Below, piece after piece: positions 1-64,000 of a stretch of 64,000 nucleotides of DNA. The stretch spans positions 106-64,105 of the forward strand of contig DATENJ010000477.1 in the NCBI GenBank assembly GCA_035275125.1, in the 5' to 3' direction. The DNA is from Actinomycetes bacterium. Its GTDB lineage: Bacteria > Actinomycetota > CALGFH01. The translations under genes and the position numbers were made by a program. Under the pieces are notes generated by a model, which was not told the origin of the DNA, searched no databases, and was given only the letters and a program-made list of their open reading frames with translations. Each line of letters starts with the position of its first letter. Position 1 is the first letter of the stretch.

Positions 1-1247
1 GCCGCGCCCCCCGGTCCCGAACCGACGCGTGCGGCCGACCTCCTGCTGGAGGCGTTCGCACTACGGTTGACGCAGGGGTATGCGGCGGCCGCGCCGCTGC
101 TGACTCGAGCGCTCGAGCTGAGCCTCACGCCGGCCGGCGGCAACGACGAAGCCGGCATCTGGCGCAGGCTCGCCGATGGCAGGGCTGGCGCCATCGTCGC
201 CCTCGAGGTCTGGGACGCCGAATCCTGGCATGCCCTGGCCGCTGTCCAGGCACAGTTCACCCGCGACACGGGCGCGCTTGTGCATCTGCAGTACGCGCTC
301 AACCTCCTCGCCATGGCCCACCTGTTCGCCGGCGAGCTGACTACGGCAGCGCGACTGGTCGACGAAGATCGCCTGATCACGGAGGTGACCGGGAACCCGC
401 CGGTCGGGTATGCCGCGATGGCGCTCCCGGCCTGGCAGGGTCAGGAGGCGCCGGCCTCTGCGCTGATCGAGTCCACCTCGCAGGCGGCGACCGCGCGCGG
501 CCTGGGCAGGATGGTCAGCTTCGCTGACTACGCGAGCTCGGTGCTCTACAACGGCCTCGGTCGCTACGACGCGGCACGCGACCCCGCCTGGCGAGCCTTC
601 CAGCGTGACGAGCTCGGCTGCGGGCCCTATGTCGTTCCCGAGCTGGCCGAGGCGGCGGCCCGGACCGGCGACGAGAAGCTGGTCAGGGCCGCCCTCCAGT
701 GGCTGACCGAACGCACGCGGCTGGCACCCACCGAATGGTCGCTGGGGATCGAAGCCCGCGTCCGCGCCCGCTCAGCCAGGGCGAGGCCGCCGAGCGGCAC
801 TACCGCGAGTCGATCGATCGGCTGGGGCGCACCCGCGTTCTCGTGCAGCTGGCCCGAGCGCATTTGCTCTACGGCGAGTGGCTGCGCCGCCAGCGACGCC
901 GCCTCGACGCGCGCCCGCAGCTGCGTACAGCCTGCGCCATGCTGGAGGCGATGGGCATCGACGGGTTCGCCGAGCGAGCCAGGCGTGAGCTGCGGGTCAC
1001 CGGCGCGACCTCCCGCAAGCGGACGGTCGCGTCCCGCGAGGAGCTGACCGCCCAGGAGACCGTGATCGCGGAACTGGCCCGCGAGGGGCTGTCCAACCAC
1101 GAGATCGGCGGCCGGTTGTCCATCAGCTCACGCACGGTCCAGTACCACCTGGGCAAGGTCTTCGCCAAGCTCGCCATCAGCTCCCGCAGCCAACTCGACC
1201 GCGCCCTGGCCAGAGACCCGGACAGCGCCGGGTCGCTCCAGCTGTAG
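1..1247 (+). CDS. LuxR-family transcriptional regulator (large ATP-binding LAL type), C-terminal part; apparent 1-nt frameshift near 778
   Basis: The open frame runs in from upstream of the window. The C-terminus carries a LuxR-type HTH (GLSNHEIGGRLSISSRTVQYHLGKVFAKLAISSRSQL). The two ORFs 67-1047 and 699-1247 join if one T is restored in cgcgccc-gctcag (RVRALLSQGEAAERHY). Confidence 0.6.
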
Positions 1248-1252
1248 CGCCG

Positions 1253-1299
1253 CGGGCCACGACTGGCCAGTCGTGCTGGCCACTGGCGGATGCGAACGC
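1253..1299 (-). repeat. Copy A of a ~47-bp intergenic repeat containing the 18-bp perfect palindrome CACGACTGGCCAGTCGTG
   Basis: The reverse complement is 44/47 identical to copy C at 45975-46021; it lies just after the LuxR stop. Confidence 0.7.
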
Positions 1300-1366
1300 C
1301 ACCGTCGCGAACCAGACTCAGAGCCCTGCATCGAGCCGTCCGCCGCTCGTTCCCGCGGAGAGGCAA

Positions 1367-2290
1367 ATGGTCCAAGCCACGAACCACCACTCTTCATTTG
1401 GCCCCCTGAGCCAGGTCGACGCTGGCCTGCTGAATGTTGGCCACGCCGACATCGGCCCGGCCGAAGCTCCGGTGGCCGTGCTGCTGCACGGCTGGCCGTA
1501 CGACATTCACAGCTACGCCGAGGTCGCCCCGCTGTTGGCGGCGGCCGGCTACCGGGTGGTCGTCCCCTATCTGCGTGGCTTTGGCACGACCCGCCTGCTC
1601 TCCGACGCGAGCTTGCGCAACGGGGAGCAGGCCGTGCTCGCCCTTGACGTCATCGCGTTGCTGGATGCCCTCGAGATCGAGCGCGCGATCCTTGCCGGCT
1701 TCGATTGGGGAGCGCGGACGGCCAACGTCGTCGCGGCGCTCTGGCCGGAACGCTGCACGGCGCTCGTCTCGGTGAGCGGGTATCTCATTGGGAGCCAGGC
1801 AGCCGGCAAGGTTCCGTTGCCGCCAGCCGCTGAGCTGCAATGGTGGTACCAGTACTACTTCGCGACCGAACGCGGCCGGGTCGGGTACGACCACAACCGG
1901 CGCGACTTCGCCAAGCTGATCTGGCGAATCGCCTCGCCCGAGTGGACCTTTGACGACGCCACCTTCGATCGCAGCGCCGCCGCCTTCGACAACCCCGATC
2001 ACGTCGAGATCGTGATCAACAACTACCGCTGGCGGCTGGGCCTGGCCAAGGGCGAGCCCCAGTACAACGAGCTCGAGAACCGGCTCGCCGAAGGTCCGGT
2101 GATCGGCGTGCCGACCATCACCCTCGAAGGCGACGCCAACGGCGCCCCGCATCCGGACCCGAGCTCCTACGCCGAGAAGTTCTCAGGTTCCTATTCGCAC
2201 CGGACCATCGAGGGCGGCATCGGGCACAACCTTCCCCAGGAGGCTCCGGAAGCGTTCGCCAACGCCGTCATTGACGTCGACGCCCACTAA
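1367..2290 (+). CDS. alpha/beta-fold hydrolase (epoxide hydrolase / haloalkane dehalogenase-like)
   Basis: HGWP motif, GFG, and alpha/beta-hydrolase core motifs; RBS GGAGAGG 4 nt before the ATG. Confidence 0.8.
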   Translation: MVQATNHHSSFGPLSQVDAGLLNVGHADIGPAEAPVAVLLHGWPYDIHSYAEVAPLLAAAGYRVVVPYLRGFGTTRLLSDASLRNGEQAVLALDVIALLDALEIERAILAGFDWGARTANVVAALWPERCTALVSVSGYLIGSQAAGKVPLPPAAELQWWYQYYFATERGRVGYDHNRRDFAKLIWRIASPEWTFDDATFDRSAAAFDNPDHVEIVINNYRWRLGLAKGEPQYNELENRLAEGPVIGVPTITLEGDANGAPHPDPSSYAEKFSGSYSHRTIEGGIGHNLPQEAPEAFANAVIDVDAH

Positions 2291-2309
2291 CCAGGGAGCT
2301 TGTCCAACC

Positions 2310-3305
2310 ATGGAACCGACCCGGCCCGCGGTCGACCTGTCCGTCCAGGGTCAGCTACCGTCGCTCTCCGGCGCCACCGGCTGGCTGAACTCGCCGCCAC
2401 TCACGGCGACGGACCTTCGCGGCAAGGTCGTCCTGGTCAACTTCTGGACCTACACCTGCATCAACTGGCTCCGCCAGCTTCCCTACGTCCGCGCCTGGGC
2501 CGAGAGATACCAGGACGACATGCTGGTCGTGCTGGGCGTCCACACGCCCGAGTTCGACGTCGAACGCGACCTCGACAACGTCCGCCGAGCCGTCACGGAC
2601 CTGCGGGTCGACTATCCGGTCGTGATCGACAACGACTACGCGATCTGGGATGCATTCGGCAACCGCTACTGGCCGGCCCTCTACTTCGCCGACGCCCAAG
2701 GGCAGATCCGGCACCATCGCTTCGGCGAGGGTGACTACGAGCAGTCAGAAGCGGTCATTCAGCGACTGCTGACCGCGGCCGGGGGCGGCCCCTTCGGCCA
2801 CGATCTGGTCTCGGTCGATCCCGGTGGGGTGGAAGCCGCCGCCGACTGGGACAGCTTGTGGTCCCCGGAGAACTACCTCGGCTATGGGCGTACCGAGAAC
2901 TTCGCCTCACCCAACGGTGCGGTCCTGGACACCCCCCACCTCTACGCCGCCCCCACACCATTGGCCCTCAACCACTGGGCCCTTTCGGGCGACTGGACGG
3001 TCCACGCCCAGGCCATCGTGCTCAACGAGACGGAGGGACGGCTCCTCTACCGCTTCCACGCCCGCGACCTGCACCTGGTCATGGGACCAGCCGTCTCAGG
3101 CACCGCTGTGCGGTTCCGCGTGCAGCTCGACGGCCAGCCCCTGGGTGCCGGGCACGGAATCGACGTCGACGACCAGGGCAACGGCACAGCCACCGAACCA
3201 CGCCTCTACCAGCTCATACGCCAGTCCGGACCGGTGACCGACCGCACCTTCGAGGCCACCTTCCTCGACCCTGGCGTGCGGGCCTACGCCTTCACCTTCG
3301 GCTAG
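2310..3305 (+). CDS. thioredoxin-fold redoxin (AhpC/TSA-like) domain protein with C-terminal extension
   Basis: LRGKVVLVNFWTYTCINWLRQLPYV redoxin-like motif; the ATG at 2310 follows AGGGAG. The upstream TTG at 2271 was rejected. Confidence 0.65.
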   Translation: MEPTRPAVDLSVQGQLPSLSGATGWLNSPPLTATDLRGKVVLVNFWTYTCINWLRQLPYVRAWAERYQDDMLVVLGVHTPEFDVERDLDNVRRAVTDLRVDYPVVIDNDYAIWDAFGNRYWPALYFADAQGQIRHHRFGEGDYEQSEAVIQRLLTAAGGGPFGHDLVSVDPGGVEAAADWDSLWSPENYLGYGRTENFASPNGAVLDTPHLYAAPTPLALNHWALSGDWTVHAQAIVLNETEGRLLYRFHARDLHLVMGPAVSGTAVRFRVQLDGQPLGAGHGIDVDDQGNGTATEPRLYQLIRQSGPVTDRTFEATFLDPGVRAYAFTFG

Positions 3306-3339
3306 GTTGTCGACAAGCGTGTGACTGAAGGGTGCAGGC

Positions 3340-4281
3340 ATGGAGTTGTTCCCGGCGATACCGCTGGCCGAATGGCAGGACACCAAGCAGACGCTGCACC
3401 GGTTCTGCCAGGTCGTCGGCAAGATCCGGCTGGCCGCCAGCATGCGGCGCAACCATTGGTGGAACGTCCCGTTCCACCTCACCGGCCAGGGCGTCACCAC
3501 CCGGCCCATGGGCCAGGTCGACGGCAACCCGATCTTCACCATCGACTTCGACTTCGTCGATCACCAGCTGCGCATCCACACCCTGGACGGCCGGGCGGTC
3601 ACGGTCCCACTCCAGGGCCAGTCGGTCGCCTCCTTCCATGACCAGACCCTCCAGGCCCTGGCCGAGCTCGGGATCAGGGTGGCCATCGCTCACCCGCATC
3701 CATTCGACCTGCCCGACGCCGACCGGCCCTTCGCCGACGACACCGAGCACGCCAGCTACGACCCCCTCTGGGCCAGCCGCTACTGGCAGGTCCTCAGCCA
3801 GGTCAACCTGGTCCTGGAGGAGTTCGCGGCCCGGTTCTCGGGCAAGGTCAGCCCGGTGCACCACTTCTGGCACACCTTCGACATCGCCCACACCCGCTTC
3901 TCCGACCGCAACATCGACCAGCCTGCAACGGCCGATCCCGTCTCCCGGGAGGCGTATTCGCGGGAGGTGATCAGCTTCGGCTTCTGGTTTGGCGACGACC
4001 GCTTCGCCGAGCCGGCGTTCTACAGCTACACCGCCCCGGAGCCGTCCGGCCTGGCCGACCAGCCGCTGGAACCCGAGGCGGCCTGGTGGGACCCGTACAA
4101 CGCCAGCCACCTGGCCGTCCTGCGCTACGACGACGCCCGCGCCGGCGACGACCCCCGCGCCACTGTGCTTGACTTCTTCGAGAGCGCCTACCAGGCCGGC
4201 GCCCGGCTCGCCGACTGGGACATCGGGCGCCTGGCCAGCCCCGGCGGGATCACCGACCCCGCAACACTCGCTGCGCCGTGA
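3340..4281 (+). CDS. conserved hypothetical protein (possibly DUF5996/Ava_C0101-like; family name uncertain)
   Basis: Clean 313-aa ORF with codon bias and RBS GAAGGG; no catalytic motif recognised. Confidence 0.6.
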   Translation: MELFPAIPLAEWQDTKQTLHRFCQVVGKIRLAASMRRNHWWNVPFHLTGQGVTTRPMGQVDGNPIFTIDFDFVDHQLRIHTLDGRAVTVPLQGQSVASFHDQTLQALAELGIRVAIAHPHPFDLPDADRPFADDTEHASYDPLWASRYWQVLSQVNLVLEEFAARFSGKVSPVHHFWHTFDIAHTRFSDRNIDQPATADPVSREAYSREVISFGFWFGDDRFAEPAFYSYTAPEPSGLADQPLEPEAAWWDPYNASHLAVLRYDDARAGDDPRATVLDFFESAYQAGARLADWDIGRLASPGGITDPATLAAP

Positions 4282-4295
4282 GGAGGAGGTAGGTC

Positions 4296-6332
<2,037 letters not shown>

Positions 6333-6355
6333 CAGCCGCCGGCAAGGAGCATGGC

Positions 6356-6840
6356 GTGGTGTGGACGAAGGACACGACACCGGCGACATACGAAACCGAC
6401 CCGGGTGCCGGTATGGCCATCAGACTGCTCGGCCACCTGCGCCACAGCCGCTATCTGTTCTACTTCGCGGTGGTGTCGACCCTGCTCGCGGTGGCCCTGG
6501 TGATGCTGTACGGGACCGTGCAGATCGTCGTCTTCGTGGTCGACCTCCTCCGCCACGGCAGCATCGACAACCGGTGGGGCGCTGAGCTGCGTCTCACGGT
6601 CATCGAGGTGGTGGACCTGTTCCTGATCGGCACGGTGCTGGTCTGGTCGTCACGGTCCTCTCGGTGGTGTTCCGTGGCCAGATCGTGACCTGGGACGGAC
6701 AGCGCGATCTCCTTGGGTTCGGGGTCGCGATCGGCGCCGTCATCGCCGGCCTGACCTTCTTCCTCCGGCACGAGCCGCGCAGGCCCCCATGGCAGGACCA
6801 GGAGCAGGAGCAACCGCCGACCCGGCCAACGCCGCCGTGA
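6356..6840 (+). CDS. small integral membrane protein (YqhA/UPF0114-like?) with apparent 1-nt frameshift near 6645
   Basis: The hydrophobic ORF 6356-6688 continues in the +2 frame as LVVTVLSVVFRGQIVTWDGQRDLLGFGVAIGAVIAGLTFFLRHEP through 6840; a single missing C in gtc(c)tggtc would fuse them. Confidence 0.5.
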
Positions 6841-6926
6841 CGGGGACCAGCATTTTCGGCTGACGTTCACCTGCCCGCCCCGCCACGGGCAGGTCGTCGC
6901 CCTCAAGGCCGACGATCATCCGGCTC

Positions 6927-8501
6927 GTGATCACTCTGGAGCGGCGCATCGTTCGGGGGCCCGCCCGGGAAGGCGGATACCGCCGGTTGGGTGTGGTCGG
7001 CGGGGAACCGCGGCAGCTACGCACCGAGCTGGTCGGGTCTGGCCGCCGGCCAGGAGAGCGGCGGCCGCTGCTGGCCTTCGCGCACCTGTCCGATCTGCAC
7101 GTGATGGACCACCAGTCGCCCGGTCGGGTCGAGCTCCTGGACCGCTACGCCGATCCTGACTCGCCGATCCGCGACCGAGTCGGCATGGTCGGTTCCTACC
7201 GGCCCCAGGAGCTGTTCACCTACCACGTGGTCGAGGCGATGGTGCAGGCCATCAACGCCGTCGGCGCCTCGCCGGCCGCCGCCAGGCCGCTGGATTTCGC
7301 GGTGGTGACCGGGGATGCGACCGACAACTGCCAGTACAACGAGCTGCGCGCCTACATCGACCTGCTCGACGGTGGGTCGATGGTGGTCCCGGACTCCGGC
7401 GACGTCAGCTGCTACCAAGGGGTCGCGGATTCGGTGGCGCACGACCACCGCTACTGGCATCCGCACGGCGGCCGGCCCGACCTGCCGCGAACTCGCTGGG
7501 GGCTGCCCTGTGTCCCCGACGGTCTGGACATGGCTCGCGTCCCCTTCACGGCCACCGGGCTGCGGCTGCCCTGGTATGCGGTCTACGGGAACCACGATAA
7601 CCAGGTGAAAGGTACCGTTCCCGCCAACCAGGCGCTGGTGGACACACTGGTCGGCGAACGCAAGCCCATCACCCCCCCTGACCGGTTGGATGCCCTGGAG
7701 GTGCTGCGCCAACTCGATCTCGGCGACCACTCCGCGATGGCTGCCGTGGCGGTCGGCGCCCGCACCCGGACCGTGGCGCCGGATCCTCGTCGGCGGCCGG
7801 TGGCCAGGGCCGAGCATGTCCTGGAGCATTTCCGGACTCCTGGTTCGCCGGTCGGTCACGGATTCACCCGACCCGACGACGGCGACGACCGGGCCTGGTA
7901 CGCGTTCGATCACGACGCCATCCGCTGTGTCGTGCTCGACACGGTGAACGAACACGGCGGCTGGCAGGGCTCCATCGGCGCCGACCAGCTCGCCTGGCTG
8001 ACCGGCGAGTTGGTGGACGCCGCCGACCGGGTCGTCGTCCTGTTCAGCCACCACCCGCTGGAATCGCTGGTCAATGCCCGCCGCCCGCCAGGGACACCAA
8101 GGCGAGTCCTCGGCCCGGAGCTGCGCGAGCTGCTCCTGGCCCACCGGTGCGTCGCGCTGTGGGTGAACGGCCATTCCCACCGCCATCGGATCAGCCCGGT
8201 CGCCGGCGGCAACGGCACCGGCGGGTTCTGGCAGGTCACCACGGCCTCGCATATCGACTGGCCGCAGCAGAGCCGGATCATCGAACTGGTCGAGGACGGC
8301 TCCGGGCAGCTCAGCATCGACACCACCGTGCTGGACAGCGCCGCTCCCGCCGGTCACGACGGCGGCGACAGTCCGCTGTCGTTGGCGGCCCTGTCCCGGG
8401 AGATCGCCGCCAACCACTGGCAGGCTCGCGATCCCGCCGGCCGGATCAGGGTCGGACCAGGCAGCCCGCTCGACCGCAACACCACGCTGCTGGTCCCCTG
8501 A
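6927..8501 (+). CDS. metallophosphoesterase, TIGR03767-like (calcineurin-like phosphoesterase)
   Basis: AHLSDLH, GDATDN, and GNHD/GHSH phosphoesterase motifs in a ~520-aa actinobacterial-type architecture. Confidence 0.75.
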
Positions 8502-8562
8502 CCCCACGGGATCATCCCTCGTCGGACGTGCTCGATGCGTCCTGAGCGGATCGTCGTGTCGG

Positions 8563-10627
<2,065 letters not shown>

Positions 10628-10698
10628 GCAGACCTCCTTGGTGGTGTGTCGTTCAGCGGGTCTCGGTTGGCAGGGCGGTCGTTGATCATCCCGGTTGC

Positions 10699-11511
10699 CT
10701 AGCCCCGAGCCCCGACCCGGGCTGCGGCCCGGATCAGCCTCGCCACCACGTCAGGGTGGGAAGCCGGCGAGGCGTGACTGGAACGGACCTCCACCGTGGT
10801 CGCGCCGATCCGGTCGGCCATGAACCGCTCCAGGTCCGGGTTGATCATCCGGTCCTGGGTGGAGACCAGGAACCACGACGGCAGCGTCCTCCACGCCGGC
10901 GGCCCCGCCAGGTCGGTGAAGCTCCTCGCCGCGATCGGCTTCTGCACCGAGGCCAGGACCCGCGCCTCGGCCAGCGGGATGTCCGGGGCGAAGTTGTCTG
11001 GGATCGCCGCCGGATCGAACCACAGGAACCCCAGCGAGTCGGGCTGGGTGTGGGCCAGGCCAGGCGGCGGCGGGAACCTGCTCCCCAGCTCACCGAGGCT
11101 CTCCCCCTCGTCGGGCGCGAACGCCGACGCGAACACCAGGCCGACCACGTTGTCGGCGCCGGTGGCGGCGCCGGAGATCACCGCACCGCCGTAGGAGTGG
11201 CCGGCCAGGACGGTCGGGCCCGCCAGCCGCTCGGCCAGGACGTGGCGGGTCCAGGCGACATCTTCGGCCAGTGAGGTCAGCGGCAACTGCACCGCGACCA
11301 CGTCGTAGCCGCGCTGCTGGAGGATGGTGATGACCCGGCTCCAGCTTGACCCGTCAACCCACGCCCCGTGCACCAACAGCACATTCGCCTTGGGACGCCC
11401 ACCGCTGGTCCTGGCCGCGGCCGCGGGGGCCAGGCCGGCGGCCTGGACCGCGGCCAGGCCGGCGACGGCGGCGGTGCCCTTCAACACGGTCCGTCGGGTC
11501 GGCGTACTCAT
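10699..11511 (-). CDS. Tat-secreted alpha/beta hydrolase
   Basis: Twin-arginine signal [18 protein letters not shown]...AAA, GHSYGG nucleophile elbow; the internal ATG has RBS AAGGAGGG. Confidence 0.75.
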
Positions 11512-11531
11512 GTGTTCCCTCCTTGCGGTGT

Positions 11532-12476
11532 TCATGCGGGAGCTCCGACCCGGTATGGGGCCAGGAACGCGGTCAGCGCGGCCAGCAGCTCCTCGGGAGC
11601 CTGCTCGGCGACCCAGTGGGCGGCGCCGGCGAGGACCACGCCCTGGACGTGGTCGGCGGCGAGCCGCATCGTCGCCGCGACTCCGTCACCAACGCTCTCC
11701 GCGCCACCGATGGCCAGCACGGGCAGGCTCAGCCGCTGGGCCTTGCGCTGCTCGTTCTGTGCCATCGTGGTGCTGAGCGCCCGGTAGAACCCGAAGCTGC
11801 CGCGCAGGGCGTCGGGGTCGGCGGCGAGCAGGTCGATGTAGTAGCTGACGGTGTCCTCGGGCAGCTTGCTGGTCCCGGCCGAGGCGTCGATCTCGGACCC
11901 GAAGAAGATCTCCTCCCGTCCCTTGACCAGCCGTTCGTTCACCTCGGCGGGGAGCTGGTTGAACATCAGGTGCCAGAGCCGGGCGTTGAGCAGCGGGGGC
12001 AGGAACAGCGGCGGCGAGGGCGAGATGCCCGGGAGCGGGGCCTCGGAGACGACCAGGCGCTCCACCCGGTCCCGGTGGTCGGCGGCCAGGGCGTAGGCGA
12101 TCGGCATCCCGGTGTCGGTCCCGTACAGGGCGAAGCGCCGGTGGCCCAGCACCTCCATCAGCGCGACCAGGTCCCCGGCCAGGGTGCCGGTGTCGTAGCC
12201 GTCCGCGGGTTTGTCGGACAGCCCGATGCCGCGCTGGTCGACCGCGACGACCTGGAAGTCCCGGGCCAGGGTGGGCATGAGCATGCGCCAGGCGTACCAG
12301 GTCTGGGGCCAGCCGTGGACCAGCAGCAGCGGCGGGCCGTTGCCGCCGGTGACCGCGTGCAGGCGCAGCTGGCCGGTGTCGACATAGCGGCTGGTGAAGG
12401 TGTCGGTGAACCCTGCCGGGAGGTGCGGCGCCCCGGAGACGGAGCCGGCGCCCTCCGGCGTGGGAGATGAGCTCAT
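11532..12476 (-). CDS. alpha/beta-fold hydrolase (haloalkane dehalogenase/epoxide hydrolase-like)
   Basis: LLLVHGWPQTWYAWR, DQRGIGLSD, GTDTGMPIAY; RBS AAAGGAG; start at MSSSPTPEG. Confidence 0.8.
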   Translation of the reverse strand: MSSSPTPEGAGSVSGAPHLPAGFTDTFTSRYVDTGQLRLHAVTGGNGPPLLLVHGWPQTWYAWRMLMPTLARDFQVVAVDQRGIGLSDKPADGYDTGTLAGDLVALMEVLGHRRFALYGTDTGMPIAYALAADHRDRVERLVVSEAPLPGISPSPPLFLPPLLNARLWHLMFNQLPAEVNERLVKGREEIFFGSEIDASAGTSKLPEDTVSYYIDLLAADPDALRGSFGFYRALSTTMAQNEQRKAQRLSLPVLAIGGAESVGDGVAATMRLAADHVQGVVLAGAAHWVAEQAPEELLAALTAFLAPYRVGAPA

Positions 12477-12617
12477 GAAAGCTCCTTTCGCATGGTCTAC
12501 CGGGTTGGGGTAGACCCGTTCTGCCCAGCTGCGCGGCGCCGGGTCGTACAGGCAGGGCCGGACCGCTGCGCCGTCCGCGCGGTGCACACCGTCCGCCAAG
12601 TCTCGTTCGCGCCGGCT

Positions 12618-12667
12618 GGCGATCGCATCTGCCAGTGGCCAGCGCGACTGGCCAGTCGCGTGCGTGG
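12618..12667 (+). repeat. Copy B of the ~47-bp intergenic repeat (contains the 18-bp perfect palindrome CGCGACTGGCCAGTCGCG)
   Basis: GGCGATCGCATCTGCCAGTGGCCAGCGCGACTGGCCAGTCGCG in the divergent intergenic region between the hydrolase and the PPOX gene. Confidence 0.65.
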
Positions 12668-12706
12668 TGGAATGACCGTGAGCAGGACGGCTAACAGGAG
12701 GACGCC

Positions 12707-13099
12707 GTGAGCGCGTTCAGCGACGCCGAAATCGAGTACCTCGGGAGCCAGCGGCTCGGGCGGCTGGCCACGGTCGGCAACGACGGCATGCCCCACGTCG
12801 TCCCCGTCGCCTTCCGGTACAACCGCGACGCCGACAGCATCGACATCGGCGGGCACGACTTCGCCCAGCGAAAGAAGTTCCGCGACGTCCAGCGGACCGG
12901 CGTCGCGGCGTTGGTGGTCGATGATGTGCTGCCGCCCTGGCAGCCCCGGGCCGTGGAGGTGCGCGGCCCGGCGACCACGGTCGACACCGGCGGCAAGGCC
13001 ATCATGGAGGGGTTCGACGACCCGATCATCAGAATCACGCCTCGCCGGATCGTCTCGTGGGGCCTCGAGGACGGCTTCCAGGCCCGATCAGTGGGCTGA
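12707..13099 (+). CDS. PPOX-class (pyridoxamine 5'-phosphate oxidase family) probable F420-dependent enzyme
   Basis: Split-barrel FMN/F420-binding family signature LGRLATVGNDGMPHVVPV; 130 aa. Confidence 0.7.
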   Translation: MSAFSDAEIEYLGSQRLGRLATVGNDGMPHVVPVAFRYNRDADSIDIGGHDFAQRKKFRDVQRTGVAALVVDDVLPPWQPRAVEVRGPATTVDTGGKAIMEGFDDPIIRITPRRIVSWGLEDGFQARSVG

Positions 13100-13120
13100 A
13101 GGCTGAACGACCCTTCCGGC

Positions 13121-13396
13121 TCAGGACAGGCGGCGTTCGAGCTCCCTCGGGTACTCGGGGAAGTAGCGGGAGATGTCGCTGAGGGAGAACTGCCGCAGGA
13201 TCGAGGTGGCCGGCTCCCGCTCGAGAAGGAAGCGGAAGGACTCCCGCACCACTCGCTCAAGATCATCCTCGCCGAGCTCGAGCCGCTCGCCGAGCCGCTC
13301 GGGCACCGTCACCTCGTGCGTGGTCTCGGCCCGGCCCTCGCGGACCTCGACCCGGAAGATCCGGGGCGCCAAGAGGGTGATGCTGATGTCTGCCAT
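13121..13396 (-). CDS. small hypothetical protein
   Basis: 91-aa ORF with codon-position GC bias, convergent with the PPOX gene; no recognisable family. Confidence 0.4.
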   Translation of the reverse strand: MADISITLLAPRIFRVEVREGRAETTHEVTVPERLGERLELGEDDLERVVRESFRFLLEREPATSILRQFSLSDISRYFPEYPRELERRLS

Positions 13397-13520
13397 GTCG
13401 GGATCACTTCAGCGCTATCGTCCAGCACCAGGAGGGGCTGACGCTTTTCTTGGCGGGAGCTGTCGATTTCGCGGCTCCCCGTTTGTCTCATGGGTGACCG
13501 TCCACAACAAGGAGGAAGCC

Positions 13521-13862
13521 ATGCAGTACGTGCTGCTGATCTACCACGGCACCAGCCTCACGACCCAGCGGCCGGAAGAGGAGCAGAAGCGCATCTACGC
13601 CGAGTGGGCGGAGGTCAACAAGACGCCCGGCCTCACCGGCGGCCTGCCGATGGGGCTTCCCGAGAACGCCACCACCGTGCGGGTCCAGGACGGCAAGACG
13701 CTGACCACCGATGGCCCGTTCGTCGAGATCAAGGAGGCGGTCGGCGGCTACGCCGTCCTGGAGGCCGACGACCTCGACGCGGCGATCGAGCTGGCCTCGC
13801 GGATCCCAACGGCCCGCCTTGGCGGCGCCGTCGAGATCCGCCCCAGCGAGAAGTATTGGTAG
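13521..13862 (+). CDS. YciI-like (YCII-related) domain protein
   Basis: MQYVLLIYHG...DGPFVEIKEAVGGYAVLEADDLDAAIELA; RBS AAGGAGGAAG; typical partner of SigJ-like ECF sigma factors. Confidence 0.8.
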   Translation: MQYVLLIYHGTSLTTQRPEEEQKRIYAEWAEVNKTPGLTGGLPMGLPENATTVRVQDGKTLTTDGPFVEIKEAVGGYAVLEADDLDAAIELASRIPTARLGGAVEIRPSEKYW

Positions 13863-15034
13863 CCACCCTCGAGCAGGTCTTCCGCGACCACTGGGGTCGT
13901 GTGCTGGCTGCGCTGATCGGCTTCCTCGGCGACTTCGACCTCGCCGAGGAAGCCGCGCAGGAGGCCTTCGCGATCGCCGCGGAGCGCTGGCCCCAGGACG
14001 GGGTCCCCGCGAACCCGAGCGCCTGGCTGGTGACAACGGCGCGCAACCGTGCCATCAACCGCATCCGTCGTGACCGCACCCTGGCGGCGAAGACTCGCCT
14101 GCTGCAGGTGCCGGAGGCGGCAGAGGACACCATGGACGCGACGTTCCCCGACGAGCGGCTCGAGCTCATCTTCACCTGCTGTCATCCGGCGCTGGCCACC
14201 GAGGCGCAGGTCGCGCTCACGCTGCGGACGCTCGGCGGCCTGACCACCGGCGAGATCGCCCGGGCGTTCCTGGTCCCCGAGCCGACCATGGCCCAGCGGC
14301 TGGTGCGGGCCAAGCGCAAGATCAAGGCCGCCGGGATCCCGTTCCGGGTGCCGCCCGAGCACCTGCTGCCCGATCGGCTCGACGCCGTGCTGGCGGTCGT
14401 CTACCTGATCTTCAACCAGGGCTACGGCGGCCGGGGCGACCTGGCGGCCGAGGCGATCTGGCTGGGGCGGGCGCTGGCCGAGCTGCTGCCCGACGAGCCG
14501 GAGGTGCACGGCCTGCTGGCGTTGATGCTGCTGCTGGACGCCCGCCGGGCGGCGCGGTTCCGCGACGGCGAGGTGGTGCTGCTGGCCGACCAGGACCACT
14601 CGCTGCTGGACACCGCGGAGATCGCCCAGGGTCGGGCGGCGCTCGATCGGGGCCTGGCGCTGGGTGGCCGCGGCCCCTACGTGGTGCAGGCGGCGATCGC
14701 GTCCCTGCACGCCGACCAGCCGCGCGACTGGCCCCAGATCGCCGCGCTGTACGGTGAGCTCTCGCGCCTGACCGGTTCGCCCGTCGTCGAGCTGAGCCGA
14801 GCGGTCGCGGTCGCCGAGACCCAGGGCCCACAGGCGGGCCTGGAGATCGTCGACCGCCTCCCCTTGGAGGACTACCACTACCTGCACGCCACCCGCGGCG
14901 AGCTGCTGCGCCGCCTCGGCCGCACCCTCGAGGCCCGCGAGGCCTACCGCCGAGCCCTGACCCTGGTCCACGACGACACCGAGCGACGCCTGCTCCAGCG
15001 TCAGCTGGCAGAGCTCGACACCTTGCGGCGTTAG
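13856..15034 (+). CDS. ECF-type RNA polymerase sigma-70 factor with C-terminal extension (SigJ-like)
   Basis: Sigma region 2 (FRDHWGRVLAALIGFLGDFDLAEEAAQEAF) and region 4 (LGGLTTGEIARAFLVPEPTMAQRLVRAKRKI), followed by a ~200-aa extension. The TTG start overlaps the yciI stop (TTGGTAG). Confidence 0.8.
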   Translation: MVATLEQVFRDHWGRVLAALIGFLGDFDLAEEAAQEAFAIAAERWPQDGVPANPSAWLVTTARNRAINRIRRDRTLAAKTRLLQVPEAAEDTMDATFPDERLELIFTCCHPALATEAQVALTLRTLGGLTTGEIARAFLVPEPTMAQRLVRAKRKIKAAGIPFRVPPEHLLPDRLDAVLAVVYLIFNQGYGGRGDLAAEAIWLGRALAELLPDEPEVHGLLALMLLLDARRAARFRDGEVVLLADQDHSLLDTAEIAQGRAALDRGLALGGRGPYVVQAAIASLHADQPRDWPQIAALYGELSRLTGSPVVELSRAVAVAETQGPQAGLEIVDRLPLEDYHYLHATRGELLRRLGRTLEAREAYRRALTLVHDDTERRLLQRQLAELDTLRR

Positions 15035-15038
15035 AGAC

Positions 15039-15062
15039 TTGACGACTATCCCTGGCTTGCGG
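15039..15062 (+). promoter_or_regulatory. conserved motif CGTTAGAG-N2-TTGACG-ACTATC (copy 1) upstream of the NHL-repeat gene
   Basis: 21 of the first 23 positions are identical to the motif at 17399-17421. Confidence 0.35.
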
Positions 15063-15141
15063 CAGAGTAACCCACGAGATGACGGTCCGGGTCGCACGGA
15101 CTCCACGCACCGCTGTGCAGACACAAGACGAGGAGACGCGG

Positions 15142-16125
15142 GTGACTGCAGTCGTGGGCGAGGGAAGCTTCACCTACCAGGTCGATCCTACCTGGGAGCA
15201 ATTGCCCGCCGGCTGGAGCCATCCCGATGTCGCCAGCATCGCCGTGGACGACCAGGACCGGGTCTTCGTTTTCAACCGCGGCGAGCACCCCGTCATTATC
15301 TACGACCGCAACGGCACGTTCCTGGATGCCTGGGGCGAAGGCGAGTTCTCCAATGCCCATGGGATCGCGATCGCGCCCGATGGAACCGCCTATTGCGGCG
15401 ACAAAGAGGCGCACGCGGTCAAGCGGTTCACCCCGGACGGACGGCTGCTCGAGGTGCTCGGCACCCCTGGCGTTCCCTCCGACACCGGGGTCGTCGACGA
15501 TTTCCTCACGATCAAGCAGGGCGGCCCGCCGTTCAACGGGCCCACCGACATCGACTTCGGGCCGACCGGTGACGTGTACGTCAGTGACGGCTACTGGAAC
15601 GCCCGGGTCCACTGCTTCGCCAGCAACGGCCGGCTCCGTTTCTCCTGGGGCCAGCCGGGGACCGGCAAGGGCGAGTTCAACATCCCCCACGCCCTCGCCG
15701 TCGCCGCCGACGGACGGGTGCTGGTTGCCGACCGAGAGAACGATCGCATCCAGATCTTCTCCCCCGAGGGCGTCTACCTGGATGAATGGACCGACCTGAC
15801 CAGGCCCGACGACCTCACGATCGGACCTGACGGACACGTCTATGTGGTGGAGCTGGGCCGGTACGTGGGCCGGTGGCCGAGCACGCCGCCTGATACGCCC
15901 GACAGCCCACCGTCACGCTTGTCGGTCTTCGATCTCGAAGGCAACCTCCTGGCCAGGTGGGGGACCCGGGCCGCCTGCGCGCCGGCGAGCTTCTTCGCTC
16001 CCCACGGGATCGCGGTGGACTCGCGGGGCGACATCTATGTCGGCGAGGCCAACTGGTCCGGCGGTGGCAAGGACGGCGACGTACCCCCCGACTGCCACAC
16101 CCTGCAGAAGTTCGTCCGCCGCTGA
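15142..16125 (+). CDS. NHL-repeat beta-propeller protein (peptidyl-alpha-hydroxyglycine lyase-like fold)
   Basis: Repeated NHL blades (HGIAIAPDG, PTDIDFGPTGDVYVSD, PHALAVAADGRVLVADREN, PHGIAVDSRGDIYVGE); GTG start with GAGGAG 6 nt upstream. Confidence 0.7.
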   Translation: MTAVVGEGSFTYQVDPTWEQLPAGWSHPDVASIAVDDQDRVFVFNRGEHPVIIYDRNGTFLDAWGEGEFSNAHGIAIAPDGTAYCGDKEAHAVKRFTPDGRLLEVLGTPGVPSDTGVVDDFLTIKQGGPPFNGPTDIDFGPTGDVYVSDGYWNARVHCFASNGRLRFSWGQPGTGKGEFNIPHALAVAADGRVLVADRENDRIQIFSPEGVYLDEWTDLTRPDDLTIGPDGHVYVVELGRYVGRWPSTPPDTPDSPPSRLSVFDLEGNLLARWGTRAACAPASFFAPHGIAVDSRGDIYVGEANWSGGGKDGDVPPDCHTLQKFVRR

Positions 16126-16134
16126 CCGCCGAAC

Positions 16135-16503
16135 GTGCCTGCCGTGGCCGAAGGCGAGCTTGCCGAGATTGTCAGGAGCTATTACCGGCTGGTGGACACG
16201 AGCGACTTCACTCGAATGCTCGAGTTGTTCGCCGATGACGCTGTCTACCGGCGGCCGGGCTATGCGCCGCTCGTTGGCAAGCCGGCCCTGACCGAGTTCT
16301 ACCTCGGCGTCCGCGTTATCGAGTCCGGCCGACACGAACTGTCCAGCATCCTGGTGCAGGATCGCTCGGCCGCCGTCGAGGGCCAGTTCGCCGGCCAACT
16401 GAAGGACGGCACCAGCGTCCGCCTACAGTTCGCCGACTTCTTCCGGTTCCATGCCGGCCGGATCGTCGAGCGAAGCACCTATTTCGACGCCCCCGCGGTC
16501 TAG
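16135..16503 (+). CDS. SnoaL-like / NTF2-fold protein
   Basis: 122-aa ORF with the ketosteroid-isomerase-like pattern (YYRLVDTSDFTRMLELFADDAVY). Confidence 0.6.
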   Translation: MPAVAEGELAEIVRSYYRLVDTSDFTRMLELFADDAVYRRPGYAPLVGKPALTEFYLGVRVIESGRHELSSILVQDRSAAVEGQFAGQLKDGTSVRLQFADFFRFHAGRIVERSTYFDAPAV

Positions 16504-17297
16504 CGCGAGAACGCCGCTGGCGTTGGCCTTCCCCCGCCGGCTTCCCCAGTGCACGAGGCACGGATCGCGTCGACCATGCCCTGGAGGGCCTCCAGGAGCA
16601 GCCAGATGTCGCCGGAGCAGACGATCATGTCGGCTCCGGACTCGAACAGCTCGACCGCCTCGTCGACCGAGGAAGGCACCCGGCCGTAGGACTTGCCGTT
16701 GGCGAGGCAGGCCCGCCGTATCCGGTCGGCCGCCTCCAGGAAGGTCGGATGGGCGAACTCGCCGGGGATCCCCAGCGAAGAGCTGAGGTCGTTGTGGCCC
16801 AGCCAGAGCCCATCGACGCCGTCGATGGCGGCGATCGCCTCGACGTCGTCGAGGCCGTCGCGGTTCTCGATGGTGGCGAACAAGGTGGTCCGGCGGTTGG
16901 CATCGGCGAGCTTCTGCCTGGCCGGTCCGGGACGGTAGTCGTCATGAGCGATCTGCAGCGCGACGCCTCGGTGGCCCTCGGGCGGGTACTTCATCCAGTC
17001 CAGGATCTGGCTGGCCTCCTGGGCGTTGCGCACGTGGGGCAGGAGGAGGGCCTCGGCCCCCAGGTCACAAGCCATCGCCACATCGTGGTAGGTCTTGGAC
17101 GCGGGCCGGATCACGACGGGCAGCTGCGCTGCCTCCATGTAGCGCAGCACGTTGTTCACGGTCTCGAAGGTGAAGCCCGCGTGCTCCATATCGAAAAAGA
17201 CGAAGTCGCAACCCGCGGCCTTGAGGATTTTGCCGATCCCGGGCGATACGAACTCCATGACACAGGTGCCGACTTTGACCTCTCGTGATCTCGCCAT
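16500..17297 (-). CDS. HpcH/HpaI family aldolase (2,4-dihydroxyhept-2-enedioate aldolase-like)
   Basis: C-terminal 265 aa of the long minus-strand ORF match the HpcH/HpaI fold (GCDFVFFDMEHAGF, ALLLPHV, GVDGLWLGHNDL). The upstream 600 aa of that ORF are antisense to the SBP gene and were rejected. Confidence 0.75.
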   Translation of the reverse strand: MARSREVKVGTCVMEFVSPGIGKILKAAGCDFVFFDMEHAGFTFETVNNVLRYMEAAQLPVVIRPASKTYHDVAMACDLGAEALLLPHVRNAQEASQILDWMKYPPEGHRGVALQIAHDDYRPGPARQKLADANRRTTLFATIENRDGLDDVEAIAAIDGVDGLWLGHNDLSSSLGIPGEFAHPTFLEAADRIRRACLANGKSYGRVPSSVDEAVELFESGADMIVCSGDIWLLLEALQGMVDAIRASCTGEAGGGRPTPAAFSR

Positions 17298-17398
17298 GTC
17301 CTTGAATCCCAAAGCCGGCCTCCTTGGTACGTCGTCAATTTCTATACGACGTCTGCGACCTAGCGTGACGTAGGGATTTGATGCTTTCGGATCGAGCG

Positions 17399-17450
17399 TC
17401 GTTAGAGTATTGACAACTATCTGCCCGCAGCCTACCCTACTGCCGCGCAG
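17399..17450 (+). promoter_or_regulatory. putative sigma-70-type promoter for SBP1 (TTGACA-N17-TACCCT) embedded in the conserved motif CGTTAGAG-N2-TTGACA-ACTATC
   Basis: -35 TTGACA with 17-nt spacer to TAcccT; AT-richer than surroundings; ~70 nt upstream of the ATG at 17523. Confidence 0.4.
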
Positions 17451-17522
17451 GAGTGCAGTCAAGGCACTTGACGGTCCCCTCCCAGCCGCGGGCCGGGTTT
17501 GGCGATTCGGAGAGGTGACCAG

Positions 17523-19226
17523 ATGCTGTCGAGGAGATCCGTCGTCACCATCCTCATCGTGGCGCTGGCACTGGTCGCGGCCGGCTGCGGCAACAGGAAC
17601 GATGAGCAGCAGACAGCTTCCCGGACGCGACTCACGATCCTGGCCGAGGACGTTCCCACCGGCCTCGACTACGACGGGCCCGCGGTGGGCATCCCCACGA
17701 GTCAGACCGGGATGGTCAACCTCATGGAAGGCTTGCTGACCTACGCCCCGGCCGGCCAGAACGACGAGGGCGTGCGGCTGCTCGACTTCACCAAGTACGA
17801 GGGTCGGCTGGCGGAGTCCTGGGACTATGACCCGGCCACCCTCACCTGGACCTTCCACCTGCGCCAAGGGGTGGTCGGCTGCGAGGGGGCCAGCTTCAAC
17901 GCCGACGACGTGCTCTACACCTTTGCCCGGGCCAAGTCGGTGAGCGGCCCGATCCCGCTCGGCTGGTTCGAGGCCAACACCGCCGGGATCGACGGGTTCA
18001 CCCCCGACGTGATCACTGACGAGTCCAAGCGCGAGCTCGGTGACGAGGTCACCAAGGTGGACGACTACACCGTCAAGATCCGCCAGTCCCGGCCGCCGAG
18101 CCAGCTGTTCCTGCCCGTGCTCGCCCAGTGGGCCGGCGTCCTCATCTTCGACAAGGAGACGATGGAGGCCAACAAGACCGACAAGGACCCCTGGAGCCAC
18201 GAGTACACCAACAACACCAACGCCCCCAGCTTCGGCCCCTACTGCCTCAAGACCTGGGAGAAGGGCAGCCAGTTCGTGGTCACCGCGAACCCCCAGTACT
18301 ACCGGGGCGCGCCCGCGGTCTCCGAAATCGTCTACCGCAAGGTCCCCGAGAGCGCCAACCGGGTGGCCGCGCTGCGCAGCGGTGACGCGGACCTGGTCGA
18401 GCACCTGACGCCCAAGGAGTTCCACGCGCTCCGCGACGCCGACGGGATCGAGGTCTCCGGGGTGATCGGCAACGAGACGCTCCTCATCCACCTGAACTGG
18501 AAGACCAAGCCGTTCGACGACGAGCGCGTGCGGCAGGCGTTCGCCCACGCCATCCCCTACGACGAGATCATCGCCAACGGGTACGCGGGCCAGGCCAAGA
18601 AGTGGGAGAGCCAGATCTCCTCCACCTACCCCGGCTACCACCGTCCCGCCAAGCAGTACGGCACCGACCCCGCCGCCGCACGCGAGCTGCTGGCCCAGGC
18701 GGGGTTCCCGGACGGCCGTGGCCTTGACCGGTTCGGGGACGCCTTGCGGCTGACCTACACCGCCGAGAAGCAGTCCACCCTCGGCCCCATCGCGACCGTC
18801 ATCCAGGCCTCGCTGCGCGAGGTCGGGTTCCCGGTCGAGCTCGACCCGATCCCCCAGACGCAGTTCGCCGACCGCCTCTACACCAAGCACGACCTCCCGC
18901 TGGCGCTGGACGACATCGAGAAGGCGGTGCCGGTGGACGGCGGCTACGCGCTGCTGATCGCCCACACCACCTACGGCTGCTGCGCCAACAACGGCAACTT
19001 CGCCGACCCCCGCGTCGACGAGCTGGTCAAGGCGGCCAACGTCGAGACCGACCAGGCCAAGCGGAGCACCCTGCTGGCGCAGGCGCAGGACATCCTGATG
19101 GAGCGGCTCAGCCTCCTGCCGATCGTCGAGTACAAGACCCAGTGGGCCTACCGGGACGACGTGCAGGGCATCACCTGGCATCCGGAGAACTCCCTCAGGT
19201 GGTCCGACCTTCGCGCCGGCGGCTAG
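17523..19226 (+). CDS. ABC transporter substrate-binding lipoprotein, family 5 (peptide/opine/nickel type) - SBP1
   Basis: Signal peptide and lipobox LAAGCG; SBP_bac_5 architecture. About 70 % aa identity to SBP2 (25452-27158), with a 143-bp near-identical tract. Confidence 0.85.
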   Translation: MLSRRSVVTILIVALALVAAGCGNRNDEQQTASRTRLTILAEDVPTGLDYDGPAVGIPTSQTGMVNLMEGLLTYAPAGQNDEGVRLLDFTKYEGRLAESWDYDPATLTWTFHLRQGVVGCEGASFNADDVLYTFARAKSVSGPIPLGWFEANTAGIDGFTPDVITDESKRELGDEVTKVDDYTVKIRQSRPPSQLFLPVLAQWAGVLIFDKETMEANKTDKDPWSHEYTNNTNAPSFGPYCLKTWEKGSQFVVTANPQYYRGAPAVSEIVYRKVPESANRVAALRSGDADLVEHLTPKEFHALRDADGIEVSGVIGNETLLIHLNWKTKPFDDERVRQAFAHAIPYDEIIANGYAGQAKKWESQISSTYPGYHRPAKQYGTDPAAARELLAQAGFPDGRGLDRFGDALRLTYTAEKQSTLGPIATVIQASLREVGFPVELDPIPQTQFADRLYTKHDLPLALDDIEKAVPVDGGYALLIAHTTYGCCANNGNFADPRVDELVKAANVETDQAKRSTLLAQAQDILMERLSLLPIVEYKTQWAYRDDVQGITWHPENSLRWSDLRAGG

Positions 19227-19272
19227 GACCGCCACCGCACCGGGCCGGCGACCGCCCCGGAACGGGCCCGCG

Positions 19273-20676
19273 ATGACCGAGCTGGCCGACCTCGACGGCG
19301 CCGGGCTCCTGGCCGCCTACCGGGCCGGCCAGGCCTCGCCGGTCGAGGCCGTCGCCTCCTGCCTCGAGCGGATCGAACGGCTCGAAGCCCAGGTCAACGC
19401 GGTGGTGACACTCCGCGCCGAGACCTGCCTCGAACAGGCACAGGCCTCCCTGCGGCGCTGGCGCGAGGGCGCGCCGCGGCCGCTGGAGGGGCTGCCGGTC
19501 GGGCTCAAGGACATCATCTTCACCGCGGGCGTGCGCACCACCGGCGGCTCGGCCATCTATGGCGACCTGGTCCCGGCGGCGGACGCGGCCGTGGTGGAAC
19601 GGCTGACCGCCGCCGGCGCGCTGGTACTGGCCAAGCTGCAGACCTACGAGTTCGCCATGGGCGACAACAGCCACTACGGCCCCACCCGCAACCCATGGCG
19701 GCTGGACCACACGCCGGGTGGCTCCTCGACCGGCTCGGGCGCGGCGCTGGCCGCGCGCGAGCTGCCTCTGGCCGTCGGCACCGACACCGGCGGGTCGATC
19801 CGGGTGCCGGCCAGCTTCTGCGGGGTGGTCGGCCTCAAGCCGACCCTCGGCCTGGTCAGCCGTCGGGGCGTCATGCTGCAGTCGTGGACGCTCGACCACG
19901 TGGGGCCGATGGCCCGCTCGGTCGCCGACGCCGCGCGCATGCTGACCTCGATGGCCGGCCACGACCCGCTGGACCCGGCCTCGATCGGCGGCCCCGCCGG
20001 CAGCTACCAGCAGGCGCTGGCCGCCGGCGTGCGAGGCATGCGCATCGGCGTACCGACGGACTGGTTCTTCGACGTCGTGGACCCCGAGGTCGAGGCGGCC
20101 ACCAGGCAGGCGCTGGCCGTTCTCGCCGAGCAGGGCGCCAGCATCGTGGAGGTGTCGCTGCCGACCGCTCGACTGTCCGACGTCATCGGCTGGACGATCA
20201 TGTACGCCGAGTACGCCGCGTTGCACGAGGACACCTTCGACCGCCTCGAGGACTACAGCGCTCCCCTGTCGCAGGAGATCCTGGTCAGCTCCCAGTTCGT
20301 CAGCGCGCTGGACTACGCCCGGTCGCTACGCGCCATGCACCTCGTCCAGCGCGACTTCGAGTCCGCCTTCGAGCAGGTCCAGGCGCTGGTCGTTCCCGGC
20401 ATGGTCGCGGTCGCGCCGCGCCTGGACGACATGCGCTTCCGGATCGGTGCCCGCGACTACAAGTGGGGCGAGCTGGTGGCCCGCACGACGATGATCTTCA
20501 ACCTCGCCGGTATCCCCGCCCTCTCGCTCCCCGCCGGGCTGCACAGCTCCGGGCTGCCCATGGGCATCCAGGTGGCCGCGCGGCCGTTCGACGAGGCCAC
20601 CTGCTTCCAGATCGGCCAGGCCTATGAGCAGGCCACCGGCCACCACCTGCTGGCACCTCCGCTGCTGTCGGCCTGA
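19273..20676 (+). CDS. amidase-signature family amidase (paralogue of 28546-29970)
   Basis: AS signature GGSSTGSGAALAA, GTDTGGSIRVPAS, and catalytic Lys in GLKDI. Confidence 0.85.
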   Translation: MTELADLDGAGLLAAYRAGQASPVEAVASCLERIERLEAQVNAVVTLRAETCLEQAQASLRRWREGAPRPLEGLPVGLKDIIFTAGVRTTGGSAIYGDLVPAADAAVVERLTAAGALVLAKLQTYEFAMGDNSHYGPTRNPWRLDHTPGGSSTGSGAALAARELPLAVGTDTGGSIRVPASFCGVVGLKPTLGLVSRRGVMLQSWTLDHVGPMARSVADAARMLTSMAGHDPLDPASIGGPAGSYQQALAAGVRGMRIGVPTDWFFDVVDPEVEAATRQALAVLAEQGASIVEVSLPTARLSDVIGWTIMYAEYAALHEDTFDRLEDYSAPLSQEILVSSQFVSALDYARSLRAMHLVQRDFESAFEQVQALVVPGMVAVAPRLDDMRFRIGARDYKWGELVARTTMIFNLAGIPALSLPAGLHSSGLPMGIQVAARPFDEATCFQIGQAYEQATGHHLLAPPLLSA

Positions 20677-20682
20677 GCGCGG

Positions 20683-21672
20683 TCAGGGCAGCAGGTAGCG
20701 GCGCTCGATGGCGGCGCCGACGGTGTATTTGGGGTCGACGACGTTCCCGAGGCGCACGCGGCCGCAGAGGCTGAGCAGCATGTAGGCGTCCCAGCGGTCG
20801 AAGCCGTAGTCGGTCACCATCCACCGGACCAGTTCCCGGTAGGCGATGCGGCAGGCATCCTCCAGCGGGCGGGCGCTCCCCACCGTCATGATCAGCCCGT
20901 CGGTCTCCAGGCGGGGCCACTCGATCGCCCAGCCCTTGACCAGGTCGACCCCGATGGTCGTGACCGTGGCGAACTCCACCGCAACCCCGCAGACCTCGCC
21001 GTCGCCCTGGCAGGCGTGCGCGTCGCCGATGAACAGCCGACCACCCGGGGCCCGCACCGGCAGGTAGGTGACGCTGCCAGGGCCGATGTCGGGCAGGTCC
21101 ATGTTGCCGCCGTGGCTGTCAGGGGTCAGGGTGTTGACCGAGTCGATCTCCGGTGAGCAGCTCAGTGTTCCGATGTGGGGGCGGTACGGGAGCGTGATGC
21201 GGGGGCTCCAATGGACCCACTGCTCGTCGACGTCGACCTTGCGGACGATCTCCGGCAGTGGCTCGTTGAGGGTGGCCGTGAGGGCCGTGCCTGTCAGGGC
21301 CCCGAACTCGGGGATCATGCAGCAGGTCCCTCTGGGCTGTGGCCCCCGAGGGACGATGGACTCGATGTGGACCGCGACGGCGTCGCCCGCCTCCGCTCCC
21401 TCGACGAGGATGGGGCCGTTCTGCGGGTTGGTGAAGGGCAGGCGGACCTTCTCGGTCGGCTTGTCCTGTTCGCTGCGGATGGCCCCGTCGAAGGCGTCCC
21501 TGGTGGTCACGACCACCCGGTCCCCCGGCCTGACCCGCAGGACCGGCTCGGAGTAGGGCCCGATCGTGTAGTGGTAGGTCCCCTGCCGCTCCTCGGTGAG
21601 CTCGTGGGTCTCGGGCTCGCTCCCGCGTCCCTCGCCCCGCCGCGCCGCCACGGCCTCGTCGGGCCATTCCAT
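20683..21672 (-). CDS. acetamidase/formamidase family (FmdA/AmdA) amidohydrolase
   Basis: FmdA_AmdA family similarity across the whole length; start MEWPDE with RBS GGAGGTGA; last gene of the ABC operon. Confidence 0.8.
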   Translation of the reverse strand: MEWPDEAVAARRGEGRGSEPETHELTEERQGTYHYTIGPYSEPVLRVRPGDRVVVTTRDAFDGAIRSEQDKPTEKVRLPFTNPQNGPILVEGAEAGDAVAVHIESIVPRGPQPRGTCCMIPEFGALTGTALTATLNEPLPEIVRKVDVDEQWVHWSPRITLPYRPHIGTLSCSPEIDSVNTLTPDSHGGNMDLPDIGPGSVTYLPVRAPGGRLFIGDAHACQGDGEVCGVAVEFATVTTIGVDLVKGWAIEWPRLETDGLIMTVGSARPLEDACRIAYRELVRWMVTDYGFDRWDAYMLLSLCGRVRLGNVVDPKYTVGAAIERRYLLP

Positions 21673-21674
21673 GG

Positions 21675-22658
21675 TCACCTCCCAACCTCGCGCAGCTTGT
21701 TGGTCCGGTCGTCCACCCTGACGCAGGCGACCGTATGACCCTCGGACACAGCGCGCGGCTCGGGCCGCTGCGGCAGGCAGTCGGCGCGGACAAGCGGGCA
21801 CCTGGAGGAGAACAGGCACCCGGGGGCGAGCTCGATGGAGCTGGGGATCTCGCCCTCAAGGACCCAGCGGTCGAGGACCGCGGCGGGGTCGGCGGGCAGC
21901 GACGCCGACAGCAGCGCCTGGGTGTAGGGGTGCTGGGGGTCGTGGAAGACCTGGTCGACGGGACCGACCTCCACGAAGGTGCCCCGGTACATGACCGCCA
22001 CCCGGTCGCAGTGGGCGCCGATGGTGAACAGGTCGTGGGAGATCAACAGGAAGGTCAGACCGCGCTCGCGCTTGATCTGGTCGAGCAGCGCCAGGATGCC
22101 GGCTCGGATCGACAGGTCCAGCGAGGAGGTCGGCTCGTCCAGCACCAGGAATCCGGGGTCGGTGGCGATGGCTCTGGCGATCGCGACCCGCTGCGCCTCG
22201 CCGCCGCTCAGCTCCCTGGGAAAGCGGCGCACGTGGCCGGGGTTGAGCTGGACCAGGCCGAGCAGCTCCCGGGCCCGGGCCGTCCGGCCCGCGCGGTCAA
22301 GGCGGGTGTGCAGGCGCAGCGGCTCCTCCAGGATCGCGCCCACCCGCATCCTGGGGTTCAGGGAATCGAAGGGGTCCTGGAAGACGACCTGGGTCCGGGC
22401 CCGCCACGAGCGCAGGTCGCTGCCGGACAGCCCGGCGACGTCGACTCCGTCGAACCGGATCCCGCCACTGGTCGGCTCGACCAGGCGCAGCAGGCACCTG
22501 CCGACGGTGGACTTGCCCGAGCCGCTCTCGCCGACCAGCCCCAGGGTCTCACCCGGCTCGATGCGGAAGGAGACGCCGTTGACCGCGTGGACGAGACCCT
22601 TGCCTCGGCCCGCCGGATAGTGCTTGACGAGGTTGTCGACCACCAGCGCCACGCTCAC
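21675..22658 (-). CDS. ABC transporter ATP-binding protein (oligo/dipeptide DppF/OppF type)
   Basis: Walker A GESGSGKST, LSGGEAQR signature, Walker B LVLDEPTS, and C-terminal oligopeptide-ABC domain; GTGA overlap with the upstream ATPase. Confidence 0.9.
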   Translation of the reverse strand: MSVALVVDNLVKHYPAGRGKGLVHAVNGVSFRIEPGETLGLVGESGSGKSTVGRCLLRLVEPTSGGIRFDGVDVAGLSGSDLRSWRARTQVVFQDPFDSLNPRMRVGAILEEPLRLHTRLDRAGRTARARELLGLVQLNPGHVRRFPRELSGGEAQRVAIARAIATDPGFLVLDEPTSSLDLSIRAGILALLDQIKRERGLTFLLISHDLFTIGAHCDRVAVMYRGTFVEVGPVDQVFHDPQHPYTQALLSASLPADPAAVLDRWVLEGEIPSSIELAPGCLFSSRCPLVRADCLPQRPEPRAVSEGHTVACVRVDDRTNKLREVGR

Positions 22659-23506
22659 CGGCGGCTCCCGGAGTCCATCTGCTGCCCGCGCCCAGGGGCT
22701 GAGGCGATCAGCCGCCGGCTGTACGGATGCTCCGGCTCGGCGAACACCCGGCGCACCGGGCCCTTCTCCACCACGCGCCCGGCCAGCATGATCTCCACCC
22801 GGTCGCAGTAGTGGGCGACGATGCCGAGGTCGTGGGTGACGAACAGGACCGAGGACCCGGTCTGGCGCACCTTGGCCCGCAGCAGGTCCAGGATCTGGGC
22901 CTGGACGGTGACGTCCAGGCCGGTGGTGGGCTCGTCGGCCACCAGCAGCCGGGGCTCGTTGATGGTGGCGATGGCGATCAGGGCCCGCTGGGCCATGCCG
23001 CCGCTGAGCTGGTGGGCGTAGGCCCGGGCGCGGCGCTGGGCGTCTGGGATGCCCATGCGCTCCAGCGCCGCAACCGCCTGCCGCCAGGCCTGCCGCCGGT
23101 CCACCCGGTGGTGGGCCCGGTAGGCGTGCGCGACCTGGTCGCCGATGCGGACCAGCGGGTTGAGCGCGGCGCGCGGGTTCTGGACGACCAGGCCGATCTG
23201 GCCGCCGCGGATCTGCCGCAGCCGCTCCTCCGAGGCACCCAGGACGTCTTCGCCGAGGAACCGCACCTCGCCGCCGTCGATCCTGCCCGGCGCCCGGACC
23301 AGGCCAAGGAGGGCGAGCGCGGCCGTCGACTTCCCGGACCCGCTCTCACCGACCAGGCCGACGAACTCACCCTCGCGGATGGTGAGCGCGAACTCCACGA
23401 CGGCGCTGACGTCGCCGGCGTCCAGTGGGTAGGTGACGTTGAGCCCGCTCGCCTCCAGCACGACCGGCCGTGGCGTCCCGACGCCGTCGTCGGGACTATC
23501 GGCCAT
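22655..23506 (-). CDS. ABC transporter ATP-binding protein (DppD/OppD type)
   Basis: GESGSGKST, LSGGMAQR, LVADEPTTGLD. Confidence 0.9.
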   Translation of the reverse strand: MADSPDDGVGTPRPVVLEASGLNVTYPLDAGDVSAVVEFALTIREGEFVGLVGESGSGKSTAALALLGLVRAPGRIDGGEVRFLGEDVLGASEERLRQIRGGQIGLVVQNPRAALNPLVRIGDQVAHAYRAHHRVDRRQAWRQAVAALERMGIPDAQRRARAYAHQLSGGMAQRALIAIATINEPRLLVADEPTTGLDVTVQAQILDLLRAKVRQTGSSVLFVTHDLGIVAHYCDRVEIMLAGRVVEKGPVRRVFAEPEHPYSRRLIASAPGRGQQMDSGSRR

Positions 23507-24413
23507 AGCGGTCCTCCAGCAGGTTGCCGAACACGGCGTACCCGAAGACCGTCACCGAGATGGCGATGCCGGGGAAGACCGACGGCCACCACTCTCCGAG
23601 GACGATGAGGCTGGCACCGGTTGCGATCATCCCGCCCCATTCCGGCGTCGGGGGCCGCACCCCGGCGCCGATGAAGCTGAGCCCGGCCGTCAGCAGGATC
23701 GCCCAGCCAACCGTCACCGAAGCCTGGATCAGCGACGGCGCCATCGAGTTGCGCAGGACGTGCTTGAGCGCGATCACGATCTCGCGGTGGCCGACGGCGC
23801 GGGCCGCCTCCACGTAGGTCCGCGAGCGCTGGGTGACCACCTGGCTGCGGGTCAGCCGCAGGAAGATCGGCGTGAACAGCACAGCCAGCGTGAGCACGAT
23901 GTTCAGCAGGCTGCGCCCGGTCAGCACGACCAGGATCATGGCCAGGATGAAGACCGGGAACGACTGGAAGACGTCGGAGATGCGGGTGAGGGCCTCCGAG
24001 CTGCCGGTGCGGTAGTAGCCGGCGAGCAGGCCGAGGAACGTCCCGAGCGCCAGCGACAGCGCGGTGGCGGCGAGCCCCACGACCACGTCGACGCGGGGCG
24101 CGCAGACCACTCGGGAGAAGACGTCCAAGCCGGCGGAGTCGGTCCCGAACCAGTGGACCGGCTGGTCCAGTTGGCCGCGGACGGTCGCCAGCAGCAGCCC
24201 CGGGACCCTCGGCAGGCTCGGCGGGGGCTCCGAGACCCGGCCGGTCGGCACCTCCGGGTCGTAGGGGGCCACGACGCCGCCGAACAGGGCCAGCAGGATC
24301 GAGGCGCCCACGATGCAGGTGCCCACAACGGTGAGGGGGTTGTGCCGGACGACCCGCAGCCAGGGTCGCGGCCGGCCGACGTCGGGTGGGAGCTGCGGCT
24401 GCATCGCCGTCAT
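23496..24413 (-). CDS. ABC transporter permease (DppC/OppC type)
   Basis: BPD_transp_1 family with EAA-like loop; start MTAMQ overlaps the upstream permease stop (ATGA). Confidence 0.85.
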   Translation of the reverse strand: MTAMQPQLPPDVGRPRPWLRVVRHNPLTVVGTCIVGASILLALFGGVVAPYDPEVPTGRVSEPPPSLPRVPGLLLATVRGQLDQPVHWFGTDSAGLDVFSRVVCAPRVDVVVGLAATALSLALGTFLGLLAGYYRTGSSEALTRISDVFQSFPVFILAMILVVLTGRSLLNIVLTLAVLFTPIFLRLTRSQVVTQRSRTYVEAARAVGHREIVIALKHVLRNSMAPSLIQASVTVGWAILLTAGLSFIGAGVRPPTPEWGGMIATGASLIVLGEWWPSVFPGIAISVTVFGYAVFGNLLEDRYGR

Positions 24414-25441
24414 TGCGCCACTCGCGGATCCACCAGCGCGTGGATGACGTCGATGGCCAGCAGGGTCAGCAGGGACCCGGCCGTGATGACGAGGATGACC
24501 CCCTGGATGGCGGGGTAGTCCAACGAGAGGACCGACCGCAGCGCGTACTGGCCCAGGCCGCCGAGGGAGAAGACCTGCTCGATCAGGACGGCGCCGCCGA
24601 GCATGTAGCCGTAGAGGATGCCGATCAGCGTCAGCGAGGGCGCGAAGGCGTTGCGGAAGGTGTACATGGCGACGCGGAACGGCGACAGGCCGCAGCTGCG
24701 CGCGTACAGGATGTGGTCCGACGCCAGCACCGCCAGCATGCTCTGGCGGACCATCTTGATGATCGGGCCGGAGAGCACGAACGCGAGCGTCAGCACCGGC
24801 AGCATCAGGTGATGGAGCGCCTCGACGAAGACCGAGCCTCGCCCGGCCAGCAGCGCGTCCAGGGTCAGGAAGCCGGTCACCGTTTCGGGTGGGCTGGTCA
24901 GCGGGTCCAGGCGGCCGAGCGGCGCCGGCGCCAGGCCCCATTCAGAGAAGAACAGGAAGACGAACATCAGCCCCCACCAGAACTCCGGCTGGGCGCCGGC
25001 GAACAGGCTGTAGGTGAACGCGGCCCGGTCCACGAGCCCTCGCGGGCGGAGCGCCGCGACCATGCCGATCGGGACCCCGACCAGGACCGCGACCAGGAAG
25101 CTGTAGGTGATCAGCTCGAGGGTCACGGGCAGGAACTTGCCAATCTCCTGGGCCACCGGCGAGCCGGTCACCCACGAGCTGCCCAGGTCACCTTGCAGGA
25201 TGCCGGATCCCTCGGCCTCGCGGTCCAGCCCCAGGTAGATCCCGAGCTGCCTGGGGATCGACTTGTCCAGATCCAGCGAGGCGCGCGCGTGGGCGATCGC
25301 CTCGGGCGTGGCGTTGAGGCCTACCAGCCGCCCCACCGGGTCGGCGGGGAGGAGCCTGATGAGGAAGAACACGAGCAGGGTGATGCCAGCGAGCTGAACC
25401 ACCGCCACCAGCAGACGGCGCAGCACGTAGGTGGTCAACAT
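24410..25441 (-). CDS. ABC transporter permease (DppB/OppB type)
   Basis: N-terminal MLTTYVLRRLL plus six-TM permease core. Confidence 0.9.
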   Translation of the reverse strand: MLTTYVLRRLLVAVVQLAGITLLVFFLIRLLPADPVGRLVGLNATPEAIAHARASLDLDKSIPRQLGIYLGLDREAEGSGILQGDLGSSWVTGSPVAQEIGKFLPVTLELITYSFLVAVLVGVPIGMVAALRPRGLVDRAAFTYSLFAGAQPEFWWGLMFVFLFFSEWGLAPAPLGRLDPLTSPPETVTGFLTLDALLAGRGSVFVEALHHLMLPVLTLAFVLSGPIIKMVRQSMLAVLASDHILYARSCGLSPFRVAMYTFRNAFAPSLTLIGILYGYMLGGAVLIEQVFSLGGLGQYALRSVLSLDYPAIQGVILVITAGSLLTLLAIDVIHALVDPRVAQ

Positions 25442-25451
25442 GCCCTGGAAT

Positions 25452-27158
25452 CTAGCTCTCCGCGGGGCTCAGCTCGAACCACCTCAGGGCGTTCTCCGGG
25501 TGCCAGGTGAGCCCGCTGATCCGCTCCGAGAAGGCCCACTGCGTCTTGCGCTCGACGATGGGCACCCAGTTCAGGTCCTTCTGGAGGATCTCCTGGGCCT
25601 CGGCGAGCATCTGCGCCCGCTTCTCCTGATCGGTCTCGACGTTGGCCGCGGCGGTCAGCTCGTCGACCCTGGCGTTGGAGTAGTTGGTGTTGTTGGCCGG
25701 GGCGCCGGCCTTGGAGGAGATCTGGGCGTTGAAGAGCGCGTAGCCGGCGTCGATCAGGACCGGCTTCTCCTGGTCGTCCAGCGCGAAGGGAAGGTCCTTC
25801 TTGACGAACAGCCGGTCCACGAACTGGCTGTTGGGCACGGGGTTGAGCTGCGCCGGGATGCCCGCCTCACGCAGCGCCGCCTGGACCATGGTGGCGATCG
25901 GCCCCAGCGTCGACTCCTTCTCGGCGACATAGGTGAGCTGGAAGGAGCCGCCGAACCGGTCCAGGCCACGGCCCTCGGGGTAGCCGGCCTCGGCGAGCAG
26001 CGCCTTGGCACGGGCCGGATCGGAGGCGTACTGGGTGGCCGGCTTCACGTACCCGGGGAAGGAGGAGGGGACGTGGCCCTCCCATTTCTTCGCCTGGTTG
26101 AAGTAGCCGTCGTTGACGATCGGGTCGTACGGGATGAGGGTGGCGATCGCCTGGCGGACCTTGGGGTTGTCGAAGGGCTTGGATTTGAAGTTCATGTGCA
26201 GGAAGAGGTTCTCGTTGCCGATCACGCCGCCGACCTTCAGCCCTTGTGCCTGCTTGGCCGCCTCGATCTCCTTGGGGGTGAGGTTCTCGGCGACCTGCGC
26301 GGCTCCCGACCTGAGCGCCGCCAGACGGTTGGCGCTCTCGGGCACCTTGCGGTAGACGATCCGCGAGATGGGTGGAGCGCCGCGGTAGTACCTGGGGTTG
26401 GCCTTGACCACGAACTCCGATCCCTTGTCCCATCTCTCCAGGCAGTAGGGGCCGAATCCGGGAAGGTTGACGGTGTCGTTGTACTTGTGGCTCCAGGGGT
26501 CGTCCGGCGTGGCGTGCTTCTCCATCGTCTCCTTGTCCAGGATCCCGGTGGCGAACGTCGCCATCACGGGCAGGAACAGCTGGCTCGGTGCCGACTGTCG
26601 GACCTTGACCGTGTAGTCGTCCACCTTGGTGACCTCGTCACCGAGCTCGCGCTTGGACTCGTCAGTGATCACGTCGGGGGTGAACGCGTCGACCGCGGCC
26701 ACGTTGAACTCGAACCAGGAGACTGCGATCGCCCCGCTCACCGACTTGGCCCGGGCAAAGGTATAGAGCACGTCGTCGGCGTTGAAGCTGGCCCCCTCGC
26801 AGCCGACCACCCCCTGGCGCAGGTGGAAGGTCCAGGTGAGGGTGGCCGGGTCGTAGTCCCAGGACTCCGCCAGCCGCCCTTCGAACTTCTTGAAGTCCAG
26901 CAGCTGCACGCCGTCCTCGTTGACCTCCCCTCGGGAATTGTCCACGAGATTCTCAACCAGATTGACAATCCCCTCCTGGGCGGAAGGGGCGGGGACCGAG
27001 GGCCCGTCATAGTCGAGGCCGGCCGGGATGTCATCCGACAAGATCGTGACCTGCGCGACCTCTTGGTTCTCGGAGTCGGCGGAATCGCCTTGCTCACACC
27101 CGGCGACCGAGACGAGCATCGCCAGGACGGCCGCCCAAAGACCATACCTCCGGATCAT
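25452..27158 (-). CDS. ABC transporter substrate-binding lipoprotein, family 5 - SBP2
   Basis: Signal peptide and lipobox VAGCEQ; RBS GAGGAAGGGA; first gene of the operon SBP2-B-C-D-F-formamidase. Confidence 0.9.
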   Translation of the reverse strand: MIRRYGLWAAVLAMLVSVAGCEQGDSADSENQEVAQVTILSDDIPAGLDYDGPSVPAPSAQEGIVNLVENLVDNSRGEVNEDGVQLLDFKKFEGRLAESWDYDPATLTWTFHLRQGVVGCEGASFNADDVLYTFARAKSVSGAIAVSWFEFNVAAVDAFTPDVITDESKRELGDEVTKVDDYTVKVRQSAPSQLFLPVMATFATGILDKETMEKHATPDDPWSHKYNDTVNLPGFGPYCLERWDKGSEFVVKANPRYYRGAPPISRIVYRKVPESANRLAALRSGAAQVAENLTPKEIEAAKQAQGLKVGGVIGNENLFLHMNFKSKPFDNPKVRQAIATLIPYDPIVNDGYFNQAKKWEGHVPSSFPGYVKPATQYASDPARAKALLAEAGYPEGRGLDRFGGSFQLTYVAEKESTLGPIATMVQAALREAGIPAQLNPVPNSQFVDRLFVKKDLPFALDDQEKPVLIDAGYALFNAQISSKAGAPANNTNYSNARVDELTAAANVETDQEKRAQMLAEAQEILQKDLNWVPIVERKTQWAFSERISGLTWHPENALRWFELSPAES

Positions 27159-27437
27159 GCCCGTTCCCTTCCTCGGGGGAGATCGACCAGTTGCCCAGTG
27201 CTGATCGCCGTCAACTCTGATGCTTGCTCGGTTCGTCGTCAAGTCCCTAACTACGCTTCTGGCAACGGCCCTCCAACGATGCTGGGGCAGCCGCCTCGAA
27301 GCAGTCGTGACCTGCAGGTTCTGCGAGTGGTAGGCTGGCGCCGGTCGTCGGCCGGGCGCTGTCGCTAAGTACCTTGTGACGGTGTCGCGGTCGACGGTCG
27401 GACGCCGTCTGGCAGCGCACCGGGAGCGATAGATCGC

Positions 27438-28286
27438 ATGGCAGAGGACGTTGTGCTCGAGCAACTCCAGCGCCTCGGGATGACGAGCTACGAGGCGAAG
27501 GCGTATGTGGCCCTGATCGCCGCCGGGGTGCCGCTAAATGGCTACGAGGTCGCCAAGCGATCGAAGGTCCCTCGGAGCACGGTCTACGAGACGCTTGGAA
27601 AGCTGGTCGGGCGGGGTGCCGCCTTCGAGGTCAACGTCAACGGGGCGACCGCGTACCTCCCCCTGCCGGTCGAGTCCCTGCTCACGGGCCTGGAGACCGA
27701 GTTCGAGACGGCCATCCGTCGGCTCAAGGCGGCGCTGCCGGCGGTCATCTCCCCACCCAAAGCGCAGGTCGTTCACCACCTGAATGGCGCGGAGATCGTC
27801 CTCGACCGCGCCACAACGATGATCGAGAACGCCACCGAGGACCTGTACCTGGCGATGTGGGACGAGGAGACCCGCAAGCTGGCCCCAGCGATCCAGGCCG
27901 CCGAGGACCGGCGGCTCGCGGTCTTCCTGCTGGTGTTCGGCGGTGAGAACGGCAAGATCCCGCATGCGTTCCCGCACCGCCTGCTGACTGCCCCGGACGC
28001 CCTGGAGCCGGTCAGCCGCCGGCTCCTGCTCGTTGTGGCTGACCGCGCCAGCGTCCTCGTCGGCAGCGCGGTCGGCGACGACATGTGGGCGATGCACAGC
28101 GAGGACCCGGCGGTCAGCCTGGTCGCGATCGAGTACGTCAGGCACGACATCGCGCTGCAGCAGCTCGCGGGGCGCATAGGCGTCGAGGAGATCCAGAAGA
28201 TCTGGCAGACCGACCCGGAGCTGCAGCGCCTGGCCGCACAGCGCGGCCTTCCCGGATCGGGCCCCACCAGGGGGAATCGGCCGTAG
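27438..28286 (+). CDS. TrmB-family transcriptional regulator
   Basis: N-terminal TrmB winged HTH (GMTSYEAKAYVALIAAGVPLNGYEVAKRSKVPRSTVYETL); divergent from the ABC operon. Confidence 0.8.
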   Translation: MAEDVVLEQLQRLGMTSYEAKAYVALIAAGVPLNGYEVAKRSKVPRSTVYETLGKLVGRGAAFEVNVNGATAYLPLPVESLLTGLETEFETAIRRLKAALPAVISPPKAQVVHHLNGAEIVLDRATTMIENATEDLYLAMWDEETRKLAPAIQAAEDRRLAVFLLVFGGENGKIPHAFPHRLLTAPDALEPVSRRLLLVVADRASVLVGSAVGDDMWAMHSEDPAVSLVAIEYVRHDIALQQLAGRIGVEEIQKIWQTDPELQRLAAQRGLPGSGPTRGNRP

Positions 28287-28306
28287 CGTCCCTTCTGAAC
28301 CCGGAG

Positions 28307-28549
28307 GTGGTCCCAACGAGCGAGCCTACCGTCGAAACCCTCGAAGTTCTCGCCCGGGAACTGGGTATCTCGGTCGCCCGGGAGCGACTCGCACGGGCCG
28401 CCGAGGCGCATGCCCGCCTGCGCCCGATGCTGCGGCAGTTCCGGGAGGTGAAGTTCGACTACCTGGACGGGGTTCAGCCCGCGCATGCCAGGCGCTGGAT
28501 CGAGAACGGAGGGCGCTCGGTTCCACACGCACCGCAAGCGCCGTCGTGA
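28307..28549 (+). CDS. small AtzG-like (DUF4089-like) protein, putative partner of the downstream amidase; start codon uncertain
   Basis: ~80-aa helical ORF (LEVLARELGISVARERLARAAEAHARLRPMLRQFREVKFDYLDGVQPAHARRW). Its TGA stop overlaps the amidase GTG start (GTGA). Confidence 0.5.
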   Translation: MVPTSEPTVETLEVLARELGISVARERLARAAEAHARLRPMLRQFREVKFDYLDGVQPAHARRWIENGGRSVPHAPQAPS

Positions 28550-29970
28550 CCGGGCTCGCCGACCTCGGAGCCGGCGAGCTGCTGGAGCTCTACCGCCGGC
28601 GGGAGGCCTCGCCTGAGGAGGTCGCCGAGGCCTGTGCCGCGCGGATCGAGCAGCTGGAGCCAGCGCTCAACGCCGTCACGACGCGCTGCCCTGAGGTCTG
28701 GTCCAGGCAGGCGGCGGAGGCAACCCGCCGGTGGCGCAGCGGCGAGGCCCGGCCTCTGGAGGGTGTCCCCTACGGCGTCAAGGACCTGATCCACACCGCC
28801 GGCGTGCGCACCACGGGCGGGTCCCGCCGTTACCGTGACTACGTTCCCGAGACAGGCGCCGAGGCCGTCGACCGGCTCGAGCGGGCTGGCGGCGTGATGA
28901 TGGCCAAGCTCCACACGTTCGAGTTCGCCAGGGGCGATGACAGCTTCCTCGGGCCCACGCGCAACCCCTGGGACCTGGAGCGGACCGCCGGCGCCTCCTC
29001 CACTGGCGCGGGCGCGGTCCTGGCGGCTCGGCAGCTGCCGCTGGCGCTGGCGACCGACACCGGCGGCTCCATCCGGGTCCCCGCCACCTTCTGCGGCGTC
29101 ACCGGCCTGAAGCCAACCTTCGGGCTCGTTCCCCGGACCGGCGTGATGCCCCAATCCTGGACCTTGGACCACGTCGGGCCGATGGGCCGCTCGGTCGCCG
29201 ACGTCGCCCGAATGCTGACCGCGATCGCCGGCTACGACCCGGCGGACCCCGAGTCGATCCGGACACCGCGCCGCGACTTCGTCGAGGGACTCGACCGAGG
29301 GGTCGCCGGCCTCCGCCTTGGCATCCCTCGCGACTGGTTCTTCGACGTCATCGACCCGGAGGCACTGCAAGCGACGCAACGGGCCGCCTCCCTGCTGGCC
29401 GGGCAGGGCGCGGACGTGGTCGAGGTCGACCTTCCCCACGCCCACCTCTCCGACGTCATCGGTGCCCTCATCATCTACGCGGAGTTCGCCGCCCTCCACA
29501 CCGACGACCTCGACCGACTGGAAGAGTTCGGGACGCGCTGGACACAGCAGGTACTGGTGGACTCCCACTTCGTCGGCGCCGCCGACTACCTCAGGGCCCT
29601 GCGGGCGCGGCACCTGATCCAGCGCGACCTCGAGCAGGCCTTCGAGCAGGCGGACGTGCTCCTGGTTCCTGGCACGGTGGGGGTGGCGCCTCGACTGGAG
29701 GACCTCGCCTTCTCGGTCGGGGACGCCGTCCGGGAATGGGACCAGCACGTGGCACGGATGACACTGCTGTTCAACCTTGCCGGCGTGCCCGCCCTGGCGC
29801 TCCCGGCGGGCTTCAGTAGCGGTGGGCTGCCATTGGGGATCCAGGTCGCCGCCCGACCGTTCGACGAGGCGACCTGCCTCCGGGTAGGCCACACCCTGCA
29901 GCGATGCACCACCTACCACCTGGCGGTTCCGCCCCTCGTCTCGGGCCAGGACGGTATGCGGTCGGGCTAG
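28546..29970 (+). CDS. amidase-signature family amidase (AtzE-like 1-carboxybiuret hydrolase-type architecture)
   Basis: GASSTGAGAVLAA, GTDTGGSIRVPAT, and GVKDLI; ~60 % identical to the amidase at 19273-20676. Confidence 0.85.
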   Translation: MTGLADLGAGELLELYRRREASPEEVAEACAARIEQLEPALNAVTTRCPEVWSRQAAEATRRWRSGEARPLEGVPYGVKDLIHTAGVRTTGGSRRYRDYVPETGAEAVDRLERAGGVMMAKLHTFEFARGDDSFLGPTRNPWDLERTAGASSTGAGAVLAARQLPLALATDTGGSIRVPATFCGVTGLKPTFGLVPRTGVMPQSWTLDHVGPMGRSVADVARMLTAIAGYDPADPESIRTPRRDFVEGLDRGVAGLRLGIPRDWFFDVIDPEALQATQRAASLLAGQGADVVEVDLPHAHLSDVIGALIIYAEFAALHTDDLDRLEEFGTRWTQQVLVDSHFVGAADYLRALRARHLIQRDLEQAFEQADVLLVPGTVGVAPRLEDLAFSVGDAVREWDQHVARMTLLFNLAGVPALALPAGFSSGGLPLGIQVAARPFDEATCLRVGHTLQRCTTYHLAVPPLVSGQDGMRSG

Positions 29971-31001
29971 ATGAGGTCGCCTCTGGTTCGCGGGTCGATG
30001 AGGAACTGCAGGACGTCCATGAACACATAGACCGTGAGCGCGAAGATGGCCACGAACATGACGCAGCCGGCGACCGCCAGGTAGTCCGAGTTCACCACCG
30101 ACTCGACCGCGAACTGGCCCAGCCCGCCCCAGGAGAAGACCGTCTCGACCAGCACTGCCGCGCTGATCAGGTAGCCGTACACCAGGCCGGACAGGGTGAT
30201 CACCGGTAGCAGTGCGTTCCGCAGGGCGCCACGGTTGATCCGCCGGACCGGCATCCCGCAGGCGCGCGCGTACCGCACATAGTCCGAGTCCAGCGCCTCC
30301 ATGGTCTGGGTCCGGGTCATCTTCAGCAATGGCGCGGCGTAGACGAACGCGAGCGTGACCCCGGGCAGGATCAGGTGCCCGAAGGCGGAGCGGAACGCGG
30401 CCCAGTTCCCCGTGAGCACCGAGTCCAGGGTGTAGACCCCGGTGATCGTGGTGGGCGCCCCGATCAGCACGTCGATGCGACCGAGGGGAGCCGGCGCGAT
30501 CCCGAGGGTGACGAAGAACACCAGGATCAGCATCAGGCCCCACCAGAACTCGGGCAGCGCCCCCGCGACCATCCCGTAGACGAACGGGATGCGCTTGAAC
30601 AGGCGCCCGCGCGACACCGCCGAGAGGATGCCGAGCGGGACGGCGACCGCGATGGCGATGACGAACGCGAAGGTGATGAGCTCGAAGGTGGCCGTGAAAC
30701 GGCGCAGCACCTCGTCCAGCACCGGCTTGCTGGTGAAGTACGAGCGTCCGAGGTCCCCTTGCAGCACGTTGCCGAGGTACTTGACGTAGCGGACGTGGAT
30801 CGGCTGGTCGAGGCCGAGGCTCTGCACTAGGGCCGCTCTGGTCTCGTCGGAGGCGAGCCCGCCCGCCAGCAGGTAGGTGGGGTCGCCGGGGAGAAGCTGG
30901 ATCAGGACGAAGACGATCGTCACGATGCCCCAGACCTGGACCAGCAGGATGCCGAGGCGGCGCAGCACGAAGCGCAGCTTCCAGCCTATCGGGACGACCA
31001 C
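29967..31001 (-). CDS. ABC transporter permease (DppB type) - distal gene of the third ABC operon
   Basis: GTG start with GGGAGGTGG upstream; typical DppB N-terminus KLRFVLRRLGILLVQ. Confidence 0.8.
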   Translation of the reverse strand: MVVPIGWKLRFVLRRLGILLVQVWGIVTIVFVLIQLLPGDPTYLLAGGLASDETRAALVQSLGLDQPIHVRYVKYLGNVLQGDLGRSYFTSKPVLDEVLRRFTATFELITFAFVIAIAVAVPLGILSAVSRGRLFKRIPFVYGMVAGALPEFWWGLMLILVFFVTLGIAPAPLGRIDVLIGAPTTITGVYTLDSVLTGNWAAFRSAFGHLILPGVTLAFVYAAPLLKMTRTQTMEALDSDYVRYARACGMPVRRINRGALRNALLPVITLSGLVYGYLISAAVLVETVFSWGGLGQFAVESVVNSDYLAVAGCVMFVAIFALTVYVFMDVLQFLIDPRTRGDLI

Positions 31002-33016
31002 GACGCCACCTCCCGTGTGGACTGGCAGACGAGGTTGCCGTGCTCGTCGGCGTGTGCCGTCCAACCCTCGAGCAGCAGGAAGCTGGAGTCGACCTCCTCG
31101 ATCACGCACGGGTGGTCGATCCTCGTCCCAGGCTCGAGGCGATCCCGGTCGTACACCGGGACCTCGCGGTCGAGGAAGGCGATCCTCCGTGACCCCTTGG
31201 GGACGGGTTCCGCCCCGGAGTGGCGGCTAGACGGGGGCTGCAGCCGCAGCGTGGGCACGGTCCCAACGGCGGTCACCCGCACGTTGACCACCTCCGCCGG
31301 GTCCCCCAGCCGCGTCCCGTAGCGCAGCTCGTGCAGCCGCTCGAACTCGCGGTAGACCGAGGCCGGGTCGAGCGGCGAGCCCTCCGCGACCGGCACCGGG
31401 ACCTCGGTCGACTGCCCGACGTAGCGAACGTCGAGCAGCCGCTCGAACTCCACCTCGCCGACCGACGCCTCCTCGCCCTGGAGGAAGGCGCTGGCGGCCT
31501 GGCCGAGCTCCTGGAACTGCTTGCCCAGGTCGGCCGCGGAGACGGCCGTGAGCAGGCTGAGCAGCGTCTGGCTGGCGGTGTTCCTGAGATCCGCCGTGAG
31601 GAGGCCGAACGCTGACAGCACGCTCTGGTTCGGCGGCACCAGCACGCGGCGGATGCCGACCTCCTCGGCGACCGCCACCGCGAACTGACCGCCCGCGCCC
31701 CCGTAGCAGATCAGCGTGAAGTCGCGCGGGTCGATCCCCCGTTTCACGGTCGCCTCGAGGATGGCCTGCGCCATGTTCGCGTTGAGCAGCCGGAAGACAC
31801 CGAGGGCGGCCTGCTCGACGCTCACGCCGAAGTGCGCCGCGATCGGTTCGAGCGCCTCGCGGGAGCGCCCTGGGACCACGCGCAACCGGCCGCCGAGGAA
31901 GTTGCCCGGGTCGAGGATGCCGAGCACGAGGTTGGCGTCGGTGGCGGTCGGCGCCGTGCCGCCCCGGTCGTAGCAGGCGGGGCCGGGGTCCGCGCCGGCG
32001 CTCTGGGGGCCAACGCGGAGGGTCCCTCCCTCGTCGACCCAGGCGATGCTGCCACCGCCCGCGCCGACCGAGGCCACGTCGATGCCCTGGGTGCGGGCCG
32101 GGATCCCCCACTCGACCTCGACCTCGTCGCGCATCTCGGGCTCGCCGTCCCTGAGCACGCAGATGTCGCAGCTCGTCCCGCCGACGTCCATCGTGATGAG
32201 GTCGCCGATCCCGCTCCTCCGCCCGATGAACTGGCTGGCCAGGACGCCCGCCGCCGGGCCCGAGGCGATCAGGATGATGGGGTGCGCCCTCGCCTCCCCC
32301 GACGGGACGATCCCGCCGCCGGAATGCATGTACCTCACCGGCACCCCGAGGACCCCGGCCAGGCGTTCGATGTACCCACGGGTCCGTGGCATCGCATAGG
32401 CGTTCAGCACCGTCGTGCTCGTCCGCTGGTACTCGCGGATGCGGGGGTCGACGTCGGACGAGAGCGAGATCGCCAGCTCCGCTGAGATCGAGCGGGCGAT
32501 CTGCCCGATCGCGCGCTCGTGCTCGCCGTTGGCATAGGCGTTGAACAGGCACACGGCGAGCGCCTCGACGCCGTCGGCGAGCAGCGCCCGGACCGCGTCC
32601 TCGACGCCGCGCTCGTCCAGCGGCTCGAGCACGTTGCCGTCCATGTCGATCCGCTCGTCGACCTCTCTGACCAGGTACCTGGGCACGAACGGTCGGGGCT
32701 TGTCCCACTGGAGGTTGTACAGCTGGTTCCGGTAGACGCGGCCGATCTCCAGCACGTCACGGAACCCCCGCGTCGTGAGCAGTCCCACCTTGGCCCCGGT
32801 TCTGGTGAGGACCAGGTTGGTGACGAGGGTGGTCGCGTGCATGAACGAGGAGATGCGGCCGAAGTCGACCCCGCCCTGGCGGCACGCCTCGAGCAGGCCC
32901 TCCTCGGGGGCCGAGGGAACGGTCCGGACCTTGGTCCGGCGCAGGTCTCCCGAGGCCTCGTCGTAGACGACCAGGTCGGTGAACGTCCCCCCGATGTCGA
33001 CCCCCACCCGCTGCAT
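30986..33016 (-). CDS. hydantoinase/oxoprolinase family, A subunit (HyuA-like)
   Basis: MQRVGVDIGGTFTDLV N-terminus and Hydantoinase_A family along the full length; RBS GGGAGGAA. Confidence 0.9.
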   Translation of the reverse strand: MQRVGVDIGGTFTDLVVYDEASGDLRRTKVRTVPSAPEEGLLEACRQGGVDFGRISSFMHATTLVTNLVLTRTGAKVGLLTTRGFRDVLEIGRVYRNQLYNLQWDKPRPFVPRYLVREVDERIDMDGNVLEPLDERGVEDAVRALLADGVEALAVCLFNAYANGEHERAIGQIARSISAELAISLSSDVDPRIREYQRTSTTVLNAYAMPRTRGYIERLAGVLGVPVRYMHSGGGIVPSGEARAHPIILIASGPAAGVLASQFIGRRSGIGDLITMDVGGTSCDICVLRDGEPEMRDEVEVEWGIPARTQGIDVASVGAGGGSIAWVDEGGTLRVGPQSAGADPGPACYDRGGTAPTATDANLVLGILDPGNFLGGRLRVVPGRSREALEPIAAHFGVSVEQAALGVFRLLNANMAQAILEATVKRGIDPRDFTLICYGGAGGQFAVAVAEEVGIRRVLVPPNQSVLSAFGLLTADLRNTASQTLLSLLTAVSAADLGKQFQELGQAASAFLQGEEASVGEVEFERLLDVRYVGQSTEVPVPVAEGSPLDPASVYREFERLHELRYGTRLGDPAEVVNVRVTAVGTVPTLRLQPPSSRHSGAEPVPKGSRRIAFLDREVPVYDRDRLEPGTRIDHPCVIEEVDSSFLLLEGWTAHADEHGNLVCQSTREVASWSSR

Positions 33017-33039
33017 GCCGTTCCTCCCCGACGCCGTGG

Positions 33040-34389
33040 TCACCGCAGCTCGTCGCGGTGCGCCTGCAGGAACCGCGTGATGGTCGAGATCGTGTGCTCG
33101 ATGTCCTCGTCGCTGTGCGCGGCCGAGATGTAGCCCTTGTTCGTCTTGATGGGCAGGACGAAGACGTTGTTGTTGAGGAGGGTGCGCCGGAAGGCGACGT
33201 CCTTGGGATGCCCGCCGCGGACCGACACCAGCTGGATGATGTCCCTGAAGGAGCGCACGTTGCGGGTGAAGTACAGGCACCATGCCGAGCCGAACTGCGC
33301 GAAGCTGGCGTCGATGCCGAGCTCGTCGATCACCGCCCGGATCTCCTTGGCCATCCACTCCCCCTGACGGAACAGCCGGGCATGGACCTGCTCGTCCCGC
33401 AGGATCCTGATGGTCGTCAGCGCCGCGGTGACGCCGAGGAGATGCCCCATGAAGGTCCCGGAGATGAACACCGGGCCCTCGGGGCTGAACAGCGACATGA
33501 CGTCGCGCCTGCCGGCGACCGCGCTGATCGGATAGCCGTTCGCCATCGCCTTGCCGAACACGGCCAGGTCCGGCGTCACCCCGAGCAGGCTCTGGGCGCC
33601 GCCGAGGCTGTGCCGGAAGCCGGTGATGATCTCGTCGAAGATCAGGAGGATCCCGAGCTCGTCGCAGAGGGCGCGCAGCAGCACCAGGAAGTCCTTGTCA
33701 ACGATGAGGCAGCCGGCGCTGTGGCAGACGGGCTCGATCACCACCGCCGCCAGGCGGTCGGCCTCGCGCCTGATGAGGCGCTCGGTCGCCTCCGGGTCGT
33801 TGAACGGCGCCACCACGATCTGGTCGATCGTCTCCTGGAGGGAACCGACCGACGCGGGAACCGTGGCCGGCGCGTCGGCGGGCCCGGCCTCCTCCGGCCG
33901 GGGCTTGACGCTGGCCGCCAGGTAGTCGTGCCACCCGTGGTACCCGCCCTCGAACTTGAGCAGCTTCGTCCTTCCGGTGTAGGCGCGGGCGAGGCGGACG
34001 GCGTTGTAGACCGCGTCGGATCCGCCGCCACCGCACAGCGCGGTCATGTCGGCGCAGGGGACCAGCTCGGTGAACAGGCGGGCGAGCTCGACCTCTTTCG
34101 GGTGGGGCGCGGTGAACAGCACCCCGTCGTTGGTCAGGGTGTCGATCACCGCGGCGCGGACCCTGGGGTCGTTGTGGCCCAGGAGGGCGGGCCCGGCCGC
34201 CCCCCAGTAGTCGATGAACTCGTTGTCGTCGACGTCCCAGATGCGGGAGCCCCCGGCCCGGCGGATGAACAGCGGGTACGGCTCGTACCAACGCCCGTCG
34301 CCCTGGACGCCGCCGGGGGAGCTGGCACGGGCCGTCTCCAGCAGCCGCCGCGACCGCTCGGTGGGGATCGTGAGCTCAACGTCGATCAT
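33040..34389 (-). CDS. class III pyridoxal-phosphate aminotransferase (omega-aminotransferase / GSA-aminomutase-like)
   Basis: AT-III fold with PLP lysine in VFGKAMANGYP; start MIDVEL overlaps the HyuB stop by 14 nt. Confidence 0.85.
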   Translation of the reverse strand: MIDVELTIPTERSRRLLETARASSPGGVQGDGRWYEPYPLFIRRAGGSRIWDVDDNEFIDYWGAAGPALLGHNDPRVRAAVIDTLTNDGVLFTAPHPKEVELARLFTELVPCADMTALCGGGGSDAVYNAVRLARAYTGRTKLLKFEGGYHGWHDYLAASVKPRPEEAGPADAPATVPASVGSLQETIDQIVVAPFNDPEATERLIRREADRLAAVVIEPVCHSAGCLIVDKDFLVLLRALCDELGILLIFDEIITGFRHSLGGAQSLLGVTPDLAVFGKAMANGYPISAVAGRRDVMSLFSPEGPVFISGTFMGHLLGVTAALTTIRILRDEQVHARLFRQGEWMAKEIRAVIDELGIDASFAQFGSAWCLYFTRNVRSFRDIIQLVSVRGGHPKDVAFRRTLLNNNVFVLPIKTNKGYISAAHSDEDIEHTISTITRFLQAHRDELR

Positions 34390-36181
34390 CGCTCGCCTCC
34401 AGTTCCTGGTCGTCGGCTCGGCCGGCCCGGTCCCGCTGCTGGTCCCGACGGAGCGCCTCGGTCTCGGCGACCGCCACCCGCCCGTCCCGGTCGAGCCGCA
34501 CGCCGTAGTCGTCGCCGGCGCTGGCCCTCGACACGTAGCCGTCGCGGACGTCCCGTTCGACCAGGGACGGGTCCCGCCGCAGAGGGTCCCCGTAGCCGCC
34601 TCCTCCCCCCTCGGTGACCTCGAGCACGTCGCCGGCCTGGAGCGGCAGGAGGGAGAACTTGCTCGGCGATCTGGTGTCGAAGAGCCGCTGGATGTCGTGG
34701 CGCTGGCCGTCCCGCACGACGCTGAAGTCGTTGGGCGTCCCGGCGTGCCCTCCCTCCAGCCCCCACGGCGGGATGACGTGGCGGTCGGCGCAGGCGGTGA
34801 CCAGCGCCGGCCGGAGCAGCTGGAGCCGGCGCGTGGCTCCGAGGCCGCCCCGGTGGGCACCCGGTCCCGCGGAGTCGGTGTTCATGCCGTAGCCGAGGAA
34901 GCGGACCGGGTAGCGGGTCTCCCAGACCTCCATGGACTCGTTCTTGGCGTTCGCGATGATCGGCCAGTCGACGTTGTTGCCGTCCTTGTTCGGCCGGGCG
35001 CCGGTCCCGCCCGGCTCGAACAGGTACATGAGGAACTCCTCGTTGGTCTCGGGATCCACGCCGGAGGCGGTCAGGTTGTTGCCGGTGCCGAGCGACCCCG
35101 CGGGGACACGGTCGGGCGCCATCCCACGGAGCGCCCTGAGGATCGCCTCGCACGTCTTGATGCAGGTGTCGGCCCAGCTGAAGGTCGGCGCCGGGTAGAC
35201 CGGCCGCACCAGCGTCCCCGGCGTCGCCCGGATCTCGATGAGGTCGATGACCCCGGAGTTCATGTCGATCATGGGGTCGATCACCGCCGCCAGGGCGACG
35301 AAGCAGGCCGACCGGGTGCCGCTGAAGGTGCAGTTGACCGGGCCAAGGACCTGGCGGTCGGTCCCGGTCAGGTCCACCACCAGCGACGACCCGTCCTTGA
35401 TGACCTTCACGCGGATGGTGTGGGGCCCGCCGCCGTGGCCGTCGTCCTCGATGACCTCGGTGGCCGCGTACTCGCCGTCCGGGAAGTCCTCGAGAAACCT
35501 GGTGAAGCGCCGCCGCGAGTACTCCAGCGCGGCCTCCATGCCGAGCAGGAGGCGGTCGAGCCCGTACTTGCCGGCGAGCTCACGGACCCGGCGCTCGGCG
35601 ACGATGTTGGAGGCGAGCTGCGCCTGGAGGTCTCCCCAGCACTGCCGGGCCATGCGGACGTTCTTGAGGATGAACTCCTGGATCTCGCGGTTGAGCTCGC
35701 CGGCGCGGTACAGCTTCGCCGGCGGGATGATCAGGCCCTCCTGCACCACGTGGTCGACCGTCCCCGACCAGCCGCCCGGCGACATCCCGCCGATGTCCGA
35801 CCAGTGGCCGCGGTTCACGGCGAAGCCCACGTGACGGTCGGCCACGAACATCGGGCAGGCCACCACCACGTCGGCCTGATGGTTCGCGCCGTCGTACGGG
35901 TCGTTGAACACGATGACGTCGCCGGGCTCGAAGGACGGGTAGGCCCTGATGATCGTCTCGACGGCGTCGACGAGCGCGCCGGCATGTCCGGGGATCCCGT
36001 AGGCCTGGGCGATCATCCGGCCCCTGGTGTCGAACAGCCCGCAGGTGAAGTCCTCGCCCTCGCTGAAGCACGTCGAGTAGGCCGTCCGGGTGGTGGTGAG
36101 CACCATCTCGTGCATGATCGAGAGCAGGTAGCTCCGGATGATCTCGGCGGTGAACGGGTCGAGCTGCGGTGGCTGGCTCAC
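34376..36181 (-). CDS. hydantoinase/oxoprolinase family, B subunit (HyuB-like)
   Basis: Hydantoinase_B family (DPFTAEIIRSYLLSIMHEM...); GTG start with GAGGAG, overlapping the ATPase stop (GTGA). Confidence 0.9.
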   Translation of the reverse strand: MSQPPQLDPFTAEIIRSYLLSIMHEMVLTTTRTAYSTCFSEGEDFTCGLFDTRGRMIAQAYGIPGHAGALVDAVETIIRAYPSFEPGDVIVFNDPYDGANHQADVVVACPMFVADRHVGFAVNRGHWSDIGGMSPGGWSGTVDHVVQEGLIIPPAKLYRAGELNREIQEFILKNVRMARQCWGDLQAQLASNIVAERRVRELAGKYGLDRLLLGMEAALEYSRRRFTRFLEDFPDGEYAATEVIEDDGHGGGPHTIRVKVIKDGSSLVVDLTGTDRQVLGPVNCTFSGTRSACFVALAAVIDPMIDMNSGVIDLIEIRATPGTLVRPVYPAPTFSWADTCIKTCEAILRALRGMAPDRVPAGSLGTGNNLTASGVDPETNEEFLMYLFEPGGTGARPNKDGNNVDWPIIANAKNESMEVWETRYPVRFLGYGMNTDSAGPGAHRGGLGATRRLQLLRPALVTACADRHVIPPWGLEGGHAGTPNDFSVVRDGQRHDIQRLFDTRSPSKFSLLPLQAGDVLEVTEGGGGGYGDPLRRDPSLVERDVRDGYVSRASAGDDYGVRLDRDGRVAVAETEALRRDQQRDRAGRADDQELEASDDRR

Positions 36182-37143
36182 GACGCGCTCCTCTCGGACG
36201 GGGCGACCCTGATGCAGCGCACCTCGTGGGCTGCGGCGGTCTCGACCAGTCGCGGCGCGACGTGCGAGCACTCGTCGATGGCGATCGGGCAGCGCGAGTG
36301 GAGGAAGCAGCCCGACGGGAGGTTGATCGGGCTCGGGATCTCGCCCCTGAGGACCAGTGGGGAGCGCGCCGCGTGGGGGTCCGGGGTGAGCACGGCCGAC
36401 AGCAGCGAGCCGCTGTAGGGGTGCAGGGGGCCGGAGAAGATCCGGTCCGCGGACCCTCGTTCCACGATCTGGCCCAGGTACATCACCGCGACCTCGTGGC
36501 TGATGTGCCGGACCGCGGTGAGGTCGTGGGAGATGAACACGTACGCGACCCCGGTGGACCGCTGGAGCTGCATCAGAAGCTCGATGATCTCCGCCCGGGC
36601 GGTCGCGTCCAGCAGCGAGGTCGGCTCGTCGAGCACGATCAGGCGGGGCTCGGTCACCATCGCCCGTGCGATCCCGATCCGCTGGAGCAGCCCCGAGCTG
36701 AGCTCGTGCGGGTAGCGGGCGAGGTCGTCGGGATCGACGCCGAGCGACGTCGCCACCTCCACCACCCGGCGCACCCGGTCGAGCTCGCTCAGGTGGCGCA
36801 GGAGGCGGAGCGGCTCCTTGACCGCCTCGCCGACCGGCCGTCTCGGGTCGAGGGCGTCGTAGGGCTCCTGGAAGACGATCTGCACCTTGGCCCGCAGGCT
36901 TCGCTGCCTGCCGCGGAAGTCCGCGAGGTCCCGGCCCTCGAAGGTCACCGTCCCCGAGGTCGGACGGAGCAGCCCGAGGATGCAGCGCCCGACCGTGGTC
37001 TTGCCCGACCCGCTCTCCCCCACCAGGCCGAGCGTCTTCCCCTCGCCGACGGTGAACGAGACGCCGTTCACGGCCCAGACGCGGCCACGCGACCGGGGCG
37101 CGGGGAACGTCTTGACTAGGTCGTCGACTCGAAGGAGCTCCAC
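36178..37143 (-). CDS. ABC transporter ATP-binding protein (DppF type)
   Basis: GESGSGKTT, LSSGLLQR, LIVLDEPTS. Confidence 0.85.
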   Translation of the reverse strand: MELLRVDDLVKTFPAPRSRGRVWAVNGVSFTVGEGKTLGLVGESGSGKTTVGRCILGLLRPTSGTVTFEGRDLADFRGRQRSLRAKVQIVFQEPYDALDPRRPVGEAVKEPLRLLRHLSELDRVRRVVEVATSLGVDPDDLARYPHELSSGLLQRIGIARAMVTEPRLIVLDEPTSLLDATARAEIIELLMQLQRSTGVAYVFISHDLTAVRHISHEVAVMYLGQIVERGSADRIFSGPLHPYSGSLLSAVLTPDPHAARSPLVLRGEIPSPINLPSGCFLHSRCPIAIDECSHVAPRLVETAAAHEVRCIRVAPSERSAS

Positions 37144-38114
37144 TCCCCCACCCTTTCCTGATGGTGGCAGCTCACGTCGCGGTCGGGCTCGACCTCCAGG
37201 AGCGCCGGCGCCGCCTCCCGGCACGTCTGGTCGGCGAGCGGGCATCGCGTCGAGTAGGCGCACCCGTCGCGGGCGGGTGGTGGGACGGACCGTCGCTGGG
37301 CGGCCGCCGGCAACGCCTCCCCGGTCCCGAACCGCGACGAGTGGAGGAGGCGGATGGTGTACGGGTGCCGCGGCTCGTCGAACACGCGCTCCACCGGGCC
37401 GACCTCGACGATCCTGCCGGCGTACAGCACCGCGATCCGGTCGCAGTAGTTCGCGGCGATCCCCAGGTCCCGGGTGATCAGGAGGGCCGATGCACCCAGC
37501 TCCTCGACCTGCTGGCGCAGGAGGTCGAGGATCTGGGTCTGGATGGTGACGTCCAGCCCCATGGTGGGCTCGTCCGCCACCAGGACCTTCGGCTCGTTGA
37601 TGGTCGCCATGGCGATCAGGACCCGCTGGGCCATCCCGCCGCTGAGCTCGTGCGGGTAGGCGCGGAGCCGTTCCTCCGGGTCGGGAATCGCGACCTTCGT
37701 CAGCATCTCCAGGGCTCGCCGGCGGGCGTCCTTCAGCGAGACGTCGTGGTGCCCGCGGTAGACCTCCGCGACCTGGTCCCCGACCCGGAGCAGGGGGTTG
37801 AGGTGCGCCCGGGCGTTCTGCACGATCAGCGCCAGGTCGCGCCCCCGGATGGTGCGCAGCTCCTCCTCGCGCCTGGACAGCAGGTCCCGGCCCTCAAGCA
37901 CCACCCGGCCGGCGACGATCTGTCCGGGGGACGGCAACAGCCCGAGGACGCTCCAGGCGACGATCGACTTCCCCGACCCGCTCTCCCCGATGAGCCCGAG
38001 GGTCTCGCCGGGTCGCAGCTGCAGCGTGACGCCGTCGAGGGCCCGGGCCCGACGGCCGCGGGCCTGGAACTCGACGCTCAGGTCCTGGATCTCGAGGATC
38101 GCCTCCCGCGACAC
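37116..38114 (-). CDS. ABC transporter ATP-binding protein (DppD type)
   Basis: GESGSGKSI, LSGGMAQR, LVADEPTMGLD. Confidence 0.9.
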   Translation of the reverse strand: MSREAILEIQDLSVEFQARGRRARALDGVTLQLRPGETLGLIGESGSGKSIVAWSVLGLLPSPGQIVAGRVVLEGRDLLSRREEELRTIRGRDLALIVQNARAHLNPLLRVGDQVAEVYRGHHDVSLKDARRRALEMLTKVAIPDPEERLRAYPHELSGGMAQRVLIAMATINEPKVLVADEPTMGLDVTIQTQILDLLRQQVEELGASALLITRDLGIAANYCDRIAVLYAGRIVEVGPVERVFDEPRHPYTIRLLHSSRFGTGEALPAAAQRRSVPPPARDGCAYSTRCPLADQTCREAAPALLEVEPDRDVSCHHQERVGEWSSFESTT

Positions 38115-39065
38115 CTAGACCCTCCGGCGGCGCGGGTCGGTGACCTCCGCCAGGGAGTCGCCGATGAGACCGAACCCCAGGACGGTGATCGACAGCATGA
38201 GACCGGGGAACACCGAGGGCCACCAGATGCCGCCCTCCATCAGGCTCGAGGTGCCGACGGCGATCATCGACCCCCACTCCGGGGTCGGAACCCGGACCCC
38301 CGCCCCGACGAAGCTGAGCCCGGCCGTGAGCAGCATCGCCGTTCCCACGGTGACCGAGCTCATGGCGAAGATCGGCCCCGACGAGTTCGGGAGCAGGTGC
38401 CGGAAGACGATGCCGCGGTCCGAGGATCCCGACGCCTTGGCCGCCTCCATGAACAGCCGCTGCTTCACATAGACCGCCTGGCTGCGGACGAGGCGCGCGT
38501 ACACCGGTGCGTTGACGACCGCGATCGCGAGCACGACGTTCTCGATGCGCTGCCCGGTGAGGACCACCAGGGCCATCCCGAGGACGAACACGGGGAACGA
38601 CTGGATGAGGTCGGCGACCCGCATCGCCGACTCGCTCCAGCGATTCGTGTAGTAGCCGGCGACAACGCCGATCGGCGTCCCGATCGCGATCGCCAGCAGG
38701 GTCGCGGTGACGGCGATGGTGAGGTCGATCCGCGGCGCGTAGATCAGCCGGGAGAAGATGTCCATCCCGCTCTTGTCGGTGCCGAGGAGGTAGGTCGCGT
38801 TCGGCGGCAGCAGCTCGTCGCCCGGATGGGCGGTCTGCGGGTCGAACCGCGCCAGCAGAGGAGCGAACGCCGCCAGCAGCAGCACCACGGCGACGATCGC
38901 GAGCCCGGTCGCCAGCCGCGGGTTGGCCCGCACGATCCGCCACAGGCGATGCAGGCGAGCCCGCCAGTCCCTTGGTGGAACGAAGGTGAACGCCTCGCCG
39001 GGAGGGACGTCGCTCAGCGAGGACACGTCATCCTCCGAGGGCTTCCCCGGCCAGCGGTCGTTCAA
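38115..39065 (-). CDS. ABC transporter permease (DppC type)
   Basis: BPD_transp_1 core; the N-terminus may start later, at the VSSLSD GTG. Confidence 0.85.
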   Translation of the reverse strand: MNDRWPGKPSEDDVSSLSDVPPGEAFTFVPPRDWRARLHRLWRIVRANPRLATGLAIVAVVLLLAAFAPLLARFDPQTAHPGDELLPPNATYLLGTDKSGMDIFSRLIYAPRIDLTIAVTATLLAIAIGTPIGVVAGYYTNRWSESAMRVADLIQSFPVFVLGMALVVLTGQRIENVVLAIAVVNAPVYARLVRSQAVYVKQRLFMEAAKASGSSDRGIVFRHLLPNSSGPIFAMSSVTVGTAMLLTAGLSFVGAGVRVPTPEWGSMIAVGTSSLMEGGIWWPSVFPGLMLSITVLGFGLIGDSLAEVTDPRRRRV

Positions 39066-39933
39066 CGGTCGCTTCCTCGATCCGGTAGAACTCGTCCATC
39101 CCGATCAGATCCTCGATCTCCTTGCGAATCTCGATCGCCTCACCTTGGGGGAGCACCGGGCTGCCAACGTCGCGGAGCGACCGGTAGGCGTCGCGGGCGA
39201 CCTTGTACGACAGCAGCAGGGCCGCCATCGCCTCCACGACCATCTTGTAGCCCATGTCCTCGAGCTCGCGGACGGTCAGGACGGGCCGCCCGACCCGGTT
39301 CCCCAGGCTGTTGACGTATACCACCGGCCCGTCCACATCACGAGGAAACTTCGCCGCCTGGTCCAGGTCGTCCGGGAAGGCCATCACGAGGTCGGCCCCC
39401 GCCCCGAACAGGGCGTTGGCCCGCCTGACCCCCTCGTTGTAGCCCTCGGTGCGGATCGCGTCGGTCCGGGCGATGAGGACGAAGTCCGGGTCGGCCTCCC
39501 GGCGCGCCCGGTCGGCCATCCGGATCTTGGCCAGCAGGTCGTCGAGCGGGATCGTGTGCTCGATGTAGTCGCGGTGGTAGTGCGCCCGCTTCGGGAAGTG
39601 CTGGTCCTCGATGTGCACCCCCGAGACCCCACCCCAGATGAGCTCCCGGACGGCCCGCATCGTGTGCATGGCCTCCCCGAACCCGCCGTCTCCGTCGACG
39701 ACCAGGGGCGTGTCGATCCTGCGGGCGATCTGGCTGGACGCCTCCACGAGCTCGATCATGCTCGTGAGCGGCTCGGTGACGCAGGTCGAGCAGCCGAGCG
39801 CGTAGCCGCCGAGATAGACGACGGGGAACCCGAGCTGCTCCACGACCCGCGCGGTCAGGGCGTTGATGCAGACGGGCGCCACGATGAGCCCCGGCCTCGC
39901 CAGCGCCTCCCTCAGAGCCTGCCGTTGCTTCAC
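39028..39933 (-). CDS. isocitrate lyase / PEP mutase superfamily enzyme (2-methylisocitrate lyase / oxaloacetate decarboxylase-like)
   Basis: ICL/PEPM TIM-barrel motifs (ARVVEQLGFPVVYLGGYAL, DGDGGFG, HIEDQ); GTG start with GGGAGGGAG. Confidence 0.75.
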   Translation of the reverse strand: MKQRQALREALARPGLIVAPVCINALTARVVEQLGFPVVYLGGYALGCSTCVTEPLTSMIELVEASSQIARRIDTPLVVDGDGGFGEAMHTMRAVRELIWGGVSGVHIEDQHFPKRAHYHRDYIEHTIPLDDLLAKIRMADRARREADPDFVLIARTDAIRTEGYNEGVRRANALFGAGADLVMAFPDDLDQAAKFPRDVDGPVVYVNSLGNRVGRPVLTVRELEDMGYKMVVEAMAALLLSYKVARDAYRSLRDVGSPVLPQGEAIEIRKEIEDLIGMDEFYRIEEATVERPLAGEALGG

Positions 39934-39976
39934 GTTCGCTCCCTCCCTTGCGTCGACCGACCATCCACCGTCCCGC

Positions 39977-41392
39977 TCAGCAGCCAGGCCCCTCGAGGAT
40001 CCGGCGGGAGATGCGTCGCCTGACGAGCCGTCCCGAGGCCTGGACACCGGTCGCCTTGCGGTCCCGCACCAGGACCCGCCCGCGCAGGATCGTCGTCACC
40101 GGCCAGCCCACCACCTCCCATCCCTCCCAGGGGCTGTAGTCGGAGACATGGAAGTCCTCACGGGTCAGGGTCATGCGGAGCTCCGGGTCGATGATCGCCA
40201 GGTCGGCGTCGCTGCCGGGGGCGATCACCCCCTTGGTGGGGTAGAGGCCGAAGATCCTCGCGGCGTTCGAGGAGGTGAGCTCGACGAAGCGCTCCAGGCG
40301 CATGCCCCGCTTCACCACGCCCTCGGAGTACATGACGCCCATGCGGGCCTCGGCGCCGAGGTTGCCGCCGGTGAGGTTGTCGATCCGCTCACCGCGGAGC
40401 TTCACCTCCAGCGACGTCGGCATCTCGTCGGTGGCGACGGTGGAGAGCACCCCGCTCGCCGCGGCCTGCCACAGCGCCTCCTGGTCGTCGGCGGTCTTGA
40501 GCGACGGGTAGGTGTGGTAGCAGAAGCCTCGCGGGCTGCGGTACTCCTCCGCGGTCCGGCAGAGGTAGTGGTGCAGCGTCTCGCCGTACACCGGGAGGCC
40601 CCGCCCGCGGCTGTCCGCGAGCACCTCCACCGCCTGCCTTGTGGATGCGTGCACGAAGTAGACGGCGGCCTCCTTGGCCCGCGCCACGGCCACGGTCTGC
40701 TGGAAGGCGAGCTCCTCGGCGAGGTGGGAGCGGACCTCGTGGATGTTCCACCCCGCCATCCGGTCGTCGCGCAGGGACTGTTCGTAGTTGCACTGCACGG
40801 TGTCCTCGTCCTCGGCATGCACCGCCAGGATGCCGCCCTCGGCGGCCAGCTGGCCCAGGAGCAGCGCTATCCGTCCGTAGTCGAGCCGGAACGACTTCCT
40901 GGTGTTCACGGTGAAGGCCTTGAAGCTGGGGAACCCGTCCTGCACCAGCTCGGGAACCTGGTCGAACACGTCCAGCGGTTGTGGGCCGAGCAGGCCGATG
41001 TGGAACCCGTAGTCGGTGTGCGACCGGCCGTCCCAGCGCTGGCACCGCCGTTGCAGCTCCTCATGCAGGTCCTCGCCGGCGTGGACGAAGCAGAAGTCGA
41101 GGTGGGTGGTCACGCCGCCGTGGACCATCCCGACCGTGTCGTCCTCCGGGCCGAGGGAGTAGTAGTCGAGCTCGGGATGCTGGGCGATGTACATGTCCTG
41201 GTGGGCGTGCGGTTCGATGCCGCCGGGAACGACCACCATGCCGGAGGCGTCGACGACGCCGGCGTCGGCGTCGTCGAGCGCCCCCGGGGAGGCGACCACG
41301 GCGATCGTCTCCCCGCGCACCCCGAGGTCCCAGTTGCCGGCGCCCTCGGGGGTGACGACGTGCCCACCACGGATGACGAGATCGAGAGCTAT
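39977..41392 (-). CDS. D-hydantoinase / dihydropyrimidinase-type cyclic amidohydrolase; start codon anomalous (probable 1-nt indel in the first ~10 codons)
   Basis: PGGIEPHAHQ metal-binding motif, carboxylated-lysine region SFKAF, and the conserved N-terminal beta-strand LDLVIRGGHVVTPEG. No ATG/GTG/TTG lies in frame between the upstream TGA and this strand; an ATG sits one frame off just upstream. Confidence 0.75.
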   Translation of the reverse strand: MALDLVIRGGHVVTPEGAGNWDLGVRGETIAVVASPGALDDADAGVVDASGMVVVPGGIEPHAHQDMYIAQHPELDYYSLGPEDDTVGMVHGGVTTHLDFCFVHAGEDLHEELQRRCQRWDGRSHTDYGFHIGLLGPQPLDVFDQVPELVQDGFPSFKAFTVNTRKSFRLDYGRIALLLGQLAAEGGILAVHAEDEDTVQCNYEQSLRDDRMAGWNIHEVRSHLAEELAFQQTVAVARAKEAAVYFVHASTRQAVEVLADSRGRGLPVYGETLHHYLCRTAEEYRSPRGFCYHTYPSLKTADDQEALWQAAASGVLSTVATDEMPTSLEVKLRGERIDNLTGGNLGAEARMGVMYSEGVVKRGMRLERFVELTSSNAARIFGLYPTKGVIAPGSDADLAIIDPELRMTLTREDFHVSDYSPWEGWEVVGWPVTTILRGRVLVRDRKATGVQASGRLVRRRISRRILEGPGC

Positions 41393-41437
41393 CGCTGCTC
41401 ATCCCTTCGGGTTCGGGAGCGCTGCGTCTCCGGTGGG

Positions 41438-43069
41438 CTAGGTCTTCCTGGAGAAGCTTGCGAACCGAAGGAAGTTGTTGGTCTGCCAGACGTATCCGCC
41501 CATGCTGCTCAGATGGGGGAAGTTGTTGCCCACGTGGAGGTAGAAGCCCCACGGGGCGTCCCCCACGAGGCGCTGGTTCGCCTCCCGGGCGAGCTTCGTC
41601 CGCTCGGCGGGGTCCGGGCTGGCCAGGCCCCGGTCGATCAGGTCGGTGACGGTGGCGTCGTTGTACTTCACCCAGTTGGCCGGGCCGATGCCCTCGTCGG
41701 GATGGAAGTACAGCCCTAGGACGTACGGCCCGTCCGGCGTGAACGGCGTGTCGTTGACCAGGACCATCTGGGCCTCGCGCTTGAAGTACTGCTCGAAGTA
41801 CTTGGCCGGGCTCAGCTTCTGCAGCTGGACGTCGATACCCACGTCGCGCAGGGCGGTCTGGATGAGGATCGCGACCTCCTCGTCGACCGCCTGGGCGGTG
41901 TTGAAGGACAGCTGCACCTTCGGGTTCTGGACGCCGGCCTCCTGCAGCAGCTGACGCGCCCGGTCCGGGTTGTTGCCGTACGGCCAGTCGTCGAGGGCTC
42001 CGGGATAGCCGCCGGGAATGTAGCCGGGCGCCGGCCCGACACCCTGGGCCTTCAGGAACACGGTGCTGACGATCTCGTCGACCGGGAGGGCGTAGGCCAC
42101 CGCCTGGCGCACCTTGGGGTTGTCGAGCGGCGGCATGCCGTTGTTGAGGCCGAGGATGAGACCGGCGCTCCCCTTCCTCGACTCGACCACGACGGCCTTG
42201 TTGCCCCGGAGCTCCTCGAGCTGCCGTGGCGTGAGGTCGACGGCCGCGTCGACCTCACCTCGTCCCAGCAGGGAGGCGCGGGACGACGCCTCGGGGATGG
42301 CCTTCACGATGATCTTCTGGATGGTGAGCGGCCCCTTGAAGTAGTTGGGGTTGGCGACCCAGACGGTCTCCTGCCCAGGGGTGAACGTCTCCACGTGGTA
42401 GGCCCCGAAGCTTGCCGTGTGGGTCGCCATCCAGTCCTTGGCCCACTTGTCGCTGTCGGTCGCGTGCTTCTTGACCTCGGTCGAGTCGTAGATCGTGCAG
42501 ATCGGGATCGTCGCCATTGCCAGCGGGAGGATCGGATTCGGCTTGGTGAGGTTGATGTCGAACGTGTAGGTGTCGACGACCGAGACCGGGTCCTCCTTGT
42601 CGACCGAGCTCACGCCCATCACGAAGCCGCACAGCCCGTCGAGTCCGAGGCTGCGCTCGAACAGGTACTTCACGTCGGCGGAGGTGAGCTCGTTGCCGAA
42701 GTAGCTCTTGACGCCCTTGCGGAGGGTGAAGCGGAAGCTCAGGCCGTCGTCGGCCCGCTCGTAGGACTCGGCGAGGAAGGGCTCGGGCGCCTTCGAGACG
42801 TCGACGTCCACCGTCCCGTCCTCGTTGGTCTTAGTTGGCAGCTGCACCAGGGGATCGGCGTAGTTGAGCCCGGCCTCGAGGTTCTGCGGCTGGTTCCCGA
42901 CGAACTCCGAGTCGAGTGAGGTGGGGGTCGCGGCCTCGGCGATCACGAGGGTCGACCCTCGACTGCTCCCGCCGTTGCTGTCCTCACTCTTGGACGTGCA
43001 GGCCCCGAGCACCACCACCAGGACGGCGAGACCTGCGACCAGTCGCCTGCGCGCCCATGTCCCATCCAT
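41438..43069 (-). CDS. ABC transporter substrate-binding lipoprotein, family 5 - SBP3
   Basis: Signal peptide and lipobox LGACTS, SBP_bac_5 fold; RBS GAGGAAGGGG. Confidence 0.9.
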   Translation of the reverse strand: MDGTWARRRLVAGLAVLVVVLGACTSKSEDSNGGSSRGSTLVIAEAATPTSLDSEFVGNQPQNLEAGLNYADPLVQLPTKTNEDGTVDVDVSKAPEPFLAESYERADDGLSFRFTLRKGVKSYFGNELTSADVKYLFERSLGLDGLCGFVMGVSSVDKEDPVSVVDTYTFDINLTKPNPILPLAMATIPICTIYDSTEVKKHATDSDKWAKDWMATHTASFGAYHVETFTPGQETVWVANPNYFKGPLTIQKIIVKAIPEASSRASLLGRGEVDAAVDLTPRQLEELRGNKAVVVESRKGSAGLILGLNNGMPPLDNPKVRQAVAYALPVDEIVSTVFLKAQGVGPAPGYIPGGYPGALDDWPYGNNPDRARQLLQEAGVQNPKVQLSFNTAQAVDEEVAILIQTALRDVGIDVQLQKLSPAKYFEQYFKREAQMVLVNDTPFTPDGPYVLGLYFHPDEGIGPANWVKYNDATVTDLIDRGLASPDPAERTKLAREANQRLVGDAPWGFYLHVGNNFPHLSSMGGYVWQTNNFLRFASFSRKT

Positions 43070-43089
43070 GCGATGACCCCTTCCTCGGA

Positions 43090-43140
43090 GGCCCGGCGTC
43101 GCTGTACCAGATTTGATATATCCTATAGATGGACGCCTGG
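43090..43140 (-). promoter_or_regulatory. AT-rich promoter/operator region of the SBP3 operon (TTGACC -35-like; GATATATC palindrome; TGTACCAG...CCTGGTCA inverted repeat, candidate GntR operator)
   Basis: The only AT-rich stretch in this 115-bp intergenic region; it lies between the GntR gene and the SBP3 start. Confidence 0.4.
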
Positions 43141-43185
43141 TCAAGGATGGCGGATCGGACCGAAGGGACCACCGGAGCGGTGGTG

Positions 43186-43938
43186 CTAGCGCGAGCCCTC
43201 GCGCAGGTGGCTGACCACCGAGAAGCGCCCGCTGAGAATGTGCGCCCGCATGCGCTCCCCCGCCTCGTCCGCGTCCTGGGCCCGGATCGCCTCGAGGATC
43301 CCCTCGTGCTCGTCCATCGACTTGCAGGCACGGTCGGGGATGAGCCAGATGTCCCAGGGGAACCAGGCCCACAGCTTCTGAATCATGAAGTGCAGGTACT
43401 TCGAGGCGGAGGCGGCATAGATCGTGTGATGCCAGCGCGCGTTGAGCTCGGGGACCTCTCGCAGGTCGTTGGCATCGACTCCGCGCTTCATGGCGGCGTG
43501 GAGGCCCTCAAGGAACTGGACGTGCTCCGGGGTGAGCTTGGGCACGGCCTGCCGGGTGGCCTGCGACTCGAGCATCGAGCGGATCTCGTAGATCTCGAGT
43601 GCGTCCTCGGCCGTGAACTCGGTGACCCGCACCTCGCGATGGCTCTCCATCGACACCAGGCCCTCGGTGGCCAGGATGCGCAGCGCCTCCCTGATCGGCG
43701 TCGCGCTCACACCCAGATCCTCGATCAGCTCCGAGAACCTGAGCCGTTGCCCGCGCTTGATCCGCCCGCTCGCGATCGCTTGCCGCAACGAATCGGCCGC
43801 CAGCTCGGCCTTGGTCTTGTAGCGGTCCATCGGGCGCGCGCCGAAGCCCGACCCGAACAACCCGGCATCGGCCAGCATCTCCGGGGCGACCTGCCGCGGG
43901 ACGTTGGCACCCTGATCGGGCATCAGTCGATCGGACAT
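43186..43938 (-). CDS. GntR-family transcriptional regulator (FadR-type FCD C-terminal domain)
   Basis: GntR HTH (GQRLRFSELIEDLGVSATPIREALRILATEGLV) followed by a helical FCD domain. Confidence 0.85.
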   Translation of the reverse strand: MSDRLMPDQGANVPRQVAPEMLADAGLFGSGFGARPMDRYKTKAELAADSLRQAIASGRIKRGQRLRFSELIEDLGVSATPIREALRILATEGLVSMESHREVRVTEFTAEDALEIYEIRSMLESQATRQAVPKLTPEHVQFLEGLHAAMKRGVDANDLREVPELNARWHHTIYAASASKYLHFMIQKLWAWFPWDIWLIPDRACKSMDEHEGILEAIRAQDADEAGERMRAHILSGRFSVVSHLREGSR

Positions 43939-44081
43939 CGGTCTTGTCCCCGTTGTGATTTCGTATATGTTCGAACATAACACCGCCCCGCGGTGACGTC
44001 CACAACCTCGGGTCGAGGTCATCAGTCAGGCCAGCGCGAAGCCGGCCAGTCGGCGGGCTCCCTCGAGGGGGTCGGCGGAGC

Positions 44082-45422
44082 CTACCTGGCCAGCTCTTGG
44101 AGCAGGATCACCTGGGCCAGGATCATCGCCTCGATCTCTGCCGGGTCGACGCTCTCGTCGGAGGCGTGGATGCGGGCCTTGGCGGTGTCTTCGGCGCCCC
44201 AGAGGATGAACTCGGCGTTCCGCGCCACCGTCTGCAAGGTGTGCAGCAACGGGATCGATCCACCGGACCCGGCGTCCCCGGCCGGTGAGCCGTAGGCGGC
44301 CGCCAGCGCCTTGCGGGCGGCCGTGTAGCCCGGCCCGTCGCTCGCGGCCCGGAACGGGGCGGCGGCCTTGGTCCGTTCGACGGTGACCTGGGCACCCCAG
44401 GGCGCATGGGTCTCCAGATGCCGGACCAGCGCGTCCAGTTCCGTGTCGGGGTCGGCATCGGGCACGATCCGCATCGACAGCTTCGCCCTGGCCTCGGGGA
44501 TCAGGACGTTGGAAGAACGATCGACCGGGATCATGTCGAGGCCGATCGCGTTGATGGACGGCTTGGGCCACAGTCGCGAGCCGATCGTGCCCGTCCCGAT
44601 CACGCCCACGCCCTCGGCGAGGTCGGCCCCGGCCCGCAGGTCCTCCCTCGGAGAAGTCCAGGCCGTCCCAGTCGAAGCTGGACACGCCCTCGACGGCGAC
44701 GTTCCCTTCGGCGTCGTGCAGGGTGGCGAGCAGCCGGGCCAGCGCCATCATCGCGTCCGGGGTCGGGCCGCCGAAGATCCCAGAGTGGAGCGGGTGCTGG
44801 AGCGTCCGCACCGTGACGATGCAGGCCACGTCGCCGCGGAGGGTGGTCGTCAGGGTCGGCTCCCCGACCTTCAGGTTCCCCATGTCGGCGACGATGAACA
44901 CGTCGCACTGGAACAGGTCGGGCTGGGCCTGGACGAAGGCCTCGAGGGTGGAGTTGGTCTCCTCCATCCCCTCCACGATGAGCTTGACGTGGCACGGCGG
45001 CGACCCGTCGAAGACCTTCAGGGTCCCGGCGTGGATCACCAACCCGCTCTTGTCGTCGGAGATCCCCCGCCCGTACAACCGCCCGTCGTCCTTGCGCGTC
45101 GGGGTCCACGGATCGGACGACCAACCCTGTTCGGGAGGGGCTGGCTGGACGTCGTAATGGGCGTACAGCATCACGGTGGATGAGCCCTCGGAGCCCGGGA
45201 CCGTCGCGTAGATCGGAGGGTAGCCGTCGGGAACCGCCTGCAGCTCCGCGTTGTGGAACCCGGCGTCGCGCATGACCTCCACCGTCCTGTCGGCCATCTG
45301 GCGGACCGGTTCAGGGGGTAGCCGGGGAACGCGACCGAAGCCAGCCTGGTGAGGTCCTCGAGGTCCGCGAGCAGCTCCGGCATCATGCCCGCGACCTTCT
45401 CCCGCACGTCGTCCCGGTTCAT
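44082..45422 (-). CDS. M20-family metallopeptidase (dipeptidase / ArgE-DapE-like) with two apparent 1-nt frameshifts (near 45320 and 44650)
   Basis: Three ORF pieces (45171-45536, 44026-45297, 44082-44609) are collinear with the M20 fold (HYDVQP, GRGISDDKSG, EGMEE). A lost C in a C6 run and an extra G in GAGG(G)AGG restore the frame. Confidence 0.65.
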
Positions 45423-45484
45423 GGCTGACTCCTTCTCCTTGGCGGAATCGACACGGAGCGACGGCATCGGGGGACGCAGCGACG

Positions 45485-45919
45485 TCAGAAGAGCACTCGG
45501 GCGATCAGCAGCCCGACGAACACCACCACGACCCACGAGACCAGCATCGGGATCGTGAACGAGTGCCAGATCGGAACCTTGGACAGCCGCGTCGTCCCGT
45601 CGTGTCGATGTTCACCGCGGCGATCTGTGACCCGTTGGCCGGGAAGAGCCAGACACCGATCGATGATCCTGGAGGCGATCGACACCAGCCAGTCGATGCC
45701 GCCCGCGGCCTGCATCACCGCCGAGGCCGTGATGACCGCGAGGATGATGAAGAACGCGTCCACCGGTGGGACGCCGGGGTCAGCTCCAAAGACAAAGCTC
45801 AGCACCGCGGTGCCCGCCGCCCCCCACAGACCGAGACCGATCCCCCCGGTTCGAACCCCGAGGAAGATGGCCAGCAGGACGACCGCACCTTCCAGAACTG
45901 CCTGCCAGCCCTCGCTCAC
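45485..45919 (-). pseudogene. remnant of an anaerobic C4-dicarboxylate transporter (DcuA/DcuB family): N-terminal ~95 aa only
   Basis: AVLEGAVVLLAIFLGVRTGGIGLGLWGAAGTAVLSFVFGADPGVPPVDAFFIILAVITASAVMQAAGGIDWLV matches the DcuA N-terminus; similarity then ends and the ORF stops after 144 codons. Confidence 0.55.
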
Positions 45920-45974
45920 GGCCTCACTCCTTGGTGATGGCGTTGCGGCCTGCTCAGGATGGTGTTGGCTGGCC

Positions 45975-46021
45975 GGCGTTCGCATCCGCCAGTGGCCAGT
46001 GCGAGTGGCCAGTCGTGGCCC
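45975..46021 (+). repeat. Copy C of the ~47-bp intergenic repeat
   Basis: GGCGTTCGCATCCGCCAGTGGCCAGTGCGAGTGGCCAGTCGTGGCCC, 44/47 identical to the reverse complement of copy A. Confidence 0.7.
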
Positions 46022-46062
46022 TGTCCAGGCTCGGTAAGCTGACCCGCAACCTGGGAGGGCTC

Positions 46063-47181
46063 ATGGTGGTGCCGATGATCGGCCGTTGGCTTGCCGCGGT
46101 CGTCGGCGGCCTGCTCGTCCTGGTGGTGTGGGGCAGCGTGATCGGTACGCTGCTCGTGCCCCGCCCGGTGGGCAGCCGGCTGACCCGGTGGGTCGACCGG
46201 CTGGTGAACGGTGGGTTCGCTCTCGTGACCGCCTCCATCTCCGAGTACTGGCGGCGTGACCGGGTGCTGGTCAGGCAGGCGGCGGCCATCCTGCTCATGC
46301 AGCTGGCGGCCTGGCTGGGGGTGGCGTTCCTCGGGTACGGGCTGCTGCTGTGGCCGTTGGTCACCGGCGGCCTGGGGTCGGCGTTCATCGTCGCCGGGTC
46401 CTCCCTGTTCACCCTCGGGTTCAGGGAGCCGGGCGGGGCGCCCTCGGCGGTGGGGTTCGCCGCCGCAGGGACCGGCCTGGCGATCGTGACCCTGCAGATC
46501 GCCTACCTGCCGACGCTCTATGCGGCGTTCAACCGCAGGGAGACCGAGGTGGCGCTGCTGAACGCGCGGGCCGGGGTGCCGTCCTGGGGCCCGGAGCTGC
46601 TGGCACGCACCCACTACGCGCTGGGATCGGGCACGTCCACGCTCGATACGCTGCCCGAGCTGTATGCCCGATGGGAACGCTGGGCTGCCGACGTCGCCGA
46701 GAGCCATACCACCTACCTGCCGCTGGTGCGGTTCCGGTCACCGCGGCCGCTGTCCTCCTGGGTGACGGGGCTGCTGGCGGTGCTGGACTCCGCCGCCCTG
46801 TTCCTGGCGCTGTCTCCGAAGGCCGCCCCGGTGGTCCCGGCCCGCCTGTGTCTACGGAGCGGATTCACATGCTTCAACCAGATCGCCAGGGCGATGGGCG
46901 TTGCCGTGCCCGAGGAAGCCGACCCCAATGGTCAGATCAGCCTGAGCTACCAGGAGTTCCTCGACGCGGTCGCCCGGATGCGCGAGGTCGACTTCCCGAT
47001 CGAGCGTGCCCCCACCGAAGCATGGGCGGACTTCGTCGGCTGGCGGATCAACTACGAGCAGGCCGCCTACGCCGTTGCCGCCGCTGTCGACGCGGTCCCG
47101 GCGCTGTGGTCGGGTCCACGCCCCCACGAGGGTCCCGCCATCGCACCCATCCGCCCACCACTCGGCCGACCGCCCAAGTGA
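46063..47181 (+). CDS. hypothetical polytopic membrane protein
   Basis: 372-aa ORF with RBS GGGAGGG and several predicted TM helices; no recognised family. Confidence 0.55.
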   Translation: MVVPMIGRWLAAVVGGLLVLVVWGSVIGTLLVPRPVGSRLTRWVDRLVNGGFALVTASISEYWRRDRVLVRQAAAILLMQLAAWLGVAFLGYGLLLWPLVTGGLGSAFIVAGSSLFTLGFREPGGAPSAVGFAAAGTGLAIVTLQIAYLPTLYAAFNRRETEVALLNARAGVPSWGPELLARTHYALGSGTSTLDTLPELYARWERWAADVAESHTTYLPLVRFRSPRPLSSWVTGLLAVLDSAALFLALSPKAAPVVPARLCLRSGFTCFNQIARAMGVAVPEEADPNGQISLSYQEFLDAVARMREVDFPIERAPTEAWADFVGWRINYEQAAYAVAAAVDAVPALWSGPRPHEGPAIAPIRPPLGRPPK

Positions 47182-47203
47182 GCCGCACCGACCGCCGGCC
47201 GCC

Positions 47204-48013
47204 TCAGGCCTCGGGCCGCTCGTCTGGCGTTAAGGGAACGCGCCCTCGGTGCTGGCGCCCGGCCCAGGCGCCCAAGACCGGCCAGGGCGACCAGAACACG
47301 AGGTGGACGAGAAGGATGATCGGGTGCACCGCGTCCAGGACCGCTGCCCGGGTCGAGTCGAAGTCGACGTGGTCGCCGTCCAGGACGCTGACATCAGGGG
47401 CGAGGTGGTACCAGTGCGCCGCCTCGACACCGTAGACCACGGCCACCGCAACCAGGATCGTGAGTGCGGCCAGGATGCCTGTCTCGAGCCCGAAACGCAG
47501 CGACCGCGTGGCGCGGGCGCACACATAGGCGATCGCGAACAGCATCACCGGGGGAAGCAGCATGGTCACCGACCCGAGTCCGTCATCGCCCAGCCCGGCG
47601 CGCGAAACGCCCAGCAGGCCCGCACCGAACGCGACCGCCACAGCGGCCGCGACAGCGAACGACCTGCCCGAATGTGGCCTGCCGAGCAGCGCGACGGCGG
47701 CCCCGACGGCGAACCGTCGCCGCTCCCGCGGGACCGTGATGGTGGCGAGTTCGGCGCGCAAGGCCGTACCCCAGTCCACCTGGTCGCCGTCCGACAACGT
47801 GCGCTCGCCGGTGAGAGTCGCCGCGGCCGCTAGGAGCCGGTCGGCAATATCCCGTTCCTCCTGCCCTGTCGCACGCCGCCGGGTCCGGGTCAGGATCGAC
47901 CCCACGACGGCGACGGGCACAGCAAGCACCAGGACGGCCCCGGGCACAATCATCGACAGCGCCAGGGCGACAGCCACCGCCCCGACGATCCAGCGGGTGC
48001 GTCGCGTGGTCAT
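47204..48013 (-). CDS. hypothetical membrane protein
   Basis: 269-aa hydrophobic ORF convergent with the previous gene. Confidence 0.5.
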   Translation of the reverse strand: MTTRRTRWIVGAVAVALALSMIVPGAVLVLAVPVAVVGSILTRTRRRATGQEERDIADRLLAAAATLTGERTLSDGDQVDWGTALRAELATITVPRERRRFAVGAAVALLGRPHSGRSFAVAAAVAVAFGAGLLGVSRAGLGDDGLGSVTMLLPPVMLFAIAYVCARATRSLRFGLETGILAALTILVAVAVVYGVEAAHWYHLAPDVSVLDGDHVDFDSTRAAVLDAVHPIILLVHLVFWSPWPVLGAWAGRQHRGRVPLTPDERPEA

Positions 48014-48104
48014 CAGAACGCCTCACCGGGAGCGGGCCGGATCACGCCGCCCGACGGACGGGAACGTCTCAGATCCCATGTGACGGTTCGATGGGAGGGA
48101 GAGG

Positions 48105-49700
48105 TCATCGCTGGGCCGGGATCTCGACGCGGAGGACGGTGCCGCGACCGAGCTTGCTCGTGACCTCGAGCCGGCCCTCGAGGTCGGCGACTCGGCCTCG
48201 CATCGATCGCAGGCCGAAGTGTTCGCGCCCCACGGCGGCCGGATCGAAGCCACGGCCGTCGTCGGACACCTCGACCAGAACGGTGTCGTCGACTACTGCG
48301 ATGCGGACCGTGGCGTTGCTCGCCCGAGCATGCTTGACCACGTTGGCCAGGGCCTCCTGGCCGAGGCGGTACAGCTGCTCTTCGACCTCCGGTTCCAGTG
48401 GCAGGCGCTCACCGGGCCCGTCGACCTCGATCGCCAACCCTTCCCGGGCGCTGAGCGCCGCCGCCTGCTTGGTGAGCGCGGCGACCAGCCCCTCATCGGC
48501 GAGCGCGCCCGGCTGGAGCTCGAAGATCAGGGCGCGCATCTCGGCCAACGCGCCCCGGGTCAGCTGACCGATCTCGCTCAGCTCCTCCCCCACCGGCCCG
48601 GTGGAATCGAGCCCCTCCCGCGCGAGCGTGTGCTGCGCGGTTCGCACGTGCAGGGTCGTGGAGAACAGCGACTGCGAGACCGAGTCGTGCAGGTCGCGGG
48701 CGATACGCTGTCGTTCAAGGGCGGCGCGCTCGCCCTCGCGGCGCTGCGACTCGGCCAGCTCCAGCCCGGCGCGCCGGCGCTCGCTGACGATCGCCGCCAG
48801 GCAGCAGGTCGTGAGCGCGGCAAAGGTGATGTAGAGCTGGAGATTCAGGGCGCTGTCGGTTGGCGAGAGCTCGACGAAGAATCCCTGCTGGTGGGAGGTG
48901 GTCACCACCGCGATGACCGCCGCGATCGCGACCGCCAGCGTCGCTCCCTCCGGGCCGAGTCGCAGCGCGGCCCAGATGAACGCCGGGAACACCATGTAGG
49001 TGAGCGGCTGCTCGGCGGACAGGGCGATCACGCTCAATCCGGCCACGGCGGCCAGCATCAGGACGCCCTCAACCACCCGTCGGTCTCGCCCCACCAGCGC
49101 CCGCGGGTGCGCCCACGCCAGGGCGAGCGGGACAACCACCAACCCGCCCGCGACCCCACCCAGCCACCAGCTCCGCCAGAACACGGCCATCTCGGGCACC
49201 TCGATGACCTGGCCTGCCCACCGGACCAGGATCGCGACGGTCGCGGCGAGCGCCTCACCGACCGCGACGGCGACGAACACGGCGCCAACCTGCTCTAGCC
49301 GGTCAATCGCCGCCCGCCGGCCGACCAGCCGCTGGAGGATGACCACCGCGACAACAGCCCTGGCCACATGGCCCGCCGTGTCGGCAAGGGCGATCCCCAG
49401 CGGCTGCGAAGCGCCTGGAAGGTCCACAAGCGTGCCGAACAGGTCCCCTAGCAGGAGCGCGGGCCACCAGCGCAATCCACCCAGGTACAGCACCGCAATT
49501 CCCACGCCGGTGGCCGGCCAGAAGGCGCCTACCCCGCCCGTCAGCAGGAACGCCTCGCCACTCTGGGCAGCGACGTAGTAGCCGCCGGCGATCAGGAGCA
49601 CCCCGGCCACATACGGCACCGACCACCTGGAAACCGGGACGCCCCGCCAGGTCGGCTGCGCCGCAGGAAGCGATGCGTCGGTGTTCGTCAGGCCTCCCAT
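48105..49700 (-). CDS. sensor histidine kinase, MASE1-type membrane sensor + HisKA_3 + HATPase_c (NarX/LiaS class)
   Basis: N-terminal multi-TM MASE1-like region, then the H-box RIARDLHDSVSQSLF and the ATPase domain (LVEVSDDGRGF). Confidence 0.85.
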   Translation of the reverse strand: MGGLTNTDASLPAAQPTWRGVPVSRWSVPYVAGVLLIAGGYYVAAQSGEAFLLTGGVGAFWPATGVGIAVLYLGGLRWWPALLLGDLFGTLVDLPGASQPLGIALADTAGHVARAVVAVVILQRLVGRRAAIDRLEQVGAVFVAVAVGEALAATVAILVRWAGQVIEVPEMAVFWRSWWLGGVAGGLVVVPLALAWAHPRALVGRDRRVVEGVLMLAAVAGLSVIALSAEQPLTYMVFPAFIWAALRLGPEGATLAVAIAAVIAVVTTSHQQGFFVELSPTDSALNLQLYITFAALTTCCLAAIVSERRRAGLELAESQRREGERAALERQRIARDLHDSVSQSLFSTTLHVRTAQHTLAREGLDSTGPVGEELSEIGQLTRGALAEMRALIFELQPGALADEGLVAALTKQAAALSAREGLAIEVDGPGERLPLEPEVEEQLYRLGQEALANVVKHARASNATVRIAVVDDTVLVEVSDDGRGFDPAAVGREHFGLRSMRGRVADLEGRLEVTSKLGRGTVLRVEIPAQR

Positions 49701-49778
49701 GTCGACGCCGGACCGTTGAGGAACGGTACCGCCCTGTGCCATCCCAGTCGAACGAGGCGGCCGCGCGGAGGCGCCGGC

Positions 49779-50198
49779 TCACTCGCCTCGTGGCCAGGGA
49801 TCGAGGCGGGAGGCCGCGCGGATCATGTCGAAGAGGTCGTCCAGGTCCCGACCGTGCTTCTCCAGGAACGCGTGCGCGCCTGCCACCATCGCCTGGGGCC
49901 TCAGCTCGCCCATGCAGCTGATGGCGACCACCGGACGGTCCCGGCCTCGGAGCTCCCGGAGGACTCCCATGCCCTCCGGCAGCCGCGGCAGCAGCAGGTC
50001 CAGGACGACCACGTCAGGAAGGAGCTCCAGGTCGAGCCGCTTGGCACTCCGGGTGGACCCGGCCTCCCCGACCACGGTGAGGTCCGGTGCACACTGGATC
50101 AGGCTGCGAAGCGCCCGCCGGACCCGGGCATCGCCCTCGACGATCAAGACCCTCAGCTTGGGTGGCTTCCTCGGGTCGTCGGGCACGGTCTGCTGCAC
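49779..50198 (-). CDS. stand-alone response-regulator receiver (CheY-like) domain protein
   Basis: LRVLIVEG...VVVLDLLLP phospho-acceptor region; GTG start with GAAGGAA. Confidence 0.65.
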   Translation of the reverse strand: MQQTVPDDPRKPPKLRVLIVEGDARVRRALRSLIQCAPDLTVVGEAGSTRSAKRLDLELLPDVVVLDLLLPRLPEGMGVLRELRGRDRPVVAISCMGELRPQAMVAGAHAFLEKHGRDLDDLFDMIRAASRLDPWPRGE

Positions 50199-50326
50199 AT
50201 CGGTTCCTTCGTCACCGGCTGGCCGAGGTGCCTCCGACGGTACGGCAGTGAGCTCGCGGGAGCCTCGGACAAACGACCCACCTCCAGGGTGACGAATGTC
50301 CTCATCGGGCCGGCACTGCCAGGTGG

Positions 50327-51022
50327 CTAGGACGCCGGGGGCGCTGGCGCGATGCCCTCCCGGATCGCCAGCAAGGCGGCCTGGGTTCTGGACGCCACCC
50401 CGAGCTTGCCGAGGATGTTGCTCACATGCGTCCGGGCGGTGCGCTCGCTGATCACCAGCGAATCCGCGATCTCCTGGTTGGACAGCCCCTGGGCCACCAG
50501 GACCAGGACCTCACGCTCCCGCTCGGTCAGAGAGTCCACCGCCCGCGGCTTGGGCGCGACGAGCGACCGCGTCAGTTGCTTCGCGATCGCCGAGTTCAGA
50601 TGCACCTCGCCACGGCACGCCGCCCGGATGGCCGCGGCGACCTCGTCGGCCTCGGCGTCCTTGAGCAGGTAGCCGGCTGCACCGGCCTGGAGAGCGCCAT
50701 GGACCAGGTCGGCCTGGGTGAAGCTGGTCATCGCCACCACTTCGATCTCGGGATGGCGTTGGGTGATGGCCGCGATGGCGGTCACCCCGTCCATTCCGGG
50801 CATCAGCAGGTCCATCAGCGCCACATTCGGGGGCCGACCGGCCGCGACGAGCGCCTCGATCCCGTCCAGGGCCTGCTGCCCGTCGGCGGCCTCGCCGACC
50901 ACCTCGATGTCGTCCACCGTCTCCAGATAGGCCTGCAGGCCGCGACGGACTACGGCGTGGTCGTCAACGACGAACACCCTCACCAGTTGCTGGCCCGGGT
51001 CGTCGGCATCGGGCCGGCTCAC
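50327..51022 (-). CDS. two-component response regulator, NarL/FixJ family (REC + LuxR HTH)
   Basis: VFVVDDHAVVRRGL, MDLLMPGMDG, and the LuxR HTH LTEREREVLVLVAQGLSNQEIADSLVISERTARTHVSNILGKLG. Confidence 0.9.
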   Translation of the reverse strand: MSRPDADDPGQQLVRVFVVDDHAVVRRGLQAYLETVDDIEVVGEAADGQQALDGIEALVAAGRPPNVALMDLLMPGMDGVTAIAAITQRHPEIEVVAMTSFTQADLVHGALQAGAAGYLLKDAEADEVAAAIRAACRGEVHLNSAIAKQLTRSLVAPKPRAVDSLTEREREVLVLVAQGLSNQEIADSLVISERTARTHVSNILGKLGVASRTQAALLAIREGIAPAPPAS

Positions 51023-51207
51023 CTATCGCCTACTCCCCGAATCACGGATCGGTCCAGGTCAACTGTAGAGGGACCTAGGTCATCTGTCGCGTCGAGCTTG
51101 CGTCGCCCGACCGATGAACCCCCACCTCCCAGCTGGGATCATGCGGTTCGGCCGAAGGCGACCTTCAGCGTGGAATGCCTGTCTTGGGACTTCGGGAAGA
51201 GGCTCAG

Positions 51208-52191
51208 ATGCGCATTCAGCAGTCCAGCCACCAGGGATCTGTGGTGCTGACCCTGGCCGGCCGGCTCGACCTGGCGGCCGCTCCCCAGGTCCAGCGGGAC
51301 ATCCTCAAGCAGCTGGCCCAGCAGCCACCGGCGATCATCTGCGACCTGGCCCAGGTGGAGGCGATCGACTCGCTGTGTGCCGGGGTGTTCGCCTCGATCC
51401 GGCATCCTGCCCTGGGTTGGCCTGGCACGGCCCTGGTGCTGTGCGGCGCCCGGCCGGCGGTGGCCGACACCCTCGTCCAGCACGGGGTGATGCATCACCT
51501 GGCGATGTACCCCAGCCTGGATCAGGCGCTGGCCAATGCCCGCGCCCGACCACCACGGCTGGGGGCGCGACTGACCATGGGGCCGGTGCCGACCGCGGCC
51601 GCCGCTGGCCGGCAGTTCGTCGCGGAGGTATGCGGCCGCTGGGGGCTTCAGGTGCTGGCCGAGCCGGCGGCGCTGCTGGCCAGCGAGCTGGTCACCAACG
51701 CCGTGGTCCACGCCCACACGGCGCTGGAGCTACAGGTCGAGCTGCGCGGCTCCCGGCTGGAGGTGGCGGTGCACGACCAGGACCCGGACCTGCCGGGGTT
51801 GCTGGCCGCCAAGGACGGGACCGACCGAGGGCTGGGCCTGCAGATCGTGGACCAGGTGGCCACGACCTGGGGAGTGCGCCAGGACGAGGCTGGCGGCAAG
51901 ACCGTCTGGTGCACCCTGGACCTGCCACCGCCGCAAGCTGGCAGGGTCGGCGGCAGCCGGCAGGCCGGGATCGCCGCGCCGCTCACCGAGCGGGAGCGTG
52001 CCGTCCTGCGGCCGCTACCCACCCGGCTGTCGCACGGGGAGATCGGCCGTGAGCTGGATGTGTCGGTCAACACCGTCAGGAGCCAGGTCCAGGCCATCTA
52101 CCGCAAGTTCGAGGTCACGAGGCGAGCCGAGGCGGTCGCCCACGCACGCCATCTCCGCCTGCTCCCCGGGTCCAGACCCACCGACCCCTAG
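51208..52191 (+). CDS. fusion regulator: STAS (anti-sigma antagonist) + anti-sigma regulatory kinase (HATPase_c, RsbW-like) + LuxR-type HTH
   Basis: N-terminal STAS pattern (VVLTLAGRLDLAAAPQVQRDI...), a central RsbW-like ATPase (LVTNAVVHA, DQDPDLPG), and a C-terminal LuxR HTH (LTERERAVLRPLPTRLSHGEIGRELDVSVNTVRSQVQAIYRKF). Confidence 0.7.
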   Translation: MRIQQSSHQGSVVLTLAGRLDLAAAPQVQRDILKQLAQQPPAIICDLAQVEAIDSLCAGVFASIRHPALGWPGTALVLCGARPAVADTLVQHGVMHHLAMYPSLDQALANARARPPRLGARLTMGPVPTAAAAGRQFVAEVCGRWGLQVLAEPAALLASELVTNAVVHAHTALELQVELRGSRLEVAVHDQDPDLPGLLAAKDGTDRGLGLQIVDQVATTWGVRQDEAGGKTVWCTLDLPPPQAGRVGGSRQAGIAAPLTERERAVLRPLPTRLSHGEIGRELDVSVNTVRSQVQAIYRKFEVTRRAEAVAHARHLRLLPGSRPTDP

Positions 52192-52467
52192 GCGTCAGGG
52201 AGCGTCGGCCGCTCCAAGGCGGCAGCGTAGATTCGCAGCACTCCGGTGACCACGGCGAAGATGGGCGTCGGGTCAACGCCGAGCTCGGCTGCTCGCATCG
52301 CCTGGGGCAGGATGTCGGCCTCCAGGAAGCCGAGGAGCAGGCGAATGAGCTTCACGCCGACCTCCGCCACCTGCATCTGGTCGTGGGTGACCTGGCCCAG
52401 GGACTCGCTGATCGCGGCGGCCAAGGCTTCCGAGTCCAGCTCAGGGGCTGGATCGCCAGTTGGCATG
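52188..52467 (-). CDS. small hypothetical helical protein
   Basis: 93-aa ORF with RBS AAGGCGGA; no known family. Confidence 0.35.
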
Positions 52468-52605
52468 GGGTCCGCCTTGTGTGTGGTCGGTGAGAATAGC
52501 CCGACTTCGCCCAGGGTGGCAACCAGACTACCCACAGCGGCCGCGACGGACCCAGGCGTCGCCGCTACAGGCGCGGACAGACCTACCGACTGATGCGGTG
52601 AGCGA

Positions 52606-54003
52606 TCACTGCGCCGGCGTGCTGGGCTGGATGTTCTTGTTGTTGTGGAACACGTTTGCGGGGTCGTACCTGGCTTTCACCTCGGCGAGCCGCCGGTACG
52701 TGTTGTCGCCGTAGGCCTCGCGGACGCGGCTCGTGTCGTCGTCGGAGTCGAGGAAGTTCACGTAGACGCCGGCGCGGTGGGGCTGCAGGGCGTCGAGGAA
52801 TGCTCGGGCCCACGCGGTCTCCGATGCCCTGATGGTGTCGTCCTGCTCGGGGAGCCAGGCTGCGTCGATGACGATGTTGTGCTCCACATCACGCCCGGGG
52901 TAGGCCGTGGCGTCCCGAGGGGCTCGGGCGACCGCGCCACCCATGTGGAACACCGCCGCGTACGACATCGGGGAGGTGGCCCCGTAGGCGTGCGCGGCGA
53001 CGATGTCGATGACCTCGTCGGACAGGCGGGTGAGGCTGGTGGCCTTCCAGTAGTAGTGCCAGCCATGGGGGACGGTGTCGTCGAGGCCGCGCTGATGGTC
53101 GACGTACAGGGTGGGTCCGACCAGATCCACGAGCGGGGTCCCGAACTGGCGGAGCCCACGGACGGCAAGCTCACCTGCCTCCACGGGTCCGGCGTAGCAG
53201 CTGGCCACGGCGATTGCCGGCCGGAAGCGGAGGTCCTCGTCGACACCCGGCAGCGGCGGGATCGTGCCGAGCCGGATGACGGTCCCGAGCTCGTCGGGCG
53301 CGTCGGCGACGAAGTCCCGGTAGAAGCGCAGGACCTCGGTGGTGTCCTCGGCCGCCCAGAACACCGGTCCGGCCATGACGGTGGGGCCGACCGGGTGCAG
53401 CGCGAACCGGAACGAGCTGACGACGCCGAAGTTCCCGCCGCCGCCTCGCAGGGCCCAGAACAGGTCGGGGTGCTCGCTGGCCGACGCCCGCACGATCTCG
53501 CCCTCGGCGGTGACCACCTCGGCCTGGACGAGATTGTCGACGGTGAGCCCGTACTTGCGCATGAGCCAGCCGATGCCGCCGCCCAGGGTGAGGCCGCCGA
53601 CGCCGGTGTGACCCACGATGCCGCCCGTGGTCGCCAGACCGTACGCCTGTGTCTCGTGGTCGACATCCGCCCACAGGGCACCGCCCTGGACGAGGGCCGT
53701 GCGTTCCACAGGGTTGACCGACACGGCACGCATCGCCGACAGGTCGATCAGGATCCCGCCGTCGCACACCGCGGTGCCGGCGACGTTGTGACCCCCGCCG
53801 CGAACGGCGATCTCGAGATCGCGGTCGCGGGCGAAGCGGACCGCTGCGGCCACGTCGGCGGTGCCGCCGCAGCGGGCAATCAGCCGAGGTCGCCGGTCGA
53901 CGATGCCGTTCCATACGGCCCGGGCGTCGTCGTAGTCATGGCGGTCGGGGACGATCACATCGCCCCGGAACCCAGGAATCTGCGTCGTGGTTGGTGCTGA
54001 CAT
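52606..54003 (-). CDS. FAD-linked oxidase (FAD_binding_4 / BBE-like oxidoreductase)
   Basis: FAD-binding PCMH domain (RGGGHNVAG, GGGIGWLMRKYG) and C-terminal BBE-like region (AYVNFLD). Confidence 0.85.
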   Translation of the reverse strand: MSAPTTTQIPGFRGDVIVPDRHDYDDARAVWNGIVDRRPRLIARCGGTADVAAAVRFARDRDLEIAVRGGGHNVAGTAVCDGGILIDLSAMRAVSVNPVERTALVQGGALWADVDHETQAYGLATTGGIVGHTGVGGLTLGGGIGWLMRKYGLTVDNLVQAEVVTAEGEIVRASASEHPDLFWALRGGGGNFGVVSSFRFALHPVGPTVMAGPVFWAAEDTTEVLRFYRDFVADAPDELGTVIRLGTIPPLPGVDEDLRFRPAIAVASCYAGPVEAGELAVRGLRQFGTPLVDLVGPTLYVDHQRGLDDTVPHGWHYYWKATSLTRLSDEVIDIVAAHAYGATSPMSYAAVFHMGGAVARAPRDATAYPGRDVEHNIVIDAAWLPEQDDTIRASETAWARAFLDALQPHRAGVYVNFLDSDDDTSRVREAYGDNTYRRLAEVKARYDPANVFHNNKNIQPSTPAQ

Positions 54004-54128
54004 CGTCCCTCCTCTGGTGGATGGACTCATCGCAACATCGGGGGGCACTGAGGAGAAGTCAGCGATCTGGACTTTGAAGTAAGAAATCTGGACTTCACGG
54101 CGGTCGGTTGCCGCGGGACACTGCGGTC

Positions 54129-54821
54129 ATGAGGACCTACGGTCAGTACTGCCCGATCGCCCGTGGCGCGGAGATCTTCGCTGAGCGTTGGACGCCGTTG
54201 ATCGTCCGCAACCTGCATCTGGGCTGTGAGACCTTCGGCGAGATCCTCGAGGGTGCGCCCGGGCTCTCCCACACCCTGCTCGCGCAGCGGCTCAAGCAGC
54301 TCGAACGCCTCGGCATCGTCGAGTCGGCACCGAAGGCGCAGGGGCGCGGTCACCGATACCAGCTCACGAGCTCGGGCCACGATCTGTTCAAGGTCTGCGA
54401 GACCCTCGGCGAGTGGGGCGCTCGTTGGCTCGAGATCGCCCCCGAGAACCTCGATCCCTACGTGGCGCTGTGGTCGATGTGCAACGCGCTCCGCCGGGAC
54501 CGGCTCCCGGACCAGCGCGTGGTCATCCGGTTGGACTTCACCGGCTACCGTCCTCACGAGCGGTACTGGCTGCTGCTCGAGCACCGCGAGGCCGAGATCT
54601 GCAAGACCTATCTCGGCCTGGACGAAGACCTCTACATCACCGCCGACGCCGAAGCGTTCGTGAAGTGGCACGCCGGGCAGCTGTCCTGGGCGGAGGCCAC
54701 CCGCGACTCCCGGATCCAGCTCCACGGCCCGTCATGGCTCGTGCGGGCCTTCCCGAGCTGGAACGGCCGCAGCATGTTCGCCCACATCAGACCCGACGCC
54801 GCCACTGTCACCGCGAACTGA
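54129..54821 (+). CDS. HxlR-family transcriptional regulator (long form with C-terminal domain)
   Basis: HxlR wHTH (YCPIARGAEIFAERWTPLIVRNLHLGCETFGEILEGAPGLSHTLLAQRLKQLERLGIV); divergent from the FAD oxidase. Confidence 0.75.
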   Translation: MRTYGQYCPIARGAEIFAERWTPLIVRNLHLGCETFGEILEGAPGLSHTLLAQRLKQLERLGIVESAPKAQGRGHRYQLTSSGHDLFKVCETLGEWGARWLEIAPENLDPYVALWSMCNALRRDRLPDQRVVIRLDFTGYRPHERYWLLLEHREAEICKTYLGLDEDLYITADAEAFVKWHAGQLSWAEATRDSRIQLHGPSWLVRAFPSWNGRSMFAHIRPDAATVTAN

Positions 54822-55774
54822 CGCTGGCCGGCAGCGCGCTCGTACAGGCCGACAACCTGGCCTCGGTCGTTGAGGTCGTGGGCCTGGCTGTCGGATGAGG
54901 CGAGCGGGTGATCGATCGTCGTGTAGGCGCCGCTCTTGTACCGGAAGCCGTGGCGGACCTGGTTGGCATCCAGGTAGAAGCCCACGACGTGGCCGCGGTT
55001 GTTGATGCCGAAGGGGACGGTCGCCACGGCACCGGGGAAGGCAAGCGTGGTGAGGCCGCCGTTGGCTTCTCGAAGGTACACGCGAGTCGCTCCCGCGGCG
55101 TCGAGGTAGAAGCCGGTGGTCTGCCCGCGAGCGTTGCTGTCGACTGCCGTGGACTGCAGGGCGCCGGGGACGTCGATCGTGGTGTAGATCCCCTTGTCGA
55201 GGAGGAACCCGTGAAACGCTCCTCCGGCATCGACGTAGGTGCCGACGACCTGGCCGCGGTCGTTGAGGCCCAGGGCCTGGGTCGGCGCGCCGGGGACGTC
55301 GATCGTCGTGAAGCGGCCCTTGTCCAGCAGGTAACCGTGGCAGCCGCCGCGCGCGTCCTCGTAGTCGCCCAGGATCTGCCTGCGGGCGTTGATCCTCAGC
55401 GCAATCGTCCGCGCGGCGCCCGGGACGTCGATGGTCGTGTAGCGCCCGCGGTCGAGGACGAACCCGTGGACGGCGAAGCCGGCGGTGTCGTAGCCGCCCA
55501 CGATCTGGCCGCGGTTGTTGATGCCGAAGGGCGCGGTCTCCAGGACGGCGTCCGGGTGGTCGATCGTGGTGAACTCACCCCGGTCAAGGAGAAAACCGGG
55601 GCCGAGCGGATCCACGGGATCGTCCGCGATGCAGCTGACCGGTGGCGGCTCCGCGGCCCCGGCGGGGGCGGGACCGGCCACGACGAGCGTCGCGAGGAGG
55701 AGGGCGGCCGCCAGGATCCTCCAACCACTGGTGGTGCTGTCCGTCGGGATCTCGGTGAGCGAAGGGGACGCCAT
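54632..55774 (-). CDS. secreted tandem-repeat protein with HAF-like ~47-aa repeats (x6), paralogue 1
   Basis: Signal peptide (LAAALLLATLVVAGPAPAGAA), then the repeat unit [YF]TTIDxPGA..T.A.GINNRGQ[IV]VG.Y.DA.G..HGF.LD. Its 3' end overlaps the HxlR gene by ~190 nt, so the true stop is uncertain. Confidence 0.6.
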   Translation of the reverse strand: MASPSLTEIPTDSTTSGWRILAAALLLATLVVAGPAPAGAAEPPPVSCIADDPVDPLGPGFLLDRGEFTTIDHPDAVLETAPFGINNRGQIVGGYDTAGFAVHGFVLDRGRYTTIDVPGAARTIALRINARRQILGDYEDARGGCHGYLLDKGRFTTIDVPGAPTQALGLNDRGQVVGTYVDAGGAFHGFLLDKGIYTTIDVPGALQSTAVDSNARGQTTGFYLDAAGATRVYLREANGGLTTLAFPGAVATVPFGINNRGHVVGFYLDANQVRHGFRYKSGAYTTIDHPLASSDSQAHDLNDRGQVVGLYERAAGQRQFAVTVAASGLMWANMLRPFQLGKARTSHDGPWSWIRESRVASAQDSCPACHFTNASASAVM

Positions 55775-55823
55775 GCTGGTCTCCTCTCCGGTGCGGGTCG
55801 GTTCTCTCGCCCGACCAGCCGGG

Positions 55824-56870
55824 CTACGGGAGCATGGGGTCCATCGTGCCGAGCGGATCCAGGCCCATTGCCCCGCCGGCGGCACCGCCGGCCGCCGGGT
55901 CGGTGTAGTAGCCGACGATGTGGCCACGGTCGTTGATCGCCGTCGCGAACGTCGAAACCGCTCCTGGCACAGCGATCCGTGTGGGCTCTCCGTCGTCATA
56001 CCGGAACGCGCGGAGCGTCACGAAGGTGCCGTCCGCACTGAGAAACGCAGCGGTCGCAGCGGTCTGACCGCGATTGTTGAGCCCGATGTGGATGGTCTGC
56101 ACCGCCCCCGGCACATCCGGCAATCTCGTGAAGGTGCCGTCGCGCTCCCGCAGGAACGTGTAGTGGCTGTTCTTCGGGTCGGCCGGAACAAACGCCTGAC
56201 CGATCGACTGGCCGCGGTCGTTGATGTCGTTGAGGGTGGTGTTGGACACACCGGGAGCGTCGACCCTGATGAACCGCCCGTCCTCGTAGATGTAGCCGCG
56301 GAGGAACCGCAGCGGCACCTGCCGGTCCACGTCGCTGTAGATGCCGACCACCTGGCCGCGGTTGTTGATTCTCCAGGCGAGGGTGGTCAGCGCGCCAGGG
56401 ACGTCGAGCGTGGTGAACTTGCCGCGGGCGCTCCGCAGATACCCGTGGGCCTCCCCCATCGTCGGGTCGTACCTGAGGAGGGAGCCGACGGTCACGCCGC
56501 GGTCGTTGCCGCCGGTGAGGTCGTTCTCCAGGTCCCCAGCTGGGTCGTCGAACTTCGTGTACCTGCCGCGCTTGTCCAGGCGGAAGCCGTGCAGCCGGCC
56601 GTCGGCGTTGGCGTAGTAGCCGATGACATCACCGCTGTTGGTGATGTCCCACGCCTCGGTCCTGGTGGCGCCGGGGAAGTCGATGGTCCGGTAGCGCTCG
56701 CCGTCGAAGACGTAGCCGTGGATCGCACCTCGTGCGGGAGCGGCGTCCTGACCGTCCGAGGTCGCGGCGGCGGCGGGTAGCCCGCTCGCCGCCAGCGTCA
56801 CGGCGGCCAGCACGAGAGCGGAGACGACTGCTGCGCGGATGCGATGTGGGTATCGGGTGATGCGCACCAT
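55824..56870 (-). CDS. secreted tandem-repeat protein with HAF-like repeats, paralogue 2
   Basis: Signal peptide (AAVVSALVLAAVTLAASG) and the same repeat family (HGYVFDGERYRTIDFPGA, TLDVPGALTTLAWRINNRGQVVG). Confidence 0.6.
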   Translation of the reverse strand: MVRITRYPHRIRAAVVSALVLAAVTLAASGLPAAAATSDGQDAAPARGAIHGYVFDGERYRTIDFPGATRTEAWDITNSGDVIGYYANADGRLHGFRLDKRGRYTKFDDPAGDLENDLTGGNDRGVTVGSLLRYDPTMGEAHGYLRSARGKFTTLDVPGALTTLAWRINNRGQVVGIYSDVDRQVPLRFLRGYIYEDGRFIRVDAPGVSNTTLNDINDRGQSIGQAFVPADPKNSHYTFLRERDGTFTRLPDVPGAVQTIHIGLNNRGQTAATAAFLSADGTFVTLRAFRYDDGEPTRIAVPGAVSTFATAINDRGHIVGYYTDPAAGGAAGGAMGLDPLGTMDPMLP

Positions 56871-57056
56871 GCTGGTGCACCCCCTTCCTGTCATGCCGGA
56901 GGTCGTCACCAGATGTTCGCCGCGAACGGCCAGCCGGATCGGCTCAGGCCGGAATCACCCGGGCGGGGTGAGGACGGGTCACCCGGGCCGCCATCGCCGC
57001 GACTAGGGCCAAAGGGCCGCCCATCACGGGGCGGCCCTTGGCATGGCTGGGAGCGG

Positions 57057-59009
57057 TCAGGGTCTGATCTGGCTGAAGCGGGTGGCCCAGTTGGCCAGGG
57101 CGGTGCGGGTGCCACCGCAGCTGCCGAGCTCCGGCCCGGCGTTGGCGAACCACTCGGTGAGGGTGCAGGTCTGGTTGATGTATTCGTTCGCGATCCAGAT
57201 CGAGTTGCCGTCGGCCACGGCGGCGCCGTAGTCACCCCAGCGGGTCCGCGGTGGGTCGCCAACGAATGCCTTGTAGCTGGTGAACCCGTCCGAGACGCCC
57301 TTGCCTTCGGCGGCGACCCGGACCGGTCCCGCACCAGACTTCAGGTCGAGCCCGGCGTAGGCCGCGCTCGGGTAGTGGTCGGCGCCGACAAGGGTGAAGG
57401 AGATCACGGCGCGGCCGGCGTCGGTGACCCCGACCGTCGGGTAGGTCAGGTTGTTGTTCTTCACGCCCAGGTAGCCCTGCTTGACGATGGAACCGCTCAC
57501 GGCCGACCCCGAGACCTTGGGCCGGACGACGAAGAACTCCAGGCCCGCCTTGGTGGCGCCGCCGACGTTGACGGCGGTATCGAGCGAGCTCCAGAGCTTC
57601 CCGTCGGCGAAGGTCACCTGGTGCATGCGGGTGTCGCTGGCGTCCAGGTGCGAGATGACCTCGTCGTGGGCGGGTTCCTCGGTGAAGAGCAGCTGCCAGC
57701 AGCCCGGCCCGAACGGCGTCGCCAGGGTGGTGTCGTTGACGCATTGGCCGAGCGGGAAGTCGCCGGGCTTCTGGTCGGCCTTGGGCGAGATGCTGTAGGT
57801 GCCGACGTTGATGAGGGAGTTGCGTAGGACCGGCTGGGGGTTCGAGGTGAGCAAGGTCGCCGTCCTGGTCAGCGACCAGATGGCGATGCGGTTGTCGGTG
57901 CCGTTGCCGTTGGCCTCCTCGGCGGCCATGGAGCTGAGGAAGTACTCGGTCCCGGCCTGAGCCAGCTCGTACCGGATGCCGGGGGTGACCCCAGGTCGCA
58001 GGGTGAAGCCCGGGTTGCCGTTCACCGCGCCGACAGTGTCGATCTGGGTCACGTTCACGGTGGCGGCGTTGCGGGCCAGGGCGAACTTGTTGAACGCATA
58101 GACCTGGGCGGCGTGGAACCCGTCGGCGAAGAACGGGTACTCGTTGGTGGTGATGTAGAAGCCGAAGGCGTCGGCGCCGATCTGGGGGTAGTCGCCCAGG
58201 CATGGCCCACCCTCGCAATTGTGGTCAGGGGTCCCGTCGGTGCCGTCGTCCTGCACGGGCACGCTGTAGATGGCCCACTGGCCGGTGGGATTGCTGGTCT
58301 TGCTGACGGCGATGTCCAGGTGGTTCGTGCCCACGAACGCCCCGTCTTCGGGATCCGCGTCGAGGGTCAGCACGACGTGGAACCACCGTCGGGTGACCCG
58401 GTCGAACAGACAGCTCGGGTCGGTCAGGAACGGCCCGAACTCCCCGGTGGTCCGGTTGATCGCCGGCGGGTAGCCGTAGAAGGTGTTCTGGTCGGTCACG
58501 CCGGTCACCGGGTTGCCGGCCGTGTCGTACACGCGCAGGACGTCGTTGACGGTCTCCAGCACGAAGCCATTGCCCACGCACAGGCCCTGGTCGGGCGGTT
58601 CCAGCGAGAACTGGTTGCCGCCGTTGGCGGTGCGCTGGTCGCGGTGGTTCAGGCCGTCGATGCTGCGGACCAGCCTCGGGCTCGACGTCACCTTGGCGCC
58701 GGCCACGGTGGCGCCGGCGTGGCTACGCAGCCCGCGCGAGAGGCTCCGGTCGACGGTCACGCCCCGGCGGGCGGTGGCCACTCTGGCGGCGGCCTCGTCG
58801 GCGTCAGGCTCCTCACTGGGCCGGATCTCCGGCTGCTGGAGGGCCCCACTGCCGACCGAACCGCCACGGATCGATGTCGTCCCACCACTGGGAATCTGCC
58901 GGGTGACGGTGTCCGCGCGCGCCGGCGGGACACCCGCGCCCACCAACAGCAGCGCCGCGCAGACCAGGACTGGTACCAGCGACCAAGCCAGCACGCTCCT
59001 GCGGTTCAT
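57057..59009 (-). CDS. large secreted hypothetical protein (651 aa)
   Basis: N-terminal signal peptide MNRRSVLAWSLVPVLVCAALLLVGAGVPPARA and strong codon bias; no family recognised. Confidence 0.55.
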   Translation of the reverse strand: MNRRSVLAWSLVPVLVCAALLLVGAGVPPARADTVTRQIPSGGTTSIRGGSVGSGALQQPEIRPSEEPDADEAAARVATARRGVTVDRSLSRGLRSHAGATVAGAKVTSSPRLVRSIDGLNHRDQRTANGGNQFSLEPPDQGLCVGNGFVLETVNDVLRVYDTAGNPVTGVTDQNTFYGYPPAINRTTGEFGPFLTDPSCLFDRVTRRWFHVVLTLDADPEDGAFVGTNHLDIAVSKTSNPTGQWAIYSVPVQDDGTDGTPDHNCEGGPCLGDYPQIGADAFGFYITTNEYPFFADGFHAAQVYAFNKFALARNAATVNVTQIDTVGAVNGNPGFTLRPGVTPGIRYELAQAGTEYFLSSMAAEEANGNGTDNRIAIWSLTRTATLLTSNPQPVLRNSLINVGTYSISPKADQKPGDFPLGQCVNDTTLATPFGPGCWQLLFTEEPAHDEVISHLDASDTRMHQVTFADGKLWSSLDTAVNVGGATKAGLEFFVVRPKVSGSAVSGSIVKQGYLGVKNNNLTYPTVGVTDAGRAVISFTLVGADHYPSAAYAGLDLKSGAGPVRVAAEGKGVSDGFTSYKAFVGDPPRTRWGDYGAAVADGNSIWIANEYINQTCTLTEWFANAGPELGSCGGTRTALANWATRFSQIRP

Positions 59010-59565
59010 GGTTTCTCCGTTCGGTGCTCGTGCGGACGCCCATGCGTCCTGCACGGAGTGGCGACGAATGGAGAGGGACGGCGGAGCGCGAGCTGGGCAT
59101 CGTTGCCGAGGCTCGGCCATGCAGCCTCCTTCGCAGGACCGGCGGCAGCCGCTTGGGCGACAAACGACCACCAACGCAGAAGACCCTGACGATCAGCCCG
59201 GATCGTGTCAATCGGCCCGCACTACGACATCGGGCGTAAAGGCACATACAGCTCCGCGGGGTGTCGACCAGCGTCGCCGGGGGCCGGTGCTCGACACGGC
59301 CAATGCGGCCCTGGGCTATCTGGAGGAGCTGTTCCCCGACAGCATCGGTGAGGCCTGCTTCATCGACCGGGCCGGACCTGAGAACGCCCGCATGGTCCGC
59401 GGCGTGCGGGCAACCCTTCAGGACCTGGCCACCCGAACGGGCAAACGCAACCACCAGCGTCCTGGATCGCGTGCCCGACCGCGCCTAAGCACTCCCGCGA
59501 CCTCCCTCGTGGCGCTGGCCGCGCCGAGCGTGCGGCCGGCATCGGCTTAGGGCACGGTAGGGACC

Positions 59566-60414
59566 ATGAGCAGGTGGCACGTCAGCAACGAGGTCCGGAG
59601 CAAGATCGCCAGCACGGGGCCACTGGGTCGGGCCTGGCTGGACGAACTCGCGCGCGGTCCCGCGATGACGGCTGACGTGGAGGAGGTCGAGGTCGTCGTC
59701 GCCCATCAGGAGCGCATCACCCTGCGCGTCGGCGACGTCTTCGTGAAGCTCGACGCTGACCGGTCACGCCTCGATGTCGAGGTCGAGGCGATGACGATGG
59801 CACCGGTCCCGACTCCGGAGATCCTGTGGCGCAAGCCGCACGAGCTCGCGCTCGCCGCCCTCCCAGCGACAGCACTCGGCCGCCTCGGCCAGCCGTCGCC
59901 CTCGCGGCCAGCGGCGTGGGCCGCTGCGGGAGCCGCCGTCCGGACGCTGCACGACGCGCCGCTGCCCCCATGGCGCAGTCGGAAACTCGACGGGCTCGCA
60001 TCACAGCTCGACAGCGAGTGCGAGTGGTTCGTCGCCAACCGGGTCCTTCCCGCCGACGTGGTCACGCACAACCGGCGGCTGGCCGAGGGGGCGCTCCGGC
60101 CGTCGACGCCGGTGTTCATGCACGGCGACCTGCAGGTCTGCCACATCTTCGTCGACGGTGACAAGGTCACCGGCATCCTCGATTGGTCCGAAGGCGGCCA
60201 GGGCGACGCGCTGTGGGACCTCGCCACCCTCACGATGGGGCACCCCGAGCACCTCGGCGACGTCATCGCCGGCTACGGCACCGACGTCGACCTCGACATG
60301 GTCCGCGGGTGGTGGTCGGTGCGTTGCCTGCTGGCGACCCGCTGGCTGGTCGAGCACGGCTACGGTCCCGCCGAGGAGTATCCCGAGGTCGCCCTGCTGA
60401 GGTCCCAGCCGTAA
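59566..60414 (+). CDS. phosphotransferase-enzyme-family kinase (aminoglycoside phosphotransferase/APH-like fold)
   Basis: Brenner-type catalytic motif HGDLQVCHIFVDGDKVTGILDWSEGGQGDALWDLA. Confidence 0.75.
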   Translation: MSRWHVSNEVRSKIASTGPLGRAWLDELARGPAMTADVEEVEVVVAHQERITLRVGDVFVKLDADRSRLDVEVEAMTMAPVPTPEILWRKPHELALAALPATALGRLGQPSPSRPAAWAAAGAAVRTLHDAPLPPWRSRKLDGLASQLDSECEWFVANRVLPADVVTHNRRLAEGALRPSTPVFMHGDLQVCHIFVDGDKVTGILDWSEGGQGDALWDLATLTMGHPEHLGDVIAGYGTDVDLDMVRGWWSVRCLLATRWLVEHGYGPAEEYPEVALLRSQP

Positions 60415-60495
60415 GGCTCGGCATCACGGACACCCTCATTGGACATGTGGAGCAATTGGGAGGATTATCCCCCGATTGCCCGTCCGGAGGTGCGA

Positions 60496-60741
60496 ATGCG
60501 CTACAAGGTCGGTGCCGAGCAGCTTGAGCGGGTGCCATCGCTGGCCCATCGGCCTGACGGGGTGTTCCGGGTGGCCCGGACAGCCCCGGTCGGCCCAACC
60601 CATGCCGTCTGCGCCCGGACCGGGGCCACGGTCTGCGGGATGAAGCCTGACGCCCTTGTGGTGCTGGATGAGGATTGGGAGGCGGCCTGCTTTGTCGAGA
60701 AATGCTCGGCCTGCTTCGTCGCCCTCGCCGGCGGAAGCTGA
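60496..60741 (+). CDS. small Cys-rich hypothetical protein (possible metal-binding)
   Basis: 81-aa ORF, RBS GGAGGTG 5 nt before the ATG; Cys pattern C-x7-C...C-x4-C-x2-C. It overlaps the GrpB 5' region, so it is tentative. Confidence 0.3.
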   Translation: MRYKVGAEQLERVPSLAHRPDGVFRVARTAPVGPTHAVCARTGATVCGMKPDALVVLDEDWEAACFVEKCSACFVALAGGS

Positions 60742-60785
60742 CCGCCTCCTGTAGGAGTCGAGGGCGGCCGTCGGCGTGTTGGAGG

Positions 60786-61385
60786 ATGATCGAGGCCATG
60801 GACGAGCCGGCCCCCTTACAGCGGCGCTCTCGGGATGGTGGGCCAGATCCCGTCGAGATCGTGGCCTACGATCCGACCTGGACGGCACGGTTCGCCGAGC
60901 TGGGCCGCGATCTCCGCGCCGGGCTGGGTGAGGTCGCGCTTCGGATCGACCACATCGGCTCCACCTCGGTGCCCGGCCTGGCCGCCAAGCCGATCGTCGA
61001 CATCCAGGTCTCGGTGGCCGACTTCGAGCCGCTGGCCGCGTACCGGCTGCCGCTGGAGCGGTTGGGGTATGTGTACAGGGCCGACAATCCCGAGCGGACC
61101 AAGCGGTACTTCCGGGAGCCGCCTGGCCGTCGCCGGACCCATGTGCATGTGCGCCGGGCGGGCAGTTTCTCTGAGCAGTGGGCGCTGCTGTTCCGCGACT
61201 ACCTGCGCGCAGACCCTGACGCGGCGGTCGAGTACGAGGCGGTGAAGCGACGCCTGGCCATCCGCTATCGGGACGACCGCAGGGCATATGTCGACGCCAA
61301 GGGGCCGTTCCTGTGGGAGATCATCCGCCGGGCCGACGACTGGGCCCAGACCCAGGGCTGGTTCCCCGGTCCCAGCGACGCCTGA
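60786..61385 (+). CDS. GrpB family protein (UPF0157; nucleotidyltransferase-like)
   Basis: VAYDPTWTARFAELGRDLRAGLG...IDHIGSTSVPGLAAKPIVDIQVSV...RTHVHV typical of GrpB. Confidence 0.8.
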   Translation: MIEAMDEPAPLQRRSRDGGPDPVEIVAYDPTWTARFAELGRDLRAGLGEVALRIDHIGSTSVPGLAAKPIVDIQVSVADFEPLAAYRLPLERLGYVYRADNPERTKRYFREPPGRRRTHVHVRRAGSFSEQWALLFRDYLRADPDAAVEYEAVKRRLAIRYRDDRRAYVDAKGPFLWEIIRRADDWAQTQGWFPGPSDA

Positions 61386-61389
61386 GCAG

Positions 61390-61872
61390 TCAGGTCTGGT
61401 TGGTGGCCGCCTTGGCGAGCAGCTCCAGAAGGCTGCTCCAGCCGCCGCCCCCGGTGATCCCGTCACGGAGGGCCTGGCCGTCGACCAGTCGCTCCAGATG
61501 TCGGTGCTCCAGGGTGACGGTGGTCTGGTCGGGGCCGTCGGCGCTGAAGCGGACCTCGATCTCGCTGGCGTGGGCGGGGTCGGGGTCGTACTGCCAGTGG
61601 CCGTTGATCTGCCAGGTCACGACCAGCCGGTGCGGTGGCTCCCAGATCAGCACCCGACCCCAGTCGCACTCGCTGCCGTCGGTGCCTTGTTCGTACCAGC
61701 GGCCGCCTTGGCGTGGTTCCAGGATGGCGGTGGCCATGTCGGCCTGGCCGATGTGGTACTCGGCCGGCCACCAGCTACCGAACTGCTCGGTGAAGGTCCG
61801 GAAGGTCCGCTCGACGGGTACGTCGAGGGTGACGGTTCCGGTGAGCGGCGGGATGGTGGGGGTGCTGGTCAT
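61390..61872 (-). CDS. SRPBCC-superfamily protein (AHSA1/Aha1-like activator of Hsp90 ATPase domain)
   Basis: 160-aa AHSA1-domain pattern; ATGA overlap with the upstream ArsR gene, a common ArsR–AHSA1 pairing. Confidence 0.7.
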   Translation of the reverse strand: MTSTPTIPPLTGTVTLDVPVERTFRTFTEQFGSWWPAEYHIGQADMATAILEPRQGGRWYEQGTDGSECDWGRVLIWEPPHRLVVTWQINGHWQYDPDPAHASEIEVRFSADGPDQTTVTLEHRHLERLVDGQALRDGITGGGGWSSLLELLAKAATNQT

Positions 61873-62201
61873 GCATCCTCCTGCTCGGGGTCGGTGGGGG
61901 CCGCTTGGGCGGCCTTGGCGAAGGCGGTGAGGGCCTCGGCCCAGATGCGGTCCAGGTAGGTGCGCAGGGCGGTCACGCCCTCGGGGTTGAGCCGGTAGAT
62001 GCGGCGGGTTCCCTGGGCTTGGCTGACGACCAGGCCGCCCTCTCTGAGCACGCGCAGGTGCTGGGAGACCGCGGGTCGGGTGACGGGCAGCTGCTGGGCC
62101 AGCTCCCCGACCGTGCTTGGGCGTCGCGCCAGCAGCTCGAAGATGGCTCGCCGCGTCGGGTCGCCCAGCAGCCCCAGTCCCGCAACTCCGTTAGTGTCCA
62201 C
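61869..62201 (-). CDS. ArsR/SmtB-family transcriptional regulator
   Basis: LLGDPTRRAIFELLARRPSTVGELAQQLPVTRPAVSQHLRVLREGGLV. Confidence 0.85.
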   Translation of the reverse strand: MDTNGVAGLGLLGDPTRRAIFELLARRPSTVGELAQQLPVTRPAVSQHLRVLREGGLVVSQAQGTRRIYRLNPEGVTALRTYLDRIWAEALTAFAKAAQAAPTDPEQEDA

Positions 62202-62295
62202 TAACGTAAGTTACGACTAACGGGACCCTGAGCGCAAGTGGTCCTAGCCTGGGGCTGGTTGGCCGACGTGCCACCGGGGGGCTATTCTGCCGTTT

Positions 62296-62325
62296 ACTCA
62301 AGTTATCAAGTGCTTACTTGAATAG
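62296..62325 (+). promoter_or_regulatory. AT-rich operator/promoter with the 6-4-6 inverted repeat TCAAGT-GCTT-ACTTGA, upstream of the ArsR-rhodanese gene
   Basis: TTACTCAAGTTATCAAGTGCTTACTTGAATAGAGTG is markedly AT-rich in a ~72 % GC context and sits just upstream of RBS GAGGAGGG and the ATG at 62344. Confidence 0.5.
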
Positions 62326-62343
62326 AGTGGGCGAGGAGGGTAC

Positions 62344-63009
62344 ATGGCTGACCGAGCGGCCAAGACGGCCCTGTTCGATGCGTTCGCCCGGGCGGCCAAG
62401 GCCCTGGCCAGCGGCCGACGCATCGAGCTGATGGACGTGCTCGCGAACGGCGAGCGGACCGTGGAGGCCCTGGCCGGCGAGGTCAGCCTGTCGGTGGCCA
62501 ATACCAGTCAGCACCTGCAGATCCTTCGCCAGGCCGGGCTCGTCAGCAGCCGGCGCGAGGGCACCTCGGTCCACTACCGGCTGGCAGCCCCGGAGGTGTT
62601 CGAGCTCTGGCGGACCCTGCGGGCCCTGGCCGCCAGCCGCCTGGCCGAGGTCGAGCGGCTCGCCGCCGCGTACCTCGGCTCCAGGGACCAGCTGGAGCCG
62701 GTCACCCGGGAGGAGTTGGCCCGCCGGCTTGAGAACGGCGACCCTGTGTTGGTCCTGGACGTGCGGCCAGCTTCTGAGCACGCCGCCGGGCACGTGCCCG
62801 GAGCGGTCTCCATCCCGGTCGAGGAACTGCACAGGCGACTGGCCGAGCTCCCCCGCGACCGGGAGATCGTCGCCTACTGCCGCGGCCCCTACTGCGCCTT
62901 CGCCCACGAGGCCGTGGAGTTGCTGCGTGACGAGGGCTTTGCGGCACGCCGGCTGGAGGACGGGCTCCCCGAATGGCAGGCCGCCGGCTTGGCCGTCGCC
63001 CTCGCCTGA
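62344..63009 (+). CDS. ArsR-family regulator fused to a rhodanese domain (BigR/persulfide-sensing repressor-like)
   Basis: ArsR wHTH (LMDVLANGERTVEALAGEVSLSVANTSQHLQILRQAGLV) plus C-terminal rhodanese with active-site CRGPYC. Confidence 0.8.
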   Translation: MADRAAKTALFDAFARAAKALASGRRIELMDVLANGERTVEALAGEVSLSVANTSQHLQILRQAGLVSSRREGTSVHYRLAAPEVFELWRTLRALAASRLAEVERLAAAYLGSRDQLEPVTREELARRLENGDPVLVLDVRPASEHAAGHVPGAVSIPVEELHRRLAELPRDREIVAYCRGPYCAFAHEAVELLRDEGFAARRLEDGLPEWQAAGLAVALA

Positions 63010-63033
63010 CATCGACCGAGCCGAGGAGCCGGC

Positions 63034-64000
63034 ATGCCCACCATCCACCCGGTCGTCGACGAGGGCCTCGGCAACAGCGCCTATGTGGTCGAGCTTGGCG
63101 ACGGGCGGGCCCTGGTGGTCGACCCGGCACGCGACCCCACCTCCTACCTGGACCTGGCCCGCTGGCGGCACCTTCGGATCGTGTATGCGGCCGAGACCCA
63201 CCTCCACGCCGACTTCCTGACCGGCAGCCGAGAGCTCGCCGCCGCCGCCGGCGCCCAGATCCTCGCCCCTAGGGCGAGCCAGCTCGGCTTTGCCCATCGC
63301 GGCCTGGAGGATGGCGAGGAGGCCGACCTGGGCGGGCTCACCCTGCGGGTGCTGGCCACTCCCGGGCACGCCCCCGAGCACGCCAGCTACCTGCTCCTGG
63401 ACGGCGCTCGGCCTGTGGCCCTGTTCAGCGGCGGGGCGCTGCTGGTCGGCACCGTGGCCCGCACCGACCTGGCCGGCCCCGAGCTGACCGAGCCCCTGGC
63501 CCGGGCCGCCTACCGGTCGCTGCACCAACGGCTCCTGTCGTTGCCCGACGAGCTCGGCGTGTATCCGACCCACGGCGCCGGGTCGTTCTGTGCCACCCCG
63601 GCCGGTGACCAGCGCACGACCACCATCGGGGCCGAGCGTCGCCACAACCGGCTGCTGGCCGCCCCGGACGAGGACGCCTTCGTCACGCAACTGCTGGCCG
63701 GCTTCGGCAGCTACCCGCCGTACTTCCTGCGGCTGCGGGAGCGCAACCGGATCGGCCCCGAGCTGCTCCGCCGCGACTGGAGGGTCCTGCCCCTGCTCTC
63801 GACCGACCGGGTCCAACAGCACCTGGCCGCGGGCGGGCTGGTGGTCGACGCCCGCCCCATCACGGCGTTCGCGGCTGGTCACGTCCCGAGAGCGCTGTCG
63901 ATCGAACTGCGGCCGCAGTTCGCCAGCTGGCTGGGCTGGCTGCTGGACGACACCCAGCCGCTGGTGGTCGTCCTGGACGAGGATCAGGACCGAGGGGAAT
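63034..64000 (+). CDS. MBL-fold metallo-hydrolase fused to a rhodanese domain (Blh/ETHE1-like persulfide dioxygenase), 3' end outside the window
   Basis: Metallo-beta-lactamase motif ETHLHADF, ATPGHAPEHASY, then a rhodanese-like region; RBS GAGGAG. Confidence 0.8.
   Translation, partial: MPTIHPVVDEGLGNSAYVVELGDGRALVVDPARDPTSYLDLARWRHLRIVYAAETHLHADFLTGSRELAAAAGAQILAPRASQLGFAHRGLEDGEEADLGGLTLRVLATPGHAPEHASYLLLDGARPVALFSGGALLVGTVARTDLAGPELTEPLARAAYRSLHQRLLSLPDELGVYPTHGAGSFCATPAGDQRTTTIGAERRHNRLLAAPDEDAFVTQLLAGFGSYPPYFLRLRERNRIGPELLRRDWRVLPLLSTDRVQQHLAAGGLVVDARPITAFAAGHVPRALSIELRPQFASWLGWLLDDTQPLVVVLDEDQDRGE

Follow-up and report, generated by a model that had tools for sequence, protein, structure and literature searches.

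One gene in the 64,000-nucleotide stretch of Actinomycetes DNA analysed here (the window) appears to place an anti-sigma-factor antagonist (STAS) domain, an RsbW-like GHKL kinase domain and a C-terminal LuxR-type helix-turn-helix (HTH) in one polypeptide, which raises the question of whether the product is a genuine regulator and, if so, how it might be controlled. A sequence-only reading had proposed a self-contained partner switch, in which phosphorylation of the protein's own STAS domain gates DNA binding. The domain composition on which this proposal was built is well supported. The profiles STAS, HATPase_c_2 and GerE all matched above the Pfam cut-offs (53.9, 30.5 and 39.7 bits) within a single uninterrupted reading frame (Table 1), and the GHKL domain was recognized by both HATPase_c_2 (residues 129-235; cut-off 27.4) and HATPase_c (31.2 bits; cut-off 26.4). 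The Pfam scan detected no Response_reg domain in the fusion protein, and thus no receiver upstream of the GerE HTH.

Table 1. Features of the locus, with positions counted from the first nucleotide of the window
Feature	Position	Strand	Details
MASE1 / HisKA_3 / HATPase_c sensor histidine kinase	48105..49742	-	Pfam
Receiver-only protein	49779..50198	-	Pfam Response_reg 3.4e-12
NarL/FixJ-type response regulator (REC + GerE)	50327..51022	-	Pfam, NCBIfam
Divergent intergenic region	51023..51207		185 bp; ~95% identical to L003 counterpart
Direct repeat in intergenic region	51056-51066 / 51077-51087		AGGTCAACTGT / AGGTCATCTGT; 21-nt spacing
STAS / RsbW-like GHKL / LuxR-HTH gene	51208..52191	+	327 aa; stop codon within coordinates
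STAS domain	51226..51528	+	residues 7-107; Pfam STAS 53.9 bits (cut-off 22.6), 1.7e-14
Ser55 codon TCG	51370..51372	+	canonical STAS phospho-serine position (alignment to 4qtp); CCG (Pro) in relatives
RsbW/SpoIIAB-like GHKL domain	51592..51912	+	residues 129-235
Flexible linker	51928..51978	+	residues 241-257; deletion junction inside
GerE/LuxR HTH, MalT/LAL subtype	51979..52146	+	residues 258-313; Pfam GerE 39.7 bits (cut-off 23.5), 3.7e-10
Small conserved ORF	52188..52466	-	92 aa, no Pfam match; convergent; overlaps regulator stop codon

An artefactual fusion by frameshift can be discarded. GC3 of the ORF stays high in one frame over the full gene (0.85-0.95, as in genes), which argues against a frameshift join, and an RBS-like GGGAAGAGG lies 5 nt 5' of the ATG. 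An orthologue of 327-335 aa with 95% identity is present in an independent metagenome assembly (L014), another with 90% identity (P0002) occurs on 11 contigs from different samples, and further orthologues were found in L003-L010, the ORF being intact in three diverged lineages. Since the 327-335 aa protein recurs in independent metagenome assemblies, the gene is not an assembly artefact.

The predicted structure agrees with the domain calls. In the AlphaFold2 model, the ten-residue block means of pLDDT are ~83-98 for residues 1-190, interdomain linker included, dip to 54-79 at residues 191-210 (between G1 and G2), and then reach 81-94 up to residue 240, which suggests that STAS, GHKL and their 6-residue connector form a rigid body. 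With a deeper alignment the HTH was predicted at pLDDT 82-95, the linker residues 249-256 fell below 50 and pTM was 0.63; in this model the HTH is not confidently docked on the STAS-GHKL body. Searching the PDB with phmmer matched the STAS domain to 4qtp and 4hyl, and Foldseek found resemblance to SpoIIAA, RsbV and RsfB for the STAS domain and to SpoIIAB and UsfX for the GHKL domain (TM 0.65-0.77; structures 1til, 1th8 and 1l0o). Both folds therefore match those of the SpoIIAA/SpoIIAB, RsbV/RsbW and RsfB/UsfX pairs (Foldseek TM 0.65-0.85), with which the window protein shares the N-box, the G1 Asp and G2. Unlike the canonical pairs, however, it joins both domains in a single chain and has a DNA-binding domain as output; its family does not conserve the phospho-serine, and it lacks the G1 glycines and has a shorter ATP lid. 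The earlier view that STAS and RsbW-type domains normally occur as separate proteins, and that their fusion is unusual, needs qualification, since fused proteins are already known: SipA (PMC10733313), discussed below, and Mycobacterium tuberculosis Rv1364c (PMC10950880). Rv1364c (PAS, PP2C, GHKL, STAS) likewise has a kinase-like domain and a STAS domain in a single polypeptide, but in reversed order (GHKL then STAS) and with PAS and PP2C domains but no DNA-binding domain; its target is SigF.

Comparison with longer homologues, on which the sequence-only reading could not draw, indicates that the window protein is a cut-down descendant of a MalT/LAL-type regulator of about 1,000 aa. These giant relatives have the domain order STAS, GHKL, STAND NTPase, winged helix, MalT-TPR and LuxR. 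When the window protein was aligned with P0121, P0003, P0008 and P0012, it corresponded to residues 1-251 (1-254 in P0121, a giant of 1019 aa with 71% identity) joined to the last ~73-76 residues of the giants. About 690 codons are gone in frame at the junction R251/Q252 (nt 51960/51961), where the DNA shows a CGG microhomology, and the missing segment comprises the STAND NTPase with its P-loop, the winged helix and the TPR sensor. Like LAL/MalT regulators, the window protein has a MalT-subtype HTH at its C-terminus, and in the close homologues P0121 and P0129 the matching HTH is preceded by a Walker A/B STAND NTPase, WHD_MalT and TPR_MalT, whereas in the window protein NTPase and TPR are wholly lost. 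The STAND/AAA_16 NTPase with Walker A is present in P0008, P0012, P0121 and P0129, and TPR_MalT in L002, L012, L013, P0123 and P0129. Over 83 aa the HTH shares 65% identity with its C-terminal counterpart in the full-length but frameshifted copy of L002, and with that of the neighbouring NarL regulator only 43% over 51 aa. A protein of 496 aa and 88% identity (P0003), encoded at the same locus (identical upstream 33 nt, same downstream small gene), carries two different in-frame deletions, and a second subclade shows a parallel size series (P0129, 992 aa; P0123, 587 aa; P0133, 351 aa). Literature searches found no description of an N-terminal STAS-GHKL module on LAL regulators. Our survey of the three-domain architecture returned 31 short proteins with only the core and the HTH, including that of the window. 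About 25 of these (323-402 aa, one of them from Virgisporangium ochraceum) constitute a separate subfamily, 33-76% identical to P0148; that this independent subfamily keeps the architecture across such divergence suggests that the short three-domain design is viable.

The closest characterized counterpart of the N-terminal half is SipA of Actinoplanes missouriensis (AMIS_54230; 243 aa), which consists of a STAS domain (6-103) and an RsbW-like domain (158-239) (Tezuka et al. 2023, PMC10733313). Its two domains are constitutively bound to each other in cis, and GHKL uses the face opposite its own STAS to bind another STAS domain; SipA acts on the adjacently encoded sigma-SsdA, a sigma factor that ends in a STAS domain (PMC10733313). 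In both proteins an N-terminal STAS precedes an RsbW-like GHKL within one unit of ~245 aa. In an alignment taken from the published SipA model and covering ~50 of its 243 residues, SipA 162-194 (ELVANAIDHAHTMMALRVSLRTRYLSIAVRDGS) and window residues 160-192 share 17 of 33 residues at a uniform offset of +2, and SipA 49-65 and window residues 47-63 share 5 of 17; P57, E162, N166 and D192 of SipA are in register with S55, E160, N164 and D190. These similarities place the STAS-GHKL half in the SipA family. The window protein departs from SipA in three respects: it has Ser at the canonical phosphosite, where Pro, or at any rate a residue other than Ser, is characteristic of the family; it adds a LuxR HTH, whereas SipA ends after the GHKL domain; and it lacks a nearby sigma gene of the kind that adjoins sipA.

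Conservation within the family is uneven between the two domains. The nucleotide-binding motifs of the GHKL domain (N-box E160/N164/H168, G1 Asp190, G2 box RGLGL) are strongly conserved across 333 family members (E160 in 328, N164 in 307, H168 in 316, D190 in 329 and G210 in 313), and the STAS phospho-serine is not. Ser55 is present in the window protein, but its column holds Pro in 155 of 333 sequences, Asp in 39 and Ser in only 22. Deeper comparisons gave a core dN/dS of 0.36-0.55 (p<0.005), indicating purifying selection on the STAS-GHKL core.

We therefore lean, at somewhat better than even confidence, towards a LuxR-type one-component regulator, derived by deletion from a giant, whose SipA-like module serves for control or dimerisation. 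Its first part would be a SipA-type module, with STAS packed against the RsbW-like GHKL domain of the same chain, and its second part a MalT-subtype LuxR HTH on a flexible linker of ~17 residues, the two having been brought together by the ~690-codon in-frame deletion. The HTH would contact DNA in dimeric form, dimerisation being mediated by GHKL as it is in SpoIIAB and RsbW; the protein's own STAS would serve as a permanent structural partner of GHKL instead of a phospho-switch; and nucleotide binding, a trans partner docking on the free GHKL face, or the two together might modulate activity. Loss of the STAND-TPR switch probably left a simpler or constitutive regulator. A direct repeat at 51056-51087 is a candidate operator, and a sigma-70 consensus promoter was not found in 51023-51207.

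It is also possible, although we consider it unlikely, that the gene is a relic, a decaying remnant of a giant LAL regulator whose reading frame happens to have survived in a GC-rich genome and whose regulated function is lost. Two independent deletion alleles at one locus, that of the window and that of P0003, would fit such decay, as would the proneness of the region to indels between strains (indel map). The giant relatives in L002, L012 and L013 are split or frameshifted, and a remnant HTH fragment adjoins the L002 copy; this hints at decay of the family, with sequencing error as the alternative. Within the short-form clade dN/dS is 0.5-0.8, not significantly below 1 at a dS of only 0.035-0.07, so that constraint may be relaxed. 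In the junction linker, 6 changes are non-synonymous and none is synonymous. A substitution where HTH helix 1 ends, L269P, marks the window and L014 lineage; Y284D is confined to the window protein. However, all three deletions (one in the window, two in P0003) leave the HTH in frame, for which the chance would be ~1/27 under neutrality, and the intact ORF in three diverged lineages and on 11 contigs, the conserved RBS and upstream region, the gene-like GC3 and the maintenance of the short architecture in the independent subfamily all speak against a relic.

The partner switch as first proposed, with GHKL phosphorylating Ser55 of its own STAS to gate DNA binding by the HTH and with possible two-component input, now appears very unlikely. 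A self-contained regulator is still plausible, whereas gating by cis-phosphorylation is weakly supported. Ser55, preceded by Asp54, exactly matches the position of SpoIIAA Ser58, the N-box, G1 Asp and G2 are retained, and Rv1364c is reported, in work cited in PMC10950880, to autophosphorylate its own fused STAS at Ser600. Given the presence of Ser55 and the mostly intact GHKL motifs, phosphorylation within a dimer may occur. On the other hand, the column is Pro in every close relative of ~1,000 aa and in SipA, and comparison with the codons of L002, L012 and L013 indicates that Ser55 arose by a single, recent C-to-T transition (CCG to TCG) restricted to the window clade. In the published AlphaFold model of SipA the equivalent residue lies 36-40 Å from the N-box Asn N166 and the G1 Asp D192. 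Moreover, G1 reads DQDPD with both glycines of DxGxG gone, the lid is ~8 residues shorter than that of SpoIIAB in the profile alignment, and the STAS domain is non-canonical in that its AlphaFold2 model lacks the helix following the phosphosite loop. Membership of the front half in the SipA family itself makes switching by self-phosphorylation unlikely. A scan of the genes surrounding the locus revealed neither a cognate sigma factor nor a PP2C phosphatase, and neither was seen in the syntenic L003 neighbourhood, where the sole sigma factor is a distant ECF ~7 kb away.

The divergent order of NarL regulator, lone receiver and MASE1 kinase across the 185 bp was confirmed by Pfam, and synteny of the regulator with the two-component genes is kept in L003 and L014. 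This linkage, however, was seen only among relatives ~94-98% identical in DNA, other family members having unrelated, heterogeneous gene contexts. The receiver-only gene, whose product is 34% identical to the receiver of the neighbouring NarL regulator, is on a strain-variable segment of 559 bp (49773-50332) that L014 has and L003 lacks. Cross-wiring with the two-component system thus has no comparative support. Homologues of the 92-aa ORF travel with family members elsewhere. They lie downstream and convergent in L003, L011 and L014 and next to the L012 giant (71% identity over 59 aa); in L013 (47-49% identity) the position is upstream of the giant, in divergent orientation.

Another, equally improbable explanation is that the N-terminal module serves chiefly to capture a STAS partner in trans (sigma-SsdA-like or free) and the HTH targets this capture to particular promoters, as the binding of a second STAS by SipA, the high conservation of GHKL binding and nucleotide residues despite a cis STAS without acceptor, and free STAS genes near a short-form homologue in L015 might suggest; yet no sigma factor with a STAS tail of the sigma-SsdA type was found among the Pfam-scanned neighbours at 46066-55999 (within ~6 kb), tblastn with the window protein found no second STAS in the whole 64-kb window, and family contexts are heterogeneous.

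Beyond the deletion-derived regulator favoured here, fusions of the SipA-like module to a LuxR HTH occur directly, via a receiver, via TPR repeats and via the full STAND-TPR switch. The module could serve LuxR-type transcription factors in general as an input or adaptor domain that has so far gone unrecognised, including a mini-form that acts as a self-contained partner switch, although we regard this broad generalization as quite unlikely. If it were true, the anti-sigma-like GHKL domain of the mini-form might reversibly sequester the LuxR HTH, which is sigma-region-4-like, toggled by the regained Ser55 or by a STAS protein in trans; alternatively, the mini-form might recruit or sequester a STAS-tagged sigma factor at specific promoters.

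The fusion gene encodes a protein of 327 amino acid residues, and the sequence-only reading that an STAS domain, an anti-sigma kinase-type HATPase (GHKL) domain and a LuxR-type HTH are joined in one polypeptide was borne out: Pfam profiles matched all three domains above their curated cut-offs (see the table), and NCBIfam was concordant, with models for an anti-sigma antagonist, an RsbA-family anti-sigma factor and a MalT/NarL-type HTH matching the protein. The sequence GGGAAGAGG lies 5 nt before the ATG at 51208. GC3 was 0.85-0.95 in one frame over the entire gene, indicating that the three domains were not joined by a frameshift; together with the recurrence of this ORF in independent assemblies, this ruled out a frameshift or assembly artefact. 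The three-domain protein is real.

Features of the fusion gene and its surroundings (nucleotide positions in the window, except where residues are stated)
Feature	Position	Strand	Remark
Fusion gene	51208-52191	+	327 residues
STAS	residues 7-107		Pfam 53.9 bits, above cut-off
HATPase_c_2 / HATPase_c	residues 129-240		Pfam 30.5 / 31.2 bits, above cut-offs
GerE	residues 258-313		Pfam 39.7 bits, above cut-off
NarL-type regulator	50327-51022	-	
Receiver-only protein	49779-50198	-	
MASE1-HisKA_3-HATPase kinase	48105-49742	-	
92-residue ORF	52188-52466	-	no Pfam match
Direct repeat, first copy	51056-51066		AGGTCAACTGT
Direct repeat, second copy	51077-51087		AGGTCATCTGT
Indel against locus L003	about 48062-48071		PadR gene, only in L003
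Indel against locus L003	49773-50332		559-bp lone-receiver segment, only in window and L014
Indel against locus L003	53748-54396		648 bp, only in window
M20-type peptidase gene	44026-45297	-	frame change near 44640
Repeat-unit ORFs	54632-55999 and 55824-56909	-	neighbouring, partly overlapping

The AlphaFold2 models suggest a rigid STAS-GHKL body with a tethered HTH. With 54 sequences, the block-mean pLDDT over residues 1-190, the six-residue connector included, was about 86-98; it was 68-79 for residues 191-210 and 89-94 from there to residue 240. A second run with 28 additional HTH-bearing rows gave 82-95 for the HTH (residues 261-320). Docking of the HTH on the GHKL domain was considered and rejected; the HTH was well folded with the deeper alignment, yet pTM was unchanged at 0.63 and the linker (residues 249-256) stayed below 50, so that a fixed docked state is unsupported. 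Foldseek matched the GHKL domain to SpoIIAB (1til, 1th8, 1l0o) and UsfX, and the STAS domain to SpoIIAA, RsbV, RsfB and 4qtp. A PDB sequence search with the whole window protein as the query did not find a GHKL match; unlike the single sequence, the family profile reached SpoIIAB and RsbW in PDB.

SipA of Actinoplanes missouriensis (243 residues) has an STAS domain (residues 6-103) followed by an RsbW-like domain (158-239) (Tezuka et al. 2023, PMC10733313). Two-hybrid assays and AlphaFold showed a constitutive interaction of the two domains, and the GHKL domain binds the STAS tail of sigma-SsdA on the opposite face (PMC10733313). Its authors wrote that a similar domain structure had never been reported and presented it as unique and confined to sporangium-forming actinomycetes (PMC10733313). 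We compared the window protein with SipA fragments from parts of the deposited model (residues 49-65 and 162-194). Residues 162-194 are identical to window residues 160-192 at 17 of 33 positions, residues 49-65 align to window residues 47-63, and the offset is +2 in both segments. This in-register match indicates that the N-terminal 245 residues of the window protein are a SipA-family module, and SipA is the closest characterised relative. Actinoplanes and Paractinoplanes contain many two-domain paralogues of the SipA type. Three homologues, P0285, P0286 and P0361 (the last a paralogue from A. missouriensis), were rejected as SipA itself, since none adjoins a sigma-STAS gene.

In a search of 5.8 billion proteins, about 245 N-terminal residues were found to be common to a large, mostly metagenomic actinobacterial family, and GerE was carried by only the three nearest matches (at least 88% identity). 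In many matches at 70-82% identity, the GHKL domain is followed, up to the contig end, by APAGSGKTTLL (Walker A) and sequence of MalT type. An exhaustive HMMER search yielded intact giants, namely P0121 (1019 residues, 71% identity) and P0129 (992 residues, 44%), both with the domain order STAS, GHKL, AAA_16/STAND, TPR_MalT and GerE. The alignment of the window protein with P0121 and three other homologues (P0003, P0008 and P0012) showed it to be collinear with residues 1-254 and the final approximately 73 residues of P0121, with about 690 residues between them missing. The junction runs from the post-GHKL linker (VGRSR/EPPAK in relatives) to the pre-HTH linker (HQ/RAEIVAPLTERE); its DNA in the window gene reads ...GGC AGC CGG/CAG GCC..., with CGG repeats at both ends. 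P0003 (496 residues, 88% identity), encoded at this locus and sharing with the window gene the 33 nt before it and the small gene after it, has in the same alignment two in-frame deletions unlike that of the window protein; one takes out the P-loop, and the winged helix and TPR are lost through the other. The VGRSR segment is kept in the window protein but missing from P0003, so the two alleles arose independently from a full-length ancestor. A similar size series occurs in a second subclade (P0129, 992 residues; P0123, 587 residues without the NTPase; P0133, 351 residues). The window protein is best described as a STAND regulator shortened by internal deletion, in which a SipA-like module is tethered to a MalT-type LuxR HTH.

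We also considered whether the window gene is a relic of the giant regulator. This reading, which we regard as rather unlikely, draws on an indel-prone locus, the splitting of several giants and an L269P substitution in the HTH. Function is favoured by the preservation of the frame in the deletions, by conservation upstream of the gene and by the stability of an independent short subfamily. The dN/dS of the core (the STAS-GHKL front part) was 0.36-0.55 in deep comparisons (p<0.005); within the short-form clade it was 0.5-0.8 and non-significant, a comparison that is underpowered because dS is at most 0.07.

Among the split giants, the homologues at L012 (3265-6345) and L013 (3026-6057) are each annotated as a pair of ORFs, adjacent or overlapping, the first with STAS-GHKL-partial NTPase and the second with WHD_MalT-TPR-GerE; the sequences do not distinguish frameshift errors from real gene decay. 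A MAG relative (L002, 10001-13102, plus strand) has a full-length giant with a frameshift between STAS and GHKL, and just upstream of it on the opposite strand (9451-9776) lies an isolated C-terminal fragment of a paralogue, with a pre-HTH linker and an HTH that shares 76% identity with that of the window protein.

The short architecture of the window protein is not unique. A profile search found about 25 proteins (323-402 residues, 33-76% identical to P0148) with STAS, HATPase_c_2 and GerE that form a subfamily of their own; one is from cultured Virgisporangium ochraceum, and some are annotated by JGI as "CsgD family regulator / anti-anti-sigma / anti-sigma kinase". Among the 333 retrieved proteins with a complete core, 31 were short core and HTH proteins (window protein included) and 254 were core only; the others were intermediates (3), intact giants (2), contig-truncated giants with Walker A (9) and cores with an unclassified tail of more than 40 residues (34). 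Literature searches did not find a description of an STAS, HATPase and GerE/LuxR or LAL fusion. The metagenomic protein P0015 (481 residues, core 74% identical) has a receiver between the core and the HTH, and the acidic pocket of this receiver is AH, not DD.

An intramolecular switch by STAS phosphorylation, as the sequence-only reading had envisaged, is not supported by these data. The phosphorylatable residue is present in the window protein (Ser55, after Asp54, at the position of SpoIIAA Ser58), but it is not conserved: among the 333 members this column has Ser in 22, Pro in 155, Asp in 39, Ala in 35 and Gly in 23. Codon 55 is CCG (Pro) in all close giants versus TCG in the window clade, and SipA has Pro57 here. 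For phosphoryl transfer, as established for SpoIIAA and SpoIIAB, the acceptor residue has to come within reach of the gamma-phosphate of ATP. The SipA model puts the C-alpha of Pro57 at 40.1 Å from Asn166 (N-box) and at 36.1 Å from Asp192 (G1), and the window protein as modelled by AlphaFold2 has no helix after the phosphosite. Phosphorylation of the fused STAS domain in cis by the GHKL domain is thus unlikely. The GHKL residues are strongly conserved (E160 in 328, N164 in 307, H168 in 316, D190 in 329 and G210 in 313 of the 333), suggesting that the window domain probably still binds nucleotide. In comparison with SpoIIAB, the G1 glycines are replaced (DQDPD versus DEGVG) and the ATP lid is about 8 residues shorter.

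Gene positions and Pfam matches agree that the fusion gene is divergent, across a 185-bp spacer, from genes for a NarL regulator, a lone receiver and a MASE1 kinase. The cross-wiring with this two-component system that had been suggested found no comparative support, because the linkage is seen only in strains about 94-98% identical in DNA, and the neighbourhoods of the giants and other family members are unrelated and lack this two-component system. In A. missouriensis (L019, 2170-4741), the gene of P0361 is divergent from a MASE4 histidine kinase gene, an arrangement whose likeness to the MASE1 neighbour may be a coincidence. The window and L003 are collinear over 46028-54801 at about 94% nucleotide identity with three indels, and the region around the fusion gene is deletion-prone; the window-only segment covers the spacer between a BBE-oxidase gene and an HxlR gene together with the starts of both. 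The direct repeat in the divergent spacer (21-nt spacing, kept in L003) may be an operator at which either the NarL regulator or the fusion protein acts; a scan of this spacer for sigma-70 promoters found none.

The 92-residue ORF is convergent with the regulator gene, whose stop codon it overlaps. In L003, L011 and L014, a homologue follows the orthologue; in L012, one follows the giant (71% identity over 59 residues), and in L013 one is upstream of and divergent from the giant (47-49% identity). Of all the neighbours, this ORF alone is found repeatedly beside family members, in differing arrangements, and its product may be a partner conserved with these regulators. Farther away, sensible translation and high GC3 switch minus-strand frames in the M20-type peptidase gene, reflecting either a pseudogene or an assembly indel error. 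The two repeat-unit ORFs encode paralogous products of units of about 45 residues (…HGF…G.(F/Y)TTID.PGA…IN.RGQ.VG.Y…), one of them with a weak DUF3466 match.

On present evidence, the locus does not represent a new principle of gene regulation, and the phospho-switch and two-component cross-wiring proposed earlier are not supported. Several hundred retrieved proteins (the 333 being those with a complete core) have the STAS-GHKL module as their conserved N-terminal part, which is wider than the SipA picture, and it is repeatedly wired to LuxR-type outputs, from minimal forms of about 330 residues to MalT-like STAND regulators of about 1,000 residues. Two leads are the role of a non-phosphorylatable STAS domain paired with a nucleotide-binding anti-sigma-like domain, and how extra input modules are added to STAND regulators. 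At this one site, the inferred giant, the 496-residue allele and the 327-residue protein form a natural set of truncations with which to map the parts that are needed.

Follow-up and report, generated by a model that had tools for sequence, protein, structure and literature searches.

HAF-family extracellular repeat proteins (TIGR02913, which overlaps with PF11949/DUF3466; COG name 'uncharacterized membrane protein') contain units of ~40-48 residues in tandem, which carry an N-x-R-G-Q...H-G-F signature and follow a putative N-terminal secretion signal; members of the family commonly end in a sorting signal, for example PEP-CTERM. Two classes can be distinguished, namely a short single-propeller class (six units, 320-360 aa) and a class of 12-14 units (580-650 aa) that scores above the DUF3466 threshold. 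Here we analyzed a 64,000-nt window from a contig of the metagenome-assembled genome of a soil actinomycete, in which two genes of the short class (designated A and B) are adjacent to a third gene (C) whose product had been described as a protein with no recognisable domain. A and B share the units and the signature with other HAF-family proteins and have an N-terminus of the Sec type as judged by eye, but both differ in having no C-terminal sorting signal of the PEP-CTERM kind, and A ends in a non-native tail. The three genes had been proposed to form a small secreted or cell-surface locus. Our results suggest that they are probably three independent secreted beta-propeller genes that were juxtaposed by lineage-specific rearrangement and do not constitute a dedicated system.

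Gene organization and coding evidence

Genes C, B, and A are arranged consecutively and face a convergent gene for an HxlR-family regulator (Table 1). The latter, whose residues 4-229 are 79% identical to a protein of Kribbella sp. NBC_00889, is genomic context and lies outside the HAF/C set. The 651-aa protein mentioned in the initial annotation corresponds to C (650 residues plus the stop codon). B and A are separated by only 49 nt and are probably co-transcribed. Plausible ribosome-binding sites were found ahead of all three ORFs. Considering that the GC content at codon positions (GC3 of 0.88-0.93 and GC2 of ~0.52) is typical of coding DNA in a genome of ~70% GC and that homologues of these proteins number in the thousands, the concern that the repeats might be an artefact of translating the wrong strand can be dismissed. 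Codon usage of A, B, and C is the same as that of neighboring genes, giving no compositional sign of recent import. No Rfam family was detected over positions 52000-61000, PADLOC defence-system models gave nothing meaningful, and a scan for consensus promoters and terminators found nothing, as expected for a high-GC actinomycete.

Table 1. Positions of genes and sequence features in the window
Feature	Position	Strand	Description
Gene C	57057-59009	minus	650 aa plus stop; exact match to GenBank HKQ01496.1 ('hypothetical protein')
Putative Sec signal peptide of C	58914-59009	minus	MNRRSVLAWSLVPVLVCAALLLVGAGVPPARA followed by DT; cleavage inferred after residue 32 from sequence features and hydropathy
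GC-rich hairpin	57009-57042	minus	Stem of ~14 bp, CCAAGGGCCGCCCC-loop-GGGCGGCCCUUUGG; 14 nt past the C stop; from sequence and RNA folding
Gene B	55824-56870	minus	348 aa; looks full length; exact match to GenBank HKQ01495.1
Gene A	54632-55774	minus	380 aa; ORF with upstream GGAGAGGAGACCAGC-ATG
Native part of A	54824-55774	minus	Codons 1-317: Sec-type N-terminus, short Cys-containing segment, six HAF units
Non-native tail of A	54632-54823	minus	~64 codons antisense to the 3' end of the HxlR gene
HxlR-family regulator	54108-54821	plus	237 aa; convergent with A; appears intact; Pfam HxlR 61.5 bits

The N-termini of A, B, and C were inspected by eye and by hydropathy, and each contains basic residues, a hydrophobic core of 15-22 residues (mean hydropathy 2.5-2.8) and an Ala-X-Ala-like site, with putative cleavage after AGAA in A (residue 41) and near AAAA/TS in B (residue 36). 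No later segment of the three proteins is hydrophobic enough to span the membrane according to hydropathy. Judged from these N-terminal features only, all three proteins are probably secreted, which agrees with the signal peptides initially assigned to them.

HAF repeats and predicted propellers of A and B

Both proteins exceed the curated NCBIfam cut-off of TIGR02913 (22.65 bits, whole-protein score), with 67.2 bits for A (E-value 8.5e-19, four stretches) and 43.7 bits for B (E-value 1.9e-11, three stretches), confirming their assignment to the HAF family; their homologues are annotated as 'probable HAF family extracellular repeat protein'. Scores against PF11949 (20.2 bits for A and 23.5 bits for B) are below the gathering threshold of 25.1 bits, which distinguishes A and B from the longer class, many members of which do carry PF11949. 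Six repeat units were identified in each protein, with a period of 42-44 aa (A) or 44-48 aa (B), the joint consensus G..TT.D.PGA..T.....N.RGQ..G.Y...A.G...HGF and a mean pairwise identity of 39% between units. Thus, the initial count of about six copies in A was correct, but the period is 42-48 aa instead of ~47. The HG[FY] motif is present in four of the six units of A and two of the six units of B, and is degenerate in the others (RV-Y, RG-Y, RA-F).

The beta-propeller-like fold anticipated for HAF repeats in the initial annotation is borne out for A, which was modelled by AlphaFold as a confident six-bladed beta-propeller (pLDDT >90 over residues ~57-315, 24 strands) with six four-stranded antiparallel sheets in a closed ring. 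In both A and B, a Sec-type N-terminus would be followed by six units, each forming one four-stranded blade of a six-bladed propeller. Considering the fold and the family, these propellers may most likely be non-catalytic modules that bind an extracellular carbohydrate or protein ligand. Searches with single sequences and profiles identified no sequence relatives in the PDB.

A and B are diverged paralogues (36% identity) of the single-propeller class. We also considered a recent tandem duplication, which was rejected because of this low identity and because more similar homologues of each protein (tblastn, 84-87% identity at the protein level) occur alone elsewhere; for B, the homologue in loci L090-L092 is 84% identical over the full length.

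An abnormal C-terminus of A at the HxlR gene

It had been noticed that A overlaps the convergent HxlR gene by ~190 nt and suggested that its C-terminus might be mis-called or frameshifted. The overlap was confirmed (54632-54821, 190 nt) and the C-terminus is abnormal, but neither explanation is supported: the native tail was replaced at a rearrangement junction that lies beside the stop codon of HxlR. Protein and DNA alignments show that the conserved tail of ~42 residues in relatives of A (...SPLTSWWTxSGxxxxQ) is missing from A. For every close relative, homology to A breaks off 2-3 nt from the HxlR stop codon (at 54824-54826 in six relatives), and these six remain 81-92% identical among themselves up to the real end of the gene. 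A frameshift was rejected because the native tail is encoded in no frame of the window and its DNA has no match anywhere in it. The native 42-codon tail would therefore have been lost at this junction, and A would now end in ~64 residues read antisense to HxlR, which are predicted to be disordered (pLDDT ~30), with the propeller intact. The frame of this tail may stay open because the third positions of its codons fall on those of the HxlR codons. The odd convergent overlap is thus explained by a junction-derived false C-terminus on A.

It might be argued that A is a decaying pseudogene, inactivated by tail loss and by its 190-nt convergent overlap with the HxlR gene, so that B and C alone would be functional. 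In favor of this view, the tail missing here is conserved among relatives with 68-86% identity, the sequence that replaces it is predicted to be disordered, and the protein collection contains no exact match to the 380-aa product, unlike B and C, which are present as annotated GenBank proteins. However, the frame, the ribosome-binding site, the signal-like N-terminus and the six blades are all intact, and the native part of A is 86-87% identical to its relatives at the protein level and 93% at the DNA level with no internal stop (for L083 and L093, the 93% DNA identity extends across exactly 54824-55734). Moreover, in L098, a more remote homologue, the sequence departs at the same boundary between propeller and tail, implying that the tail may be dispensable. 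Inactivation of A appears unlikely on balance, and we prefer to regard it as an intact propeller gene with a false C-terminus.

Protein C and its family

No match for C was found in Pfam, NCBIfam or the PDB sequences, the last also searched with profiles, and 38 relatives likewise gave no Pfam or NCBIfam hit. In addition, 39 members of its family compared with Pfam gave nothing better than an E-value of 0.06, with no propeller family among those hits, and C has no significant sequence match to Sialidase/BNR, WD40, YVTN, NHL, Kelch or other named propeller families. Fused domains were sought in 10 longer relatives and none was detected, and hhalign showed no connection of C to a BNR_2 propeller protein encoded in its neighborhood (probability 0.1%). 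The description of C as lacking a recognisable domain thus holds at the sequence level but not at the level of predicted fold, as AlphaFold modelled it as a seven-bladed beta-propeller (pTM 0.83, 28 strands).

The C family is very large, with more than 6300 homologues detected; it comprises at least 3193 clusters at the 50% identity level, and it is conserved across phyla at 45-58% identity (Actinomycetota, Chloroflexota, Acidobacteriota, Collimonas, Polyangia and others), and no model for it exists in any of the libraries searched. An alignment of 39 sequences revealed 130 invariant columns, including all eight cysteines that follow the signal peptide of C and probably form disulfides; the N-terminal pattern of C is also conserved in the family consensus. 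Such unusually strong conservation is more in line with an extracellular enzyme than with an adhesin. It is possible, and only tentatively proposed here, that the family represents unrecognised secreted seven-bladed propeller enzymes with invariant cysteines, distributed across phyla in soil bacteria and having a new activity on extracellular substrates.

The GC-rich hairpin downstream of C (Table 1) is probably its terminator. It lies within a DNA block common to the C relatives L084-L089, which ends at 57012, and it was not flagged by the consensus terminator scan as it is not followed by a T run. C would then be a transcription unit separate from B and A, with its own hairpin terminator.

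Genomic context in related organisms

If C, B, and A formed a conserved gene cluster or operon, their arrangement should recur in other genomes. The C-B-A adjacency is absent from more than 120 related loci, including those of relatives with 90-95% identical proteins. None of 80 genomes has a HAF gene next to the C homologue, and no B, C, or HxlR gene was observed near the relatives of A in L081, in L083 and in 37 metagenome loci. Metagenome contigs are mostly 1-4 kb, making absence of neighbors there weak evidence, and the synteny argument rests on the long loci (L081, L086, and L090) together with the 80 genome loci. Relatives of C with 85-95% identical proteins have other genes downstream, and relatives of B (same 90%-identity cluster; 84% identity by tblastn and 91% at the DNA level) are flanked by a hydrolase gene on one side and a phage-integrase fragment on the other. 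When the ORFs lying up to 4 kb from C homologues in 82 loci were clustered all-against-all, no recurrent neighbor emerged and only generic families were seen, the largest being LuxR-type regulators (11 loci), ABC ATPases (9 loci) and a small secreted protein (7 loci). At the DNA level, four homology blocks were distinguished (52623-54793, 54824-55734, 55894-56942, and 57012-59263), each with different partners. As the arrangement is common to no relative examined, and C has its own terminator-like hairpin, the proposal of a single functional secreted or cell-surface locus is not supported, and a chance neighborhood is favored.

Sharp breaks of homology between blocks whose closest relatives have different contexts could in principle also be produced by assembly errors in a metagenome-assembled genome, in which case the whole arrangement, or at least the A/HxlR junction, would be chimeric and the odd C-terminus of A would exist in no cell. 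No other metagenome contig contained an exact 24-mer across this junction, but this test demands exact identity and its negative outcome is weak evidence. On the other hand, the junctions have no common repeat that might mislead a de Bruijn assembler, the homology to A relatives and that to HxlR relatives abut each other, and codon usage is uniform across the blocks. A chimera is thus rather improbable. Even less probable is that C, B, and A are one extracellular module newly assembled in this lineage, in which a propeller enzyme (C) would cooperate in adhesion or substrate capture with two lectin-like HAF propellers (B and A). In its favor, the three genes are close together on one strand, apparently encode secreted proteins that are all beta-propellers, and include a pair only 49 nt apart. 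Against it, none of the related loci shows this adjacency, C is set apart from B by a strong hairpin, the 3' end of A is truncated, and the closest homologues of each gene stand alone in unrelated contexts.

Downstream of C, the window contains the two HAF genes and a pair of HxlR and FAD-oxidase genes, and Kribbella sp. NBC_00889 has the same pair. One scenario considered was insertion of the HAF genes between an anciently adjacent C and HxlR; it is not firm, as the HxlR/FAD-oxidase pair in Kribbella is a strain-specific indel of 3 kb. A further possibility, weaker than that of a new enzyme family for C, is that cassettes are preferentially gained and lost immediately downstream of C-family genes.

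Comparison with known propeller proteins

The probable juxtaposition of three independent propeller genes is an ordinary finding of small practical value: A and B are ordinary HAF-repeat proteins, and C belongs to a widespread but nameless family. Nevertheless, annotation of A and B can be corrected to HAF-repeat six-bladed propellers, with a junction-derived false C-terminus on A, and treating A, B, and C as a single system should be avoided. Only C is of wider relevance, and its family could reasonably be chosen for a new Pfam entry as well as for biochemical screening.

Among known structures, six-bladed propellers comparable to those of A and B include the TolB C-terminal domain (1c5k, 2ojh), bacterial sialidases, tectonin and fish-egg lectins, and the sensor of Mycobacterium tuberculosis PknD (1rwi). 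Identity to these proteins is only 4-14%, a resemblance in fold that implies neither a sequence-level relationship nor family membership, and no catalytic sialidase motifs were detected. For C, the top Foldseek ranks were GH43 and GH33 enzymes with TM-scores of only 0.2-0.3. As the resemblance is at the fold level only, with no sequence match and low TM-scores, no family assignment of C is justified. In comparison with the seven-bladed YncE (3vgz), virginiamycin B lyase Vgb (2z2n), CylK (7ron) and WD40 proteins, to which it is similar only at the level of fold (5-13% identity), C is much larger, with ~540 propeller residues and long insertions; its eight invariant cysteines and an N-terminal linker that is long and poorly ordered also set it apart.

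Genomic neighborhoods of the three genes

Genes A and B, which encode HAF-repeat proteins, and C, which encodes a protein of an unnamed family, lie next to each other and are transcribed in the order C, B, A. The initial annotation had read them as one small secreted/cell-surface locus, which is not supported by comparison with related loci from other genomes and metagenome contigs (L numbers): relatives of C, B, and A share no synteny, and the four DNA homology blocks of the region have different partners for each (see table). By examining 8-kb flanks where the contig permits, a HAF gene was found near a C homologue in none of 80 genome loci, and clustering of all flanking ORFs revealed no recurrent partner of C. 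Even close relatives of C have other surroundings, namely no HAF neighbor (L082, 85% identical), an AhpC/TSA thioredoxin-like gene after it (L086-L089, 90%), or an unrelated convergent gene after it (L084, 95%). Relatives of A (64-87% identity) occur as a lone HAF gene without C, B, or the HxlR regulator gene (37 metagenome loci, L083, and L081, the last on a contig of 205 kb). Thus, C, B, and A do not form a system.

The closest relatives of B, in L090 and L091, share a 90%-identity protein cluster with it (84% identical by tblastn, 91% at the DNA level). They have an alpha/beta-hydrolase gene on one side and a fragment of a phage integrase on the other, with a phage capsid gene close by, suggesting that this HAF gene moves with or adjoins prophage remnants. 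Beside them we observed the 86-aa integrase fragment, a PG_binding_1 protein, a pentapeptide-repeat protein, and the capsid gene (L090, 4377-4637 and 10009-11175; L091).

Coordinates of genes and other features in the window
Feature	Position	Strand	Remark
338-aa ORF	51175-52191	+	putative fusion
HxlR/FAD oxidase pair	52606-54821		divergent
DNA block, HxlR + FAD oxidase	52623-54793
Stable RNA segment	54560-54640	-
A	54632-55774	-	380 aa; preceded by GGAGAGGAGACCAGC-ATG
A/HxlR overlap	54632-54821		190 nt
Loss of homology in A relatives	54824-54826
DNA block, A	54824-55734
B	55824-56870	-	348 aa
DNA block, B	55894-56942
DNA block, C	57012-59263
C	57057-59009	-	650 aa

Coding evidence, transcripts, and export

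The window comes from a metagenome-assembled contig ("Actinomycetes bacterium") and is high-GC DNA (~0.65-0.75 across 50-64 kb). C and B correspond exactly to GenBank HKQ01496.1 and HKQ01495.1, respectively, both annotated as hypothetical. Codon-position GC of the three genes (GC3 0.88-0.93, GC2 ~0.52) agrees with that of adjacent genes, and database searches yielded thousands of homologues; therefore, plus-strand ORFs here are the usual antisense ORFs of high-GC DNA, and the repeats as a wrong-strand artefact can be ruled out. A perfect GC-rich hairpin (~14 bp) starts 14 nt past the C stop codon, within the C block, and hence C is probably a separate transcription unit. In the 49 nt that separate B from A, RNA folding revealed no strong hairpin, and the two may be co-transcribed; this is the overall transcript structure that we infer.

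The N-termini of A (MASPSLTEIPTDSTTSGWRILAAALLLATLVVAGPAPAGAA, with putative cleavage before EPPP), B (MVRITRYPHRIRAAVVSALVLAAVTLAASGLPAAAA, before TSDG), and C (MNRRSVLAWSLVPVLVCAALLLVGAGVPPARA, before DTVT) are organized, on manual reading, into n-, h-, and c-regions like Sec signal peptides, and hydropathy analysis detected no sufficiently hydrophobic membrane-spanning segment after the N-terminus in any of them. Judged from sequence, all three proteins would be exported in a Sec-dependent manner.

The tail of A and the HxlR overlap

The overlap of A with the convergent HxlR gene, previously estimated at ~190 nt, was confirmed, and the C-terminus of A had been suspected to be mis-called or frameshifted. 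Homologues of A end in a conserved tail of ~40 residues (...SPLTSWWTxSGxxxxQ) that is absent from A in the window. A frameshift was rejected because the native tail is encoded in no frame of the window and homology ends at the junction. In DNA alignments, the window tracks A relatives until ...GCCGGCCAG and within 2-3 nt switches to the reverse complement of the HxlR 3' end (78% identity to Kribbella sp. NBC_00889). Homology is lost at the same place in all six relatives (80-93% DNA identity), which are mutually 81-92% identical up to the true gene end. On these alignments, the native tail of A has been replaced at the junction. The junction may be either biological or an assembly error; it contains no common repeat, which speaks against a chimera from de Bruijn assembly. 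Metagenome contigs searched for an exact 24-mer across the junction yielded no further instance of it. HxlR looks intact (alignable over residues 4-229 of 237). Beyond the junction, the frame of A stays open for ~64 codons, probably since it shares third codon positions with HxlR, and this read-through tail is modeled by AlphaFold with a pLDDT of ~30.

A distant A homologue (L098, ~1244-1260; 64% identity) likewise diverges from its relatives at the propeller/tail boundary, implying that the C-terminal tail may be a variable, dispensable appendage in this HAF subfamily. The RNA segment spanning the read-through stop codon of A and the downstream stretch folds at -36.6 kcal/mol, with greater stability than shuffled controls (z = -3.1); since the segment is part of the HxlR coding sequence, this may be a mere by-product of composition.

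The HxlR and FAD/BBE-type oxidase genes have a counterpart in Kribbella sp. NBC_00889 (L030, 9988-13047; 78% DNA identity, proteins 79% and 72%), where the pair is carried on a strain-specific indel of 3 kb immediately downstream of the C-family gene of that strain; the close relative K. capetownensis (L020) lacks the pair. Two lineages with C proteins just 49% identical therefore both have this cassette close to a C-family gene. A 338-aa ORF looks by eye like an unusual fusion of a putative STAS-like (anti-sigma-antagonist type) N-terminus, an anti-sigma-kinase/HATPase-like central region, and a LuxR-type helix-turn-helix C-terminus (…LTERERAVL…EIGRELDVSVNTVRSQVQAIYRKFEV).

The family of protein C

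C had been described as a 651-aa protein with no recognisable domain. This stands for sequence searches, as neither C nor any of 38 singly scanned relatives, 10 longer ones, or the family profile gave a Pfam, NCBIfam, or PDB match, but not for structure, as its AlphaFold model (pLDDT 79.7, pTM 0.83) contains 28 strands, is all-beta, and resembles a seven-bladed-type propeller. According to the secondary-structure list of the model, the fold would comprise seven four-stranded blades, with N-terminal strand 33-46 closing the last one.

More than 6300 of the 8000 scored candidates belong to the family at E ≤ 0.001; of clusters at 50% identity, 3193 reach E ≤ 0.001 and 742 reach E ≤ 1e-30. Most members come from metagenome-assembled genomes, and hosts include Actinomycetota, Chloroflexota, Acidobacteriota, Collimonas and other Betaproteobacteria, Polyangia, Verrucomicrobiia, Gemmatimonadales, Meiothermus, and Isosphaerales, with between-phyla identity of 45-58%. 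In an alignment of 39 sequences, 130 columns are invariant; eight of these are cysteines, which are compatible with an extracytoplasmic protein. Because conservation is unusually strong, C is predicted to be an enzyme. This large, unnamed family is the sole element here deserving further work.

Six of 82 loci encode, no farther than 4 kb from the C homologue, a large BNR_2-like (sialidase-fold) secreted protein (L077, 787-3063; similar ORFs in L023, L053, L061, L079, and L086); its sequence relationship to C is undetectable (hhalign probability 0.1%).

HAF-repeat proteins A and B

A and B contain six repeat units each, spaced by 42-44 and 44-48 aa, respectively, with a common consensus (G..TT.D.PGA..T.....N.RGQ..G.Y...A.G...HGF) and a mean pairwise identity of 39%. 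Their assignment to the HAF family is borne out by the NCBIfam model TIGR02913 (HAF_rpt; 67.2 and 43.7 bits, curated cut-off 22.65), and both score under the cut-off of 25.1 for the overlapping Pfam model DUF3466 (20.2 and 23.5 bits). Many homologues are labeled "probable HAF family extracellular repeat protein" and fall into two classes, with a single array (~320-360 aa) or of double length (580-650 aa). A and B are 36% identical, which argues for old paralogues; a fresh duplication was rejected. The earlier prediction of propeller-like modules agrees with a confident six-bladed AlphaFold model of A, and both proteins would serve in ligand binding. In the literature searched, HAF repeats receive little more than passing mentions, in three papers. 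Taken as a whole, this is ordinary biology, correctly observed: A and B add two members to a known, little-studied repeat family, A with a tail derived from the junction, beside a member of a large unnamed one.
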